Source of the DNA: an uncultured Elusimicrobia bacterium
GTDB taxonomy: Bacteria > Elusimicrobiota > Elusimicrobia > 2-01-FULL-59-12
Reading direction: 5' to 3'
Length of the DNA stretch: 64,000 nt
Assembly: GCA_963702895.1 (NCBI GenBank)
Contig: OY969767.1
Coordinates: 1,120,001-1,184,000 of the forward strand
The notes below the pieces were generated by a model that did no database searches, was not told the DNA's origin, and was given only the letters and a program-made list of their open reading frames with translations. The translations under genes were made by a program, and so were the position numbers. Positions 1-64,000 of this stretch are shown here, in pieces (the stretch's first letter is position 1; every line of letters begins with the position of its first letter).

Positions 1-193
1 CAAACCACAAGATCCGCGCCCTTTTTTTGGGCCTGGGCGAGCGCGGCGCGAATTTTGCGAACATTGCCCTGAATATCTCCCACCACAGGGTTGATTTGGG
101 CGAGCGCGATCTTCATAAAGGGATGAGCCATTGTACATGTATCGAAATCAAAATTTCTATTGCAATGACGCGCAGTTTCCGATAGAAAATATC

Positions 194-1879
194 GTGCGTT
201 ATTGGATCTGGTGGAACGACTTGCCTCAGGGGCCGTTCGAAATTGATGAGCTCACGTCCCTGAACGCTTTCTGTGAAGACATGCTGGTCTGCATGGAAGG
301 CCGCCTGGAATGGATTCCTGCGGGTCGCGTGGCGGACCTCTCTTCCGCGATTGAGCAGGTGCGGGCCAAGCGCACAGCCCCCAAAGCTCCCCCTCCTTCA
401 CCGCCGAGGCGGCCTCCGATTGCGACCCCGCTGCAGGGTGAATTCTTCGGCGAAGCGCCAGCTCAGCAGTATCTCCTCAAACCGGACGATCAAGAGCGCG
501 GTCCTTATGCGTTTTATCCTGTTACGAGTGAGCCATCGGAAGATGGCTGGGCCTATCGCTATCCTGGCGTGACCATGCCGATCCATTTTGCCCGACAGCC
601 ATCCGCCGCTCCGGCGGTGCTCGATCTCCCTCATCCCGCGCCCGCTCCTGAGCGTATAACGGTTGTGCCCGTGCCGATCATCAAGGAGTCCCCGGCGCCT
701 AAGATCGCGGAAGTTCAGCCCGTTCCGAAAAAGGAGAATCTCAAAACGCCGATTCCATTAAGCGTGGTCGAGACGACCCCCGAGCCTCGAGCGGTGCAAG
801 AATCGCCCGTTTTTGTTCTCCCGCCATCCCAAGCTCCAACCTTCGATGAGCCCAGGCCGCAAGAAAAGAGAATCCGATGGGCACTCTGGGTTCTCACCCC
901 GGTACTTGCGCTGGGGGCCCTCGGAGGGCTGGCCTACTACATGGACCGTGCGACGTCCGAGGAGGCGATTGAAGAAACCCTTCGGGAGCGCGAGACCAGA
1001 CCCCCGATTCCGGCCGTGATCCCCACGGTTCCTGCACCCCCGCCGAGTCCGACCAAGAAGGCGGCACCCGTGGTCGTGCGTCCTTCCCAGAAGCCGCGTA
1101 AGGCCACCGCCCGGAAGGTGAAAGCTGTCCCGCCTCCGCCGGTCAAGACAGCCACACCGGTTTCTGCGCCGGCTGTCCAAGCGCCTGTCGTGGCGCCCGC
1201 CCCGCCCTTGCCAGGCGTCGCGGCAAGTCCGCCGGTCGAAGAAGCGAAAGTGGCCCCTGATCTTTGGGCGGAGCGTCAGAATGACGCCATCGAGACCGTC
1301 ATGAATAAATCCATTCCGGGAAGCAAAACCTCCATCAAAGCTCAAGCGCGCGCGATGCTGGACGCCATGCATCAGCGGGAGCTTCTGCACGCCGCAAAAA
1401 CGGGCGAACGACTTTATTTGCCGGACAAGATTTCCTGGGCCGCCCTGCGCGAGGAGGGCAGCCAGTACCGGGTGTATCTCAACTTCATGGCTTGGCAGGC
1501 CGGCGGCGAGCGCGTCCAGGCGCGCTCTTATCAGTTTCGTGTCGATCTGAAGAACAAGAACATCCGGCCTGAGGATGCTTCCACGTTCCAGGACCTCTTC
1601 CAGCCGTCGCCGGACTTGAATCTTAAGCACGATCCCATGGCCCTTGATATCGAGTCGATCCTGGGCGGCGTGGACCATTTCAATAAGCAACGAATGCGCG
1701 CGATCATCGTGAAAAACAGCCGGAAAAACAAAACGGAATACTCGGACATTATGAGCTCGCTCTCAGCGGCCAAAGACAAGATCCACCGGGCTGCCGCGTT
1801 CTTCCGTAAGACTTATTCGGATGAGGCCTTGCGCAATGTCGCCAAGGCCTACCAATTCACGGAACTGCTCAAGGGCTGA
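194..1879 (+). CDS. Membrane-anchored protein with N-terminal GYF_2-like domain and Pro/Ala-rich linkers
   Basis: GTG at 194 gives MRYWIWWNDLPQGPFEIDEL (GYF_2-like W..GPF motif); one TM segment (WALWVLTPVLALGALGGLAYY); long Pro-rich regions. The ORF track starts at 131. Confidence 0.7.
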   Translation: MRYWIWWNDLPQGPFEIDELTSLNAFCEDMLVCMEGRLEWIPAGRVADLSSAIEQVRAKRTAPKAPPPSPPRRPPIATPLQGEFFGEAPAQQYLLKPDDQERGPYAFYPVTSEPSEDGWAYRYPGVTMPIHFARQPSAAPAVLDLPHPAPAPERITVVPVPIIKESPAPKIAEVQPVPKKENLKTPIPLSVVETTPEPRAVQESPVFVLPPSQAPTFDEPRPQEKRIRWALWVLTPVLALGALGGLAYYMDRATSEEAIEETLRERETRPPIPAVIPTVPAPPPSPTKKAAPVVVRPSQKPRKATARKVKAVPPPPVKTATPVSAPAVQAPVVAPAPPLPGVAASPPVEEAKVAPDLWAERQNDAIETVMNKSIPGSKTSIKAQARAMLDAMHQRELLHAAKTGERLYLPDKISWAALREEGSQYRVYLNFMAWQAGGERVQARSYQFRVDLKNKNIRPEDASTFQDLFQPSPDLNLKHDPMALDIESILGGVDHFNKQRMRAIIVKNSRKNKTEYSDIMSSLSAAKDKIHRAAAFFRKTYSDEALRNVAKAYQFTELLKG

Positions 1880-1880
1880 A

Positions 1881-3029
1881 ATGGCACGCTACTGGATGTA
1901 TCTGGAAGATCATGTGGAAGGCCCTTTTGCCGTCGAGCAACTCATTCGTCAGCGTGGGTTCTCGCGTCAGACGCTCGTGTGTGTCGAAGACGCCTCCGGA
2001 CAGCCGCAGAACTGGATCTCCCCCGCGGACATTCCTGAGCTTGCTCATATCTTTAAAGCGATCGATGAACACGCCGCGGACGTGCTCCCTTCATCGCCCA
2101 AAGCATCCACGAAAAAACTGCCGCAGGCGCGTCGGCCGTTTACGCCCGCGGTCACTCTGAAACGATCCAGCCGGTTTAACGCCGTCTTCTGGGGATGGGT
2201 CACCCTCTTGGTGCTCTTGGCTGGAGGCGGCGGTATCACCTGGCTGGTCCAATCTCGCCGTGTCGCGGAACTCGAGGAGCAGCAGCACGTCAAGCGTCTC
2301 ATTGAAAATGTTCGTCTGTCGGGTTCCAGTTCCTATGGGACCCTGGGCCAGTATCTGCAGGAAAAAGTCATGGACCCGCGTTGGGAATTTGAAGAGAAGG
2401 TTGAAGGCCTCTACAGGGCCTCCGTGTCCTGGTATGGCCAAGGGCCCGCTGGGGCCGCGAGAAGTCTTGAGGTTTATGCGTTCGAAGTGAACACGCAGGC
2501 GCAGATCGTGCGGGCCCTGAACAGTGCTGCCGCGAAGCTGATTTCCGGGTCGCTCGCCGGCCCTCCCGGTACCAGCAGCCCCAAGAAAGCATCGAAAGTC
2601 CAGCCGCCTCCTTCGTTCGAGGAGGCAATCGACCGTCAATTGGACGCCTTGAGCGCGGGTGATTATCAGACCGTTTGGGACAGTTTCAGCAAGCGCAAGA
2701 AAGCGGAGATGCTCCGCGCCGGCATGAGTCGGGAAGGGTTTATTCGCCTTCAGACGCTGACACACCGGCTCGAGTCGGGTGCCCGTACGTCACTGATCAA
2801 GACCAAAGAAGAATCTGCCGCCGAACGCCTGGTCCTGCTCAAAGAGAGCTCTCCGGGGAGAGCCGATATCTTTATCAAACAGCTTTGGGTCATGGATGGG
2901 GGCGATTGGAAGCTCGATGATGAGCAAAAACGCAGCGCTGTGCCCACAGAACCGACGGAAGTGAGCACGCCCACCCCTGTTCAGAAGGAGCCCGCCACGC
3001 GCGTCCTCCTGCCGGGGATGTCGAATTAA
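1881..3029 (+). CDS. Second GYF_2-like domain membrane protein
   Basis: ATG at 1881, 1 nt after the upstream stop; MARYWMYLEDHVEGPFAVEQL parallels the upstream N-terminus; one TM segment. Confidence 0.7.
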   Translation: MARYWMYLEDHVEGPFAVEQLIRQRGFSRQTLVCVEDASGQPQNWISPADIPELAHIFKAIDEHAADVLPSSPKASTKKLPQARRPFTPAVTLKRSSRFNAVFWGWVTLLVLLAGGGGITWLVQSRRVAELEEQQHVKRLIENVRLSGSSSYGTLGQYLQEKVMDPRWEFEEKVEGLYRASVSWYGQGPAGAARSLEVYAFEVNTQAQIVRALNSAAAKLISGSLAGPPGTSSPKKASKVQPPPSFEEAIDRQLDALSAGDYQTVWDSFSKRKKAEMLRAGMSREGFIRLQTLTHRLESGARTSLIKTKEESAAERLVLLKESSPGRADIFIKQLWVMDGGDWKLDDEQKRSAVPTEPTEVSTPTPVQKEPATRVLLPGMSN

Positions 3030-3042
3030 CTTCTCCACCAAA

Positions 3043-4461
3043 ATGCGGTATGATTCCTCCGTGCGACCCCCACCGGTCCTCATGAAGATCAAACCTTTTT
3101 TTCAAAGCATCCTGGAAAGGAAACGCCCCTATGCCGAGGCGGTCGGCCGGTTTTGGGATGCGCTCCGCATTCAAGCGAAGCTCTCGGTGATCTTGACCGG
3201 CATGATCCTCATCCTGACTTCCTTTTTCTATGCGTTTGCGTTGTACCAGACGACCCGGGAGATCAAGATCAGCGCCATCCACAAGGGCGAGGCTGTCGCG
3301 GAAGCCTTAAAGGATGAGGTGGCTTATGTCCTTTTGTCTGGCAACTTTCCTGCCCTCAATTATTCTTTCAAACGCCTGTCCTCCACGCGTCATGATATCG
3401 CCTATGTTTATCTGCTCAACCCCAACGGTCGGATCCTCTCCCACTCGGATGCGAACTATCTAGGTCGGTCTTTCAAAGACCGTGCGATTCAAGAGAGCCT
3501 TCTTGATCCGAATACGCGAGTGAGATTCCAGCGGACGAGGTCCACCCCCGACGGACGGTTGGTGGATCTCTGTGATGTTTCCGTGCCGATCTACTCGCGC
3601 GGACATCGTTCAGGGACCTTGCACATCGGTCTTTCCTTGAGCCAATCCCTGGCCGCCAACGCGCCGCGTATCCGGGCGAAAATCGCTTGGTTTATTATTC
3701 CCTTTTCATTCTTTGCGGTGCTTCTGGCCATACGCCTGGCGCACTCCTTCACGAAACCGCTGCAGGAGTTGGCCCGCGGTGCGACGGAGGTGAGCAAGGG
3801 CAACTACGCCGTGAAGCTGTCCCTGGAACGAAAAGATGAGCTGGGAGAAGTGGCTCAAGCTTTTAACACCATGGCGGCCAACCTGAAAGAAAACTTTGAC
3901 AAGGTTTCGGATATGGCCAACCGCGATGGGTTGACCGGCCTCTATAATTCAAGGTTCTTCCGAGAGGCGCTGGCGCGAGAGCTTGAGCGTGTTAAACGAA
4001 CGAGCCGCCCCTTCTCACTTTTGCTCATGGACGGAGACAAGTTTAAGCGGATCAATGACCGCTATGGCCACCCCACAGGGGACCTGGTCCTGCAACACAT
4101 CAGCCGGGTCGCGCGCTCGGTGCTGCGCGGGTACGATACCCTCGCGCGCTACGGCGGCGAAGAGTTTATTGCGATGCTGCCAGACGCGACGGGTTCACAG
4201 GCCCTCCTTTTGGCTGAGCGTCTGCGCCAGGCCATCGAACACAAGCCGCTCGTGACAGAAAACGGTACGATGATTCGTCTCACCATCAGCATCGGTGTGG
4301 CACAGGCGAGGGCCCCCTACGAAGGCAAGGAGCTCATCACCCAGGCCGATCAAGCCCTCTATCGGGCCAAAGAGTCTGGTCGGAACCGGGTCCTCCTTTA
4401 TAAGGCGATCGACCGTCAGGAGTCTCTTCCGTCCAAATCCCCGGTTCAGACTTATCTATAA
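3043..4461 (+). CDS. Sensor diguanylate cyclase (TM-sensor-TM-HAMP-GGDEF)
   Basis: Two TM helices, HAMP motif (KDELGEVAQAFNTMA), DGLTGLYN, ARYGGEEF, ADQALYRAKESGRN. Confidence 0.93.
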   Translation: MRYDSSVRPPPVLMKIKPFFQSILERKRPYAEAVGRFWDALRIQAKLSVILTGMILILTSFFYAFALYQTTREIKISAIHKGEAVAEALKDEVAYVLLSGNFPALNYSFKRLSSTRHDIAYVYLLNPNGRILSHSDANYLGRSFKDRAIQESLLDPNTRVRFQRTRSTPDGRLVDLCDVSVPIYSRGHRSGTLHIGLSLSQSLAANAPRIRAKIAWFIIPFSFFAVLLAIRLAHSFTKPLQELARGATEVSKGNYAVKLSLERKDELGEVAQAFNTMAANLKENFDKVSDMANRDGLTGLYNSRFFREALARELERVKRTSRPFSLLLMDGDKFKRINDRYGHPTGDLVLQHISRVARSVLRGYDTLARYGGEEFIAMLPDATGSQALLLAERLRQAIEHKPLVTENGTMIRLTISIGVAQARAPYEGKELITQADQALYRAKESGRNRVLLYKAIDRQESLPSKSPVQTYL

Positions 4462-4490
4462 AATGTATTGAAATCTGCGGTCCTACGGCT

Positions 4491-5372
4491 ATGCTAGAAG
4501 CAATGAGAGATCACTTGATGGTTCGTAAAGGATTTTTGGTCGGCGCCCTCCTCGGGTTCTCGGTCGCAGGCTCTTTGCTTTGGGGAATACCCGCCGTGGC
4601 GACGTTTTTCCCCCACCCTGAAACGGACCCTGTGATTCCTGGCTCTTCGATGATGCCCGTGGTACGGGACGCGATGCCGCCGGAGCTCATCTGGTTTTTC
4701 ATTCAGTACCCCTATCTTTCGGCACAGAGCACATGGCGCGCCAAAAACCATCATACGTTCATCATTTCCGACAGCCAGAGGCAAAAGGAGTATGTGGTGA
4801 ACTTGGGGCAGCGTTATCGGAGGGTCGAGATTTACAGCAAGGGGTCTAAAAAAACCCAAATCCACATCTATAAACCCGGTTCCCGGCGCACGGTCCTTCT
4901 CTCGGACGGACTCATCGCCAGCGACGGATCGAGCGTCGAATCCAACCTGTGGATGTGGAAGTCTCCCTTATGGAACAGGCGCCATCTTCAGATCTACAGC
5001 CAAGCCGACCGATGGCTGGATTCCCCCTTTAAACGCTATTCCTGCGCGGGTTTTGTGCACCGCTTTTTAAAAGACGCCCAAGTCCGTGTGCCTGTGCTTG
5101 ACGCGTGGGACATGGCACGACTTCCATGGGTGCGGGTGCCGGTCCAGGAGCTTGAACCCGGCGATATCATCACGCTCAAGGCCGCGTCTGCTCAACACCG
5201 CCGCTTTTGGGGCCACAGCGTGACCCATGTCGGCGTCTACGTCGGAAACGGAAAATTCATCCACGCGGCGACCCCTTCCCGAAAATCCAAGCGTTCCTGG
5301 ATCCGGGTCGCCGAGCTCCAGGACTTCCACCGTCGCCTTGACAAGATCATTCGCCCCCCCGACCTCCTCTAA
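4491..5372 (+). CDS. NlpC/P60 family cysteine peptidase (exported)
   Basis: SCAGFV, PGDII, HVGVYVGNGKFIHA motifs; N-terminal hydrophobic segment. The true start may be 4503 or 4518. Confidence 0.8.
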   Translation: MLEAMRDHLMVRKGFLVGALLGFSVAGSLLWGIPAVATFFPHPETDPVIPGSSMMPVVRDAMPPELIWFFIQYPYLSAQSTWRAKNHHTFIISDSQRQKEYVVNLGQRYRRVEIYSKGSKKTQIHIYKPGSRRTVLLSDGLIASDGSSVESNLWMWKSPLWNRRHLQIYSQADRWLDSPFKRYSCAGFVHRFLKDAQVRVPVLDAWDMARLPWVRVPVQELEPGDIITLKAASAQHRRFWGHSVTHVGVYVGNGKFIHAATPSRKSKRSWIRVAELQDFHRRLDKIIRPPDLL

Positions 5373-5392
5373 AAACAAACGGCGTACGGCGA

Positions 5393-5431
5393 AAATAGAG
5401 AATAGACAATAGCTCTATTCTCTATTGTCTA
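5393..5431. repeat. Heptamer tandem-repeat hairpin
   Basis: aaatagagaatagacaatag followed by ctattctctattgtcta: 7-nt units in inverted arrangement. Confidence 0.7.
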
Positions 5432-5461
5432 CGTTAGCCCTAAATCTTTGGTTCGGCGTAA

Positions 5462-6682
<1,221 letters not shown>

Positions 6683-6788
6683 AAGACCCCTATTGACAAC
6701 ACAGTTGCTCTCCCGCCTCACGGCGGGAGAGGGGACAAGAAAGTGCGGCCGATTCAGACGGCAGGACCTCGCCAACGGAAGATTGGGG

Positions 6789-7202
6789 TTAGCCGTTGGG
6801 TTTATGGGCGATGACGCGCAGGGAAATCGCTTTAAGCAATTTGTCGTTGGCAAGAATTTCGATGGAATAATGGCCTTCCGAGGCAAACGGAACGTTAAAG
6901 AAACGAAGGGGAAGCATGACCGCCTGTTTCCAGCCAGCGGGAGACCCGGGGGCCTTGGGAACTTTGAGCTCACCCTTGGCGGACGCGATGTGCTTGCCAT
7001 CTGCGTCTAAGAGAAGGATCTGGAGCTCATGTCTGCGGTCCAAATCGTTCGGGCTCAGCAGCAGCCGCACCACCACCGCCAACGCGGGGTGCGTGGCCGG
7101 GCATGACGCGACGTTGATGGTGTCAAAGGCCCCCCCCAAGACAAAAAGTTTTCCCATCGCCACATCCGCGGCATCGGCAAGAAAAGCGAAATCAAGTTCC
7201 AT
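6789..7202 (-). CDS. Hypothetical protein (DUF6941-like beta-sandwich)
   Basis: FLADAA..GKLFVLGGAFD N-terminal motif; last gene of the ECF operon. Confidence 0.65.
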   Translation of the reverse strand: MELDFAFLADAADVAMGKLFVLGGAFDTINVASCPATHPALAVVVRLLLSPNDLDRRHELQILLLDADGKHIASAKGELKVPKAPGSPAGWKQAVMLPLRFFNVPFASEGHYSIEILANDKLLKAISLRVIAHKPNG

Positions 7203-7618
7203 TAGAGAGGGACTCGTTTCTTCGGTCGTGTGTCGGGGATGGGCCGAGCGTCTTCCGGGATGTTCGGGTGGCGATCATGAAAGCGCTGGTGCATCTTTTC
7301 AAAGGTCGTCAGCTGCTCGGGTGAAAGGATCGCCCGAATCCCCTTGATCGTCTTCCGATGGAGGAGCGCCAGTTCCCAAGCCACCTCTTCATTGAGCCGT
7401 CGTGTCTGAGCGTTGGTCTCTTCGAGAGTCTGCCGGAGGGACTTCTCCTGTTCAGGCGACAGACCGAGCTTCGCCGACATTCTTTGAATCCGCCGCTCGG
7501 AGTAAGTCGATGAGGAAGAGCCAAAAGGACGGTGATGCCGCCGAGGAAAGAGAGACCCGGCAAGAACGCCGACCCCCAACATGATCAGGAGCATCACGAT
7601 CGCTTTTGCTTTACCCAT
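7202..7618 (-). CDS. Spy/CpxP-like periplasmic helical protein
   Basis: N-terminal hydrophobic anchor; LGLSPEQ and ILSPEQ (LTxxQ-like) motifs; start reassigned to MGKAKAIV. Confidence 0.75.
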   Translation of the reverse strand: MGKAKAIVMLLIMLGVGVLAGSLFPRRHHRPFGSSSSTYSERRIQRMSAKLGLSPEQEKSLRQTLEETNAQTRRLNEEVAWELALLHRKTIKGIRAILSPEQLTTFEKMHQRFHDRHPNIPEDARPIPDTRPKKRVPL

Positions 7619-7961
7619 TGAGATCGAACCCGGAGAGGACGATGGCCGAATCTGGGCCTCCCATCGATTCTGAACGGACCAACTGGAGGGCCTTTTGCTC
7701 GTCCGTAGGACCCTCAAAAGCCGCTTCCGGAGCGATGTTCTCTTGCCGTATAAGATAAAACACAGCGAGCGCGGCGGCAAGGCTGATCGCGAGGGTCATT
7801 CGCCCCATCCAGCGCCACTGCCACCACCCAAGAGAGCCGCGGCGGCTTTCCTCTTCTTCAAGATGGGTCAGGACCCTCGTCCATAAGTACGGAGGCGCCT
7901 TTTCCGCTTGCGGCGGAAACGCCTTGTTTTTGACCTTCAGCCACTCCTGTTCAGTCATCAT
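7611..7961 (-). CDS. Putative anti-sigma factor (single TM)
   Basis: Directly downstream of and overlapping the ECF sigma gene; one TM helix. Confidence 0.6.
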   Translation of the reverse strand: MMTEQEWLKVKNKAFPPQAEKAPPYLWTRVLTHLEEEESRRGSLGWWQWRWMGRMTLAISLAAALAVFYLIRQENIAPEAAFEGPTDEQKALQLVRSESMGGPDSAIVLSGFDLNG

Positions 7962-8569
7962 CGGTTTTCTCTCTTCCTTACGACGAGATCCAGATCGATA
8001 ACGTTCCCATACAGTTGATCATAGGCCTTTTTGAGGGCTTCCCTTGCGCGGTTTAAGCGCGACTTCACGGTGTTCACCGGGCAGTCCATGATTTGCGCGA
8101 TTTCCTCATAGGAACGGCCGTCCAGTTCCCGAAGCGTCAGAATCAGCCGTTCAGAAGGCGCCAGCGCGCCCAGCAGCGCTTGCGATTCGGAGCGCTCCGC
8201 CAGCATTAGATCCGGGTGATCGGTGAAAGGGGCTTTGAGCGTATCTTGAAATCGGGTTTCGGAGTCCTCGCAGAGCGGCTGATCCAAAGAGGTGTGATCA
8301 TAACGTTTTTTTCGCAGGTGATCCAGACAGTGGTTGGAGGCAATGCGATAGAGCCATGTATAGAAAGCGGACTGAGATCCAAACGTTTCCAAGGCGAAGT
8401 ACGCCTTGACGAAGATCTCCTGGAGAAGATCTTCAGCCGTCTGGCGCTGCGTGACCATGGACAGGACAAGGCCAAAGAGCCTGTCTTGGTAGGTTTCGAC
8501 CAGATGGCGGAACGCCTCCTTGTCGCCCTGACGGGCGCGTTGGACAGAAACGCTCTCCTCCAGCCTCAT
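7958..8569 (-). CDS. ECF (sigma-70 family) RNA polymerase sigma factor
   Basis: AEDLLQEIF, FYTWLYRIASN, SYEEIAQIMDCPVNTVKSRLNRAR. Confidence 0.95.
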   Translation of the reverse strand: MRLEESVSVQRARQGDKEAFRHLVETYQDRLFGLVLSMVTQRQTAEDLLQEIFVKAYFALETFGSQSAFYTWLYRIASNHCLDHLRKKRYDHTSLDQPLCEDSETRFQDTLKAPFTDHPDLMLAERSESQALLGALAPSERLILTLRELDGRSYEEIAQIMDCPVNTVKSRLNRAREALKKAYDQLYGNVIDLDLVVRKRENR

Positions 8570-9111
8570 AGGGGCGGCGTGACGCGAGGGATTTCGGAGT
8601 TCGGCGGAGCGGCTTCCTCTTTATTGTCTAATTCAATAAATTTCCCGTTCTCGTAAGCGTACGTCGTTTCGCCCGCCGGGCTCCCCAGGATCATCAGAAC
8701 ATCTTTGCTGACGAGTTTCTCGAGGGCGTCAGGCCCCGTTTCGGGAACGGCCTTCTTCTGTGCCCAGAGATAGGTCGAGGGGTCCAGTCCCATGGACAAA
8801 ACGATATGTTCTGCGTAGGTGCCGATATGCTGGAGAAAAATAATGACAATCTGCTCTTCCTGGCCCATGGCCGTCAGGGCAATCTGAATGGCGTAGTCGC
8901 GTTTGCCGTTGCGGTCAAAATCCCCATAGGTGAGGGAGGGCAAGCGGTGGGTCTTTTTCTGGTTGAACTCCTTTTGGACCGCGGCATTCACCGGGGCGAG
9001 TATCCAGCCTGGGTACTCATGATCCAACGTGGTCTTGATTTCAGCCGGCAGAGCGATGGGAACGGTGGGTGTGACAGCCGCGACATGGGTCCACAAGATC
9101 AACAGCCACAT
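8566..9111 (-). CDS. Hypothetical exported protein
   Basis: Signal-like N-terminus; GDFDRNGKRDYA (FG-GAP-like Ca-binding motif); overlaps the sigma start. Confidence 0.6.
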   Translation of the reverse strand: MWLLILWTHVAAVTPTVPIALPAEIKTTLDHEYPGWILAPVNAAVQKEFNQKKTHRLPSLTYGDFDRNGKRDYAIQIALTAMGQEEQIVIIFLQHIGTYAEHIVLSMGLDPSTYLWAQKKAVPETGPDALEKLVSKDVLMILGSPAGETTYAYENGKFIELDNKEEAAPPNSEIPRVTPPL

Positions 9112-9138
9112 GCACGAATTATACGAGAGTTGAAGGGT

Positions 9139-9489
9139 CTAATTCAGGGCCACTTCTCTTCGGAAGGCCAGTGCATGGACGGCGTATTTGAACATTCGAA
9201 GTTCTTCACCATAGAGAGAAAGCCCGGCTTGAATCAACGTGCCGTCGACCGAACAGAAGGTGAGCGTGAGCTGTTCATAATCTCCGTAGACCGAAAGACT
9301 TCCGTCTCGGATGGTCCAAAGACAGGCGGGCCTTGAAAAACTGCGAGCGAGGTTTCGGAGGGACTCGAAGGACATCCCGACTTTAAAGTGGACAGCATCC
9401 TCACCGTCGGATGAGAGGTAGTTCAGCGTTGCCCCCAGCATCGTTTCCTCAAACCAGAGCCCTGAGGCGATCGTAATGGTTACGTTCAA
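9139..9489 (-). CDS. Hypothetical protein
   Basis: 116-aa ORF with TTG start preceded by GAGGAGGGG. Confidence 0.5.
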   Translation of the reverse strand: MNVTITIASGLWFEETMLGATLNYLSSDGEDAVHFKVGMSFESLRNLARSFSRPACLWTIRDGSLSVYGDYEQLTLTFCSVDGTLIQAGLSLYGEELRMFKYAVHALAFRREVALN

Positions 9490-9740
9490 ATCGTTCCCCC
9501 TCCTCTTTAAACTCTCTTACCTTGATGGGCAGGATTTGGCAAGACCTTCCAACACCTGCAAACTTGTCCTAAGAGAGGCACGATTGATGTCGATCCGAAC
9601 AGAAATAGGTTGATTTCTAGACAATAATCACAACGTGGACTTGAAGAGGTGTGAAGCCCTGCTGGCGGTTGCGAATCGTCGAAGCGCGCGAAGGTCATGG
9701 CTCTGGTGACCATGGTTTTCAGGACTGTTGGATTTGAGCT

Positions 9741-10118
9741 TCAGAAGACTCGAACGGGGGCTGAGAGCAACCGCTGGACGTTCCTGACGAGATCGATGGG
9801 CTCAAAAGGTTTGTCCATATAAAGGCGGACATTCGGCACAAGCTCCATCATGGGTCTTGCTGCGCCCATGGCGGTGAGAATGAGGACCGGAATCATTCGC
9901 ATGGCGGGATCCTGAAAGAGGATGCCACTGGCCGTGATCCCATCGACCTCCGGCATCATGAGGTCAAGAATGATCAGGTCCGGCTTCTCCTGCCTGGCAA
10001 GGATCAGACCTTCCTTGCCGTCATAGGCAACATGGGTCTCATGACCGTCTTTCCCCAGAAGATGCTGAAGAAGGGTCACGATACTTTTATCGTCATCGAC
10101 AACGAGGACCTTTGCCAT
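9741..10118 (-). CDS. Single-domain response regulator
   Basis: VLVVDDD, LDLMMPEVDG, LTA, KPF motifs. Confidence 0.92.
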   Translation of the reverse strand: MAKVLVVDDDKSIVTLLQHLLGKDGHETHVAYDGKEGLILARQEKPDLIILDLMMPEVDGITASGILFQDPAMRMIPVLILTAMGAARPMMELVPNVRLYMDKPFEPIDLVRNVQRLLSAPVRVF

Positions 10119-10191
10119 ACGTACAAAAGTAGGGCACAAACTGCCAGATTTCAAGGGCTAATTCAGCCCTTGGGGGTGCCGGGCGAGAGGC

Positions 10192-13100
10192 TTATTTCCG
10201 GAGGTAGATCAGCTTAAAAATGGCTTTTTCGCCCAGCGCGCGCGAAATGGCTTCCGTGTAAGCTTGAGCCTGCAGAGCGTAGGGGTCGGATTCGACGGCC
10301 GAACGACCGACGTTTTGGGTCGTTTTGTAGTCCCCCACCACGAGCTGCCCGGATGGGAGGCGGTAGAGGATATCGAGGGTGCCCCGCATCAGCTGACGTA
10401 TCGGCGTATCGGCGTGCCGGCGTACCGGAGTAACGTCGTTACCCCGATACTCCGATACCCCGATACTCCGATCCTGTTCACTATCATAGAAGAACGGCAC
10501 CTCCCTCCCTAAAATCTCCGATCCTTTGATCTCCTCGTAGTCCTTCGATCGCATAAAGTCGGCCAAGAGGCGCTGGGCCTCCTCCACGACGGCGATGATT
10601 TCGGGAGGGTTGCTGGTTTTCCGGCCCAGCTTCAGCTCAGGAAAAGGTTCCAACAGGAGGCCTTCTTGAGCGAAAGAGGTGTTCGCGACTCGGCGTAAGG
10701 CCGTTGGCATCGTCTCTTTTTCAGCTTGAAAGTCCCAGGTTTCGAGGAATTGATGGACGAGCGTGCCCAGCCGTGCGGGATCGATACGGCGAAGCGGAGA
10801 ATCGGCGAAGCGGCGAGTGGACCACTTCTCTGGCTCGCCGGCTCGCCGGCTCGCCGGCTCAGTCCATTGTGTGGGGCTCATCACCCGTAACGTCTTCATC
10901 GCTTGTTCATAAGTTTCGGACTGCTCCTGCCACCGCGCGGCGAGTTCGACTGGCTTAATCGCGGCCAGCCAGGCTGGCTTCGTTGAGTCGGGCGCAGGCA
11001 AGGGCGCCTCCTTCGAAGTGATCGTGTGGGCCGTGAGGGTGCTTTCGCCCATACGGATGAGGCCATCCCCCAGTTCATCCAGATTGAGTTTCCAGGCACT
11101 CGCAAGCTGGTTGAGGAAACTGTCTTTCGCAGGTCGCTTCAAGTGGATGCCTCCGGACAAAATGAGCCGCTCTTTGGCGCGGGTCATGGCCACATAGAGG
11201 ATGCGCAAGTCTTCGGCCGCCTCCCGGACCTTGGCGTCTTCCTCCAGCGCCGCGCAGTCGAGGCTTTCCACATCCTTGTCCAGCGCGATGCCGAGGCGTC
11301 CCGTCGCCCAATCGTAATGCACGCGGAGATTATCCTTCCGCCTGTTTCCGCCCTTGCCTCGGTGCAGACCGGGGAGCCAGACCACAGGAAACTCCAATCC
11401 TTTTGCTTTATGCACGGTCAGGAGCCGCACGGCATCATAGGTTTCGTCTGCAAGAGGATACTCCCCTTCCAACCGGTCGTTTTCCATAAAGCGGTCGATC
11501 TTTCCTAACAGACCGCCCAACGTGGTTTCACCTTCCTCCGCAAAGGATTCCATCAGGCGCTTGAGCTTGAGCAGGTTCGCCATTGTCTGGTCTTGGTGAT
11601 AGGAACGGGCCGCGAGTTCCATGAGATAGGTGTCTTCATAGACATGGTTCAAAATGGATTTCAGGGGCTCACGCTGGGCCCTTCTCTGCAAGTTGTTGAT
11701 CAACTGGAACGTTTTTGCGGCGTGCTGGTCCTCCGGGGGCGCTCTCCATCCGGCCTCTTTGATCGCTGTGAGCTCAGGGTCTGTAAAGCCCCCCAGCGGC
11801 GATCGCAAGAATCCCGCTAAGGCCAGGTGATGGGAAGGGTCCTCGGTCACACGGAGGAGGTTGAGAACATCGGTCACCTCGGGTGTGCGATAGAAGTAGC
11901 GTTCGGCCTCGACCACAAAGGGAATATGGCGCCGGCGAAGCTCCTCGATAAAAGGCAGCATCGCGGTGGTGGCGCGGAAGATGAGCGCGATGTCCTTAAA
12001 CCGAAGGCCGTCCGACGTGCGACGTCCGAGGTCCATATCACTTAGGTTTGTACGTGCCTCTTTGACGTCGGACGTAGGACGTCGGACGCGGGAATCGATC
12101 CACGCCGCGGCGTCCGCCGCTTCTTGTTCGAGAGCTTCCTCGGAGGTTTGTGGTTCGCCGGAAACGGCCAGTCGTAATTCCACATCCTGGTGCTCGCTCT
12201 CTTTGGCCCGCCGGGGGACGAGGGCTTGATAGGCGGGTGAGATCGGATGCTGTTCCTTCATGAGCGACGAGAACGTGGTGTTGATCGTGTGGATGATCTG
12301 GTCGTGGGAGCGATAACTGTCTTCAAGACTGAGGCGCTGGCCGCCTTGCGCGAGCACCATCTCCGTGATGCGCTGGTAGGCCGCAATGTCAGCGCCGCGA
12401 AAACGGTAGATCGATTGCTTCGGATCACCCACAAGGAAGAGTTTCCCGGGTTCGAGCTTCACTTGGTCCCAGCGTTTGGCCTGGGTGCCGAGCTGCTCCG
12501 AGAGAAAGACCAGGAGCTCGCCCTGAAGCGGGTCGGTGTCCTGGAATTCGTCGACGAAAATCTGCCGGATCTTGTTCTTTAAAGTCTCCCTGACATGCGC
12601 CTCACGCGCCACCAGCTCACGGGCAAGCACGAGGAGCGCGTCATTCGAAAGATGTCCCTCTGCCAAAATCTTGGCGCGGAAACGCGCGACAAATGGCTTA
12701 AGCAATTGGGTCAGGTCGCGAAGCTTGACGTTTTCTTCTGCGCCCTGAAGCGGCAGGCGATCCAAGGGCACATCAAATTCACACAGGCGCCGCGCGAGTT
12801 CTCTGATTTTCCCAAGGGAAACCGTCTGCAAGACGTTGAGCCAATCACTTGCTCGAGGCTCGAGGCGATGGGCTCCTGACGAATGTGGGGTGTGCTGGCC
12901 TGGGGCATGGAGCCTGGAGCTGTCTCGGATTCTGGGGCCTGTGCCCTGGAGTTCGTGCCTCAACCAGGCAGGCCATTCTTTTTCAAAGAGATCATCGGCC
13001 CGTACGCCCTTGTCATCGACTTCCGCGGCGGGACTGATGCCTGCGGCGATGGGAAAACGTTTCAACAGGCTGAAGGCGTAAGAATGGATCGTTCCAATCG

Positions 13101-13359
13101 CGGCGCGGTCGATGGCCTCCAGCGCCTCGCGCGCGCGGGATTTCCGATCGTCCGAGGCATCGCGCTCCAGGGTGTTGTGAAGTTCCGCCGCGATGCGCTC
13201 TTTCATCTCGCCCGCCGCTTTCTTCGTGAAGGTCAGCGCGACCAGCGTCTCCATCGGCAGGTTTTTCTGGAACAGAGCCTCTAAAATAGCCTGGACGAGC
13301 GTGTGGGTCTTCCCTGTGCCAGCGCTGGCTTCGATGACGATGTTACGGGAGAGATTCAT
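10192..13359 (-). CDS. addA: AddA/RecB-like UvrD helicase with PD-(D/E)xK nuclease
   Basis: EASAGTGKT, LTFTKKAAGEM, VDEFQDT, VGDPKQSIYRFRGA, TVHKAKGLEF, LYVAMTRA, GTLD..DYKT; start reassigned to MNLSRN (13359). Confidence 0.9.
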   Translation of the reverse strand: MNLSRNIVIEASAGTGKTHTLVQAILEALFQKNLPMETLVALTFTKKAAGEMKERIAAELHNTLERDASDDRKSRAREALEAIDRAAIGTIHSYAFSLLKRFPIAAGISPAAEVDDKGVRADDLFEKEWPAWLRHELQGTGPRIRDSSRLHAPGQHTPHSSGAHRLEPRASDWLNVLQTVSLGKIRELARRLCEFDVPLDRLPLQGAEENVKLRDLTQLLKPFVARFRAKILAEGHLSNDALLVLARELVAREAHVRETLKNKIRQIFVDEFQDTDPLQGELLVFLSEQLGTQAKRWDQVKLEPGKLFLVGDPKQSIYRFRGADIAAYQRITEMVLAQGGQRLSLEDSYRSHDQIIHTINTTFSSLMKEQHPISPAYQALVPRRAKESEHQDVELRLAVSGEPQTSEEALEQEAADAAAWIDSRVRRPTSDVKEARTNLSDMDLGRRTSDGLRFKDIALIFRATTAMLPFIEELRRRHIPFVVEAERYFYRTPEVTDVLNLLRVTEDPSHHLALAGFLRSPLGGFTDPELTAIKEAGWRAPPEDQHAAKTFQLINNLQRRAQREPLKSILNHVYEDTYLMELAARSYHQDQTMANLLKLKRLMESFAEEGETTLGGLLGKIDRFMENDRLEGEYPLADETYDAVRLLTVHKAKGLEFPVVWLPGLHRGKGGNRRKDNLRVHYDWATGRLGIALDKDVESLDCAALEEDAKVREAAEDLRILYVAMTRAKERLILSGGIHLKRPAKDSFLNQLASAWKLNLDELGDGLIRMGESTLTAHTITSKEAPLPAPDSTKPAWLAAIKPVELAARWQEQSETYEQAMKTLRVMSPTQWTEPASRRAGEPEKWSTRRFADSPLRRIDPARLGTLVHQFLETWDFQAEKETMPTALRRVANTSFAQEGLLLEPFPELKLGRKTSNPPEIIAVVEEAQRLLADFMRSKDYEEIKGSEILGREVPFFYDSEQDRSIGVSEYRGNDVTPVRRHADTPIRQLMRGTLDILYRLPSGQLVVGDYKTTQNVGRSAVESDPYALQAQAYTEAISRALGEKAIFKLIYLRK

Positions 13360-13439
13360 AGTGAGGCGGCGCGCGGTTGAAAGAGAAATAAAGCATAAGT
13401 CTTGAGTGAAAGCCAGCGAAATCTCGTCCGCCCTTCTGG

Positions 13440-14000
13440 CGTGAGCGCCCCCCACGAGCCGTGAGAAGCAGGAAATCTTTAGGGGTAGGTTGTCTCCTCT
13501 TTCCCTGGAGCAGGCGCCTGCTCGCTCCAGCGAAATTTCCCCCTCCATGGCCCCAGTCCTGCATGGCCACGGAGGGTCAGCGTTTTGGCTTCGGGCAGCC
13601 TGCGGAACTCCCCGCCAGACGTCTTGGCGGGTCAAACAGTCCTCCGCCACTGGGTCTCTGGCGGACGCCAACGTCGTAGTGGCGTCGGCTTGACTCGCCC
13701 TCGCCAAAACGCTTGAAATTTCGAGTCGCTCGTCAGGCTCCTGCTCCAGGGAAAGAGGCGCAACTCCATCTTGATAGCATTAACATCTCTTGTCGTGGGG
13801 GAGGGAGGCAGCGAACGACTCGCGGACGGCGGCCGGGTGGTGAGCGCGTCCAGCCGAGGATGGTTGAGCCTCGACCTTTGATGTACAGGAAGGAGGCGAG
13901 TTCCGCAGGCTGCGCGAACCACCCAGCCGGGGTGTCCGGGAGCGCCGGAGTGAGTCGCCTCCCTCCCCCACGGCAAGGACTCCCGAAGCTTTCCTGCATC
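13440..14000. repeat. Highly structured non-coding region of nested inverted repeats
   Basis: Pairs 13496-13520/13734-13758 (24/25), 13579-13589/13703-13713, 13595-13610/13898-13913 (16/16), 13794-13809/13957-13972 (16/16). Confidence 0.75.
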
Positions 14001-14017
14001 GCAAGTCGTGATAGCTG

Positions 14018-14046
14018 TTGACACCCCCGGGACGACCTGTTAGGCT
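14018..14046 (+). promoter_or_regulatory. Putative sigma-70 promoter of the moxR operon
   Basis: TTGACA, 17-nt spacer, TAGGCT, ending 8 nt before ATG 14055. Confidence 0.55.
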
Positions 14047-14054
14047 ACCGGTGC

Positions 14055-15017
14055 ATGAGCGCGTTCCCTATGGGCCAGCCCACCTTGATGAGCCATCCTC
14101 TCCGCGCACTCGAAGCGGAGATCGAGAAGGTCTTTGTGGGTAAGACGGAGGTCGTTCAGCGGGCCATGGCCACTTTCCTTGCCGGGGGACATCTCCTGAT
14201 TGAGGACGTCCCTGGCGTGGGAAAAACGACGCTGGCCCTCGGCCTCGCGAAGGCGGCCGGATGCAGTTTCCAACGGATTCAGTTTACCAGTGATCTGTTG
14301 CCCTCCGATATTCTGGGCGTTTCCGTCCTCGACTCGCGCACCCACGACTTTCACTTCAAGCAGGGCCCCCTCTTTCATCAGGTCGTCCTGGCGGACGAGC
14401 TTAATCGCGCGACCCCACGCACGCAAAGCGCTCTACTCGAGGCCATGAACGAAGGCCAGGTGACGGTCGACAACAATACCTACAGACTCCCGGACCCGTT
14501 TTTTGTCGTTGCGACGCAAAACCCGCATGAGCATCACGGCGCTTTTCCGTTGCCGGAGTCACAGCTCGACCGGTTTATGATGCGCTTGTCCATCGGCTAC
14601 CCTGACACCCAAAGCGAAAAAAGCATCCTCAGCGAGCGGATGGATATGGACGCCGTGCGCAAGCTGGAACCGGCTTTGTCCGTACCGACACTTTTGACCT
14701 TAAGGGAACAGTCAGCCCAAATCCGCGTGGCTCCCCAGATCGATGACTATGTCCTGGCGCTCGTGCGCTCGACACGAAGTCTGCCTCGCGTCGAAGTCGG
14801 CGTGAGTCCTCGCGGGGCGCTTGCCCTGCGAAAAGCCTCTCAAGCGTACGCACTCATACAAGGCAGGGATTACGCGACCCCGGATGATGTGAAAGCCTTG
14901 GCGGTGGCCGTCTTGTCGCACCGTTTAATCTTCGCCGCGGACCAGCTCTCTTCGAACATGGAAGAGGCTGAGCGCACCATCGCGTCTCTCTTGCAGAGCG
15001 TGCCCGTTCCTCTCTAG
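14055..15017 (+). CDS. MoxR family AAA+ ATPase
   Basis: EDVPGVGKT, RIQFTSDLLPSD, DELNRATPRTQSALLEAM, LPESQLDRF. Confidence 0.95.
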   Translation: MSAFPMGQPTLMSHPLRALEAEIEKVFVGKTEVVQRAMATFLAGGHLLIEDVPGVGKTTLALGLAKAAGCSFQRIQFTSDLLPSDILGVSVLDSRTHDFHFKQGPLFHQVVLADELNRATPRTQSALLEAMNEGQVTVDNNTYRLPDPFFVVATQNPHEHHGAFPLPESQLDRFMMRLSIGYPDTQSEKSILSERMDMDAVRKLEPALSVPTLLTLREQSAQIRVAPQIDDYVLALVRSTRSLPRVEVGVSPRGALALRKASQAYALIQGRDYATPDDVKALAVAVLSHRLIFAADQLSSNMEEAERTIASLLQSVPVPL

Positions 15018-15068
15018 GTCACGAGACAAACCGAAGACGGGGCCACATACCGATTGAGCCATTCCGAC

Positions 15069-16142
15069 ATGCCAGAACGGTTTCCCCAGACCCCTGTCCC
15101 CGTGCCCGCGACGTCCTTCGTCGTCGCCTTGCTTCATCTTGCCCGCGCGCCGTGGCGCTGGGCCCGCTGGATGCTCTACGCCCGCCCGATCCGATTTACA
15201 CGCTTTGGTTGGTCCTACATTCTCTTTTCACTCGCTGTTGGCGCGGCCGCCATCAATACGGGAAACAATCTGCTTTACCTGATGCTGGGTCTTTTGCTCG
15301 GGTTCATCATCCTCTCGGGGCTTTTATCCGACAGCTGTTTATGGGGTTTGGGCTGGGAGATACACCCATCAGGCGATTTCTATGCCGGACAGCGCGCTGA
15401 GCTGGACCTGATGGCTCAGAAAAACGGATTCCCTGGTGTCCTCGTTCAAATGGATTTGAATTGGGACCCTGAGGCGACGTCGCGCGCGCTTTTGCCCTAT
15501 ATTGCTCGTCGGGGACGGGCCTTCCAACGACTGGCCTTCGTCCCCCGGAGTCGAGGCATGTTGAACCTGAAGGGCATTCGCCTCTCGACGCGTTTTCCGT
15601 TTGGCTTGTTTGAAAAATCACATTCGTTCCCCACCCAGAAATCCTGGGTTGTTTATCCTTCTGTACAGATGCTCTCGAGGGACATTCTCCGGTCCTCCGG
15701 TGTCCTGCAGGCTGACCAGCCGGCGGGAAGGAGGGGACAGGGATCCATACCCTTGGACCTACGGGAATTTCAAATGGGAGATCCGGGCAAACGAATTCAC
15801 TGGAAATCGAGCGCCAAAAGAGGGCGGTGGATGGTCTCTGAAATGGAAGAGGAAAGCAACTCCACACGCTGGCTCCATGTCCGGGACTGGCCCCAGGGCG
15901 GCGAACTCGAGGACTTTATCTCCTTTGTCGCTTCTTTGCTCTATACGATGCATGCCAACGACGTGGCGATGGGTTTGAGCGCGCCGGGTGCCGTGTTTCA
16001 CCCGGAGATCTCACGCGCCCATCTTAAGAATATGCTCACGTATTTGGCACTGGTGGATCCCCTCAGAGAAGCGACAGTCCCGGACCGGGGCCCCAGAGGG
16101 GGCGGACTGGATGCCCTCGCTTTATGGAGGCATCTGCGGTGA
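15069..16142 (+). CDS. DUF58 domain membrane protein
   Basis: AAINTGNNLLYL, TRFPFGLF, LREFQMGD..RIHWKSSAK; typical MoxR partner. Start uncertain. Confidence 0.88.
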   Translation: MPERFPQTPVPVPATSFVVALLHLARAPWRWARWMLYARPIRFTRFGWSYILFSLAVGAAAINTGNNLLYLMLGLLLGFIILSGLLSDSCLWGLGWEIHPSGDFYAGQRAELDLMAQKNGFPGVLVQMDLNWDPEATSRALLPYIARRGRAFQRLAFVPRSRGMLNLKGIRLSTRFPFGLFEKSHSFPTQKSWVVYPSVQMLSRDILRSSGVLQADQPAGRRGQGSIPLDLREFQMGDPGKRIHWKSSAKRGRWMVSEMEEESNSTRWLHVRDWPQGGELEDFISFVASLLYTMHANDVAMGLSAPGAVFHPEISRAHLKNMLTYLALVDPLREATVPDRGPRGGGLDALALWRHLR

Positions 16143-18154
16143 TGGCAAGACCCCTGCTTTTGATCTGTCGCCTGGCCTCTGCGCTGGGAATTCTTTCTCT
16201 CGTTTTAACGGCCGAGATCAGCCTGCCTTACGGATGGCTGAGCGGACTTGCCTGGGCCGCGGGTCTATTCCTTGATCGCCGACCTTCCTGGCAGGCGAGG
16301 TGGCAGGTGATGGAGACGCCGGCCGTGATCGCGATCATCATGGTCTTTCTGCTCGACTTCTTTCGGTTCGGCGCTTCGATCTTTGTGAGCCTCGCGCATT
16401 TTCTGATGCTGTTTCAGGCCATCAAGCTTCTGGGGAGGAAAGGGCGAAAGGACTGCGCGCAGATCCTCCTCGTCAGCTTTTTCCAGACCCTCTCGTCCTG
16501 CACGCTTTCGGTCGGGGCTTGGCAAGCGGGCGTGATGCTGGCGCTTGTTCCGATCGCGACCGCTGGGCTCTTTTGGCTTCAGGCCAGTCGTGAGGAAGCG
16601 CTCTATCCCGATTTCTTTGTGAAAGGTGCCGCGAAGTCGTTCCGCTGGGTCGTGCTGTTCATGAGTGCGGCCGCCATTCCCATCAATCTGGTCCTTGCAG
16701 CGGCTCTCTTTGTGGTTTTTCCCCGCTTAGGCTTTCGCACCTTCGTGGGTGTGGGGATGGGCAAGAGCGGCTATACCGAGCAGGTCAATCTGACCCTAGG
16801 CGGTCGCCTCCATGAGGACAACAGCACGGTGATGTGGTTGGAGATCCTTCCTCCGTCCGATCGCCCGCGCTGGGGTGGCTACCTCAGGGGCGGGGCGCTC
16901 GAGGCCTTTGATGGCAAAGTGTGGAGCCGAAGCGGTTCCTTATCGCAGAAGGCTTTGGTCGCAGGTTCCGGCGGCTTGATCCGCGCCCCAGGCTTCACGG
17001 GGGATGCCATCCACGGGGCCTTGCGCCAGCACGTCACCCTCATCAACACGGCAGGATCCATCCTCTTTGGCAGTCCCGCCATCATCGAAGTCTCTGCGCC
17101 CTTCACCACGCTTCAGTATTACGCCGATGGAAGTTTTCGCTGGACCACGGGCTGGCGAAAGCCACTGGCCTACGATATCGTCTCGCAGGAGGCCTCGCGT
17201 TCTTCGTCTGTCAGGCAACCCCTGGGCCCCAAAGACCTGCAAGCCAATCTGGATCTGCCCGGTCTTTCATTTGATAAAACGAAAATCCTCACACGATCAA
17301 TGGGGGGCACGGGGCCGGCCCGGCTTCGTGCGCAGAGAATCGAGTCTTTTCTGCGGGACAACTTCACTTACGCCAAGGACCTGGGTTCATCGACAAGCGC
17401 CAATCCCATCGAGGAGTTCCTCTTTGTCACGAAGCGCGGGCCCTGCGGTCATTTCTCCTCAGCCATGGCCGTGATGCTGCGCCTGAGCGGCATTCCCGCG
17501 CGTGTGGTCTCGGGCTACTACAAAGGATCATGGAACAGCCGGGTCGGGCAGTATGTGATACGGGAAAAAGACGCCCATGCCTGGGTCGAAGCGTATCTGC
17601 CGGGTCAAGGCTGGACGGCGTTTGATCCGACGCCGCGTGTGGAAGGGCCGGTCTCTGCGCAACCCTGGCTCGTCAGACTTCAGGAGAATTGGGACTACGT
17701 CAATTACACGTGGGATAAGCTCGTCATTCAGTACGACCTCTATTCACAGGTGAGGGTGCTGGAGGATCTTCAGCGCGGGTCGAACAGGATGAATGAAAAA
17801 GCGACCGCCTGGATCAATCAACTCCAGTCCTTGTTCCGGCTCTCTCATCCGCTGGAGAGCGGATTGCGCGCGAAGAAGCGCTTGCGGTTCTTTCCCCTTC
17901 TGGCACTTCTATCGATCGTGGGCCTTCTCACCGCGATCGCTCTCCATTTCTGGAGACGAAGAAAGGCGATCGATCCTTCGATCGCGTTTTACGTCCAATT
18001 TCTTTCGCGCATGGCCCAAAAAGGCTATCCCAAGGCCCCCTACGAGACAGGTCTCGAATACGCGGCCCGCCTGCCGGATGAGGCTGGCGGTGCCCAAGCC
18101 AGGCAACTGACCGATCGTTACTACAAGGCGCGCTATCGCTCCATCCGCGCTTAA
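16142..18154 (+). CDS. DUF3488 / transglutaminase-like membrane protein
   Basis: Multiple TM helices; GPCGHFSSAMAVMLR, HAWVEAY, FDPTP catalytic motifs. Confidence 0.9.
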   Translation: MARPLLLICRLASALGILSLVLTAEISLPYGWLSGLAWAAGLFLDRRPSWQARWQVMETPAVIAIIMVFLLDFFRFGASIFVSLAHFLMLFQAIKLLGRKGRKDCAQILLVSFFQTLSSCTLSVGAWQAGVMLALVPIATAGLFWLQASREEALYPDFFVKGAAKSFRWVVLFMSAAAIPINLVLAAALFVVFPRLGFRTFVGVGMGKSGYTEQVNLTLGGRLHEDNSTVMWLEILPPSDRPRWGGYLRGGALEAFDGKVWSRSGSLSQKALVAGSGGLIRAPGFTGDAIHGALRQHVTLINTAGSILFGSPAIIEVSAPFTTLQYYADGSFRWTTGWRKPLAYDIVSQEASRSSSVRQPLGPKDLQANLDLPGLSFDKTKILTRSMGGTGPARLRAQRIESFLRDNFTYAKDLGSSTSANPIEEFLFVTKRGPCGHFSSAMAVMLRLSGIPARVVSGYYKGSWNSRVGQYVIREKDAHAWVEAYLPGQGWTAFDPTPRVEGPVSAQPWLVRLQENWDYVNYTWDKLVIQYDLYSQVRVLEDLQRGSNRMNEKATAWINQLQSLFRLSHPLESGLRAKKRLRFFPLLALLSIVGLLTAIALHFWRRRKAIDPSIAFYVQFLSRMAQKGYPKAPYETGLEYAARLPDEAGGAQARQLTDRYYKARYRSIRA

Positions 18155-21057
18155 GAGCGGGTGTGGTTCATCTCGAGAGAGAAGGCATCCTCATGCCTCT
18201 TCCGGAGGGGGCTCTTTCCATGGCGGATCTGGGTCGGTTTGTGCTCTTTGCGGCAGACATGGGCGAGCGTGCACCACGAGCAGTAGCCATACCCGTCGCT
18301 CGGACGGATGAAAAAGGAGCCTGACTCGATCTCTTGGACCAAAAAGCCTAATCTCTTGCGGAAGGGCTCGCCGTAGTCCTTCCAGAATTCCGGGCCAATC
18401 TCCAGCGGCATTTCGCTTTCTCCTAAACGATAGAACCGTGCTGAGCCGTTGCGAAAGGCCTTGTTCCCTTGTTTCTTCAACCATGCTTGGGCCAGGAGCA
18501 CATAGAGAGGCAGTTGGAAGCTTTTGCCCTTCAAGATGGCTGTTTCGACCTTCACGTTTTTCCCAATCCCGCCAGAGCCAGTTTTATAGTCTACAACCCG
18601 GAAAGCGTTCTCTTTCAGGTCTAAGCGATCAATCCGACCCTGGAGAAACAGCCCATCCACGACTTCAGCGAGGTTCAGCTCGAAATGGGTCGGCCGAAAG
18701 CCGCTTTCTTTCAGCTCGGCCCTATCTTGAGGTATAAAGCTGTGAAGTGTGCTTAGGATGGAGTTTTGCTCCGCCTGCCAAGCCAGAGGATAGAGCTCGG
18801 GATGCTCTTTGGCAAAGAGCTCCAACTCCTTTTCGGCCAATTGATCCATATTGACTTCGTCTGATTTCGAATAGCTTTGATAGATAAGCTCAAGTAACTT
18901 ATGAATGAGTTTTCCACGTCCTGCGAGGCTGAGCACTCCGTCTTCCACATCCCTTTGTTCGGTTTCGAGCCCCAGAACCTTCCGGCCATAGACCTTGAAG
19001 GGACACTCCGCCAAATCCTTTAAGGTGGCGGGGGATAAGCCCTTCGCCAGGAGCTTCCGGGAGAGCGGGTGGTCTTTCCCGATGAGCCCGTCATAGGCCC
19101 CCAGTGCCTTGAAGGATTCCATCTCGCGCTGCGACTGGAGGAGATGGTTCATCATGTCTCGGTCCCATCCTAAAGCCTCATAGAGGGTGTCGGTTTCACA
19201 GTCGTGCCTGTGGAAGGCGAGAGAAACCTCTTTCGGACGAAGCGTCCGGGCCGGGACCTGATGAATCTTTTCCAGCCATGTCCGGCGCAAGGATTGGAGC
19301 GCCACTTGGTTCTGGCGCAGATAGTCATGGAGGTAAAGCGATAGGACCAGCGCCTTGCCTTCTTCGTCGGAACGCTGGCAGGAGAGGTGCAAATGGCTCC
19401 TGGCCGATTGGATGGCGAGCTCAAAGAGCAATTTTTCTTCCTGGTAGCCGTCCATCTTGCGGCCCAGCCGGCAGCCGAGCGCTTGTGCGAGGGTCGACCG
19501 GGCCGCGTCGGAGAGGAACGGATCTTCACGAATCAGACGCGGGAAGAGTTTCTCATTCAAGCCCACAAGGAACACGGCTTCAAAGGAAAGCCCGCGCGCG
19601 CTCATGATGTCCATCACTTGAACGCCTGCGACATGGTCGGGGACAAGCGCCAGACGCAAGCCTTCGAGTTTTTCTTCCAGCACTTCGAGGAAGCGCGCGT
19701 AGGGCACTGGCTTCCCCAGCGCGTCGAGCTCGCTCAGGGATTCGACGGCCTCCAAGAGCCCTTCCCAAAGGCGGATTTCGACGTCCGTGGCGTCTTCTGG
19801 GAAATGAATCTTTGAGGAGAGAAGTTCCTTCGCCCGGCGGGTGTGCTCTGACCAGCTCGAAAGGATTTCCCCCTCCCTTGTCTCAGCCAAAAGGACCTCC
19901 CTTGCCCGCTTGACGAGCGGCCAAGCTCCGACGGGTTCCTCTGCATGGAGGGCATAGGGAATTCGGTGGTTTTCGAGGATTTCACGCAGGGTGCTCAGGT
20001 AAGGGTCTAAAGAGCGGGCGATCACTGCCATGTCGTCATACGGAACCCCCTGCTGGGCGAGTTCAAGGATCTTTTTTGCGGTGAGCCAGATTTCATCGTG
20101 GGTCCCGGAGCAGCTCCAGGCTTCTGTGGTTCGACCCGGCGAACCGGCCCCATCCACCTGTGGAGTGCTCGATGGTTGGGGCCGTCCCGACGAAATAGAT
20201 TCATAGGAGGACGGGACGGCGAGTGGGCGAACCGGCGCGGGAATCGATGGGTTGTTTCGCCGGCTCGCCGGGTCGCCGGCTCGCCGGCTCTGACTTTGAA
20301 AGGCTGGATCTTTCAGCAACAGCTCCGCATACCCGTAAGCGGGATGGCCTTCTTCGTAAGGAAAGTAGATCCTGGCATGGGGATGAGTCGAAAGCGCTCT
20401 GACCAGGTCGAGCTGCACGCCGGTGAGATCGTAGAAGCCATAGAGGTAAATCGCCTTCAGTTCTTGGATCCAGGGGGTCTCGGGGATGGCCGCGGCCGCT
20501 CGTCGGATCAAGTCCGCACTCGTTTGCAGGCGGTGGTCGTGGAGGACTTTATAGGTCAGGACATTGAGTTCCAAAATCGGCACCGCCCCTCCTGCTCCTT
20601 CACCGAGGTGACCTTCTCGGGCGACGTTGGCGCAATCGACGACGCGCGCGCCGGAATCCTGAAGGTCTTTGAGCGTTGCCGCAAGGGCCCCCGCCAGCCC
20701 TTTGGGAATCGGTGAGCCCGGATGCACCAGGGCGTCTTTGGAAAGGAAGGGCATCTGTGCCTCGCCCGAAAGGAAGTCATGCACGATTTCCCGGTAGAGC
20801 GTGGGCTCGGTGATCCTGTGCGTGTCCAAGGTGGACTCACTCACCCAAGCACGTTCCGCCAGCGCAAAAAAGGTCAGGAAATGGATGTTGAGGTACGCAT
20901 GGCTTTGGGCGAGTCGTCGTTGTAAGCGGTTCAAGATCTGGCCCGAGGGCGATAGAACCAGGACCCCGCCCAAGGGGTCGGACTTCTTCTGAGCTGCCAC
21001 ATCGCTAAGAAAAGCGTTTTCGAGAGAGGAATAGGTGCCGGTCGTGAGGTGGAACAT
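18151..21057 (-). CDS. addB: AddB-like helicase/nuclease subunit (C-terminal PD-(D/E)xK nuclease)
   Basis: YGFYDLT, ARGLSFEAVFLVGLNE, CPF...GRIDRLD..VVDYKTG, C-terminal CSWC..VC Fe-S cysteines; start reassigned to MFHLTTG. Confidence 0.85.
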   Translation of the reverse strand: MFHLTTGTYSSLENAFLSDVAAQKKSDPLGGVLVLSPSGQILNRLQRRLAQSHAYLNIHFLTFFALAERAWVSESTLDTHRITEPTLYREIVHDFLSGEAQMPFLSKDALVHPGSPIPKGLAGALAATLKDLQDSGARVVDCANVAREGHLGEGAGGAVPILELNVLTYKVLHDHRLQTSADLIRRAAAAIPETPWIQELKAIYLYGFYDLTGVQLDLVRALSTHPHARIYFPYEEGHPAYGYAELLLKDPAFQSQSRRAGDPASRRNNPSIPAPVRPLAVPSSYESISSGRPQPSSTPQVDGAGSPGRTTEAWSCSGTHDEIWLTAKKILELAQQGVPYDDMAVIARSLDPYLSTLREILENHRIPYALHAEEPVGAWPLVKRAREVLLAETREGEILSSWSEHTRRAKELLSSKIHFPEDATDVEIRLWEGLLEAVESLSELDALGKPVPYARFLEVLEEKLEGLRLALVPDHVAGVQVMDIMSARGLSFEAVFLVGLNEKLFPRLIREDPFLSDAARSTLAQALGCRLGRKMDGYQEEKLLFELAIQSARSHLHLSCQRSDEEGKALVLSLYLHDYLRQNQVALQSLRRTWLEKIHQVPARTLRPKEVSLAFHRHDCETDTLYEALGWDRDMMNHLLQSQREMESFKALGAYDGLIGKDHPLSRKLLAKGLSPATLKDLAECPFKVYGRKVLGLETEQRDVEDGVLSLAGRGKLIHKLLELIYQSYSKSDEVNMDQLAEKELELFAKEHPELYPLAWQAEQNSILSTLHSFIPQDRAELKESGFRPTHFELNLAEVVDGLFLQGRIDRLDLKENAFRVVDYKTGSGGIGKNVKVETAILKGKSFQLPLYVLLAQAWLKKQGNKAFRNGSARFYRLGESEMPLEIGPEFWKDYGEPFRKRLGFLVQEIESGSFFIRPSDGYGYCSWCTLAHVCRKEHKPTQIRHGKSPLRKRHEDAFSLEMNHTRS

Positions 21058-21068
21058 CCCCTGCCATT

Positions 21069-22322
21069 CTACATCAAGGCGGTGCCGACCATGAGAAGCG
21101 TCAGCACGATCATGACCCCACAGGTGGTGACGGCAATGATGTTGTAGAAGCGGGAATTCACATAGGCCCCCATGATCTGCTTTTTGTTGATCAAGCGGAG
21201 CATGTAGATGAGAATGAAGGGTAGAAGAACGCCTTGGATGACCTGAGACAGCAGCATGATGCGCCAGAGCGGTATCCGGGGCAAGAGAACGAAGCCGGAG
21301 CCTATGACAATCATGGCCCCGAAGAGCGTATAGAATTGAGGGGCTTCTTCGAACGAACGGTCCACGCCGGCTTCCCAACCCAAACCTTCGGAGACGTAGA
21401 AGGCGGTTGAAAGCGGTAGGACCGCCGCGGCGGCCAGAGAGGCCACCAAGAGGCCGATCCCAAAGAGGGCAAAACAATATTGTCCCGCGATGGGCTTGAG
21501 CGCCATGGCCGCAGACTGGGCATCGTCAATGCGGATGCCGTTTGTGAAGAGCGTCGCCGCGCAAGTGACCATGATGGAGAACGTGATAATGTTCGTCATG
21601 CCGCAGCCCGAGATGACGTCGAGCCGGCACATGGGATACTCCTCTTTGCGGATTCCTTTTTCGACCACCGAGCTTTGGAGATAGAACTGCATCCATGGGG
21701 TGATGGTCGTTCCCACCAGCCCGATGAGCACGACCACATAATGTTGGTTCCAGGTGATTCCGGAAGGCAACACCAGCTGCGTCAAGACTTCTTTCCATGG
21801 GGGGTGGACCATCCAAGCGGAGATCACATAACTCCCAAAGAAAACAATGGAGACAAGAAAAATCTTCTCAACATTCCGGTAGCTCCCTTTCGTGACGGTC
21901 CACCAGACAAACAGGGCCGCCAGCGGAACGGATACGTAGCGGGAGATATGGAACATCTCAAGACTGGCTGCGATCCCGGCGAATTCTGAGATGGTGGTCC
22001 CGATGTTTCCAATCAGGAGCCCGATCATCACGTAGAAGGTGGCTTTCACGCCGTAGTTTTCGCGGATGAGGTCCGCTAATCCCTTGCCTGTGACAGCCCC
22101 CATGCGCGCCGCCATTTCTTGGATGACGATGAGGGAGACCGTTAAGGGGAAGATCGTCCACAGCATGGTGTAGCCAAAATGCGAGCCCACGACGGAGCAC
22201 GTCGCAATCCCCCCCGCATCGTTGTCGATAAAGGCCGTGATCAGGCCAGGCCCCATGATCGCTAAAAAAAGGGCCATGCGCCGGAAGAAAGCGGAGAGTT
22301 TGTTGGGTCGCAGGTCGTACAT
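21069..22322 (-). CDS. Nramp-family divalent metal transporter
   Basis: GPGLITAFIDNDAGGIAT, QEMAARMG, GTTITPWMQFY; many TM helices. Confidence 0.9.
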   Translation of the reverse strand: MYDLRPNKLSAFFRRMALFLAIMGPGLITAFIDNDAGGIATCSVVGSHFGYTMLWTIFPLTVSLIVIQEMAARMGAVTGKGLADLIRENYGVKATFYVMIGLLIGNIGTTISEFAGIAASLEMFHISRYVSVPLAALFVWWTVTKGSYRNVEKIFLVSIVFFGSYVISAWMVHPPWKEVLTQLVLPSGITWNQHYVVVLIGLVGTTITPWMQFYLQSSVVEKGIRKEEYPMCRLDVISGCGMTNIITFSIMVTCAATLFTNGIRIDDAQSAAMALKPIAGQYCFALFGIGLLVASLAAAAVLPLSTAFYVSEGLGWEAGVDRSFEEAPQFYTLFGAMIVIGSGFVLLPRIPLWRIMLLSQVIQGVLLPFILIYMLRLINKKQIMGAYVNSRFYNIIAVTTCGVMIVLTLLMVGTALM

Positions 22323-22324
22323 GA

Positions 22325-23620
22325 TCAGCCCCCCGCGTGTTTCTTGCCTGAACGCCTGCGCCAGGCGATGGGGATGACCAGGTGCAAGATATCGTCGACT
22401 GTGATAATGCCCTGCAGTTGTTTTTCCTTGTTGACGACCGGAAGGGCAGAGACTTTGTACTTGTCCATGAGGAAAGCGACTTCTTTGAGCGGGGTGTCGA
22501 GATACACGTACACCGGTTTGGGGAACACGGTCTGCTCCACGGGAATCGCGGGATCAGCGGCGATGAGCCGACGCAGGGTCGTCGTCCCCATGAGTTGCTT
22601 GGTTTCGCTCGTGACGTAGAGGTAATAAATGGTTTCAAGCTCAGGTGTCTTTTCCTTAATCAAGGCCAGGGTCTGCTCGACGGAGAGGTCTTTCGGGATC
22701 TCGAGAAATTCGGTGGTCATGATGCCGCCGGCTTCGTCTTCTTCGTAGCCGAGGAGTTTGGAAAGCTTTTTGGCTTGGTTGGATTCCATCAGGGAGAGGA
22801 ACTGCTTCGACTGGTTCTCCGGCATCTCGCCGAGCAAGTCGACCGCCTCATCGGCACTCATCCTGGAAAGGAGCTCGACGGCTTCCCGGGTCTCCAGGTT
22901 CTCAAGCAGCTGCTCCTGCTGCTGGAAGTCCAGGCGCTCAAAGAGCCTGGCGCGATGGTGCGGGTCGGCCGTGCGAAACAAAGCGATCCTTTGATGGATA
23001 TCCAGACTGACGATGATCTCACCCAGGTCGGCGGGAGGAATCTTCTCCAATTGTTTGGCGGTGAGGTCCATATGAATGGGGTCGCTGGGGTCGAGCGTGA
23101 TCGTTTTGACAAATTTCCAACTGACCAGAGTTTCGGTTTCGAGATACGGCGATCGGGGTCGTACCCACCGCACGAGGCGATCCACCCCGAGCTGCCACCC
23201 CAGGCGCCTGACGAGGCCGCGGGTGCCAATATCCACATGCACGACACGCAGGGGCGACACCTGCAGCATATGGACGTCATTGACCCGGATCACTTTGTGG
23301 TTATGGATGTCGACGACTTGTTGGTCGAGAATGTCTTTGCGAATGCGGTAGACGTCGGCATGGAGTTCCGGGGTAAAAACGAGGCCGGCTGAAAGTCCAT
23401 TGAACTGGATGCGGCCGTCGGACACCGTCACGTCCTTCGCCGCGAGCTCCGCGTAGCGCTTGTGCCATGTTCCACGCGAAAGGATGACCTGCGTCACGGG
23501 GGGATAAGGATCTTGCGGGTTGATCACGAAGTCATGAAGATGTCCCGCCGCGCGACCGTTGGTGTCATAAACGGTCTTTCCCATCAGGTCGGCGAAGTAC
23601 AGGAAAGACGATTCAGGCAT
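22325..23620 (-). CDS. MgtE N-domain/CBS-domain protein (no MgtE membrane part)
   Basis: PADLGEI, AGGIMTTEF, YYLYV, ALPVV..GIITVDD; N-terminal PRC-barrel-like region. Confidence 0.85.
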   Translation of the reverse strand: MPESSFLYFADLMGKTVYDTNGRAAGHLHDFVINPQDPYPPVTQVILSRGTWHKRYAELAAKDVTVSDGRIQFNGLSAGLVFTPELHADVYRIRKDILDQQVVDIHNHKVIRVNDVHMLQVSPLRVVHVDIGTRGLVRRLGWQLGVDRLVRWVRPRSPYLETETLVSWKFVKTITLDPSDPIHMDLTAKQLEKIPPADLGEIIVSLDIHQRIALFRTADPHHRARLFERLDFQQQEQLLENLETREAVELLSRMSADEAVDLLGEMPENQSKQFLSLMESNQAKKLSKLLGYEEDEAGGIMTTEFLEIPKDLSVEQTLALIKEKTPELETIYYLYVTSETKQLMGTTTLRRLIAADPAIPVEQTVFPKPVYVYLDTPLKEVAFLMDKYKVSALPVVNKEKQLQGIITVDDILHLVIPIAWRRRSGKKHAGG

Positions 23621-25271
23621 GCCGTGGTTCCTGCTGTTTCTCTCGTCGGATCATAGACCAGAAGGGGCCCCATTCCTCCATCTGAAGAAGCCTTGCCATC
23701 AGCATATAAACGGCCGCGCCGCCGCCAATCGTCAACACAAGACCGAAGGCCCGGATGAAGTATCTCGTCCCATCCAGCGCCGCGCGCTCCGCCGGAGGAA
23801 GCTGCATGACGGCCCAGGCAAAGAGCGCCATCACCGCCGAAGCCGCCAGGGACTTTAGAAGTGTGCGGAAAATGCGCCGACCGCCGAGGAGGCCGATGCG
23901 TCTTCGGAGAAGAAGAAATAGGGCCCCCGCATTCGCCCATGCCGCGATGGAAGTCGCAAGCGCAAGAGAGGCCACGCCGATTTTGCCGTTGAGGGCGCTC
24001 GCCCATTCGGGATGGGAAAGGCTCAGTCGTGAGCGGGCATAGAGGGTCAAGAGATTCAGCACGATATTGAGGACCACGCAAACACTGGCGATGGTGACGG
24101 GGGTTCGGGTGGTCTGCTGCGCGTAGAAAGCGGCCGCCAGAATCTTGACGGCGGCATAGGCGAAAAGCCCCGACGCGAAGGCGGCGAGCGACCAGCTGGT
24201 GAGGAGGCTGGCTTCACTCGAGAACTTTCCGTACTGGAACAGAACCTGTGTGATGGGATGGCCCAGGACCAGGAGCCCGACCGTCGCGGGCACAATCATG
24301 AAAAGCGTAAGCCTCAGGGAAAAGTTTAAGATCTCTTTTACTTCGTGCATGTCGCGGCGGGCTGCAGCGGCGGACATGGACGGGAGCGCCACTTGCGAAA
24401 GCGCGATTCCGAAGAGTGCCAGCGGCAGCTGCATCACCCGGTTCGAATAGTAGAGCGCGGTGACCGACCCGACACTGAGAAAGGTCGCCATCATCGTGAC
24501 CACAAAGGCGTTCACTTGGTCTGCCGCAACGCCGAGGGTGGCAGGCAGAATGAGTCGTCCTACGCGACGCACATCCTGGTGGCGGGGGTCCCAGCGCAGG
24601 CGTAAAGTCAAGTTCTGTTTCAGCAGGGCTGGCACGAGCACCCAGAACTGACCGAATCCTCCCACGGCGACGCTGATCGCAAGCCCCACCACCGCTTGCT
24701 GGCCACTGAGGTGAGCGATCCAGAGAAAACCAATGTAGAGTATTTCAGAGACGCTTAAGCAGGCAGGGGCGAGCGCGGGAAGGAAAAAGGAACGGTAGGT
24801 ATTCAAGACACCCGTGATCAGCGCCGCCAGGCATATAAAGAGCATGAAGGGGAACATATAGCGCGTCAAGATCACGGTGAACGCGAATTGTTCGGAGCCT
24901 GGTTCGAACCCTCGGGCGATGAGACGGGTCAGTTGTGGCGCAAAAAGGATTCCCAGGATCGTGATCGCGGAAAGAAGGACCAGCAACGTTGTGAACATCG
25001 TATTGAGAAAACGCTGGGTTTCTTCGTGGGTCTTCGTTTCCGTGTATTCCGAAAAGACCGGCACAAAGGAGGCCGAAAGCGCGCCTTCCCCCAGAAGCCG
25101 TCGGAAGAGGTTGGAAATGCGAAATGCAGTGTAAAACGCGTCAGCGGCGGGACCCGCGCCAAAGAAAGCGGCGACCAGGGTGTCGCGAACGTAGCCGAGC
25201 ACGCGGGACAGAAGCGTGGCGCCCGTAAAAATACCCGCGGAGCGGGCGAGATGGTGCTGAGGAGAGCTCAT
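23613..25271 (-). CDS. murJ: Lipid II flippase MurJ
   Basis: SRVLGYVRD, ADAFYTAFRISNLFRRLLGEGALSASFVP, RVMQLPLALFG. Confidence 0.95.
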   Translation of the reverse strand: MSSPQHHLARSAGIFTGATLLSRVLGYVRDTLVAAFFGAGPAADAFYTAFRISNLFRRLLGEGALSASFVPVFSEYTETKTHEETQRFLNTMFTTLLVLLSAITILGILFAPQLTRLIARGFEPGSEQFAFTVILTRYMFPFMLFICLAALITGVLNTYRSFFLPALAPACLSVSEILYIGFLWIAHLSGQQAVVGLAISVAVGGFGQFWVLVPALLKQNLTLRLRWDPRHQDVRRVGRLILPATLGVAADQVNAFVVTMMATFLSVGSVTALYYSNRVMQLPLALFGIALSQVALPSMSAAAARRDMHEVKEILNFSLRLTLFMIVPATVGLLVLGHPITQVLFQYGKFSSEASLLTSWSLAAFASGLFAYAAVKILAAAFYAQQTTRTPVTIASVCVVLNIVLNLLTLYARSRLSLSHPEWASALNGKIGVASLALATSIAAWANAGALFLLLRRRIGLLGGRRIFRTLLKSLAASAVMALFAWAVMQLPPAERAALDGTRYFIRAFGLVLTIGGGAAVYMLMARLLQMEEWGPFWSMIRREKQQEPRHA

Positions 25272-25300
25272 TGACTTTGCCTGTTTCAATGGGATACGAT
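25271..25300 (+). promoter_or_regulatory. Putative rpsT promoter
   Basis: TTGACT, 18-nt spacer, TACGAT just upstream of ATG 25312. Confidence 0.45.
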
Positions 25301-25311
25301 ACCACTTCCTT

Positions 25312-25602
25312 ATGGCGAAATTAAAGACAGGTCGTCACACTTCAGCACTCAAAGCGCACCGGCAGTCGGTCCGCCACGCCGAACATAATGTCGGCGTCCG
25401 GAGCGCCATTCGCACCCTTGCCCGCAAGGTGGAGTCAGCAGTCGCCGCGAAAGATGCGAAGTCCGCTAAAAGTCTTCTGGACGAGGCCTTTTCGGCCTGG
25501 GACAAGGCTGCCAAGAGCGGTATTGTCCACTGGCGAGCGGCCTCCCGCAAGAAGTCAAGACTGGCGGCCCGCATAAGCACCCTCGCTCCGGCAAAGGCCT
25601 AG
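25312..25602 (+). CDS. rpsT: 30S ribosomal protein S20
   Basis: SALKAHRQS..N..RSAIRT..DKAAKSGIVH..AASRKKSRL. Confidence 0.95.
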   Translation: MAKLKTGRHTSALKAHRQSVRHAEHNVGVRSAIRTLARKVESAVAAKDAKSAKSLLDEAFSAWDKAAKSGIVHWRAASRKKSRLAARISTLAPAKA

Positions 25603-26589
25603 CGTCAGAAGCGTTAGGGACATTTCCGGCATTTCCTTCCCCGACTTAATCGATTCTTCGGCTTCCAAGCAAAGGCTCAGGCTTTCCGTAAGGTCTTCCA
25701 TACTCCAGCGGGACAATTCCTGAAGAAAACGGTTTTCTTCTCCCTTTCGAATATGAAAACGCATCGCTAGGACCGCTGCCGGTTCATCGGAGTTTCTGGC
25801 GTCAAGCCACTCCCGGAGCGATCGCGAAGCCAGGGCCAGAAGACGCAGGGGCTCTTCCCCGCCTTCCATCAGCTCATCCAGAACGGCCAGGGCCCTGGAG
25901 AGATCCTGTTTGCGGATGGAGGCGATCCATTCGAAAGGTGAGGCGGCCTTGCTGTAGCCGAAAGAAGCTTGCACATCTTCCAGGTTGATCTCCCGGGCCT
26001 CACCGACGTATGTGGCGCATTTGGCGAGCTCATGGTCAAGAAGCCTCAGCCCTTCTCCGGACTGCTGGATCAACCAGTGGGCAGCCTGCGCATGTAAGTT
26101 TTTCTTGTAAAGTTTGGCCCGTTCCGTGAGCCAGCGCTCAGCCTGCGCGGGGAAAAGCGGCCAGAAGATCACGATCTGCCCGAGCTTTGAAACGGCCTCG
26201 ATAAGCGGTCGTTGAGCGTCGTCTCGCCTCCATTCCCTTCCCCAGACCAAAAGGCATGGTGTTTCGCGGTCCAGCGTCGTCAAGGTCTCGGAGAGCCGTT
26301 CCTGTTCTTTGGGGGAGAGTTGACTCACATTGTGGATGACCAGGACGCGCCTTGAGCCGAAAAAGGGAACGGTGTGAGCGGCTTGAAGGATGTCCTCAAG
26401 GGGTTGGATCGCGGCGTCGAGTTTATCCAACTGGAGCGGATCGGGACGTCCGCCAAGCCAGTGATCGATGGCCTTTTGGATGGCGGCCTCAATTAAGAAA
26501 TCTTCCTGCCCAGAAAACAGATAGACGGCTTTCCACTGCTGTCTGGCCCATTGACCCCAAAGATCGTCGGCTTTGATGGGCGCGCCCAT
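25555..26589 (-). CDS. holA: DNA polymerase III subunit delta
   Basis: VYLFSGQEDFL, PFFGSRRVLVI, ELAKC; canonical leuS-lptE-holA-rpsT synteny; start reassigned to MGAPIK. Confidence 0.88.
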   Translation of the reverse strand: MGAPIKADDLWGQWARQQWKAVYLFSGQEDFLIEAAIQKAIDHWLGGRPDPLQLDKLDAAIQPLEDILQAAHTVPFFGSRRVLVIHNVSQLSPKEQERLSETLTTLDRETPCLLVWGREWRRDDAQRPLIEAVSKLGQIVIFWPLFPAQAERWLTERAKLYKKNLHAQAAHWLIQQSGEGLRLLDHELAKCATYVGEAREINLEDVQASFGYSKAASPFEWIASIRKQDLSRALAVLDELMEGGEEPLRLLALASRSLREWLDARNSDEPAAVLAMRFHIRKGEENRFLQELSRWSMEDLTESLSLCLEAEESIKSGKEMPEMSLTLLTLGLCRSEGAYAGRQS

Positions 26590-26596
26590 GGAGGAC

Positions 26597-27409
26597 TTAA
26601 TACGGAATTCGGGTGGGTGAAGGTGCGTTCGGCTGTTGGTTCGGCGGCGGAGGTGGACTGTTGCTCGGGAACGTCGGCAAGGAGTTGTAATCTTCAGGGC
26701 TTGATTTCGGAACGGATCTCTCGGAGGCGCCCGTGACCGTGCCAAAGCCTTCCAAAGTCCGGGTGCGGATATCTCGGGAAAGCTGGTCCCAGATGGTCTG
26801 CCGCGCTTCCTCTTCCGTGAGGGACCCCTCATAGCCGGACGAGGCCACATAATAGCGAAGTTCCCCGTTCATGTTGGGTTCTGTCCAAAGAGTGAGGTTC
26901 TTGATTTTGTCATAAAAGGTTACGTTCGCCAGGATCCACAGTTTGTACTCCGTGGGAACTTGGTTGGAGTCATAGCTCAAGGGCTCCAGGATATAGCGGG
27001 TGATATCGCCGATCACCACGCCGTCGGCCTGGTCTTCGGTCGTGATCTGGTAACGACCATCCCGGTTGAATTCGGATTGAACGGCCAGTGTCAGTTTGTC
27101 TTCAAGACCATACTGCTGGGTGTGATTGGTGAAAGGCCGTACCGCGAGTTTGGCGATGTGCTGCGGAAGAATCTGAGGAGCCGGGTTGTAGTAATACTTG
27201 GAGCAACCGGTCATGACAAAAGTGACGAGCAATGAGCAATGAGCGATGAGGATGATTAGGTGACGGTTCGGCAATTTAAGCCTAGTGAAATACGGCTCCA
27301 AAGCCGTCATTCCGGCGAAAGCCGGAATCCATGGTCGTTGACGCTTATGGACCCCGGCTTCCGCCGGGGTGACGTCAGAGGTGTGATTCACTAGTCTCAG
27401 TTTTCTCAT
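26597..27409 (-). CDS. lptE: LptE-family lipoprotein
   Basis: Lipobox-like MTGC; position between leuS and holA; N-terminus contains repeat-derived sequence, so the start is uncertain. Confidence 0.75.
   Translation of the reverse strand: MRKLRLVNHTSDVTPAEAGVHKRQRPWIPAFAGMTALEPYFTRLKLPNRHLIILIAHCSLLVTFVMTGCSKYYYNPAPQILPQHIAKLAVRPFTNHTQQYGLEDKLTLAVQSEFNRDGRYQITTEDQADGVVIGDITRYILEPLSYDSNQVPTEYKLWILANVTFYDKIKNLTLWTEPNMNGELRYYVASSGYEGSLTEEEARQTIWDQLSRDIRTRTLEGFGTVTGASERSVPKSSPEDYNSLPTFPSNSPPPPPNQQPNAPSPTRIPY
27305..27374. repeat. REP doublet (GTCATTCCGGCGAAAGCCGGAATCCA / TGGACCCCGGCTTCCGCCGGGGTGAC)
   Basis: Two inverted hairpin copies inside the 5' part of the lptE ORF. Confidence 0.85.
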
Positions 27410-27420
27410 TGCTCACAACT

Positions 27421-29925
27421 TTATTTGATAACAATATTGACCAGCTTGTCGGGGACGACAATGGTTTTAACCACTGACTTTCCTGCTATGAGACTCTGAA
27501 CCTTGGGGTCTGCTAAGGCCTTGCGTTCGATCACATCTTTCGATGTCCCGGGCGCCATCTGCAGTCGTGAGCGTAGTTTACCATTAATCTGGACGACGAT
27601 TTCGACGATTTCCGCCGTGAGCCACTGGGCATCGGCCTTCGGCCAGGCTGAGGCCGAACAAAGACCCGGTTCGCCGAGGGTTTCCCAGAGTTCTTCCATC
27701 AAATGAGGTGCCACGGGGGACAGAAGCTGAAGCACCGCACGGACGGCTTCGCGAGACGTTGGATCGCCCAACGCGGGGTAGAGATAGAGCTCATTGACCA
27801 ACTCCATCACAGCGGCAATCGCGGTATTGATCTGGATTTCGACCCCATAATCAGCGGTGACTTTGTGGATCGCCCAATGCGTCTTTCGCTTAAGGCTCTT
27901 TTCTTGATCTGGGGTGGCTGTCCCGGACGAATGGGCTTTGGCCTGCGTGTCCTTCACGAGTCGCCAAACGCGGTTCAGAAAGCGCCAAGAGCCTTCGACG
28001 CCGGCATCGGACCATTCCAGCTGTTTCTCGGGGGGTGAGGCGAACAAGATGAAGAGGCGGGCCGTGTCCGCTCCGTATTTTGAAATGATGGCGTTCGGGT
28101 CAACCACATTCCCCCTGGATTTGGACATCGCGGCGCCTCCCAAGGTCACCATGCCTTGGGCGAGGAGCCGCTCGAAAGGCTCCTCGGAGCTGACCAACCC
28201 CAAGGCCTTCATGGCCTTGTGCCAGAAGCGCGAATAGATGAGATGCATGCAGGCATGTTCAATGCCGCCGATGTACTGGTTGACGGGCAGCCAGGGATTG
28301 ACCTCGCCGGGCGAAAAAGGCGCTGCCTGATTTTTAGAGTCTGCATAGCGCGCGAAGTACCAGGAGGAATCCACAAACGTGTCCATCGTATCGGTTTCTC
28401 TTTGGGCTTTTCCGCCACACTTGGGGCAGGTGGTGTTGACAAAGGAGGAAGATTGGGCCAGCGGTGATTGCCCTGTTCCCGTAAACGCAACCTCGGCAGG
28501 AAGGCGTACCGGGAGGTCTTGTTCAGGGACAGGCACAATCCCACAAGAAGCGCAGGTGAGCATGGGGATGGGCGTGCCCCAATAACGCTGCCTTGACACG
28601 AGCCAATCCCGGAGCTTATAGGTGATTGTGGGCTTGCCTTGTCCGCGCGCTTTGAGCCATTCCCCTACCTTGCGTTTGCCCTCTTGGGACGGCGTGTCGT
28701 TAAACTCGCCGGAATTCATCATGACCCCTTCGGCTTCGTAGGCACCCTCCCCCCTTGTGGGGGAGGAAGGAGGTGGGGGGCCACCCCTATCCCTGCCTTC
28801 CCCCATCAAGGGGGAAGGAGTGATCGGTCGGATGACTTGAATGATGGGAATTTTGTATTTCGTGGCAAACTCAAAATCGCGCTGGTCATGGGCCGGCACG
28901 GCCATGATGGCGCCTGTCCCATAGTCCATGACGACATAATCAGCCACCCAGATGGGCACCGGCTTTTGATTGACGGGGTTCATGGCGTTAACGCCCAGGG
29001 AGAAACCGGTTTTCTCATCGGTTTCCTGGCGTTGTCGCCTGCGTTCTCGCTGCCCCCGAAGGAGGGTCTCTAAGGCCGTGGATTTCCCCGCTTGCGCGGC
29101 GAGCTCTTGGGCGAGCGGATGTTCCGGGGAGAGCGCCATGAAGGTCGCTCCGAAGAGCGTGTCCGGGCGAGTCGTGAAGACGGTGATCGACTCTTTGCGT
29201 CCTTGGATCGGAAAGACGACTTCCGCTCCGTCACTTTGGCCGATCCAGTATTGCTGCATGGTGATCACTTCATCCGGCCATTTCCCCTTGAGCAGCTCAT
29301 GGCCCTGGAGCAGCGCTTCGGCGAAGGCCGTAATTTTAATGAACCATTGCTCGAGTTCCTTTTGCTGGACCACGGAATCGCACCTCCAGCATTGGCCGGA
29401 AGCGGACACCTGCTCGTTGGCCAGAACGGTCTGGCAGGAGGGACACCAGTTCACGGAAGCTTTTTTCTTGTAGACCCAGCTCTTTTCGAAAAACTTAATG
29501 AAAAACCACTGGTTCCAGCGGTAGTAATTCTCGTCACAGGTCGCGAGTTCCCTCTCCCAGTCATAGGAGATGCCCAGGGCCTTGAGTTGATCGCGCATGA
29601 TGGCGATGTTCTGACGCGTCCATTTCTCAGGATGGACCTTGTTTTTGATGGCGGCGTTTTCGGCCGGCAGGCCAAAGGCGTCCCAGCCAATGGGGTGCAG
29701 AACGTTTTCCCCCTTCATGCGGTGGAAGCGCGCGACGACATCCCCCAGGGTATAGTTGCGGACATGTCCCATATGGAGGCTGCCGGAAGGGTAAGGGAAC
29801 ATCTCCAGAGCGTAATAGCGCGGGCGGGGGTCGTTGGCTTTCGCGGCGAAGCACTTCTGCTTCTCCCATACCGCTTGCCATTTCTTTTCGATGGCCCGGA
29901 CGTCGTAAGTGTTCTTATGTTCCAT
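27421..29925 (-). CDS. leuS: Leucine--tRNA ligase
   Basis: MFPYPSGSLHMGH, TTRPDT, GTGAIMAVPAHDQRD, SRQRYWG, AMSKS. Confidence 0.98.
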   Translation of the reverse strand: MEHKNTYDVRAIEKKWQAVWEKQKCFAAKANDPRPRYYALEMFPYPSGSLHMGHVRNYTLGDVVARFHRMKGENVLHPIGWDAFGLPAENAAIKNKVHPEKWTRQNIAIMRDQLKALGISYDWERELATCDENYYRWNQWFFIKFFEKSWVYKKKASVNWCPSCQTVLANEQVSASGQCWRCDSVVQQKELEQWFIKITAFAEALLQGHELLKGKWPDEVITMQQYWIGQSDGAEVVFPIQGRKESITVFTTRPDTLFGATFMALSPEHPLAQELAAQAGKSTALETLLRGQRERRRQRQETDEKTGFSLGVNAMNPVNQKPVPIWVADYVVMDYGTGAIMAVPAHDQRDFEFATKYKIPIIQVIRPITPSPLMGEGRDRGGPPPPSSPTRGEGAYEAEGVMMNSGEFNDTPSQEGKRKVGEWLKARGQGKPTITYKLRDWLVSRQRYWGTPIPMLTCASCGIVPVPEQDLPVRLPAEVAFTGTGQSPLAQSSSFVNTTCPKCGGKAQRETDTMDTFVDSSWYFARYADSKNQAAPFSPGEVNPWLPVNQYIGGIEHACMHLIYSRFWHKAMKALGLVSSEEPFERLLAQGMVTLGGAAMSKSRGNVVDPNAIISKYGADTARLFILFASPPEKQLEWSDAGVEGSWRFLNRVWRLVKDTQAKAHSSGTATPDQEKSLKRKTHWAIHKVTADYGVEIQINTAIAAVMELVNELYLYPALGDPTSREAVRAVLQLLSPVAPHLMEELWETLGEPGLCSASAWPKADAQWLTAEIVEIVVQINGKLRSRLQMAPGTSKDVIERKALADPKVQSLIAGKSVVKTIVVPDKLVNIVIK
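28745..28822. repeat. REP-like doublet inserted in-frame in leuS
   Basis: ccctccccccttgtgggggagg ... ccttcccccatcaagggggaagg; translates as TPSPLMGEGRDRGGPPPPSSPTRGEG. Confidence 0.75.
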
Positions 29926-30591
29926 TTAAGCGCGCTGGAGCAGAAAAAAGGTTTCCTGGTTTCCCTTGCGACCTTTGAGGGACGAATCACACCGGTCGAG
30001 CAGGTTCAAACCGATGCGAGCGAAGAAGTCTTCGGTCCTTTTGAGAATCAACTGCCTCGTGGCCTCATCCCGCACAAATCCGCCCGGGGCTTCCTTGGGC
30101 GTTCCTTCAAACTGTGGCTTGACGAGTGTAAGGATGCGGCCATCATCCGTCAGGCATTCCAGGATTGGAGCCATTATTTTAGCAAGTGAAATAAAGGAAA
30201 GGTCGACGGTGACCACGTCAGGCTTTTCCGAGAGTTGTGAAAGGTCCATATGGCGGAAGTTCGTGCGTTCATGAAGTTCGACTCGCGGGTCCTTTCGAAG
30301 CCGGTAGTCCAGGAGGCCATAACCGACATCGATCGCGATCACTTTCCTGGCGCCGGCCTGCAGAAGGCAGTCGGTAAAGCCGCCGGTGGACGATCCGATG
30401 TCCATACAGACTTTATTTCGAATGGAAGTGCCAAAGTGGCGAAGTGCACCTGAGAGCTTGTGGCCGCCACGGGAGACGAACTTCTGTCCCCCTGGAGCGG
30501 GCGAACTGCCCTGGGCGGCACGTGAGATCAGGTCGGTTGGTTGGTCTCGGCGTGCGATGGACTTTCTGTTGGGAATCGGAGCCAGGCTCAG
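29926..30591 (-). CDS. tlyA: TlyA family rRNA 2'-O-methyltransferase (S4 domain not recognisable; probable CTG start)
   Basis: FVSRGGHKL lies upstream of the track start in the same frame, then DIGSSTGGFTDCLLQ, LVKPQFE, GNQE. Confidence 0.85.
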   Translation of the reverse strand: MSLAPIPNRKSIARRDQPTDLISRAAQGSSPAPGGQKFVSRGGHKLSGALRHFGTSIRNKVCMDIGSSTGGFTDCLLQAGARKVIAIDVGYGLLDYRLRKDPRVELHERTNFRHMDLSQLSEKPDVVTVDLSFISLAKIMAPILECLTDDGRILTLVKPQFEGTPKEAPGGFVRDEATRQLILKRTEDFFARIGLNLLDRCDSSLKGRKGNQETFFLLQRA

Positions 30592-32471
30592 CTCACAGGT
30601 TCAAGAGAAGGCCGTCGGTGCTTGAGGAACTCGAGTGTCGTATGAGCGATCTTCTCAGGGGAGAGCCCCACCATCTCGCGCAGGACGTTCTGCGGGCCGT
30701 GCTCAATAAACTTGTCGGGGATGCCGATGCGATGAATGCGCACGTCTGTTCCTTCCATCGCTTCCATGACCGCGCTGCCGAATCCTCCGGGGAGCACATG
30801 CTCTTCGATCGTGATGAAGTTCGGGGTCTGCCGGCAGAGCTGCAAGAGAAGGTCTTTATCGAGTGGTTTGACAAAACGCATGTTGACCACGCCACAGGGG
30901 ATGCCTTCCTTCTCAATAAGGGTCGCCGCCTTGAGCGCTGGATGCACCATGGCCCCGATGGCCAGAAGATACACTTCTTGCCCAGGTTTAAGCACGACAC
31001 CTTGGCCGATGGGAAGGGTCTTCAAGTCCCGGTCCAGAGGCACGCCTTCACCCGGACCGCGAGGGTAACGGAGGAGACAAGGCATGTTGTGGGAGAGGGC
31101 GGTCTTGAGCATATGTTGGAGTTCGTTTTCGTCGGCGGGGGCCATCACGACGAAATTCGGAATGATGCGGCTATATGCAAAATCAAGGACGCCATGATGC
31201 GTGGGTCCATCTTCACCGACAAGACCAGCCCGGTCTAGGGCCAAGACGACGGGCAGCTTTTGCAGGGCCACGTCGTGATGCATCTGGTCAAAACCTCGCT
31301 GCATGAACGTGGAATAGATGGCGGCGACGGGTCTAAGTCCTTCACAGGCCATGCCAGCGGCAAAAGTGACCGCATGTTCTTCCGCCAGGCCCACATCAAA
31401 AAAGCGCGAGGGGATTTCCTTGCGGAAAAGATCGGTGCCCGTTCCTTCCGGCATCGCGGCGGTGATGCAGGTGATGCGCGGGTCTTCTTTGGCGAGCCGG
31501 ACCAGTGTTTCTCCAAAAACCGTTTGATAAGCCGGAGGAGGCGGTGAGCTGGGCTTGAGCAGCGTTCCCGTTTTGACATCGAATTTTCCGGGGCCATGCC
31601 ACGTGTAGGGGTCTCGTTCAGCGTAATCGTAGCCTTTGCCTTTTTTCGTGATGATGTGGAGGAGGACCGGGCCCTTGAGTGTTTTGATGTTTTGCAGGAC
31701 TTCCACCAATTTGTCGACGTCATGGCCATCGACCGGACCAAAGTAGGAAAACCCCAACTCTTCAAAGAGCATGCCGGGGAAGAGCAGCACGCGCATACGC
31801 TTGGCGACACGTAAGAGGCCGGCGCCATAGAACTGGATGCGTTTCAGAAATTTCTCAACTTCCGCTTCAAGCTTTTTGGCAAGACCTCCCGTGAGGAGCT
31901 TGGTCAAGAAAGCGCCGAGCGCGCCGACGCGGTTGGAGATGAACATTTCGTTGTCGTTAAGGACCACCAGAAGGTCCGAGCCGACATGGCCGGCATTCTG
32001 AAGTCCTTCAAAGGACATACCGCCCGTGATGCAGCCGTCGCTCACGATCGCCACGACGCGGTGGTCCTGTTTGTTTTGATCGCGGGCCACGGCCATGCCG
32101 AGCGCCGCTGAAATCGCGGTGGAGGCGTGGCCCGCGCCAAAGGCATCGTAGGGAGACTCATCGCGCCTCAGGAAGCCGGAGAGGCCGTTCATCTGCCGGA
32201 TGGTGTCAAAGCGGTCTTTGCGGCCGGTCAGGAGCTTGTGCCCGTAGGTCTGGTGGCCGGTGTCCCATACGATTTTGTCTTGGGGCGTGTTAAAAACGTA
32301 ATGAAGGGCAATGGTGAGTTCTGTGGCACCGAGCGAAGACCCCAGATGGCCGCCTCGCGACGAAACAACATCGAGGATTCGGTCGCGCATTTCGCGGGCA
32401 AGCTGCGGTAGCTGTTCGCGGCGCAGTTGGCGGACGTCACGTGCGTCTTTGATTTGGTCAAGAAGTCCCAT
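30588..32471 (-). CDS. dxs: 1-deoxy-D-xylulose-5-phosphate synthase
   Basis: GGHLGSSLG, WDTGHQ, GAGHASTAISA, LNDNEM, DRAGLVGEDGPTHHG. Confidence 0.97.
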   Translation of the reverse strand: MGLLDQIKDARDVRQLRREQLPQLAREMRDRILDVVSSRGGHLGSSLGATELTIALHYVFNTPQDKIVWDTGHQTYGHKLLTGRKDRFDTIRQMNGLSGFLRRDESPYDAFGAGHASTAISAALGMAVARDQNKQDHRVVAIVSDGCITGGMSFEGLQNAGHVGSDLLVVLNDNEMFISNRVGALGAFLTKLLTGGLAKKLEAEVEKFLKRIQFYGAGLLRVAKRMRVLLFPGMLFEELGFSYFGPVDGHDVDKLVEVLQNIKTLKGPVLLHIITKKGKGYDYAERDPYTWHGPGKFDVKTGTLLKPSSPPPPAYQTVFGETLVRLAKEDPRITCITAAMPEGTGTDLFRKEIPSRFFDVGLAEEHAVTFAAGMACEGLRPVAAIYSTFMQRGFDQMHHDVALQKLPVVLALDRAGLVGEDGPTHHGVLDFAYSRIIPNFVVMAPADENELQHMLKTALSHNMPCLLRYPRGPGEGVPLDRDLKTLPIGQGVVLKPGQEVYLLAIGAMVHPALKAATLIEKEGIPCGVVNMRFVKPLDKDLLLQLCRQTPNFITIEEHVLPGGFGSAVMEAMEGTDVRIHRIGIPDKFIEHGPQNVLREMVGLSPEKIAHTTLEFLKHRRPSLEPVS

Positions 32472-32472
32472 T

Positions 32473-33384
32473 CTAGTGGTCCCTTTCAATGATGTAATTG
32501 GCGAGCTGCTTGAGGACCTGGGCGCGTTTCCCAAAGGGCGCCAGGGCCTTCTTCGCGTCTTCGATGAGCAGCTGAGCCTTTGTTCTCGACTCTTCCAGGC
32601 CATAAAGTGCCGGGAAGGTCAGTTTTTCGTTCTTCGCGTCAGAGCCGCTCTTGCCGAGCTTCGTTTTGTCCGCCACAACGTCCAAAACATCATCAGCGAT
32701 CTGAAACGCCAGGCCGATTTTCTCCCCATAGTCGCCCAGGGCGGAGAACTGTCGGGGGGTAGCGCCGGACAGAGCGGCACCGGCTTGGAGGCTGGCGCGA
32801 ATCAGCGCGGCGGTCTTATGCCTGTGTATGGCGGAGATCAAAGCGGCCTGGTTCTGGTGCTTCTTCCACTGGCCGCCGTCGGCCTGGATGTCCATGACCT
32901 GCCCGCCCACCATCCCGAAGGTCCCCGCGCCGTGTGCGATCAACTGAACCACAGTCGGGACCAAGAAGGGCCGCACGCCGCGTATTTTAGCATTTTGGGC
33001 GATGAGCTCGAAGGCCTTGGTCAAGAGGGCGTCTCCCGCCAAAATGGCGATCGCTTCCCCATAGACTTTATGGTTGGTGGGACGTCCCCGGCGGAGATCA
33101 TCATCGTCCATGGCGGGGAGGTCGTCATGGACCAGAGAATAGGTGTGGATGAGCTCCATCGCGGCGGCCGTGGGCAGGGCGATTTCCGGCTTTTTGCCGC
33201 ATATTTCGGCGCCCATGAGGACGAGCACCGGCCGGAGCCTTTTACCCCCGGCGAAGACGGAATAGCGCATGGCTTCGTAGATGAGCTCGGGGTTGGACGT
33301 GGTCTTGTCCATGTAGTGGTCAAGCGCCTTTTCCACCATTTTTCGGCGCGTTTCGAAATAGCTGTGCAGCGGCTCCGGCATCAT
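32473..33384 (-). CDS. ispA: Farnesyl diphosphate synthase
   Basis: GGKRLRP, LVHDDLPAMDDDDLRRG, FQIADDVLD. Confidence 0.95.
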   Translation of the reverse strand: MMPEPLHSYFETRRKMVEKALDHYMDKTTSNPELIYEAMRYSVFAGGKRLRPVLVLMGAEICGKKPEIALPTAAAMELIHTYSLVHDDLPAMDDDDLRRGRPTNHKVYGEAIAILAGDALLTKAFELIAQNAKIRGVRPFLVPTVVQLIAHGAGTFGMVGGQVMDIQADGGQWKKHQNQAALISAIHRHKTAALIRASLQAGAALSGATPRQFSALGDYGEKIGLAFQIADDVLDVVADKTKLGKSGSDAKNEKLTFPALYGLEESRTKAQLLIEDAKKALAPFGKRAQVLKQLANYIIERDH

Positions 33385-33413
33385 AGGGGCGCTATTGTAC
33401 CTAAATTCTGGTC

Positions 33414-34217
33414 CTACGCTTCAGACAGGGTGTCGGAGAGCGGCACAAGTTCTGAGAAGCGCTGGATGGAGCGGGCTCGGCCGGTCAGTTCATCGACATC
33501 GAGCACGCAGCCGCACACCAAGGCATCTCCCGCGGCGACCTGGAGGGGTTGATGCAGGCCGGTGGTGAAGCGCTTCATGGTGCTGTTGATGTCGGCGCCG
33601 ATGATGCTGTTGAGCGGCCCGCAGGCGCCGATATCGGTGATAAAAGCGGTGCCCCCCGGGAGTATTCGATCATCGGCCGTTTGAACGTGGGTGTGCGTCC
33701 CAATCGCGGCGCTCGCGCGGCCGTCGATGTGCCAGGCGAGCGCCGCCTTTTCCGATGTGATTTCCGCGTGCAGATCAACCACGATGACTTTCGTCTCTTC
33801 CCTCAGTTTGGCGAGCTCCACGTCCGCGGTCTGAAAAGGGCAATCGGTGAGCGGCATGTAGACCCGTCCCATGAGTTGGAGGACCGCGACAAAGCTTCCT
33901 GACTTGGTTTCATAGACGCCCGAGCCATGGCCGGGGACCTTGGCGGGGTAGTTGGCCGGTCTCAGGAGCCGCGGGTCCTCGATGATGGCCTGGATTTCTT
34001 TGCGGTCGAAAGTGTGGTTGCCCATGGTAATGACATCGACACCTTCTTTCCACATTTCCTCGGCGTGTTTGGGGGAGAGGCCTTTCCCGTGGGCGGCATT
34101 TTCGGCGTTGACAATAATGAAATCCGGATGATGGGCGGCTCGCGCGCGCGGCAATACGGTGTAGAGCCCCTCGCGGCCTGAACGGCCAATCACATCACCA
34201 AAGAAAAGGATTTTCAT
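33414..34217 (-). CDS. YmdB/TIGR00282 metallophosphoesterase
   Basis: GDVIG, NAEN, TMGNH, RPANYP, DLHAEITSEK, GTHTHV. Confidence 0.95.
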   Translation of the reverse strand: MKILFFGDVIGRSGREGLYTVLPRARAAHHPDFIIVNAENAAHGKGLSPKHAEEMWKEGVDVITMGNHTFDRKEIQAIIEDPRLLRPANYPAKVPGHGSGVYETKSGSFVAVLQLMGRVYMPLTDCPFQTADVELAKLREETKVIVVDLHAEITSEKAALAWHIDGRASAAIGTHTHVQTADDRILPGGTAFITDIGACGPLNSIIGADINSTMKRFTTGLHQPLQVAAGDALVCGCVLDVDELTGRARSIQRFSELVPLSDTLSEA

Positions 34218-34221
34218 CAGC

Positions 34222-34884
34222 TTATTTCTTCGCCTTCGATCGCGGCGTTGTGAGAGGTTGTTGTTCCGTGCGGCCGGCGCCTTTGTCCTGCCCTTCGATG
34301 GGAGCGAGTGTCGGGGCAATGATTTGTTTTTCAGTCACGATGAAGTGCATGCGGATGTCATGGGTTTCCATGGGCAGATCCACGTGCGCGACTTGATTTT
34401 CAAAGGCCAGTGCCATGCGCACAGCCTTGGGCATGAAGGGAAGAAGCTTGTCGAAATAGCCCCCTCCAAACCCAAGCCGAGTCCCAAGGCGATCAAACGC
34501 GATCCCAGGGATAAGCGCCAGATCTACCTGCGCCGGGTCCACCAACCTTCTAAACTGTGGGTCCACTTGAAGAATCCCGCGGTGCGTGGTGGTGAGTTCT
34601 CCAAAGCGCTTGATTTCAGAAATCGGCGTTCCGTGACGTTCCGCATCGTGAATGGGGATCATCACACGCTTACGGAAGCGCAGGGCCTCCTGGATGATCG
34701 TATGGGTTTCCACTTCGGATCCGAAGGAGACGTAACAAAGAATGCGCTCGGCCGATTTCCAGGCGGGGTGCCCCAAGATGCGCTGGCGGATCATGGAGCT
34801 GTGCCTGAGCCTCAAGTCCTCTTCGAGGCCATCGCGCTTCTTTAAGAATTCTTTTCGGAGGGTCGCTTTGTCTGGGATCTCCAT
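34222..34884 (-). CDS. 5-formyltetrahydrofolate cyclo-ligase
   Basis: EVET, IPGIAFDRLGTRLGFGGGYFD, HDI. Confidence 0.95.
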   Translation of the reverse strand: MEIPDKATLRKEFLKKRDGLEEDLRLRHSSMIRQRILGHPAWKSAERILCYVSFGSEVETHTIIQEALRFRKRVMIPIHDAERHGTPISEIKRFGELTTTHRGILQVDPQFRRLVDPAQVDLALIPGIAFDRLGTRLGFGGGYFDKLLPFMPKAVRMALAFENQVAHVDLPMETHDIRMHFIVTEKQIIAPTLAPIEGQDKGAGRTEQQPLTTPRSKAKK

Positions 34885-36200
34885 AAGGATAATCGTTTCC
34901 TGATCTCCGCTTCATAGCCCAGATCCGTGGGTTCATAAAAACCGGTCGGGTTGGGCCAATAGTTCTGTGGAACAAAGTGGCCCGGGTAGTCGTGGGGATA
35001 GAGATAACCCTGGCCATGGCCGAGCCCCTCCCGGTCGAGCGTCGCATCCTTCAGGTGGTTCGGCACTTCACGCATGGTGCCGGATTCTACTTCTTTTAAG
35101 GCTTGCTCTCCCGCCAGATAGGCCGCGTTCGATTTTGGAGCGGTGGCAATATAGGTGGCGGCTTGCGCCAGCGCAATGCGGCCTTCGGGCATGCCCACAA
35201 ACTCGACCGCAGCCAAGGCCGCGTGCGCCACAAGCAGTGCCCTTGGATCGGCGTTGCCCACATCTTCCGAAGCCGAGATAATGAGGCGCCGGGCGATAAA
35301 GCGTGGGTCGTCACCGGCCTTAAGGAGCCGGGCCATCCAGTAAAGCGCGGCGTCGGGATCTCCCCCGCGCAGGGACTTGATAAAGGCGGAGGCGATATCG
35401 TAATGCTGGTCCCCCGCTTTGTCATGGACCAGGGCGCGCTTTTGGACGCATTCCTCGGCGATTTTAAGCGTGATGAGCACCCGCCCCGCGGAGTCGGCAG
35501 GAGTGGTGAGCCCGGCGAGTTCCAGCGCGTTCAACAGGCGGCGCGCATCACCGCTGGCTTGCTGGATCAAGTGAGAGCGAGCCTCGGCTTCGAGCTGGAT
35601 GCGCAGTTGGCCGAGACCTCGCTCGCGGTCCGATAACGCAGAAGCGAGCACCTTCTCCAGTGCGTCTTCCGCCAGTGGCTTAAACTCAAAGACCTGAGCG
35701 CGCGACGTGAGCGCCGAGTTGACGTAGAAATAGGGGTTTTCCGTGGTCAGGCCGATCAGGGTAAAGAGCCCCCGCTCAACGTCCGGGAGGAGCGCGTCCT
35801 GCTGGGCCCGGTTGAAGCGGTGGATCTCATCGAGGATGAGGAGTGTTTTCTGGCCAGAGCTTTGGCGTCTTTCCTTGGCGCGGCTCATCACGGTGCGAAT
35901 GTCTGCGACACCTGCCGTGACAGCGTTCATTTCCTCGACCGCTGCCTGGGTTTTTCGCGCGATGAGCCTCGCGAGCGCAGACTTGCCGCATCCCGGCGGG
36001 CCAAAGAAGATGGCGGAGCTTAAACGGTCCGCCCGCACGGCGCGCCAGAGGAGTTTCCCTTCGCCGAGCAAATGGTCTTGTCCAGCCCATTCCTCAAGGG
36101 TACGAGGCGACATCCGGAGCGCCAGCGGCTCGGTGGTGGCGGCGGCCTCTGCCGGACGGCTAAAGAGTGACAACGTTGACGAAGACTCTGTTTTTGGCAT
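34842..36200 (-). CDS. rarA: Replication-associated recombination protein A
   Basis: PLALRMSP, GPPGCGKS, DEIHRFNRAQQD, TTENP, SAFIKSLRGGDPDAA, YLYPHD. Confidence 0.96.
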   Translation of the reverse strand: MPKTESSSTLSLFSRPAEAAATTEPLALRMSPRTLEEWAGQDHLLGEGKLLWRAVRADRLSSAIFFGPPGCGKSALARLIARKTQAAVEEMNAVTAGVADIRTVMSRAKERRQSSGQKTLLILDEIHRFNRAQQDALLPDVERGLFTLIGLTTENPYFYVNSALTSRAQVFEFKPLAEDALEKVLASALSDRERGLGQLRIQLEAEARSHLIQQASGDARRLLNALELAGLTTPADSAGRVLITLKIAEECVQKRALVHDKAGDQHYDIASAFIKSLRGGDPDAALYWMARLLKAGDDPRFIARRLIISASEDVGNADPRALLVAHAALAAVEFVGMPEGRIALAQAATYIATAPKSNAAYLAGEQALKEVESGTMREVPNHLKDATLDREGLGHGQGYLYPHDYPGHFVPQNYWPNPTGFYEPTDLGYEAEIRKRLSLWRSQTKRPSEKNS

Positions 36201-36220
36201 AAGACGGATGTGCGCAGTTG

Positions 36221-36511
36221 TTAGAGGCCGGAGGTGGCCTGTTCGAGCATCTTGATCCAATCGGCAGCTTTGCTTTCCAAATCCTTGGAACTCGAGCCTT
36301 TGGCTTCTTGGAGACGAAAGAGCTCATCGGTGATGTTCATGGCAGTCATCACTGAGAGTTTGTAGGAGTCGATCACCTTTGACCCTTGCTTCATCTCTTG
36401 CATCTTTTCTTCCACATATTGGGCAAGACGATTGACGTAAAGCTCATCGCCGGGGTTCGCTTCGACAGGGTACTCATGTCCCATGATCTGCACGTACATC
36501 ACGTTTTTCAT
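36221..36511 (-). CDS. zapA: Cell division protein ZapA
   Basis: VQIMGHEY...LAQYVEEKM...VMTAMNITDEL. Confidence 0.88.
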   Translation of the reverse strand: MKNVMYVQIMGHEYPVEANPGDELYVNRLAQYVEEKMQEMKQGSKVIDSYKLSVMTAMNITDELFRLQEAKGSSSKDLESKAADWIKMLEQATSGL

Positions 36512-36759
36512 GACGACCTCATATGATTCAGAGCTGCCAGGGCCCGTTCCACGCGGTGCGTGGCGGCATCGTGCTTTTTACGGAGTTGGTCCATATCGGC
36601 CATGGCGCGCTGAGCTTTGTGATTTTCGCCGGCGAGCATGGTGACTTGGGATTTTAAGGAGTCGCGCTCGGTTTTGAGATATTGGTTCTCCCTGCGAAGG
36701 GACCCAATCACTTCAACTACTCTTTTTATTTTTGCTTCTAGCTCTTCGGTTTTGCTCAC
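36508..36759 (-). CDS. Coiled-coil protein (ZapB-like)
   Basis: Heptad coiled coil immediately upstream of zapA. Confidence 0.7.
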   Translation of the reverse strand: MSKTEELEAKIKRVVEVIGSLRRENQYLKTERDSLKSQVTMLAGENHKAQRAMADMDQLRKKHDAATHRVERALAALNHMRSS

Positions 36760-36800
36760 GTCGTGATCATACTACTTGACCGCCGTCGGGCTCAAGCGCG

Positions 36801-37151
36801 TTAGGCGGCTTTACGGCCTTTGCGAGGGATAATGGCGAGGTCCATGCCAAAAGCACGGAGAATCTGGTGAAGGCTTGCGATTTCCGGATTGCCTTTGTCG
36901 GAGAGAAGGCGATAGAGATGCCCCCGATTCATATGCAGCCGGCGCGAAAGCGCGAGAAGCCCCCCTTGCGCCTCGGCGACATTGCGCAGTGCGATCAGGA
37001 AATGTTTTCTGTCCCCTTCTTCCAGAGCGGCGTTGAGATACGCACAGGCTTCGAGCGGTTCTTTAAGATCTTTGATCAGTTCATCGTGGTAGCTAACACT
37101 CGGTTCCACGTATTCTCCTTTGATAGTCTTCCCAGTATGTTTTGGCTTCAT
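36801..37151 (-). CDS. Addiction module antidote protein (HTH antitoxin)
   Basis: YLNAALEEGD..FLIALRNVAEAQGG..LYRLLSDKGNP. Confidence 0.88.
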   Translation of the reverse strand: MKPKHTGKTIKGEYVEPSVSYHDELIKDLKEPLEACAYLNAALEEGDRKHFLIALRNVAEAQGGLLALSRRLHMNRGHLYRLLSDKGNPEIASLHQILRAFGMDLAIIPRKGRKAA

Positions 37152-37440
37152 CAATGTCCCTTTGTTGTGTACTCTTATCGCCACCGATTAAGAGGATTAT
37201 GAGTGAGAATCCGTCACAGCCAAAATAGATCCTATACCCCGGGCCCCAATTGATTTTAAGTTCTGAAACCCCCTGGCCTATCGGCCGCCAGTATCCCGGA
37301 TTGCCTTCGGAGAATCGCTCAAGCCTATTGCGTAAAACAGACCGAGCTTTACGGTCTCTGAGGCCTCTTAGCCACTCCATGAAAGGCATCCGGCCGCTCG
37401 GAAGTGTATAGGGCCTGAGTTCCTTGGGCCCCTCTAGCAT
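37093..37440 (-). CDS. Addiction module killer protein (RelE/HigB-like toxin)
   Basis: PFMEWL..RL.R..GN.G, GVSELKINWGPGYRIYF, LLIGGDKSTQQRDI..A..YW. Confidence 0.9.
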   Translation of the reverse strand: MLEGPKELRPYTLPSGRMPFMEWLRGLRDRKARSVLRNRLERFSEGNPGYWRPIGQGVSELKINWGPGYRIYFGCDGFSLIILLIGGDKSTQQRDIDEAKTYWEDYQRRIRGTEC

Positions 37441-37589
37441 GGCCGGCTCTCAGGATTGTACGGTATAGCGTGCAGATTTTCAAGGCATGTCCTCATATCC
37501 CTTAGATGCAGAAGGGCGATTCATATTCACGCGGTCGTCGGAAAAAAAGAATACAGCGGAGACGACATATGTCGTCTCCGCCGTTTGCC

Positions 37590-38792
37590 TTAGAACTCTT
37601 CCAGATCCGGTACCCGCTGAAACGAAATTCGAGTGGGCGCGCCGTGCTGGGAGCTCTCGGGCATTCCCACCGAAAGCGTCCCTTTGCCGAACTTGGCGTT
37701 GATGCGGTCCATGGCCGTTCCCAAGTTTTCGCGCTGAGGATTGACGAGAAGCGAAAGCTGGTGGCAGCTTGCGGGAATAAGCTCCCGGAACGTGACAGAC
37801 ACGAGAAACGGGATGCCGCTGGGGCGCACTTTCCAGAGCTCCCGCAGCGCAGAGAGCGCGATGAGCGTGTCTTGCGTTTCTTCCAGGCGTGCTTCCTTTT
37901 CCCAGTACATATCCCCCAGATAACGAACCTGGGCCAGAAGGCGTCTCGCGTAGAACCCTTCTTTGCGCAGGCGAACCGCTGCTTTAACGAGGAGTTTCTT
38001 GATCACGCGCCAAGAGCCTTCTTCGGTGCGAAACTCCGGCTCCAGAACATGCTGGTGGCCTAAGCTCCGGTGGACCGATTCGGCCAGCCGAACGTCTTCC
38101 CCGCGCAGCCAGTCATGGAAGCGCCTTCCCACCACTCCTCCCCAGATGCCGGCCATGGCGCTCGAAGAAAGCTGGCAAAGAGCTTCTACCGTGGAAATGC
38201 CGCGTTCCTGGAGACGGCGCCCCATGCGGGGGCCAATCCCTGGGAAGTCCTGCAGCTTGAGCCCGTAGAGCGCCGCGGGAAGCTCTTCCTTCCGGAGCAC
38301 GGTCACGCCATTGGGCTTGTTCATGTCCGAGGCGACTTTGGCGAGAAACCGGTTGGGGGCCAGGCCCACCGAACAGGTCAGGAATTCCCCCACCTGATGC
38401 CGGAGCGCGGTTTTAATCTGTTCAACGAGCTGGAGCGCGTTCGGGAGCTCGCGCTGGGAACCGGAGAGTTCGCCGATCATCTCATCGATGGACATGATGG
38501 CGTCGATCGGCAGGTGGGCCCCTACGGCTTCCACGATCGCCTTGTGATAGAGGGTGTAGAGATCGTGGCGGGCGAGCACAAACGTAATGCCCGGGCAGCG
38601 CAGACGGGCCTCGGCGACGGAAGTGCCGGTTTTCACGCCAAACTTTTTGGCCTCGCGGCTGGCGGCGAGGCAACAGGTGGTCTCCGCGACAAGAGGGATA
38701 ACCCCTACAGGTTTTCCGCGCAACTCCGGTCGGGCCTGCTGCTCACACGACGCGAAGTAGCTGTCGAGATCCAAAAAGAACCATCGAATCAT
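37590..38792 (-). CDS. Y-family DNA polymerase (DinB-like)
   Basis: LDLDSYFASCEQ, SIDE, AKVASDMNKPNG, PGIG. Confidence 0.92.
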   Translation of the reverse strand: MIRWFFLDLDSYFASCEQQARPELRGKPVGVIPLVAETTCCLAASREAKKFGVKTGTSVAEARLRCPGITFVLARHDLYTLYHKAIVEAVGAHLPIDAIMSIDEMIGELSGSQRELPNALQLVEQIKTALRHQVGEFLTCSVGLAPNRFLAKVASDMNKPNGVTVLRKEELPAALYGLKLQDFPGIGPRMGRRLQERGISTVEALCQLSSSAMAGIWGGVVGRRFHDWLRGEDVRLAESVHRSLGHQHVLEPEFRTEEGSWRVIKKLLVKAAVRLRKEGFYARRLLAQVRYLGDMYWEKEARLEETQDTLIALSALRELWKVRPSGIPFLVSVTFRELIPASCHQLSLLVNPQRENLGTAMDRINAKFGKGTLSVGMPESSQHGAPTRISFQRVPDLEEF

Positions 38793-38947
38793 ACATATGA
38801 ATGATAGCAGATGAAGGGAGCCCGGTCACGGGCTGTGATCGGTTGGGATTTCCCCCCTCCTTCGTGGAGGACCTTTAGGCCGGGGGGTGTAGGCCTGACG
38901 GATTCAAGGGACTTCTGTCAGAGGGAGCGCCGCGCCCTGAGCCGCTC

Positions 38948-39145
38948 TTAGGCCGCAGGCGGCTTGGGGACAGGCGGTTCGGCGGTGAGCGTGGCGGTGG
39001 CCTGTTTTTCCGTGATAATCGCTTTTAACCGAAAGGCCAAGTCGACGGCCCGCCGGAGCGTCTTTTCGTCTGCGCTCGCCCTTTCACCGGCAATCACGCC
39101 AGCTAAAATAGTCGCCGACAACTTCGCTATTTCGTTTTCATCCAT
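38948..39145 (-). CDS. Small hypothetical protein
   Basis: GAGGAGGTG RBS; plausible helical protein. Confidence 0.6.
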   Translation of the reverse strand: MDENEIAKLSATILAGVIAGERASADEKTLRRAVDLAFRLKAIITEKQATATLTAEPPVPKPPAA

Positions 39146-39256
39146 AGAAACACCTCCTCATGTCTTCCTACACATGATTCATCCATCTCTGGCTATCTGG
39201 ATAACGGGATCCGCGCGAAGGGCGCAAGGCCTACGCCCAGGCCGTCGATGGAGCGT

Positions 39257-39463
39257 TTAGACCTTCCGGACATTGGCCGCTTTGGGCCCCTTATCGCTCG
39301 ACTGCACATCAAACTCGATCCGATCGCCTTCCGCTAAACTTTTCGCACCCTCGCCCTGGATGGCCGAGGAATGCACAAACACATCCTTCGCGCCATTATC
39401 CGGCGTCACAAATCCAAATCCCTTCGCATCGTTGAACCATTTAACTTTGCCTGTCTGACTCAT
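39257..39463 (-). CDS. Cold-shock protein (CspA family)
   Basis: [41 protein letters not shown]. Confidence 0.97.
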
Positions 39464-39890
39464 GGGTTGTTTCTCCTTTGTATTCGATCGTAAAGTGGTA
39501 GTAAAGCTTGACCCCGCAGGCCATACGGGGGTCCATGTAGGAGCCCGCCTGGCAAATGGCAAGCCCCTCATGGGACTCCTTGGATGAATTCACGGCGTCT
39601 TGAAGGACTTCGGTCAAATGGAATTGTCCGTTGCCGCATGTACTGGGGCACGGAATTTGGAGTGTCAAGGGCTCATCAAGATTAAACATACGTGAATCCT
39701 GTCCGAGGGGAAGGCCAGAAGGCCCTTCCATGCGGATCGCGAGTTGCAGATGGCTGATCTGTGGAAATCTCTGACTCAGCGTTTCCGCATGATCCCGTGC
39801 GAGTTCGGCTTTTTCGTGACGAACCGCGCGCAGCTCATTTTTACTGGGTCCATGGCGGGCTCGCCGCTTACGATAGGATTTTGGAGGCAT
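39441..39890 (-). CDS. Hypothetical Cys-motif protein
   Basis: [10 protein letters not shown] and C..C pattern suggest metal binding; basic N-terminus. Confidence 0.65.
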
Positions 39891-39905
39891 TCGTGAACGG
39901 CCGGC

Positions 39906-40175
39906 TTAGCCGCGCATGGGCACGGGCGGCCTTTTCTTAGATTTCGGAGGCGGGAGGCAGATGCAGCCCGTAAAGCCGCAGCCGATGCAGCAATAGACTT
40001 TCTTTTCGATATGAAAACCCTTGGTGGTGGCCCATCGGGATTTTCGCAACTGGCAGTTCCGACACTTTCTCATTGGCCATTGTACCACTTTCTGACGCGC
40101 CTCGTCCGAATCAGGCCGGCCGTCACTGGCCGGAGTTTCGTGCTCCGTCGGAAGAGGAAGCCTCCCTTGAGCCAA
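39906..40175 (-). CDS. Small Cys-rich (metallothionein-like) hypothetical protein
   Basis: CRNC, YCCIGC, GCIC. Start uncertain. Confidence 0.55.
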   Translation of the reverse strand: MAQGRLPLPTEHETPASDGRPDSDEARQKVVQWPMRKCRNCQLRKSRWATTKGFHIEKKVYCCIGCGFTGCICLPPPKSKKRPPVPMRG

Positions 40176-40307
40176 AGATGAAGCCTCTCGGCAGAACGAT
40201 TGAGCAGGGGGCGCAAAAAGATTAGGTGTCTAACGGGGCGGTTGTCACATCGATCTGGACCGGATTGTGCGAAACTCGAGAACAAGTCCAAGGTCGCATG
40301 CGCCGCC

Positions 40308-41387
40308 TTAACGGGTCGACCGGTTCCAGAGACGTTCGAACTCCCGTTTGAAGCGAGGCGCCTGGTCATCGAGTACCACGAAGTTCTCATCGTTTCTTTG
40401 GGTCGCATTAGACGTCCAGTTAAAGCTCCCCGTGAGGACGTATCGGTCATCAAGAATAAGGAATTTGTGGTGCAGGATGCCTCCTTTGCTGCCCCGCTGG
40501 ATGCGTATGGGAATGCCGGCACTGCGCAAAAGATCGCTGACATCACGCTTTCCTGCGGCTTGCGTTTTGTCGTGGACGACGCGCACCTTCACGCCGCGGA
40601 GTTTCGCCTGGACCAGAGCCCTGGCGATCTTTTCATCGGTGAGGCCATAGATGGCGCCGTCAAGCGACTTTTCGGCTGAGGCAATCCAGGACGTCATGAC
40701 TTGGTCGCAGTGCCCGAGCGGACTAAAACACGTGTCAAGGGTCCTGGCTGCCAGCGGCAGAGCCACCAGGGTCAGCCCCGTGGCGAGAACCAGGCATGCG
40801 GCTCTCCTGGCTGTCCGCTTTTTCAACATCCAGAGGGCCAGGACGAGGTAAACCGCGGCCAGCGCTGCGTAGTTGGAGAGCATGAAGGTTTTGTTACCCC
40901 AGGAGGTGCCTTCATAAAACGGTGTCGGGAACGGCCAGAGGTAAGGCGTTGCAAAAAAACGGCTGGAGTGGGTCGGTATATCGCCCAGGATATGGAGGGC
41001 CCAGGCACCCAGCGGCATCAGTGACCGTAACGGAGTAACGGGGTAACGGGGTAACGGAGTCACGTCATTTTGTAATTGCTCTGACCCCGATACTCCGGTA
41101 CTCCGATACTCCGATACGGCCCAAAGTACTGCAAAGACGGCGGCCCACACCACCAAGCTGTGCGTGACATCGTAGGCATGATACACGTACGCGGGGATCG
41201 TGCTGGGGTCCGGCGGGCCGTGGCGGCCCTTCGCCCAGCGCTCACCGATATCACCCAAATGGGTCAGAAAGAAGGGGCCGAAAGATAAGAGGTCCGGTGC
41301 CACACCTGCGAGGAACGCCTGCTTCCAGCGCTTCTGGCAGAGTCCGAAGGCGGCCCCACCCCACAGTCCATGAGCTAGCGTGTCCAT
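40308..41387 (-). CDS. Fusion of a membrane-bound metal-dependent hydrolase-like domain and a PLD/Nuc-family domain
   Basis: N-terminal MDTLAH, APDL, THSL, LHILGDIPTH; C-terminal FSP, LHHKFLILD, TGSFNWT, NDEN. Confidence 0.8.
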   Translation of the reverse strand: MDTLAHGLWGGAAFGLCQKRWKQAFLAGVAPDLLSFGPFFLTHLGDIGERWAKGRHGPPDPSTIPAYVYHAYDVTHSLVVWAAVFAVLWAVSEYRSTGVSGSEQLQNDVTPLPRYPVTPLRSLMPLGAWALHILGDIPTHSSRFFATPYLWPFPTPFYEGTSWGNKTFMLSNYAALAAVYLVLALWMLKKRTARRAACLVLATGLTLVALPLAARTLDTCFSPLGHCDQVMTSWIASAEKSLDGAIYGLTDEKIARALVQAKLRGVKVRVVHDKTQAAGKRDVSDLLRSAGIPIRIQRGSKGGILHHKFLILDDRYVLTGSFNWTSNATQRNDENFVVLDDQAPRFKREFERLWNRSTR

Positions 41388-41394
41388 AGTGCCA

Positions 41395-41622
41395 GTATCG
41401 GAGTAACGGGGTATCGGGGTATCGGCGTAACAGCAGGTTGTGTGTAATAGAGCAACAGCGTAACAGCTGTATCGGAGTCCTGGGGTGTCCGGGCATTGTA
41501 GTGATGGGGAAACGGTGTAACGATATTGGGCAAGGGCTCAGTCCGAAGAAAAATCTGGTTTCCAGAATTTATCTGGTTGTTGGTGTGACCCCGGTACTCC
41601 GCTACTCCCATACACCGATACT
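41395..41622. repeat. Intergenic octamer tandem-repeat arrays (TCGGRGTA family)
   Basis: gtatcggagtaacggggtatcggggtatcggcgtaa ... ccccggtactccgctactcccatacaccgatac. Confidence 0.75.
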
Positions 41623-41626
41623 AGCT

Positions 41627-41953
41627 TTAGCCGCCGCCGGTCCGCCGCGACATATTAAACTTCGGCACGGTGATCTGGGTATGTTTCTGACCGGATGGCT
41701 GAGCGCCCTGAGGTGGTTTGTGGGAGGTGCCGGACGGTGGGGCTTTGGCCGCCTCCGCCTTTTCCTGTTCGGCTTTTGCGGCGGCTGCTTTTTCCCCTTC
41801 CTGCCATTTCTTCTCGAGATGGTCATGGGTCACGGCGGCGTCTTTTTCTTCGTGGCACTTCTTATATTTCTTACCCGACTTGCAATGGCAAGGATCGTTT
41901 CTCCCCGGCAACTGAGCGGGTGGTGCATACGCGTCTGATTTTTTTCCGAACAT
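41627..41953 (-). CDS. SEC-C motif protein
   Basis: GRNDPCHCKSGKKYKKCH; AAGGAGG RBS. Confidence 0.88.
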   Translation of the reverse strand: MFGKKSDAYAPPAQLPGRNDPCHCKSGKKYKKCHEEKDAAVTHDHLEKKWQEGEKAAAAKAEQEKAEAAKAPPSGTSHKPPQGAQPSGQKHTQITVPKFNMSRRTGGG

Positions 41954-42004
41954 CGCTTCCTCCTTGTTGTCTCCCCGGCGAAAGCCGACCCTCCACACAC
42001 CCGG

Positions 42005-42085
42005 CGGTCCGTCCGCCCTGCCGTGTGGCGGACGGGGTCTATCATGATGGATCCCCCGCTGACGGCCGCGGGGGATGACATCCTG
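42005..42085. repeat. REP-like hairpins
   Basis: ccgtccgccctgccgtgtggcggacgg and ggatcccccgc...gcgggggatgac. Confidence 0.65.
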
Positions 42086-42089
42086 GGGG

Positions 42090-43088
42090 TTAAAGGTTGA
42101 TTTTACGAATTTTGATGCCGGCCTCTATCAGCAGCTTTTGTGCGGGACCGGCAAGCGGATAGTCCTGATTATAGACGACCTCGATGACCCCTGCGTTGAT
42201 GATCATTTTGGTGCACAAGAGACAGGGGCAAAAGGTGGTATAGAGCGTTGATCCTTTGATCGAAATTCCATGATAGGCTGCCTGGACGATGGCGTTTTCT
42301 TCGCCATGGGAACAGTAACAATCTCCCAAGCCTTGTCCCGAGGGCCCCACGGCATTACAGCGAGGGCACCCGCCTTCAAAACAGTTCTTCGTATTGCGCG
42401 GTGTGCCGTTGTATCCGGTCGAGATGATTCGACCGTCTTTGACGATGAGCGCTGCGACCTTTCGTTTTAAACAGTTTCCGCGGCTGGCGACATGACGCGC
42501 GATATGCATGAAATAACGATCCCAGGACGGGCGCTTCACGTTCTTTAAGACCTGCTTGAGGCGCTCCGTGAGTGCCTTCTCAAGCTGCCTTAGGGTGCCA
42601 TTGTTCGTGATCATGGTGTCCGCCAGGCGTTCGCAGGCGTCGAGGGACTGTTTGTGGGGGTCCGTGTTACTCGCTTCTCGTTTTTCGACCGCCATAAATT
42701 CTTTCAGGGTGCGGGGGTCTTGTTCCCGGGCTCTGACTTTGATTCGTTTGAGGCGCAGGTCCGGCTTGGCGGTGATGGCCCAAAGCGCAAAGTCCGGGCG
42801 CTTACGGAAGGCTTCCACTTCCGCGGGATTGCGGAAAGAGTCAACGACATAATTCTGGCTCTCTACGAGCTTCTCCAGAATACGTTCGGCCAAAAGAGAA
42901 GGACCGTATTGTTCACGCAGTTCATTGCCGACCCGCGTCAGGTGAGCTCGTGTGGGGGTCAGGTGCTTGCGCTTGAGCTCGTCCCGCAAGACATCCGAAA
43001 GAGAGTGATAGTGAAAACCGCGCGATTGCAGGAAGCGGGCGACTTCCCCCTTTCCAGATGCGTTCTTTCCTGTCAAACCAATGATCAT
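42090..43088 (-). CDS. P-loop kinase-like domain fused to dCMP deaminase
   Basis: IIGLTGKNASGKG; RPSWDRYFM, GYNGTP, HGEENAI, PCLLC. Confidence 0.9.
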   Translation of the reverse strand: MIIGLTGKNASGKGEVARFLQSRGFHYHSLSDVLRDELKRKHLTPTRAHLTRVGNELREQYGPSLLAERILEKLVESQNYVVDSFRNPAEVEAFRKRPDFALWAITAKPDLRLKRIKVRAREQDPRTLKEFMAVEKREASNTDPHKQSLDACERLADTMITNNGTLRQLEKALTERLKQVLKNVKRPSWDRYFMHIARHVASRGNCLKRKVAALIVKDGRIISTGYNGTPRNTKNCFEGGCPRCNAVGPSGQGLGDCYCSHGEENAIVQAAYHGISIKGSTLYTTFCPCLLCTKMIINAGVIEVVYNQDYPLAGPAQKLLIEAGIKIRKINL

Positions 43089-43098
43089 ATGAGGTTGA

Positions 43099-43190
43099 GC
43101 CGGCGAGTCGGCGAGTCGGCGAGTCGGCGCAAGAACGATCCAAGCGGTCTCCCACATTCCGCCGGTTCGCCGGTTCGCCAGTTCACCGTT
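43099..43190. repeat. Intergenic octamer inverted array (CGGCGAGT / TTCGCCGG)
   Basis: cggcgagt x3 ... cgccggtt x2-3 between pheT and the deaminase gene. Confidence 0.8.
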
Positions 43191-43209
43191 TCCCTTTGTC
43201 TTCGGAACG

Positions 43210-45603
43210 TCATTGCCGGAGCTTCGCCTCACATTTCTTTTCGAGATCGTCAATCATGCGCTGCACCATCTTATCAACATCCGCGTCGCTTAAAGTCTTT
43301 TCCTTGTTGCGGAAGAGCATGGACACGGTGAGTGATTTCTTGCCAGTCCCAATCTTTTCTCCGCTAAAGAGATCAATGAGCGCCAAGGACTCCAAGTCCT
43401 GGCCTCCGGCCACACGGAGCGTCTTGGCGATCCTCTCATAGGGGCAAGCCTCAGGAACGACCATCGAAAGATCGCGTTTGACCGGCGGAAAGGGGCTCAG
43501 CGCCTTGTATTCGATCTGCTCGGGCTCCGCTTCAAGAAGGGCCTGGACGTCCAGTTCCCCCATCACGACACGTTCATCGGTCCCGAGCGCGACGGCGAGC
43601 TCTGGATGCAGCTCGCCGAACCACCCCAGGGCGCGTGAACCTCGAAGGATTGTCGTCGAGCGCTTGGGATGGAAAAGCGGCGATCGAAGGCTGGTCCATT
43701 GGACGTTCGAAATGTGAAGCGTCGACAGCAACGACTCGATCGTCCCGGAAAGGTCAAAGAAATCGGCTGTTTTCTTCTTCCGGCGCCAATGGGCGGATTG
43801 AATCTCCCCCGCGATCACAAAAGCCAGTCTTCGCTGTTCCTGGCGTCCTTCCTGGTCATGATAAAACACACGGCCCAGCTCGAAAAACTGTGCACCGGCG
43901 TTTTGCCGCCGGAAGTTGAGGAGAACGCTTTCCAGAAGCGCAGGCAAGAGGCTTGTCCGCAGCACCGCTTGCTCTTGGGAGAGAGGATTGGCGATGGCGA
44001 TCGCTTTCGAATCGGCTTTGGTGCCGAGAGGTGGCGTAAAAGGTTGGGCTTGTTTGAGGCTTAAAAAGCTTGTATTGCAGGCTTCCAAATAGCCTAGCCC
44101 GGCGAGCCGTGTCGCCAGTTTCCGTTCAAAACTCCAGAACTTGTCGTCGGGGATAGAGGTTTGCCGGATGAGAGGGCTTTCTGTCGGGATATGCTCATAA
44201 CCATAGAGGCGCGCGATTTCCTCAAGGAGATCCGCCTCCAGCGTGAGGTCAAAACGCCAGGATGGAACACTCACATGGAGCTGGGCCGTTCCGATACTGA
44301 TCACACATCCGAGCTTCCGGAGGAGGTCCGCGGCGACCGACTCGCGGATGTCGAGGCCAAGAAACGTCTTGATGCGCGCGGTCCTGAGTTTGATGGAAAG
44401 GGGCACCGGAGGCGAAGCGGAAACATCCAGGGGTCTTGTGCCCAGGCCGCCCGCCAAGTCTTGGATGAGTTGCGCCGCGCGGCGCGAAGCGAACATCACC
44501 ATTTCATAATCGCTCCCACGCTCAAACCGGTAGGAACTCTCCGTTTTGATGCCCAGCGTTTTGGACGTGCGCCGTACGAGGGCTGGCACAAAAGCGGCGC
44601 TTTCAAGAACGATCTCGGTCGTCTCCGCGGAGACGGACGAAATCTCGCCACCGATGATCCCCGCCAGTGCCGCTGGTTTCTTCTCATCTGCGATGACGAG
44701 CATGCTCTCTTCGAGCGGTGTGTTTTTGCCTTCGAGGGTGAGGAGTGTCTCGCCGGCGGCGGCTTTGCGGACGCGGATTTGCCGTCCTTCCAGGCGCAGC
44801 GCATCGAAGACATGCAGGGGTTGGCCCAGCTCATGCATGACATAGTTGGAGATGTCGACGAGATTGTTAATGGAGCGGTAGCCGCAGCGCGTGAGGCGCC
44901 GGACCATCCATTCCGGGGATGGACCTACGCGCACGTCTCGGAAGTATCGCGCGACATACCTCGGACACAGGTCCTGGACTTCATTGATGATGCTGACGGT
45001 TGCCGTGGCAAGGTCCAATTCACGCGAGCGAGGTTCGAGGTGTTTGAGCGGCAAATTGAGACCCGCGGCCAGCTCTCGAGCGACACCCAAGACGCCTAAG
45101 GCATCACGCCGGTTCGGTGTGACTTCCAATTCGATCAGGGCGTCGTTGAGTTCGAGAAGGGGTCGTACATCCTGCCCTAGGTTGGTGTCTTCAGGGAGGA
45201 CGAGAATGCCGTCTGAAGAAGCGGCGAGACCCAGCTCCTGGGCTGAACAGATCATGCCTTGAGACTCGACACCGCGGATTTTAGCCGCGTGGAGGGTTTC
45301 GCCATCCGGGAGTATTGCGCCAACACGCGCGAAGGCAACTTTCTGCCCCGTGCGAACATTCGGCGCACCACAGACGACCGAAAACTCCGCCTGACCATCC
45401 CAGACCTTGCAGAGAGACAGACGATCGGCATGGGGGTGTTTGGCGCATTCTTTGACCAGCCCGGACACGACCCCCGAAAGCTTGCCACCAAATTTGTAAA
45501 CATTCGCAATTTCAAAGCCCAGGCGTTCCAGAGTGGCGGCCGTGTCCTCTGGCGAGATTTCCAGCGGCACAAAGTCTTTGAGCCAGTTGTAGAGGACCTT
45601 CAT
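43210..45603 (-). CDS. pheT: Phenylalanine--tRNA ligase beta subunit
   Basis: VVCGAPN, RGVESQGMICS, TPNRRD, YRFERG, EEIARLYGY, FPPVKRD. Confidence 0.97.
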   Translation of the reverse strand: MKVLYNWLKDFVPLEISPEDTAATLERLGFEIANVYKFGGKLSGVVSGLVKECAKHPHADRLSLCKVWDGQAEFSVVCGAPNVRTGQKVAFARVGAILPDGETLHAAKIRGVESQGMICSAQELGLAASSDGILVLPEDTNLGQDVRPLLELNDALIELEVTPNRRDALGVLGVARELAAGLNLPLKHLEPRSRELDLATATVSIINEVQDLCPRYVARYFRDVRVGPSPEWMVRRLTRCGYRSINNLVDISNYVMHELGQPLHVFDALRLEGRQIRVRKAAAGETLLTLEGKNTPLEESMLVIADEKKPAALAGIIGGEISSVSAETTEIVLESAAFVPALVRRTSKTLGIKTESSYRFERGSDYEMVMFASRRAAQLIQDLAGGLGTRPLDVSASPPVPLSIKLRTARIKTFLGLDIRESVAADLLRKLGCVISIGTAQLHVSVPSWRFDLTLEADLLEEIARLYGYEHIPTESPLIRQTSIPDDKFWSFERKLATRLAGLGYLEACNTSFLSLKQAQPFTPPLGTKADSKAIAIANPLSQEQAVLRTSLLPALLESVLLNFRRQNAGAQFFELGRVFYHDQEGRQEQRRLAFVIAGEIQSAHWRRKKKTADFFDLSGTIESLLSTLHISNVQWTSLRSPLFHPKRSTTILRGSRALGWFGELHPELAVALGTDERVVMGELDVQALLEAEPEQIEYKALSPFPPVKRDLSMVVPEACPYERIAKTLRVAGGQDLESLALIDLFSGEKIGTGKKSLTVSMLFRNKEKTLSDADVDKMVQRMIDDLEKKCEAKLRQ

Positions 45604-46695
45604 TTAAAACTGCTCCAGAAACCGGGTGTCATTTTCGTAGAAAAGCCGCAGGTCACTCACCCCGTATTTGATGAGCGCCATGCGTTCGATCCCCACGCCA
45701 AAAGCGAATCCGGAATACTTCTCAGGGTCAATGTTGACACCCGAAAGAACCTTGGGGTTCACCATGCCCGCGCCTAGGAGCTCAATCCATCCCATCCCTT
45801 TGCACGTGGCACATCCCGCACTGCCGCAGATCCAGCAGGAGACATCCATCTGGGCGGAGGGTTCGGTAAAGGGAAAGAACGAAGGCCGGAAACGCGTCTT
45901 GACGCTGGGAGAAAAAAAGAGCTGTGCAAAACGGTCCAACGTCCCTTTGAGGTCCGCGAAGGAAACATGCTCATCGACGAGCAAACCTTCCATCTGATGA
46001 AAGACGGCCAAGTGCGTCGCATCCTGGGCTTCATGCCGATACACACGCCCAGGGCAGACAATCGCGATGGGCGGCGGATACTTCTGCATGAGCCGCACTT
46101 GGACCGGCGACGTGTGCGTGCGCAGAAGCGATGGGGGCTCCGTGCTGGGTGAGCCGTGTTCGGGAAAGAGGATTTGTTGTGAACCCTGGCCGGGCCCTTG
46201 GGCCAGGTAGAACGTGTCTTGCATGTCACGTGCGGGATGGTCGGCCGGGACATTGAGCGCCTCGAAGTTATAAAAATCATTTTCCATCTCCGGGCCATCG
46301 GCGCAAACGAACCCGAGGGAGCGGAAAATGGAGACCAGGGAGTCCATCACCTGCAAAAGCGGGTGAAGATGGCCGTAGGATTTCGGTGTGCCCGGAAGCG
46401 ACGTGTCCAAGGTGTCCGTCTCTAACGCTTTGGCCCTTGCCTGAGAGGTTAAATCCCGCTCTTTGCTCGTGAACAGATCTTCCAGGCTGGTTTTGAGACT
46501 GTTGAGCTCTGGACCGTAACGCTTCTTTTCATCGATCGTAAGGTTTCCGAGTTGTTTGAGAAGCAGGGTGAGGCGGCCCTCCTTGCGTCCGAGCCAGTGA
46601 ATGCGCAGTTCTTCGAGCGCGTCGAGTGAGCGCACTTTGTTCAGGTGGTCCTGGGCTTCTTTGAGGAGCGTCTGGGGGTCGGGGAATCGGCTCAT
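45604..46695 (-). CDS. pheS: Phenylalanine--tRNA ligase alpha subunit
   Basis: HPARDMQDTF, LRTHTSPVQ, FPFTEPS, GFAFGVGIER. Confidence 0.97.
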   Translation of the reverse strand: MSRFPDPQTLLKEAQDHLNKVRSLDALEELRIHWLGRKEGRLTLLLKQLGNLTIDEKKRYGPELNSLKTSLEDLFTSKERDLTSQARAKALETDTLDTSLPGTPKSYGHLHPLLQVMDSLVSIFRSLGFVCADGPEMENDFYNFEALNVPADHPARDMQDTFYLAQGPGQGSQQILFPEHGSPSTEPPSLLRTHTSPVQVRLMQKYPPPIAIVCPGRVYRHEAQDATHLAVFHQMEGLLVDEHVSFADLKGTLDRFAQLFFSPSVKTRFRPSFFPFTEPSAQMDVSCWICGSAGCATCKGMGWIELLGAGMVNPKVLSGVNIDPEKYSGFAFGVGIERMALIKYGVSDLRLFYENDTRFLEQF

Positions 46696-46699
46696 GGTT

Positions 46700-46778
46700 T
46701 AGTCGTCCCCGCGACAGCGGGGATCTACGGATATATTACCAAAGACGTGAAGGATTCCCGCGTGCGCGGCAGTGACAT
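46700..46778. repeat. REP doublet (GTCNTCCCCGCG family)
   Basis: gtcgtccccgcgacagcggggatcta ... ggattcccgcgtgcgcggcagtgac. Confidence 0.7.
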
Positions 46779-47141
46779 TCAGGCAGAAACAACGGCGGCT
46801 TTGGCGGTTTCGGCGAGTTGTTGGAAAGCTTTGGGGTCGACGACCGCGAGTTCCGCGAGCACTTTGCGATCGAGCACCACGCCTGCTTTTTTCAAGCCAA
46901 AAATGAACTGACTGTAAGACAAGTTGTTCAACCGAGCGGCCGCATTGATGCGCTGGATCCAGAGCGCGCGGAATTCCCCTTTGCGGTCTTTCCGGCCAAC
47001 ATAAGCGAACCGCAGCGAACGCTCCACCTGCTGCACAACCTGACGCCAGCGGCTGCGCTTCGAATAATAGTAGCCTTTGGCGATACGAAATGTTTTCTTT
47101 TTTCGTTGGCGCGTGGTGACGCCGCTTTTGACTCGTGCCAT
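46779..47141 (-). CDS. rplT: 50S ribosomal protein L20
   Basis: MARVK, AKGY, FRALWIQRINAAAR, LDRKVLAELA. Confidence 0.97.
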   Translation of the reverse strand: MARVKSGVTTRQRKKKTFRIAKGYYYSKRSRWRQVVQQVERSLRFAYVGRKDRKGEFRALWIQRINAAARLNNLSYSQFIFGLKKAGVVLDRKVLAELAVVDPKAFQQLAETAKAAVVSA

Positions 47142-47147
47142 AAGAGA

Positions 47148-47345
47148 TTACCTGTAAGGAATGAGGGTTTTGATGACGTCCCCATCCACCTTGTTGAGAT
47201 AGCGCGCTTTGCGCATTTGTCTTCCTCGCCCGGAATCCATGCCGGTTAAAAGGTGGCGAAGGCCAGGCTTCTTATGCTTCACCTTGCCTGTGGCCGAGAC
47301 CGAAAATCGTTTGGCGACCCCGCGATGCGATTTTATTTTTGGCAT
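47148..47345 (-). CDS. rpmI: 50S ribosomal protein L35
   Basis: MPKIKSHRGVAKRFSVSATGK...HLL. Confidence 0.95.
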   Translation of the reverse strand: MPKIKSHRGVAKRFSVSATGKVKHKKPGLRHLLTGMDSGRGRQMRKARYLNKVDGDVIKTLIPYR

Positions 47346-47355
47346 ATTTCCTTTC

Positions 47356-47416
47356 GTCGTCCTCCGCCGGAAGCGGGGAAACCCTGGATCCCCGATTGAG
47401 GCGCGCGGGGAGGACC
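47356..47416. repeat. REP doublet between infC and rpmI
   Basis: gtcgtcctccgccggaagcgggg ... ggatccccg...cgcggggaggac. Confidence 0.6.
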
Positions 47417-47421
47417 TTCGG

Positions 47422-47937
47422 TCATTTCTTTGGCGCGAAGAGTAAGCTTTTGCGGTTGCCTTCCATGGGAACGTCCTGCTCCAGGACCGCGACGTCTGAG
47501 ATTTTTTCTTTGACGCGATCGACCAAGGGATTGGCCTGGTCCGTATGTTCCATTTCACGTCCTCTGAACACAATCGTCAAGCGTACCTTGTCATGTTCCT
47601 TGATGAACTCACGCATATGCTCAATCTTGATCTCGAGGTCATGCGCTCCGATCTTAGGGCGGATGCGGAGTTCTTTAACCTGTCCGCCCTTGTGCTTCTT
47701 CCGGGCTTCCTTTAATTTCTTTTCGCGTTCGTAGCGAAACTTTGAAAAATCCGCCAGCTTGCAGACGGGAGGGTTGTTGAGCGGCGCTATTTCGACGAGG
47801 TCAGTACCCTTGTTTTGGGCAATACGGAGAGCTTCCTCTATCGACTTAATCCCCAATTGTGTGCCATCGACATCAATGAGACGGACATCTCTTGCCCTAA
47901 TCTGATGATTGACGCGCGGTTCCTGTGGCTTACTTAT
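47422..47937 (-). CDS. infC: Translation initiation factor IF-3 (ATA start)
   Basis: RVNHQIRARDVRLID upstream of the track start; DLVEIAP..PPVCK; AGGAGG RBS before the in-frame ATA at 47937. Confidence 0.93.
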   Translation of the reverse strand: MSKPQEPRVNHQIRARDVRLIDVDGTQLGIKSIEEALRIAQNKGTDLVEIAPLNNPPVCKLADFSKFRYEREKKLKEARKKHKGGQVKELRIRPKIGAHDLEIKIEHMREFIKEHDKVRLTIVFRGREMEHTDQANPLVDRVKEKISDVAVLEQDVPMEGNRKSLLFAPKK

Positions 47938-47989
47938 CGGTTTCTATCCTCCTGAATTCATAGATGTTCGAAAACGAAGCTGGATCGTA

Positions 47990-49726
47990 TTAAATTTGTG
48001 ATTCCTTATACAAGAGCGCCTGGACAGCGGAGAGGGTCAGCGTGCCCAGGTTTTCGCCGGTGCGTCGGGCGACCGCGAGGGTCCCCGCCTCCATTTCGCG
48101 GTCGCCCGCGGTGAGGAGCAGCGGTACCTTCTCAAGGAGCGCATCGCGCTTTTTGGCGCCAATCTTCTCGTTGCGCAGGTCGGCCTCAACCCGGAAGCCC
48201 TTGGCGTTCAGATCCTGGGTGAGCTTGGCCGCGAATTCATTCTGCCGGTCCGTGATGGTCAAAACTTTGGCCTGAACGGGAGCCAGCCATAACGGAAACG
48301 CGCCCGCATGCTGTTCAATCAGGATGCCAATGAAGCGCTCGATGGAACCCAGAAGAGCCCGGTGGACCATGATCGCCTGGTGATTTTTCCCGGTCTCGTC
48401 CCGGTAGGTGACATCAAAGCGCTCCGGCAGGTTAAAGTCGACTTGGACCGTGGAGCACTGCCAGTAGCGGCCCAGGCAGTCGCGGATCTTAAGATCGATC
48501 TTCGGGCCGTAGAACGCGCCGCCCCCGGCGTCGATATCGTGCGCGAGCCCTTTCTTTTTCAGCGCCTCGGCCAGCGCCGCCTCGGCGCGATCCCAATTGG
48601 GAATGCTCCCCACGTATTTCTCCGGGCGCGTCGAAAGGGAGACCTGGTAATCGCTGAACCCGAAGGCTTTGAGGACCTCGAGCGTCAGGTTGATGATGTT
48701 TTCCACTTCCTGGGCGAGCTGATCGTCCCGGCAGAAGATGTGCGCGTCATCCTGCGTGAAGCCTCGCACGCGCAGCAGGCCGTGCATAACGCCGCTTCGT
48801 TCATAACGATAGACGGTCCCCATCTCTGTGAGTCGAATGGGAAGCTCGCGGTAGGAATGGAGGTCATGGTTATAGATTTGGATGTGGCCCGGGCAGTTCA
48901 TGGGCTTGAGCAGGTATTCCTGTTCGTCGATCTTCATAGGGCTGAACATGTACTCCCGGTAGAAGTCCCAGTGTCCGGACGTCTTCCAGAGATTGGAATG
49001 CGCGACGTGCGGGGTCACGACGAACTGATAGCCGTTTTGCTCCAGGAGCTTGCGCAGGTACTCCTCGACCAGGCGGCGAAGCGTGGCCCCTTTAGGAAGC
49101 CAGAAGATCAGCCCTGGTCCGATCGTATCGGGCAGAATGGTGAAGAGTCCGAGTTTGGGACCCAACTCCCTATGGTCGCGTTTCTTGGCTTCTTCCAGGC
49201 GCTTGAGGTAGTCTTCAAGATCTTGTTTTGAGGTCCAGGCTGTCCCATAAATGCGCTGCAGCTGCTCGCGCTTCTCGTCTCCGCGCCAATACGAACCGGC
49301 GATCTTCAGCAGCTTAAAGTGACGGATGTCCTTGGTCGATTCGACATGGCCGCCGCGGCAAAGGTCGACGAAGGTGTCATGAGAGCAATGGGTGACGGTG
49401 GGGGCATTCAAATCGTTGATCAATTCGACTTTATACTTCTCCCCCCGGCCGCCCCAGAATTGGCGCGCTTCTTCCGAGGCGTGCGTGCTCATCTTAAAGG
49501 CGTGATTGCCTTCGACAATCTGCCGCATGCGCTTTTCGATCTTCTCCAGATCTTCGGGGACAAAGCGGTGGGCGCTGTCGAAATCGTAATAAAAGCCTTC
49601 CTCGATCGGTGGCCCGATGGTGAGTTTGGTGCCGGGGTAAAGTTCCTGAACGGCCTGCGCCATCACGTGCGCGGCCGAGTGGCGGAGCTTTTCCAGGTAG
49701 AGCTCTTGTTCCGCGTCTTGTGCCAT
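47990..49726 (-). CDS. thrS: Threonine--tRNA ligase (short form, no TGS domain)
   Basis: LRHSAAHVMAQAV, DLCRGGH, KPMNCP, RVRGFTQDDAH, FYGPKID, HRALLGS. Confidence 0.97.
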   Translation of the reverse strand: MAQDAEQELYLEKLRHSAAHVMAQAVQELYPGTKLTIGPPIEEGFYYDFDSAHRFVPEDLEKIEKRMRQIVEGNHAFKMSTHASEEARQFWGGRGEKYKVELINDLNAPTVTHCSHDTFVDLCRGGHVESTKDIRHFKLLKIAGSYWRGDEKREQLQRIYGTAWTSKQDLEDYLKRLEEAKKRDHRELGPKLGLFTILPDTIGPGLIFWLPKGATLRRLVEEYLRKLLEQNGYQFVVTPHVAHSNLWKTSGHWDFYREYMFSPMKIDEQEYLLKPMNCPGHIQIYNHDLHSYRELPIRLTEMGTVYRYERSGVMHGLLRVRGFTQDDAHIFCRDDQLAQEVENIINLTLEVLKAFGFSDYQVSLSTRPEKYVGSIPNWDRAEAALAEALKKKGLAHDIDAGGGAFYGPKIDLKIRDCLGRYWQCSTVQVDFNLPERFDVTYRDETGKNHQAIMVHRALLGSIERFIGILIEQHAGAFPLWLAPVQAKVLTITDRQNEFAAKLTQDLNAKGFRVEADLRNEKIGAKKRDALLEKVPLLLTAGDREMEAGTLAVARRTGENLGTLTLSAVQALLYKESQI

Positions 49727-49728
49727 CG

Positions 49729-50334
49729 CTACTTTTTGGCGAGTGCCTCTCCCACGCGGCCGACGAGGTTTGCCCCGGGTTTGAGCGTCGCCGATCCGGT
49801 TTTCCAATTGGCCGGGCAGGCTTCTTCGGGGTGCTTGGCGAGATAGGCGTTGGCCTGCACCTTGCGCAGAAGCTCATCCGCATTGCGGCCGACGTTGTAG
49901 AAGTTCACTTCGGAATTCACGAGGCGTCCTTCCGGGCTGATGATGAAGCTGCCGCGAAGGGCGAGGCCCGTCGCTTCGTCATAGACGCCAAAGAGGCGCG
50001 ACACGGTGCCTGTCGTATCGGCGCCCATCAGGTAGCGCACGCCGCCCAGGAGCTTTTCCTCGCGCCGCCAGGCGAGGTGCACAAACTTGTTGTCCGTGGA
50101 AACGGAGATGACGGTCGCCCCCGACTTCTGGAGCTGGTCGTGCTTCTCGGCGAGGTCCGCCAATTCCGTCGGGCACACAAACGTGTAGTCCGCAGGATAG
50201 AACACGAGGACCGTCCACTGCCCTTTGGCTTTCAGGTCATCGAGCGAGATCTTTCCAAAATCCGACCGCGCGGGGTCGTAGACATCCAGTTCAAACGATG
50301 GCACGAGTTCTCCGACTTTGACGGAATTCTGCAT
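49729..50334 (-). CDS. ahpC: 2-Cys peroxiredoxin (AhpC family)
   Basis: FYPADYTFVCPTE, GRNADE, ACPANW. Confidence 0.93.
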   Translation of the reverse strand: MQNSVKVGELVPSFELDVYDPARSDFGKISLDDLKAKGQWTVLVFYPADYTFVCPTELADLAEKHDQLQKSGATVISVSTDNKFVHLAWRREEKLLGGVRYLMGADTTGTVSRLFGVYDEATGLALRGSFIISPEGRLVNSEVNFYNVGRNADELLRKVQANAYLAKHPEEACPANWKTGSATLKPGANLVGRVGEALAKK

Positions 50335-50419
50335 GGGTGCATCCTCCTTGCTGAAGAGGCCAATAGAGCCATCGGCCTAAGGTCGTTATTATAAGCGATT
50401 TTGGACGGGGTTGGTGTTC

Positions 50420-50503
50420 GGTTCAGAGCTGTCAGAAATCGGCTCAGAGTTCAGAGTTTGTCTAGGTCCCTGAGCGCTGAGTTGATTTCTGGCCTTTCTG
50501 AGC
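50420..50503. repeat. Heptamer (TCAGARY) inverted array upstream of the four-helix-bundle gene
   Basis: ttcagagc/gtcagaaa/ctcagagt/ttcagagt ... ctgagcg/ctgagtt/ctgagct. Confidence 0.65.
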
Positions 50504-50658
50504 TGGCAGCACATCTGGTCCGCGCATCACTCCGCGCTAAGAGATCAAAAATCTTTTGGGATTCTGATCGATCTGTTTGTCCATGGTCAAACAAGAGTGA
50601 ATAAAGTATGGGATTTTGCATCTAAGGGATAGAAGTAACTATTCCACAGGAGGAAGAC

Positions 50659-51069
50659 ATGCAAAACCAAGAGAGGTTTCAGGAGAAGTTTCTCGAATTT
50701 GGGGCAGAAATCGCAACTTTAGTCAGCCAGCTCTCACGAACGACGCCCAGCCGTCAAATCGCCGATCAATTGCTCAGAAGTGGCACTTCGGTAGGGGCCA
50801 ATATTCACGAGGCGCAATCGGCAGAATCGAGGGCTGATTTCATTCATAAACTCCAGATTGGACTGAAGGAAATTCGAGAAACGTCATACTGGCTGGCGAT
50901 TGTTGATAAATCAGGATTGCTCAAAGGCCATTTGCTGGACCATGCTATGAGTCGCTGTCAAGATTTGACGGCAATTCTAGCGAGGTCGGTGATAACGGCT
51001 AAGTCAAAGATTCCAGCTCAGAGACACCAGAACTCGACTCAGAACTCAGAGAGCTATTCAGATCTCTGA
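50659..51069 (+). CDS. Four-helix-bundle protein (23S rRNA IVP / TIGR02436-like)
   Basis: QLLRSGTSVGANIHEAQSAESRADFIHKLQIGLKEIRETSYWL; AGGAGG RBS. Confidence 0.93.
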   Translation: MQNQERFQEKFLEFGAEIATLVSQLSRTTPSRQIADQLLRSGTSVGANIHEAQSAESRADFIHKLQIGLKEIRETSYWLAIVDKSGLLKGHLLDHAMSRCQDLTAILARSVITAKSKIPAQRHQNSTQNSESYSDL

Positions 51070-51090
51070 GCTCTGAGTTCTGAACTGTTC

Positions 51091-51690
51091 AAATCTGCCC
51101 GGTACAGGACTCCCCTAAACTGCCCTCAACTCAGAGATCTCAGAACTCAACTCAGAGCTCAGAGCGATAATCAGATCTCTGAGTCCTGAGTTCTGAGCTC
51201 TGAGCTGATCAAATCTGCCCGGTACAGGACTTCCCTAAACTGCCCTCAACTCAGAGATCTCAGAACTCAACTCAGAGCTCAGAGCGATAATCAGATCTCT
51301 GAGTCCTGAGTTCTGAGCTCTGAGCTGATCAAATCTGCCCGGTACAGGACTTCCCTAAACTGCCCTCAACTCAGAGATCTCAGAACTCAACTCAGAGCTC
51401 AGAGCGATAATCAGATCTCTGAGTCCTGAGTTCTGAGCTCTGAGCTGATCAAATCTGCCCGGTACAGGACTTCCCTAAACTGCCCTCAACTCAGAGATCT
51501 CAGAACTCAACTCAGAGCTCAGAGCGATAATCAGATCTCTGAGTCCTGAGTTCTGAGCTCTGAGCTGATCAAATCTGCCCGGTACAGGACTTCCCTAAAC
51601 TGCCCTCAACTCAGAGATCTCAGAACTCAACTCAGAGCTCAGAGCGATAATCAGATCTCTGAGTCCTGAGTTCTGAGCTCTGAGCTGATC
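51091..51690. repeat. Tandem array of five 120-bp units, each with 16-17 nt of the tRNA-Val 3' end plus a heptamer hairpin
   Basis: Units start at 51091, 51211, 51331, 51451 and 51571; all identical except one base in the first; the sixth start (51691) runs into the tRNA itself. Confidence 0.95.
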
Positions 51691-51695
51691 AAATC

Positions 51696-51769
51696 TGCCC
51701 GGTACAGGACTTGAACCTGTGACCCCTTCCATGTCAAGGAAGTACTCTAGCCAGCTGAGCTAACCGGGC
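51696..51769 (-). tRNA. tRNA-Val (GAC)
   Basis: GCCCGGT acceptor, TAGCTCAG D-arm, CTTCC-TTGACAT-GGAAG anticodon arm, GGTTCAAGTCC; no encoded CCA. Confidence 0.96.
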
Positions 51770-51820
51770 GTAAATCGTTATAGGTTACTGTCAAGGATTT
51801 TACTTTACTTTTTTGTTTTT

Positions 51821-51871
51821 TGGTGCCTGTCCCAGCAAGTGTTCTATTTTTTAGATTTGTGACAGGCACCA
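51821..51871. repeat. Inverted repeat TGGTGCCTGTC...GACAGGCACCA (REP-like)
   Basis: 11-bp perfect arms around an AT-rich spacer. Confidence 0.6.
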
Positions 51872-51963
51872 GTCACCCAAAGCCTTGGCGAAGGCGGAAG
51901 CTCAGCGGACGAAAACGAAAGTGAGCCGATCAATTCCGCAAGAGCCGACAATAGATTAGCAAT

Positions 51964-52116
51964 TCACGGTCGCGTGGGTGTTGGTGCCTGGAAAGGCGCT
52001 TGAGGTGTCATCGCCGACGGTGAAGGAGATTCTGAAATCGGGATCGGCGTGGTTTCACATCCGCAAAGAAATGAAAGCCCCGCCATGGCTACCACGATCA
52101 GCGCCCGTCGCCTCAT
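51964..52116 (-). CDS. Small putative lipoprotein
   Basis: MRRRALIVVAMAGLSFLCGC lipobox; Pro-rich tail. Confidence 0.55.
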   Translation of the reverse strand: MRRRALIVVAMAGLSFLCGCETTPIPISESPSPSAMTPQAPFQAPTPTRP

Positions 52117-52148
52117 AAGCGCATTATAGACAGGTTTTAGCCGTGCTG

Positions 52149-53999
52149 CTAGGCAGCTAGCGTTTGGGGGTCGCCTTGGTCGCCCGCGATGCGGACAGGG
52201 AGCGAAAATGAAATCGTGGTACCTCGTCCGAGGCCTTCGGAACGAGCGCGGATCGTTCCTCCATGAGCGCAAACAATTTCTTTGCAAATCGCAAGGCCGA
52301 GTCCGAGGCCTTGCGCGCTCGTCGAGCCTCCGGGTGACACCTGGAAAAACTTCTCGAAGACACGCTCTTGCGCTTCCCGAGCAAGCCCCACACCTGTGTC
52401 TTCCACATCGATCCAGAGGGTTTCCTGCTCCACACGCGCTCGGACGCTGACGCGCCCTTCCTCAGGGGTGAACTTGAGGGCGTTAAAAATCAGGTTCCAG
52501 ATGACTTGGCGAATACGAGCTCCATCCAAATAGAGCCTGTAATGCGTCGGCGCGATGTCCATCACCAGACGCAGCGTGAGGTTTCGCTCTTGGGCCTCGA
52601 TCTTGGCCTTGTCCACTTCTTCCTGTATCAACTGGGTGATGTCGACGGCGCTCTTATGAATGGTCAATCTGTCCTTTTCCATACGGGCCAGGTCAACCAA
52701 GTCTTCGACCATCCGTTCCTGAAGCTGTACCTGCCTTTCCATCTGGCCAATCAGGTCAAGCTGGTTCGCGGTGAGCGGTCCGCCTTGCTGCAGTTTGAGA
52801 ACCTCGCAGAAACCCCGGATCCCCGTGAGGGGGCCGCGGAGGTCGTGACTGACCAGCGACAGAAAATGAGATTTCAATTTATTGATTTCGTTGAGTTGGT
52901 CTATATCGAGGCGGCTCTTCTGATGCAAACGGGCGTTCTCGATCGCGAGCGCAGCCTGTCTGCCGAAACTGACCAGAAAATCGATCTCGCGCGGCAGGAA
53001 GGTCCGAGGTGTTTCTGTGGTCATGGCGTTGATCACACCCAAAGGCGTGTTGCTCATGGTAAAAACAGGAACACAGATCAGGGACCTCACCGATCGAGAG
53101 CCTGCCAGATAATGCGGGTCCCCCATCGCATACTCGGCCCAATACGGGTTCCCCGTTTTGAGCGCCCATCCCGCCATGCCTTCCCCCATGGCAAGACGCA
53201 AGGGGCTCTCGATTTTGAAATCTCCGCCCCGCGCCCACTGCGTTTGAAGGACTTTCGCCTGGTGATCCCACAACATGAGGGAGGCACGGTCGACGTTGAG
53301 GATGCCCAAGACGCTGTCGAGGATATGAACGGTCGTCTCTTCGATGCCTTGGGTCGATCCGCTAAAAGTTGCCAGCGCCGCTGCCCCCACTTCGAAAGAA
53401 AAGCGAAGGTCCCCGAGTTTTTCTCCGAGCCGATGAAAGAGAGCGTGGCGCTGCAGCGTGAGCGCGATGGCGTGCGTGAGAGTTCTAAAGAGGTGTGTTT
53501 CTTCTTCGTGCCAGGAGTTCCCGGAGTAGCTTCCGAGAAACAGAACGCCAAAATTGACCTCCTCACTCAAGAGCGGTATGCAGAGATGCCGGGTGTAATT
53601 GAATTGTTCGCTCGCGCAGGGCTCGCCGCTGCTTTGGGTGTAACCAAACGGCGCTTTGCAGACGTAGGCGGGACATCCCGACATGGGAAGGTGCTGGGGA
53701 GAGCCTGGTCGCTTGGCGGGGTGTTCGCCGTACCCTTGCATTGTTTTCCAGGCGGGATTGGCGATCCAAAGGCGTGAGTGTACCCCGAAGGGACCGAGGA
53801 CTTGGCGAAGCTCCGAGAGCAGCCGCCGATAGAGGTCTTGGTCCGAGAGTTCGGGCGGTAAAGCGTTCAGGGACTCGAGGAACCGGACGACCGTTTGAAA
53901 GCCAAGGACGCTGGGTTTGGTTGAGGAAGTTGTCTTACGGACAAGCCTTGCCAGGCTGATTGACAGAAGGAGAATAGCGGTCAGGCCAAGCAGGATCAT
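52149..53999 (-). CDS. GAF-domain sensor histidine kinase
   Basis: Two GAF-like regions, SHDLRGPLT, NLIFNALKFT, DTGVG, GLGLGL. Confidence 0.92.
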   Translation of the reverse strand: MILLGLTAILLLSISLARLVRKTTSSTKPSVLGFQTVVRFLESLNALPPELSDQDLYRRLLSELRQVLGPFGVHSRLWIANPAWKTMQGYGEHPAKRPGSPQHLPMSGCPAYVCKAPFGYTQSSGEPCASEQFNYTRHLCIPLLSEEVNFGVLFLGSYSGNSWHEEETHLFRTLTHAIALTLQRHALFHRLGEKLGDLRFSFEVGAAALATFSGSTQGIEETTVHILDSVLGILNVDRASLMLWDHQAKVLQTQWARGGDFKIESPLRLAMGEGMAGWALKTGNPYWAEYAMGDPHYLAGSRSVRSLICVPVFTMSNTPLGVINAMTTETPRTFLPREIDFLVSFGRQAALAIENARLHQKSRLDIDQLNEINKLKSHFLSLVSHDLRGPLTGIRGFCEVLKLQQGGPLTANQLDLIGQMERQVQLQERMVEDLVDLARMEKDRLTIHKSAVDITQLIQEEVDKAKIEAQERNLTLRLVMDIAPTHYRLYLDGARIRQVIWNLIFNALKFTPEEGRVSVRARVEQETLWIDVEDTGVGLAREAQERVFEKFFQVSPGGSTSAQGLGLGLAICKEIVCAHGGTIRARSEGLGRGTTISFSLPVRIAGDQGDPQTLAA

Positions 54000-54445
54000 G
54001 CGGCAAGGAGTCGTTCCACCTCTCGATAGAGGTCTTTCGCGTAAAAGGGTTTGGTGAGATAGCCTGCGCCCCCCACCTCTCTTCCGGTCATGAGGTCTTC
54101 CTTTTCTTTGCAGCTCGTGAGGAAGAGGACGGGCGTTTCCTGGCCGCGCTCTTCTTGAGTCTTGATGACGCGGCACAGTTCAAAGCCGTTGATCCAAGGC
54201 AGCATGACGTCCATGATCACGAGTTTCGGCTGGTGGCGTTGGAGCAGTTCAGGGAGCTGGACGCCGGTGGAGGCCAAAATCACGGTATAGCGCGTATTCA
54301 GGAGCTCCAGGATGATCCTACGGACCACCGGATCATCGTCTACGACTAAAATCTTGTGGCGTTCGGAGTGGGCTCCTTTGGCTTCATCGGGCATATTGCT
54401 GGTCACGGTCTGTTCTACGGAAGATGTCTCTGGGCCCTGGGCCAT
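53996..54445 (-). CDS. Response regulator (receiver domain)
   Basis: ILVVDDD, MDVMLP..GFELC, FLTS, TKPF. Confidence 0.92.
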   Translation of the reverse strand: MAQGPETSSVEQTVTSNMPDEAKGAHSERHKILVVDDDPVVRRIILELLNTRYTVILASTGVQLPELLQRHQPKLVIMDVMLPWINGFELCRVIKTQEERGQETPVLFLTSCKEKEDLMTGREVGGAGYLTKPFYAKDLYREVERLLAA

Positions 54446-54556
54446 GGTCGCCTCCTAAATCCCTTCTAATTATAGATGTGTTTCTTCCTTATACCTAAAT
54501 GCATCGATCGCCGTATTTGAAATGTATCTAGCCCCCGAAGAGGGGATTGTCAATGT

Positions 54557-55687
54557 CTAATTTGGGGTGTTTATCGTCGTAGAACTTACGGCTGGGGTCG
54601 GTAATTCTCGGATGGCATCCAAGGTATAGCGGCAGCTGGCATTCCAAAGGGTCCAGTTCATCACTCCCTGATCGGCTGCGGCCTGGATTTGCGCGCGAAC
54701 CTCCTTGGTTCGATAGGGTATTCCACGGCCTTTGAGTGAAAAATCCTGCAGATAGGGACGCAACTTATGCGCTGAAGATGGTCCCAGAAGCTTGAGAGCG
54801 TCGCGCATCGCGTAAGAAACAGTGCGATAGGGCTCGTCATTGGGGTTTTTGATGCCATATTCTCCCGGCGCATAATGAGAAGGATAGGTCATGGGACAAA
54901 CATAATCTACATACTCCGCCATCGGAACAAGCAATTGACCGATTCCCATCCCGGACATGTCCGAGGTGGTCAGACCAAACACATCAATCGAAATCTTGGC
55001 GCCCAAGGGATTCAAGAGCTGTCTGGCTTCCCGCAGAAAGCTGACAAGAGCCGCCGAAGCGGCGCGACGTGAGTAGGGTTTAGAAAACCGCATGATACCC
55101 AGGGCTCCATCTGTTGGGAAACGAATATAGTCATACTGGATCTCATCGAACCCAATCTTGGCTGCCTCCAGAGAAATGAGATGGATGTACCGCCAGGATT
55201 CCGGGTTGTAGGGGTCGAGCCAGGTCATGCGTTTCCTGTCGAACCATAAGCTACCATATTGATTGTGCACGCCGACGGAAGGGTTCTTTCTCGGCATGAG
55301 GTTGTCTTTGAACACCACGATTCGTGCCACGGTATAAATCTTCCGCTCTTTGAGGTGCGCAAGCCATCCGGAAAGATCCGGAATAATTCGGCGATAGGCG
55401 CCCTGACGCTCCGCCATTTTCACGCCAGGCACATAGACTTCGCCGCGCTCATCCTTAATATCGATGACCACGGCATTAAGAACCGTGCTCTCGAGCATGC
55501 GGTCTAATTTTTCACGGTAACGCATGGAGCCCGCGGCGTCAGCGGTGATATGAATGGCTCGCACGGATGGAAGCGTTGAGGTGTCGACGTCAAGAGAAAA
55601 ACTCGTGGCGGGAGATGAATCACCATCGGTGTGCGCTACGCTGGCGCATAAAAGGGCGCAGGGAAGAAACCATAAAAGTTGTTTCAT
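54557..55687 (-). CDS. Putative glycoside hydrolase (DUF4015-like)
   Basis: NAVVIDIKD, ARIVVFKD, GFDEIQYDYIRFP, PMTYPSHY, RPYLQDF; signal peptide. Confidence 0.88.
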   Translation of the reverse strand: MKQLLWFLPCALLCASVAHTDGDSSPATSFSLDVDTSTLPSVRAIHITADAAGSMRYREKLDRMLESTVLNAVVIDIKDERGEVYVPGVKMAERQGAYRRIIPDLSGWLAHLKERKIYTVARIVVFKDNLMPRKNPSVGVHNQYGSLWFDRKRMTWLDPYNPESWRYIHLISLEAAKIGFDEIQYDYIRFPTDGALGIMRFSKPYSRRAASAALVSFLREARQLLNPLGAKISIDVFGLTTSDMSGMGIGQLLVPMAEYVDYVCPMTYPSHYAPGEYGIKNPNDEPYRTVSYAMRDALKLLGPSSAHKLRPYLQDFSLKGRGIPYRTKEVRAQIQAAADQGVMNWTLWNASCRYTLDAIRELPTPAVSSTTINTPN

Positions 55688-55789
55688 AAGGGATGGAGGG
55701 TTACAAGGAGGAACCGAAGCAAGCCATAGACCCAACGGGCGCTAGATCATCTGTGGGTTGGCGGCCTATCACAAAAGGAACAAAGCTTC

Positions 55790-56000
55790 CAGAGGGTGAA
55801 GGCGCGCCACTGAGTCGTTGGCGCGTCCGCCTGGCAGTTGTGGCGGAGAACCGAGCGCCAGACACCTGGCGCTCGGTCGCCGGTTGTGTGGCGACCGAAC
55901 CCAAAAGGATGGGCCCTACAGCGGGTGAAGGGAATCGTCCGCCAGACGACCGGCGGACGGTCGCCTGTTGTGTGGCGACCGAACCCAAAAGGATGGGCCC
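55790..56000. repeat. tRNA-Gly 3' fragments interleaved with CGCC(A)..TGGCG mini-hairpin doublets; 84-bp period duplication
   Basis: 55874-55937 is repeated at 55958-56021; the T-arm gggaatcg|gaaccc is split by the hairpin doublet 55938-55980. Confidence 0.75.
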
Positions 56001-56003
56001 TAC

Positions 56004-56074
56004 AGCGGGTGAAGGGAATCGAACCCTCGTCTCAACCTTGGCAAGGTCGCATTCTACCATTGAACCACACCCGC
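56004..56074 (-). tRNA. tRNA-Gly (GCC), copy 1
   Basis: GCGGGTG acceptor, GACC-TTGCCAA-GGTT anticodon arm, GGTTCGATTCC; no encoded CCA. Confidence 0.95.
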
Positions 56075-56398
56075 TGTAGGGCCCCTTAAACTCGTCTCAA
56101 CCTTGGCAAGAATACGCCCACCCTTTCGACCTTTATGTGATTTGCTCCGTTTCACGCTTCGATTTTATCACATGGGCCTAAAGTTGTTGGTGAAAGAATT
56201 GGTGAAGATTTCCCCCCGCATCATCGGCCATCTTCTCAGGGAGGGCCTGCTTCACCCCGCGCCATCTTTTTAGAACGGGATGACGCACTGATCGGATAGC
56301 TGATCGGCAAGAGAATAACATGAGTTCTATAAACCGTTTCAGCTCCAATTCAGCATTTATCCAGGCGAATTCATCAAACCTCACGACCAGCACGTTAA

Positions 56399-58111
56399 TT
56401 ATGCCGCGCGGCGGACCGGTTGCGCATTCGACCTCATCGGCATGCCGGCTGGTCTGCCGAATTCGCGCCAAAGTTTTCCAAGGAGTTCCGGTGTGTCGGC
56501 TTGCAGGAATAGGTTTCGGACAAACAGGCGCCGCGGCAAGTCCGCTTCTTTGCCAGTGCGAGGTTCATCGGTATCATCTAAGCAGCGCAGGAGGTCGCCC
56601 ATGAGCGTTTCTTGTAAGAAAGCGGCTGTTGCGGATGGAGGGAAAAACGCCCGATAACGGTCACGAAATCCGGGAAGAAATCGAGCCACTTGGGGGAGGT
56701 GGTCTAAGACCAACTGCCAGCGAATCGTCTTGATTTTCTCTTCCCGCGATTGCCGGCGAGCCCTCTGAGCAGCGACTTCCGAGAGCCACGGACGAAATAT
56801 CGGTCGATAGGTGATAAAGCGGTCGAGCCCTTTATAGACCGGAAGATCACCGTCTCCCCGTATCGGCTGCCCGTACAGGAATGCATAGAATCGGTAAAGC
56901 GGTCCGTTATCCGATGCGGTAATCTTGGGTAACAACCTTTGATAAGCGGAAAGCAATTCCTGGTATGTGAGCGTGGGACCGCTGATCGAAATGTCCTGGT
57001 AATGTTGAGGGTATTGGACGGGCGCCGCGTCAACGAATGACCGTGGCCAATACAGTCGAAGATAATGCTGACCGTTTTGTTCCCGTTGAAAGAATTTAGC
57101 TGCCGTTTCAATCACGCGCTGGACTGCCGGACTCTGGTCCACTTCGGAAACGCCCCATAGGGCTTCGGGCGTCGTCTTCCATAACTTAAATGTATCGCAA
57201 AACGCCTCAACGCCTGTCGTTTCCGACACTGTCCTATTCTTTGAGGCGTAGGCGCTGATGAGCATGGCAAACTCGTCTTCATGCCCTTGGTGAGCGTCAG
57301 CCAAGGTCAAGTGGATGTTCGGGTTGTTCAAATAATGCGGATGAGCCATTTCATGGAGGATGAGCCCTTCAAGTTCATCGAGGGACGTGCGCTCGTGAAG
57401 GAAGATGTGTCCACCCGCCGTGCCAAGTGCTAAAACGTCCGGGTCCTGTGTCATGCGACCAAACGCCCCATGATCGAGAAAACGGATTGAGACGGTTCCG
57501 GCCCTGGCCGCTTCCGGGAGATCTTCGAGAAGTTCGGCCAGGCAGCGCAATTGGTCGCCGGTGGCTCCTGAAATCTCGACGCCGTAACGCTCCTTCAGCA
57601 TCTTCGGGGATAACGGATGTTCAATGATTTCAATTACTTGCGCCCAACGCGGCGGATTGAAGGCCAATACAAAGGCTTCAACGATGACACCCCCGACGAC
57701 CACATTCTTGAGCCAGCGTCGCCGACTTGGGATGGTAGGTTGGTTGATGGATCGGACCATGAAAAAAAACACTCCCACGACCGCGATAGCAAACCAAGCG
57801 ATCGTCCACCACCAGGCAGGGAATGTCTGAATCGTAGGTGGCTCCGTCAAGGTGTCAGCAAGGAGAGTCGATCTTGTTAACGCGACAGTCGCCAATGCAA
57901 CGATGACCTTCAGACGCCGATGAGGGGCGCTGTCGCGCCGTTGTGCCGATATTGGTAGCATGAGTGCCTGCTGGTTGATCTGTTGCGCGAGAGTGGCAGC
58001 CGCTTGGATTTTTTCGGTTACAAGCGTTGTGCTGACATTGGCGGAGAGAGGTTCCGTGATCAGGCAGGGAATCAGAACAAGAGCAACTCCACTATTGAGG
58101 AACTTGGACAT
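56399..58111 (-). CDS. Hypothetical membrane protein with HEXXH (zincin-like) motif
   Basis: Signal-like N-terminus, several TM segments, LILHEMAH. Confidence 0.6.
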   Translation of the reverse strand: MSKFLNSGVALVLIPCLITEPLSANVSTTLVTEKIQAAATLAQQINQQALMLPISAQRRDSAPHRRLKVIVALATVALTRSTLLADTLTEPPTIQTFPAWWWTIAWFAIAVVGVFFFMVRSINQPTIPSRRRWLKNVVVGGVIVEAFVLAFNPPRWAQVIEIIEHPLSPKMLKERYGVEISGATGDQLRCLAELLEDLPEAARAGTVSIRFLDHGAFGRMTQDPDVLALGTAGGHIFLHERTSLDELEGLILHEMAHPHYLNNPNIHLTLADAHQGHEDEFAMLISAYASKNRTVSETTGVEAFCDTFKLWKTTPEALWGVSEVDQSPAVQRVIETAAKFFQREQNGQHYLRLYWPRSFVDAAPVQYPQHYQDISISGPTLTYQELLSAYQRLLPKITASDNGPLYRFYAFLYGQPIRGDGDLPVYKGLDRFITYRPIFRPWLSEVAAQRARRQSREEKIKTIRWQLVLDHLPQVARFLPGFRDRYRAFFPPSATAAFLQETLMGDLLRCLDDTDEPRTGKEADLPRRLFVRNLFLQADTPELLGKLWREFGRPAGMPMRSNAQPVRRAA

Positions 58112-58454
58112 AGGTCTTGAGCGCGCGGGCGCGCGCGTATAATAAATTGTATCGGCCGAATGTTAACAACGAGTTAAGAAAAAGCTCAGTTTTAGCCTGG
58201 GCCTAAAGCCTATGTCCAATAGGCCCATAAAAATGGCGCTAAACTACGATTTAATTTGGGCAGGCGAAAAGACCAGAATCCGGCGGCTTTGGCGAAGAGG
58301 GTTGCCTGGAGAGATCGTCTGGGGAACGAAAGCCACATTAGCGTCGGAGAATCGAACCCGGCGCCATTTCGTGAGGTCTCGTACCCGCTTTTATTTAATA
58401 TATTATCTACTGCAAAACCTTGCGGAATACTAATTAATGTAGTAAATAATATGC

Positions 58455-59285
58455 ATGCCGCAGTCAAGAGATTATGGAGCCACGGCCGGCCGGAAGCTGG
58501 TACGCCATTTGGCCGATAACGGCCAGTATATTTTTTCGACGGGACAAGCCCATGCCGCCGCCGTCAGGCTGAACATCCCCAGGGGCTACGAGAGCGTCCT
58601 TTTGACCTCCCTGGCCCAGGGACGCTGGATTCAAAGACTGCGAAGAGGCCTCTACGCCCTGGCGGACGTCTCGATCCATCCCTTTGCGATCGCGACCCGC
58701 CTCGTGGAGCCTTCCGCCATCAGCCATTGGTCGGCACTCCATCACCATGGCTTTACCGAGCAGATCCCTCAAGCCGTCTTTGCCATGACACCGGCGAAGG
58801 TGGTGACCCCCAGCATGCGCTTCGGCGCCTCCAACCGGTCCGGCGAACGGCACACCTGGGAGGTCGGTTCCACCCAATATCAATACATCACCGTGAAGCG
58901 CGAATACTTCTTGGGGATCGAGGCCGTCTGGGTCAGCGAGCATTTCCGGATTTCCATCACAGACAAGGAGCGTACGGTCCTGGAAACGTTTGCCTCCCCC
59001 CGGCTCTTTGGCGGGATCGGCGAAGCGCTTTCCGTGGTGGAACAAAATGCAGGCAAGCTCAATATTCCGTTACTGGTGGACTACGCTAGGCGCTACGGAA
59101 AGGCTTCCGTGGCCAAGCGTGTCGGCTGGGCGTTGGAACGCGCTGGAATTGCAGAGAAGATACTCTCCCCGCTGAGAAAGGTGCCGCTCACAGGCATCGC
59201 CATTCTGGATCCGACGCGCCCGCGCCGCGGCCCCAGCAATTCAAAGTGGCAGATTCTGGAGAATCTGCCGGGGCGCGGCGCATGA
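58455..59285 (+). CDS. Type IV TA antitoxin AbiEi family
   Basis: GRWIQRLRRGLY, ISHWSALHHHGFTEQIP, TDKERTVLE; ATGA overlap with the toxin. Confidence 0.88.
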   Translation: MPQSRDYGATAGRKLVRHLADNGQYIFSTGQAHAAAVRLNIPRGYESVLLTSLAQGRWIQRLRRGLYALADVSIHPFAIATRLVEPSAISHWSALHHHGFTEQIPQAVFAMTPAKVVTPSMRFGASNRSGERHTWEVGSTQYQYITVKREYFLGIEAVWVSEHFRISITDKERTVLETFASPRLFGGIGEALSVVEQNAGKLNIPLLVDYARRYGKASVAKRVGWALERAGIAEKILSPLRKVPLTGIAILDPTRPRRGPSNSKWQILENLPGRGA

Positions 59286-60151
59286 AACCGCTGCGCGCGC
59301 GCATTGCCGCGGAAGCCGCCAGGACACGGGTGCCGCAGCCCGTGATTGAGAAGGATTACGCGCTCAGTTATATCCTGGCAGGCCTGGCCACCCAATCCGC
59401 ATTACGCGAAAGCATCGTTTTTAAAGGCGGAACGGCCTTGAAAAAGCTTTTCTTCGGCCATTACCGGTTCTCGGAAGACCTGGACTATTCAGCGATCAAG
59501 GCGCCGAAAGGCAAAGCGCTCCTGGCGGCCATGGAATCCGCCGGTCAAGCCGCCAAGCGCCTGCTTCTGGAACAGGGCCCGTTTGAGGTGGTGATCCGAC
59601 GCTATGAGGAACGGGATCCTCACCCTCGCGGCCAGGAAGCCTTCACCTTTCACCTGCAATTCCCCTGGCATCCCTCGCCGCTTTGCCGGATCAAGGTCGA
59701 GGTTTCGCATGATGAACCGGTGGTTCTGACGCCGCTCACGCGCGATTTGATTCACGGTTATGAAGAGAATCTGGCCGTGCGGGTCCGATGCTATCCCTTG
59801 ACCGAGATCGTCGCGGAGAAGCTGCGTACGCTCCTTCAAACGCACAACCGGCTCATGACCCGGGGATGGAATCGCCCGCGCGCCCGAGATTATTACGATC
59901 TTTGGCGCCTGCTTCGGGAATTTGAGAAGGAGATCGACAAACAGAAGCTGATGCCGTTACTCAAGAAGAAGTGCAGGTATCGGAACGTAAGCTATTCCGG
60001 AATCGATGATTTCTTCACTGACGATCTCGTGGCGGAAGCGCGAACCCATTGGCAGGGTGCTTTGGGCGCTTTCGTGACCGGGTTGCCGTCCTTGGACGAT
60101 GTTCTGAAGGACCTCAGAAGCCAATTGCCGAAGTTGATGGGTATGGAATAA
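59282..60151 (+). CDS. Type IV TA toxin AbiEii (nucleotidyltransferase)
   Basis: EKDY, FKGGTALKK..YRFSEDLDY, AEKLR, RARDYYDL. Confidence 0.93.
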   Translation: MKPLRARIAAEAARTRVPQPVIEKDYALSYILAGLATQSALRESIVFKGGTALKKLFFGHYRFSEDLDYSAIKAPKGKALLAAMESAGQAAKRLLLEQGPFEVVIRRYEERDPHPRGQEAFTFHLQFPWHPSPLCRIKVEVSHDEPVVLTPLTRDLIHGYEENLAVRVRCYPLTEIVAEKLRTLLQTHNRLMTRGWNRPRARDYYDLWRLLREFEKEIDKQKLMPLLKKKCRYRNVSYSGIDDFFTDDLVAEARTHWQGALGAFVTGLPSLDDVLKDLRSQLPKLMGME

Positions 60152-60237
60152 GGCGGGCGGCGCGCCGTTTGAGGATGGCAGATGTTCGACGCAAATAAGA
60201 TCCCCAGATCTTTGTTGTCAGGGGATCAGCTTATAAA

Positions 60238-60311
60238 TGGAGCGGGTGATGGGAATCGAACCCACATCTCTACCTTGGCAAGGTAGCATTCTACCACTGA
60301 ACCACACCCGC
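60238..60311 (-). tRNA. tRNA-Gly (GCC), copy 2 with encoded CCA
   Basis: GCGGGTG acceptor, CTACC-TTGCCAA-GGTAG, GGTTCGATTCC, ends in TCCA; several differences from copy 1. Confidence 0.95.
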
Positions 60312-60482
60312 GAAATTAGTTGGTGAAAAAGTTGGTGAAGATTTTCCCCTTAATTACTAGTCATCTTCCGTAGTGTCGGGCGGCATTTCCCGAGGTGAAC
60401 CGTCATGTTCCGTACTGTTTTCGGATTCCTTGGCAAGGTCGCATTCTACCATTGAACCACACCCGCTGCAGGGCCCCTTAAA

Positions 60483-60575
60483 CTCGTCTCAACCTTGGCA
60501 AGGTCGCATCCTACCATTCCCGCCACTGAGTCTCTGGCGGGCCCGCCATGGTGTAGTGGCGGGGAACCACACCCA
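60483..60575 (-). pseudogene. tRNA-Gly fragment with a 45-bp hairpin doublet inserted in the D-loop
   Basis: ctcgtctcaaccttggcaaggtcgcatcctaccatt-[60519-60563]-gaaccacaccca. Confidence 0.7.
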
Positions 60576-60629
60576 CTGGAGGCCTTCGCATAGACGTTCA
60601 CGATCCTGATCGAGTGGAGAATGGAATTA

Positions 60630-60711
60630 TGCCCAGGACAGGAGTTGAACCTGCAAGCCTTTCGGCATACGCACCTCAAGCGTACGTGTCTGCCAATTCC
60701 ACCACCTGGGC
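60630..60711 (-). tRNA. tRNA-Leu (GAG)
   Basis: GCCCAGG acceptor, TACGC-TTGAGGT-GCGTA, long variable arm, GGTTCAACTCC. Confidence 0.95.
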
Positions 60712-60892
60712 ATAATTCCATTCTCCACAGGCAACCTCATTCAGTCGGGACAATCCCATCTATACCCGCTCGCTTCAAGAGTTTCTAAAGTGGTTGGGAT
60801 CCCAATTCCATCCCCCTAACTCCCGGGGGATAATCCCGCTGCGTAAGCGAGCCATGAAGCAGGACACCACCAGGGCATAAAAGTCAAATTAA

Positions 60893-60987
60893 AGATCAGA
60901 AATCAGAGAGCAGAAATCTAATACACGGACTTTTATCGCGAGATCCACTGCCCTATTTCTGATCTCTGATCTCTGCTTTCTGCTCTG
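60893..60987. repeat. Heptamer inverted array (ATCAGAG family) downstream of tRNA-Cys
   Basis: gatcagaaatcagagagcagaaatc ... tttctgatctctgatctctgctttctgctctg. Confidence 0.75.
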
Positions 60988-60994
60988 AAGTAAT

Positions 60995-61067
60995 AGGTGC
61001 GGGTGGGATTTGAACCCACGAATAACGGTTTTGCAGACCGCCGCGTTAGCCGCTTCGCCACCGCACC
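60995..61067 (-). tRNA. tRNA-Cys (GCA)
   Basis: GGTGCGG acceptor, GCGGT-CTGCAAA-ACCGT, GGTTCAAATCC. Confidence 0.95.
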
Positions 61068-61122
61068 AAATTGTGGATTTGATTTTACAAAACGCGTCCC
61101 GGCCCGATGAATCTCCCTGCGC

Positions 61123-61413
61123 TTAAGGTCCGACAGGGCCACCCGTCGCCCCTGGGAGGCTCTCCAAGAGAGAACGCTGGTGGCGCCGGGATGAAAGGAT
61201 CGTTAACATGACTGACGTGATGACAAAAACAATCGCCATGCCCGTGGTCAGTTTCTTGATAAAGGCTGTCCCGGACGGGGCTGAGAAGAGCTGATCGCCC
61301 CCCCCTCCACCCAGCAAGCTGCCAAGCCCAGCGCCTTTACCTGCCTGGAGCAAGACCACCAGAAGCAGACCGACGCAGACGATAATATGGAGTAAAACAA
61401 ACAAGTTATACAT
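61123..61413 (-). CDS. secG: Preprotein translocase subunit SecG
   Basis: VVLLQAGKGAGLG..GGG..LF..FIKKLT; two TM helices; followed by tRNAs. Confidence 0.93.
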   Translation of the reverse strand: MYNLFVLLHIIVCVGLLLVVLLQAGKGAGLGSLLGGGGGDQLFSAPSGTAFIKKLTTGMAIVFVITSVMLTILSSRRHQRSLLESLPGATGGPVGP

Positions 61414-61422
61414 AAAGCCCCC

Positions 61423-62076
61423 TTAGCTTACACTCGCGGCCTGGCGATTGTGGGCCAGAATGCGACCGGAAGCGTCGATCTCATAGGTGATGGGCAAGCC
61501 CGTCGGGATGTTGAGCTCAAGCACCTGCTCACGCGTCATACGTTCCAGGTCCATGACAATCGATCGCAGCGAATTGCCATGGGCTGCGATCAGGACATTC
61601 TTTCCGGCCTTGACGAGCGGCAGAATCTTGCTTTGAAAATAGGGAAGGGTCCGGGCGGCCGTATCCATCAAGCTTTCACTGATGCCTTCGGGGTTCAGAG
61701 GCGTCTTGTCCTTCGGCGGGGCAATATCGTAGCTGCGCCGCCAGAGATGGACCTGTTTGTCCCCGTATTTTTCGGCTGTTTCCTTTTTGTTGAGGCCCTG
61801 CAGGGCGCCATAGTGACGCTCATTGAGGGCCTGGTCCTTTTCGATGGGGAGGTTCCTCTGTTGCGTGACATCGAGGATGATGCTCAGCGTGTCTTGAGCA
61901 CGCTTAAGGCTTGACGTAAATGCGATATCGAAGCGGATGCCGCGCAAGGTCGTGCCGGCGGCTTTGGCCTCTTCCTCTCCCTTCGCGGAAAGCGGCACAT
62001 CGATCCATCCTGTGAAACGGTTTTCCAGGTTCCACTGGGACTGCCCGTGCCGTACGAGAATAAGTTTGCCCGCCAT
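61423..62076 (-). CDS. gpmA: 2,3-BPG-dependent phosphoglycerate mutase
   Basis: [36 protein letters not shown]. Confidence 0.96.
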
Positions 62077-62078
62077 GG

Positions 62079-63296
62079 TCAGGCCTTGGGGAGGGCCGCG
62101 ATACCGGGCAGGGTCTTGCCTTCGAGGAACTCCAGCGATGCCCCACCACCTGTCGAGATATGAGAAAGCTGCTCCGCAAGGCCCGCCAGCTTGACAGCCG
62201 CGACGGAATCCCCGCCGCCCACAATGGTCGTGGCGCCGTATTGGGTGGCCTCGGCGAGGGCCTTGGCGACACCGAGCGTCCCTGCTGCAAAAGGAGCCAT
62301 TTCAAAAATGCCCATGGGACCGTTCCAGACAATGGTCTTCGCTTTTTCAAGAAGCGTTTTGATAGATTGGATCGTGTTGGGACCGATATCGACGGCAATC
62401 TTGCCTTCCGGAATGGACCTGTCTGGTGTTACGGAAAAGATGGCCTTGGCATCGACCTGGTCGACCACCACATGATCCAGCGGCAAAAAAAGCTGAATGT
62501 GCTTCTCCTGGGCTTTTTTGATAGCGCTTTTGGCCAGATCCACTTTATCCGCCTCAACGAGGGAATTTCCCGTGGCCACGCCCTGTGCTTTAAGGAAGGT
62601 GTAGGCCATTGCTCCCCCAATAACCAGGGCGTTGACCTTGTCGAGCAAACTGTCAATGACCTCAATTTTATCTGAGACTTTAGCGCCTCCCAAAATGGCG
62701 ATAAACGGTCTTTCGGGGTTCTCGAGCGCTTTGGAGAGATAGAAAATCTCCTTGGCAAGCAGCAAACCCGCCGCGCTCGGAAGGAGTGCTGCGACACCGG
62801 CGGTTGAGGCATGTGCCCGGTGGACGGCACCAAAGGCGTCCTGGACAAAGACATCGGCCAAGGACGCGAGTTCCTTCGCGAAGGCCGGGTCATTGGCTTC
62901 TTCTTGCGCGTGGAAGCGCAAGTTTTCAAGCATGAGAATGCCTCCGGGTTGAAGCCCCTTCGCCAACTGGGCGACTTCCTCCCCAACACAATCCGGTGCC
63001 ATCTGGACCGTGCGTCGGGTGAGTTCCTCAAGACGTTTGGCGACAGGACGCAGGCTGTATTGGGGATTGGGTTTTCCCTTCGGTCGCCCTAAATGTGCGC
63101 AGAGGATAAGAGAGGCGCCCCGCTCAAGCAGGAACTGCAAGGTGGGGAGTGTTTCCTTGATGCGCGTGTCATCTGTAATGGCTCCCTGCTCGTTCAGCGG
63201 GACGTTATAGTCCACACGTACGAGGACTCGTTTGCCCTGGACCGGCAGCTCCTCAAGGGTGCGCTGAGCGATGCGCGGGTTGCTGGTGGTCGGCAT
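62079..63296 (-). CDS. pgk: Phosphoglycerate kinase
   Basis: [41 protein letters not shown]. Confidence 0.97.
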
Positions 63297-63298
63297 GA

Positions 63299-64000
63299 TC
63301 AGCGGCCGGCCGCTTTCCCGATGATATAGGACACGAGGTCGACGACCCGCTTGGAGTAGCCCCACTCGTTGTCATACCAGCCGAAGACTTTCGCGAAATT
63401 GCCGTCGATAACGTCCGTGGAAAGCGCATCAAAGATGCAGCTCTTGTCGTTGCCGATGAAGTCGCGGGAAACAAGCGGAAGCTCCGAGTACTGGAGGTAG
63501 GCGCCGAGCGGACCGGCGGCCGCCTTCTTGTAAGCGGCGTTGATGTCGTCGCGTGTGGCTGGCCTTTCGAGCTCGACCGCCAGGTCGACGAGCGACACAT
63601 CCGGTGTCGGCACGCGGATGGCGATGCCGTTGAGTTTCCCCTTGAGCTCCGGGATGACCAGGCCAATGGCCTTGGCCGCGCCGGTCGAGGTCGGGATCAT
63701 GGAGAGCCCGGCAGCGCGTGCCCGTCGGAGATCCTTGTGCGGGAAGTCCTGAACCACCTGATCGTTCGTATAAGAATGGATCGTGGTCATGAGACCGCGC
63801 TTGATGCCAAAAGCCTCAAGGAGGACTTTGGCCAGCGGAGCCAAGCAATTGGTCGTGCACGACGCATTCGAGAGGATGATGTGCTTGGCCGGATCGAACT
63901 TGTTTTCGTTGATGCCCATGCAGATCGTGATGTCCTCTCCTTTGGCAGGAGCGGAGATCACCACGCGTTTGGCGCCTGCCGTGATGTGGGCCTTGGCTTT
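63299..64000 (-). CDS. gap: Glyceraldehyde-3-phosphate dehydrogenase type I (5' part outside the window)
   Basis: [38 protein letters not shown]. Confidence 0.97.

Follow-up and report, generated by a model that had tools for sequence, protein, structure and literature searches.

A PF05635 four-helix-bundle gene between CAGA-core hairpins: a candidate RAYT/REPIN-like selfish unit behind a promoter-like motif common to DNA-uptake and recombination genes

In a 64,000-nucleotide stretch of the genome of an uncultured Elusimicrobia bacterium (contig OY969767.1, positions 1,120,001 to 1,184,000; hereafter the window), an intact gene of the four-helix-bundle family PF05635 lies between two complete hairpins and behind a bipartite promoter-like motif. 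Because the hairpins are built of the gene's own word and the motif is common to uptake and recombination genes, the locus is likely to be a selfish gene-plus-repeat unit that would spread with host DNA uptake. The link of the PF05635 unit to the promoter-like motif is the new piece of this analysis. The fuller reading that we prefer, at slightly less than an even chance, is a RAYT/REPIN-like selfish unit in which the protein, as a predicted pentamer, would bind the repeats cognate to it on single strands, while host transformation and recombination enzymes would spread both the gene and gene-less hairpins.

The PF05635 locus

The locus is made up of the following features, in window coordinates.

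49729-50334, minus strand: AhpC/TSA peroxiredoxin gene (prx), directly before thrS; absent at the empty sites too
50419-50505: upstream complete hairpin, -48.8 kcal/mol on the plus strand, z -5.6
50599-50625, plus strand: bipartite promoter-like motif GAATA-N15-CATCTAA, 33 bases before the ATG; putative promoter
50648-50653, plus strand: Shine-Dalgarno AGGAGG, read from the sequence
50659-51069, plus strand: four-helix-bundle gene, PF05635/TIGR02436, 136 aa, from the ORF call and profile searches
51014-51087: gene-end hairpin, overlapping the stop codon; z -2.6 (plus), -4.1 (minus)
51091-51690: tandem array of five 120-bp units in the assembly, four identical and the fifth with one change
51696-51769, minus strand: tRNA-Val(GAC), convergent with the PF05635 gene; target site of the insert

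The interval from tRNA-Val to thrS measures 1.9 kb in the source genome (G000) and consists of the array, the gene, a hairpin and the peroxiredoxin; prx and the PF05635 gene are its only genes, and there is no integrase gene. As the earlier note had stated, the cassette is antisense to both neighbours, the peroxiredoxin gene and tRNA-Val(GAC), each on the minus strand, and is lower in GC: 0.474 against 0.57-0.61 around it (prx 0.607, kinase gene 0.574, window 0.57). The peroxiredoxin gene is probably a separate acquisition outside the PF05635 unit.

The same note had described inverted CTCAGAR arrays flanking the gene. These are present on both sides, but each flank is a complete hairpin and not one arm of a pair, so that two hairpins bracket the gene and it does not sit in the loop of one terminal stem; the gene-in-loop form is present at two other PF05635 paralogues of the genome. 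In the left arm of the upstream hairpin the CAGA words are spaced 9/12/7 and the right arm mirrors them; the left arm of the gene-end hairpin has the same spacing. Past residue ~117, the PF05635 protein is hairpin sequence in translation: the ORF tail ...QRHQNSTQNSESYSDL is the left arm of the gene-end hairpin, and the stop codon (51067-51069) falls within the right arm. Two DNA sequencing runs covered short pieces of the locus; run X1 contained a 151-nt contig identical to the upstream hairpin region and a 143-nt piece across one 120-bp unit junction.

In each 120-bp unit, 16 nt that duplicate the 3' end of tRNA-Val are followed by a spacer and then a CTCAGAR hairpin, and all of the 16-nt copies lie on the tRNA side of the PF05635 gene. 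The array is a gene-less version at the same site as the PF05635 unit, and the gene-end hairpin is a diverged sibling of the array hairpin. Both this five-hairpin array and the promoter-like motif had been missed by the earlier reading.

Predicted structure and conserved residues of the PF05635 protein

Profile searches matched the protein to PF05635 at 67.8 bits (cut-off 33.8) and to TIGR02436 at 84.1 bits (cut-off 24), which bears out its earlier assignment as a four-helix bundle. The predicted structure (pLDDT 95.6) has four long helices and superimposes with TM 0.83 on 2RLD and 2GSC, both pentameric (five chains), and with TM 0.76 and 12% identity on Avd (4DWL). The claimed structural kinship with Avd is thus upheld by the predicted model; PF05635-Avd homology is already in print. 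By analogy with 2RLD and 2GSC, the protein presumably forms a homopentamer. In the available text of bioRxiv 10.1101/2023.10.23.563531, one stem-loop is touched by each of the five protomers of Avd, and the available text of PMC4990558 describes the function of the S23p/PF05635 family as an open question.

In an alignment of 58 family sequences, from which three loci with stops were excluded, the invariant and near-invariant columns contained no His or Tyr and no HUH/Tyr or other transposase or catalytic motif. The Y1_Tnp and NF047646 profiles gave no match to the PF05635 protein of the locus, and the single Y1_Tnp match in the genome was an 84-89 aa fragment.

The Avd fold also raises the possibility that, like Avd, the protein works in trans with a reverse transcriptase, in which case the arrays would stem from repeated copying of a short template primed by tRNA 3' ends. 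Three reverse transcriptase genes in the genome and the 16-nt complement of the tRNA-Val 3' end in each 120-bp unit are consistent with this model. We nevertheless judge it highly unlikely: no DGR reverse transcriptase lies beside the gene, the three genes being 0.7-0.9 Mb off, and the one of them that was profiled had a group II intron reverse transcriptase as its best match, thus resembling a group II intron maturase. Furthermore, the arms are mirror-paired and not simple runs, and tRNA-end duplications are common in the genome with unrelated hairpins.

Such 3'-end duplications were found at 17/49 tRNA/tmRNA genes, so the 120-bp array need not be the work of the PF05635 protein. The array-forming mechanism is general to the genome, and the idea of the array as a product specific to the PF05635 system was dropped as unproven. 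Tandem repeats of a tRNA 3' end plus a hairpin were also seen at 55856-56021 of the window and at genome positions 1598807, 2455013 and 1813082, with up to 5.8 copies at tRNA-Gln. Separately, a long (TCTA)n run directly follows tRNA-Ala (G000:C1, complement of 1700842-1700917), and may be real or an assembly artefact.

Empty sites in relatives

With the kinase gene and thrS as synteny anchors, tRNA-Val was found at most about 90 bases from thrS, with no insert, in five relatives (G004, G007, G008, G009 and G010), providing the empty-site orthologues that the earlier note had proposed to look for. A lone CAGA arm is left at this site in G008. Close homologues of the peroxiredoxin were present in 1/10 family genomes, elsewhere than at the thrS site. 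The tRNA-Val-thrS junction was not found in same-genus genomes; thrS is preceded by different genes in G001 and G003, while G002 gave no match and G005 had no tRNA called. We rejected tRNA targeting as a family-wide rule, as it applied to 7/44 loci of the lineage and 2/103 outside loci.

Period-7 and period-8 arrays across the genome

The 2.72-Mb genome contains 113 period-7 and 134 period-8 arrays, whereas the other periods from 5 to 12 give 1-14 each and codon-block shuffles of the genome 0-3. Inverted array pairs occur only at periods 7 (40) and 8 (26), with 0 in the shuffle. The period-7/8 arrays are beyond chance. Across 18 family word lists, 134 hairpins had one arm order and 6 the reverse; all six belonged to the CAGA family, and the families of 47, 21, 14 and 8 hairpins had no polarity exception. 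It should be noted that the word lists came from observed hairpins, so that the polarity, like the gene-word pairing described below, is partly built in.

The gene-less hairpins reported in the earlier note were verified at 5393, 12008, 60893, 10393, 10786, 41031 and 43099. At 20216 the left arm is long and interrupted, and at 27224 the left arm is clear while its weak partner lies ~160 bases away, beyond another palindrome; between the arms of this array (27300-27380) are two palindromes of the GTCATTCC/GACCCCGGC type. The hairpin at 60893 had been taken for a different unit, but has the same CAGA core as the PF05635 unit.

60894-60986: gene-less CAGA-core hairpin in the tRNA-Cys trailer

Hairpins in transcripts such as tRNA trailers and operon junctions could be the targets of a domesticated RNA-binding regulator, whose pentamer would bind them during competence or DNA damage and alter processing or stability, the orphan hairpins being its targets and not derivatives. 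Of nine independent CAGA-core sites, six have a tRNA no more than 300 bases away, compared with 6.5% of intergenic positions, which accords with this model, as do the binding of one RNA stem-loop by the five protomers of Avd and, in the available sections of PMC4990558, the cutting by RNase III of the Coxiella intervening sequence (IVS) stem, which carries heptamers. Against it, called genes contain 32/82 hairpins, and folding is more often better on the strand that is not transcribed (35 vs 14 hairpins; background 116:105), a bias that comes mainly from one 8-mer family (21:4; 7-mers 14:10) and that does not favour selection as host RNA. In addition, the sites are lineage-specific and absent from relatives, and ten paralogues with differing words fit one regulon poorly. 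We therefore regard an RNA regulator as distinctly less likely than the RAYT/REPIN-like selfish unit.

Pairing of genes and repeat words

The genome has ten PF05635 genes, eight of which carry tandem words of eight different families. For the other two of the ten, no family was scored with the word lists, and 14- and 21-base relatives were seen by eye. The earlier note had envisaged one gene serving the whole 7/8-mer system; instead, each paralogue goes with its own word. A cognate PF05635 gene exists for each of the five largest hairpin families (47, 21, 14, 14 and 8 hairpins), and nine small families of 1-5 hairpins are without a cognate gene in the genome. A gene-in-loop search for another gene family serving these nine gave no convincing case. 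The proposal of a selfish element in the manner of RAYT/REP is therefore supported by paralogue-specific words, fixed polarity, empty sites and tandem arrays, but its description as autonomous is not, given the lack of a transposase motif and the nine families without a gene.

A very long hairpin of the 14-base (7+7) SCAGA-GAGAAAC family stands before the PF05635 paralogue at comF (L008:1900-2290 and genome 1856466), and hybrids of SCAGA-GAGAAAC and CTCAGAR words were seen at genome position 2180221 and window position 60893.

Beyond the lineage, we compared 103 non-redundant homologues, 27/130 loci having been removed as duplicates. Period-7 arrays were found upstream of 68/95 and downstream of 55/99, against 0/68 and 4/73 in the respective far windows and 0-1 for other periods, confirming the enrichment beside family genes that the earlier note had predicted. 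Where arrays lay on both sides of a locus, 41/62 were inverted and 3 direct. The arrays adjoin PF05635 genes in many phyla, and no other common gene was seen.

Words also follow the proteins. Among pairs with >=60% protein identity, 61-90% had words within one mismatch, compared with 3-7% below 50% identity (40/162 loci, with no callable word, were left out of this comparison). Nearest neighbours agreed in word at 78/122 loci, against 26 when shuffled (maximum 40), whilst the same test within the class alone was weak (6/34; shuffled mean 1.3, maximum 6). The suggested co-phylogeny of protein and word thus stands as a tracking of protein identity, and is weak within the class; the same trend is possible without recognition, because linked DNA is inherited with the gene. 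In the locus whose protein is the tree sister of the PF05635 protein (L138), the word differs by one letter and the hairpin-promoter-gene-arm layout is identical.

Two further observations concern related copies. Locus L055 (G008:C17:1-13000) has four related PF05635 copies within 12 kb, one with stops. At L005 (G000:C1:354380-354480) and L060 (G007), related PF05635 genes converge on the 3' end of the initiator tRNA (a remnant in G000), and their different words suggest drift or exchange at one site.

Among relatives, 6/65 matches were removed (low score or short) before arrays, motifs and recA/yraN contexts were counted. Samples from 12 family-free relatives contained 0 arrays in 768,561 bp, and those from 11 family-bearing relatives 20 in 768,066 bp; arrays in genomes lacking the family, which the earlier note had named as counter-evidence, were thus sought in ~769 kb and none was found. 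Zero arrays were in the samples of 6/11 family-bearing genomes, and the family-bearing samples were drawn from contigs carrying family genes.

The latter comparison bears on a further explanation, in which replication slippage and local inversion at insert-tolerant junctions make the arrays and the gene simply arrives at those junctions too; hairpins and small genes alike favour tRNA trailers and operon junctions. The strict period of 7 or 8, the fixed polarity and the paralogue-specific words argue against slippage, which is already largely refuted by the enrichment beside homologues and by the array-free samples of family-free relatives; we consider it extremely improbable.

A promoter-like motif common to competence and DNA-repair genes

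The spacing of the two halves of GAATA-N15-CATCTAA presumably resembles that of ECF-sigma promoters. A weight matrix identified 38 motif sites in the genome and 0 in the shuffle. Seven of the 38 precede PF05635 genes, and three of the ten paralogues are without the motif. Further sites precede recA, yraN-comM-dprA and comEC (e.g. L227, L228, L229, L230), and the motif also stands before ORF6N, YhcG and PIN genes and the Y1_Tnp fragment, as well as, by eye, further toxin-antitoxin genes. None was found before the four ECF-like sigma genes examined. At the locus, no host gene follows on the plus strand, which indicates that the motif serves the PF05635 unit itself.

The association recurs in relatives, where we examined the contexts of 33 of the 44 strict sites outside the source genome. 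As read by eye, recA carried the motif in 7/9 family genomes and in 0 of 13 other genomes, and yraN in 5/11 family genomes. The motif was also found before comEC, comF, pilin-secretin genes, radC, a GIY-YIG gene, one RAYT above the NCBIfam cut-off and two weaker Y1/RAYT-like genes. It preceded 31/44 PF05635 loci of the lineage, against 0/39 far windows, and these loci span several subfamilies that are ~30% identical. The motif is lineage-bound, with 0/14 loci in other families of the class and 1/97 outside loci.

Several junctions show the PF05635 unit and the motif beside such genes. In G007 the motif runs straight into comF, whereas in the source genome a PF05635 paralogue lies between motif and comF. 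In G008 the motif heads radC, followed by hairpin-gene-hairpin; radC was not found in the source genome, and a lexA-like gene is present there. Immediately after this lexA-like gene come the motif and a PF05635 gene that carries the 21-base AGATCCGCC repeat family (L372 / L006, G000:C1:1322561-1323702). An ORF6N gene lies between motif and pilin-like gene at L230 (G000:C1:149255-150899), and in G003 and G007 (L380, L389) the motif leads straight to the pilin gene.

Since the motif is not palindromic, it may be read as a promoter and not as a LexA box. We infer that it could be the promoter of a competence/DNA-repair sigma factor, and it probably marks a competence regulon of recA, yraN-comM-dprA, comEC and pilin-secretin genes, to which many toxin-antitoxin, ORF6N, YhcG and RAYT-like genes have been added. 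In the available part of PMC13663708, the genes for uptake and those for recombination come under joint control in competence, and YraN and ComM resolve the transformation D-loop. As toxin-antitoxin, ORF6N and YhcG genes carry the motif, it may be a mark of any small gene for which expression under stress is an advantage. That RAYT-type and GIY-YIG genes have it as well suggests a convergence of unrelated hairpin-spreading genes on the competence window.

These same contexts leave room for a different mover. The hairpins could be moved by another enzyme of this regulon, whether a RAYT-type HUH transposase, a GIY-YIG nuclease or a YhcG nuclease, with the PF05635 gene as cargo or helper and word-protein covariation by linkage only. 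RAYT-like, GIY-YIG and YhcG genes do carry the motif, nine hairpin families have no cognate gene and the conserved PF05635 columns hold no catalytic motif. The sole Y1_Tnp match of this hairpin-rich genome is, on the other hand, the 84-89 aa piece, no other common gene was seen where arrays adjoin PF05635 across many phyla, and the sampled family-free relatives have no arrays. We give another enzyme the same low probability as the RNA regulator.

Proposed mechanism of the selfish unit

In the RAYT/REPIN-like reading that we prefer, the motif would switch on the PF05635 protein together with RecA, DprA, ComM and YraN, at times of abundant single-stranded DNA. The repeated CAGA cores would be read by five subunits in the way that the Avd pentamer reads flipped-out stem-loop bases, and cognate arrays on single strands would be kept together by the pentamer. 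The periodic arms, which can pair in many registers, would allow strand invasion at short homology, so that recombination over short homology could add, remove or multiply hairpins, whether or not the gene goes along and with no transposase of the unit's own. The outcome would be hairpin-gene-hairpin units, gene-less hairpins and tandem arrays. Dependence on host transformation and recombination functions is suggested by the motif common to those genes.

A broader and rather doubtful extension is that PF05635 proteins in general are specificity factors of widespread transposase-free selfish elements, in which a competence-induced pentamer would read its own 7- or 8-base word and steer incoming single-stranded DNA into cognate hairpins via RecA, DprA, ComM and YraN. 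If true, this would give a function to an Avd-related family, would account for the origin both of bacterial heptamer repeats and of 23S rRNA intervening sequences that bear an ORF, and would provide a natural library of programmable repeat-reading rings. The unit could also be the reason why bacteria have a puzzling excess of 7-base repeats, the cause of which is an open question in the available text of PMC4692102. Ten paralogues beside their own words in one complete genome represent built-in specificity controls, and the promoter-like motif indicates the timing and the host enzymes that deserve attention.

Comparison with known systems

In the literature searched, in which subscription journals were thinly covered and supplements were represented by their legends, no paper joined PF05635 with dispersed 7/8-mer hairpins or with competence. 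The closest parallel is RAYT/REPIN. The available text of PMC3337134 describes short single-copy genes, each paralogue with its own repeat group and flanked by several hairpin doublets, along with numerous doublets that have no gene, tandem arrays with as many as five members and a preferred arm configuration. RAYTs, however, are HUH/Tyr transposases and the arms of REPINs are 20-nt palindromes, whereas the PF05635 protein is an Avd-like helical bundle without such a motif and the arms of its unit are tandem 7/8-mers.

Avd of diversity-generating retroelements (4DWL; bioRxiv 10.1101/2023.10.23.563531; PMC10053308, as far as available) shares the fold and, presumably, a pentamer that reads a stem-loop at five equivalent sites; the PF05635 locus differs in having no reverse transcriptase or target gene, and in its 12% identity. 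A tRNA-integrated island would likewise have a duplicated tRNA 3' end, but the insert is without an integrase gene.

The Coxiella S23p IVS belongs to the same family, and in the available text of PMC4990558 has inverted termini that enclose tandem CAGA-core heptamers (GACAGAT) upstream of the ORF; that text treats the heptamers as a local feature. It lies inside 23S rRNA, with the gene in the loop of one stem and probably untranslated. In contrast, the PF05635 unit lies outside rRNA, between prx and tRNA-Val, is antisense to its neighbours, sits between two complete hairpins and has its own promoter-like motif and Shine-Dalgarno sequence.

Paired elements of similar design are interpreted as putative sites for regulators (IHF/HU) or as quadruplexes in the available parts of PMC2700814 and PMC4692102, unlike the unit proposed here; the available text of neither paper makes a link to PF05635, and that of PMC2700814 has no mention of four helix or S23. 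In Xanthomonas these are convergent GGGAATC heptamer pairs (PMC4692102, available part). In Geobacter metallireducens they are inverted pairs of 4-5 tandem 7/8-mers, and the class 3 consensus given in the available part of PMC2700814, MTYCTGA, is the word of the right arm of the PF05635 unit.
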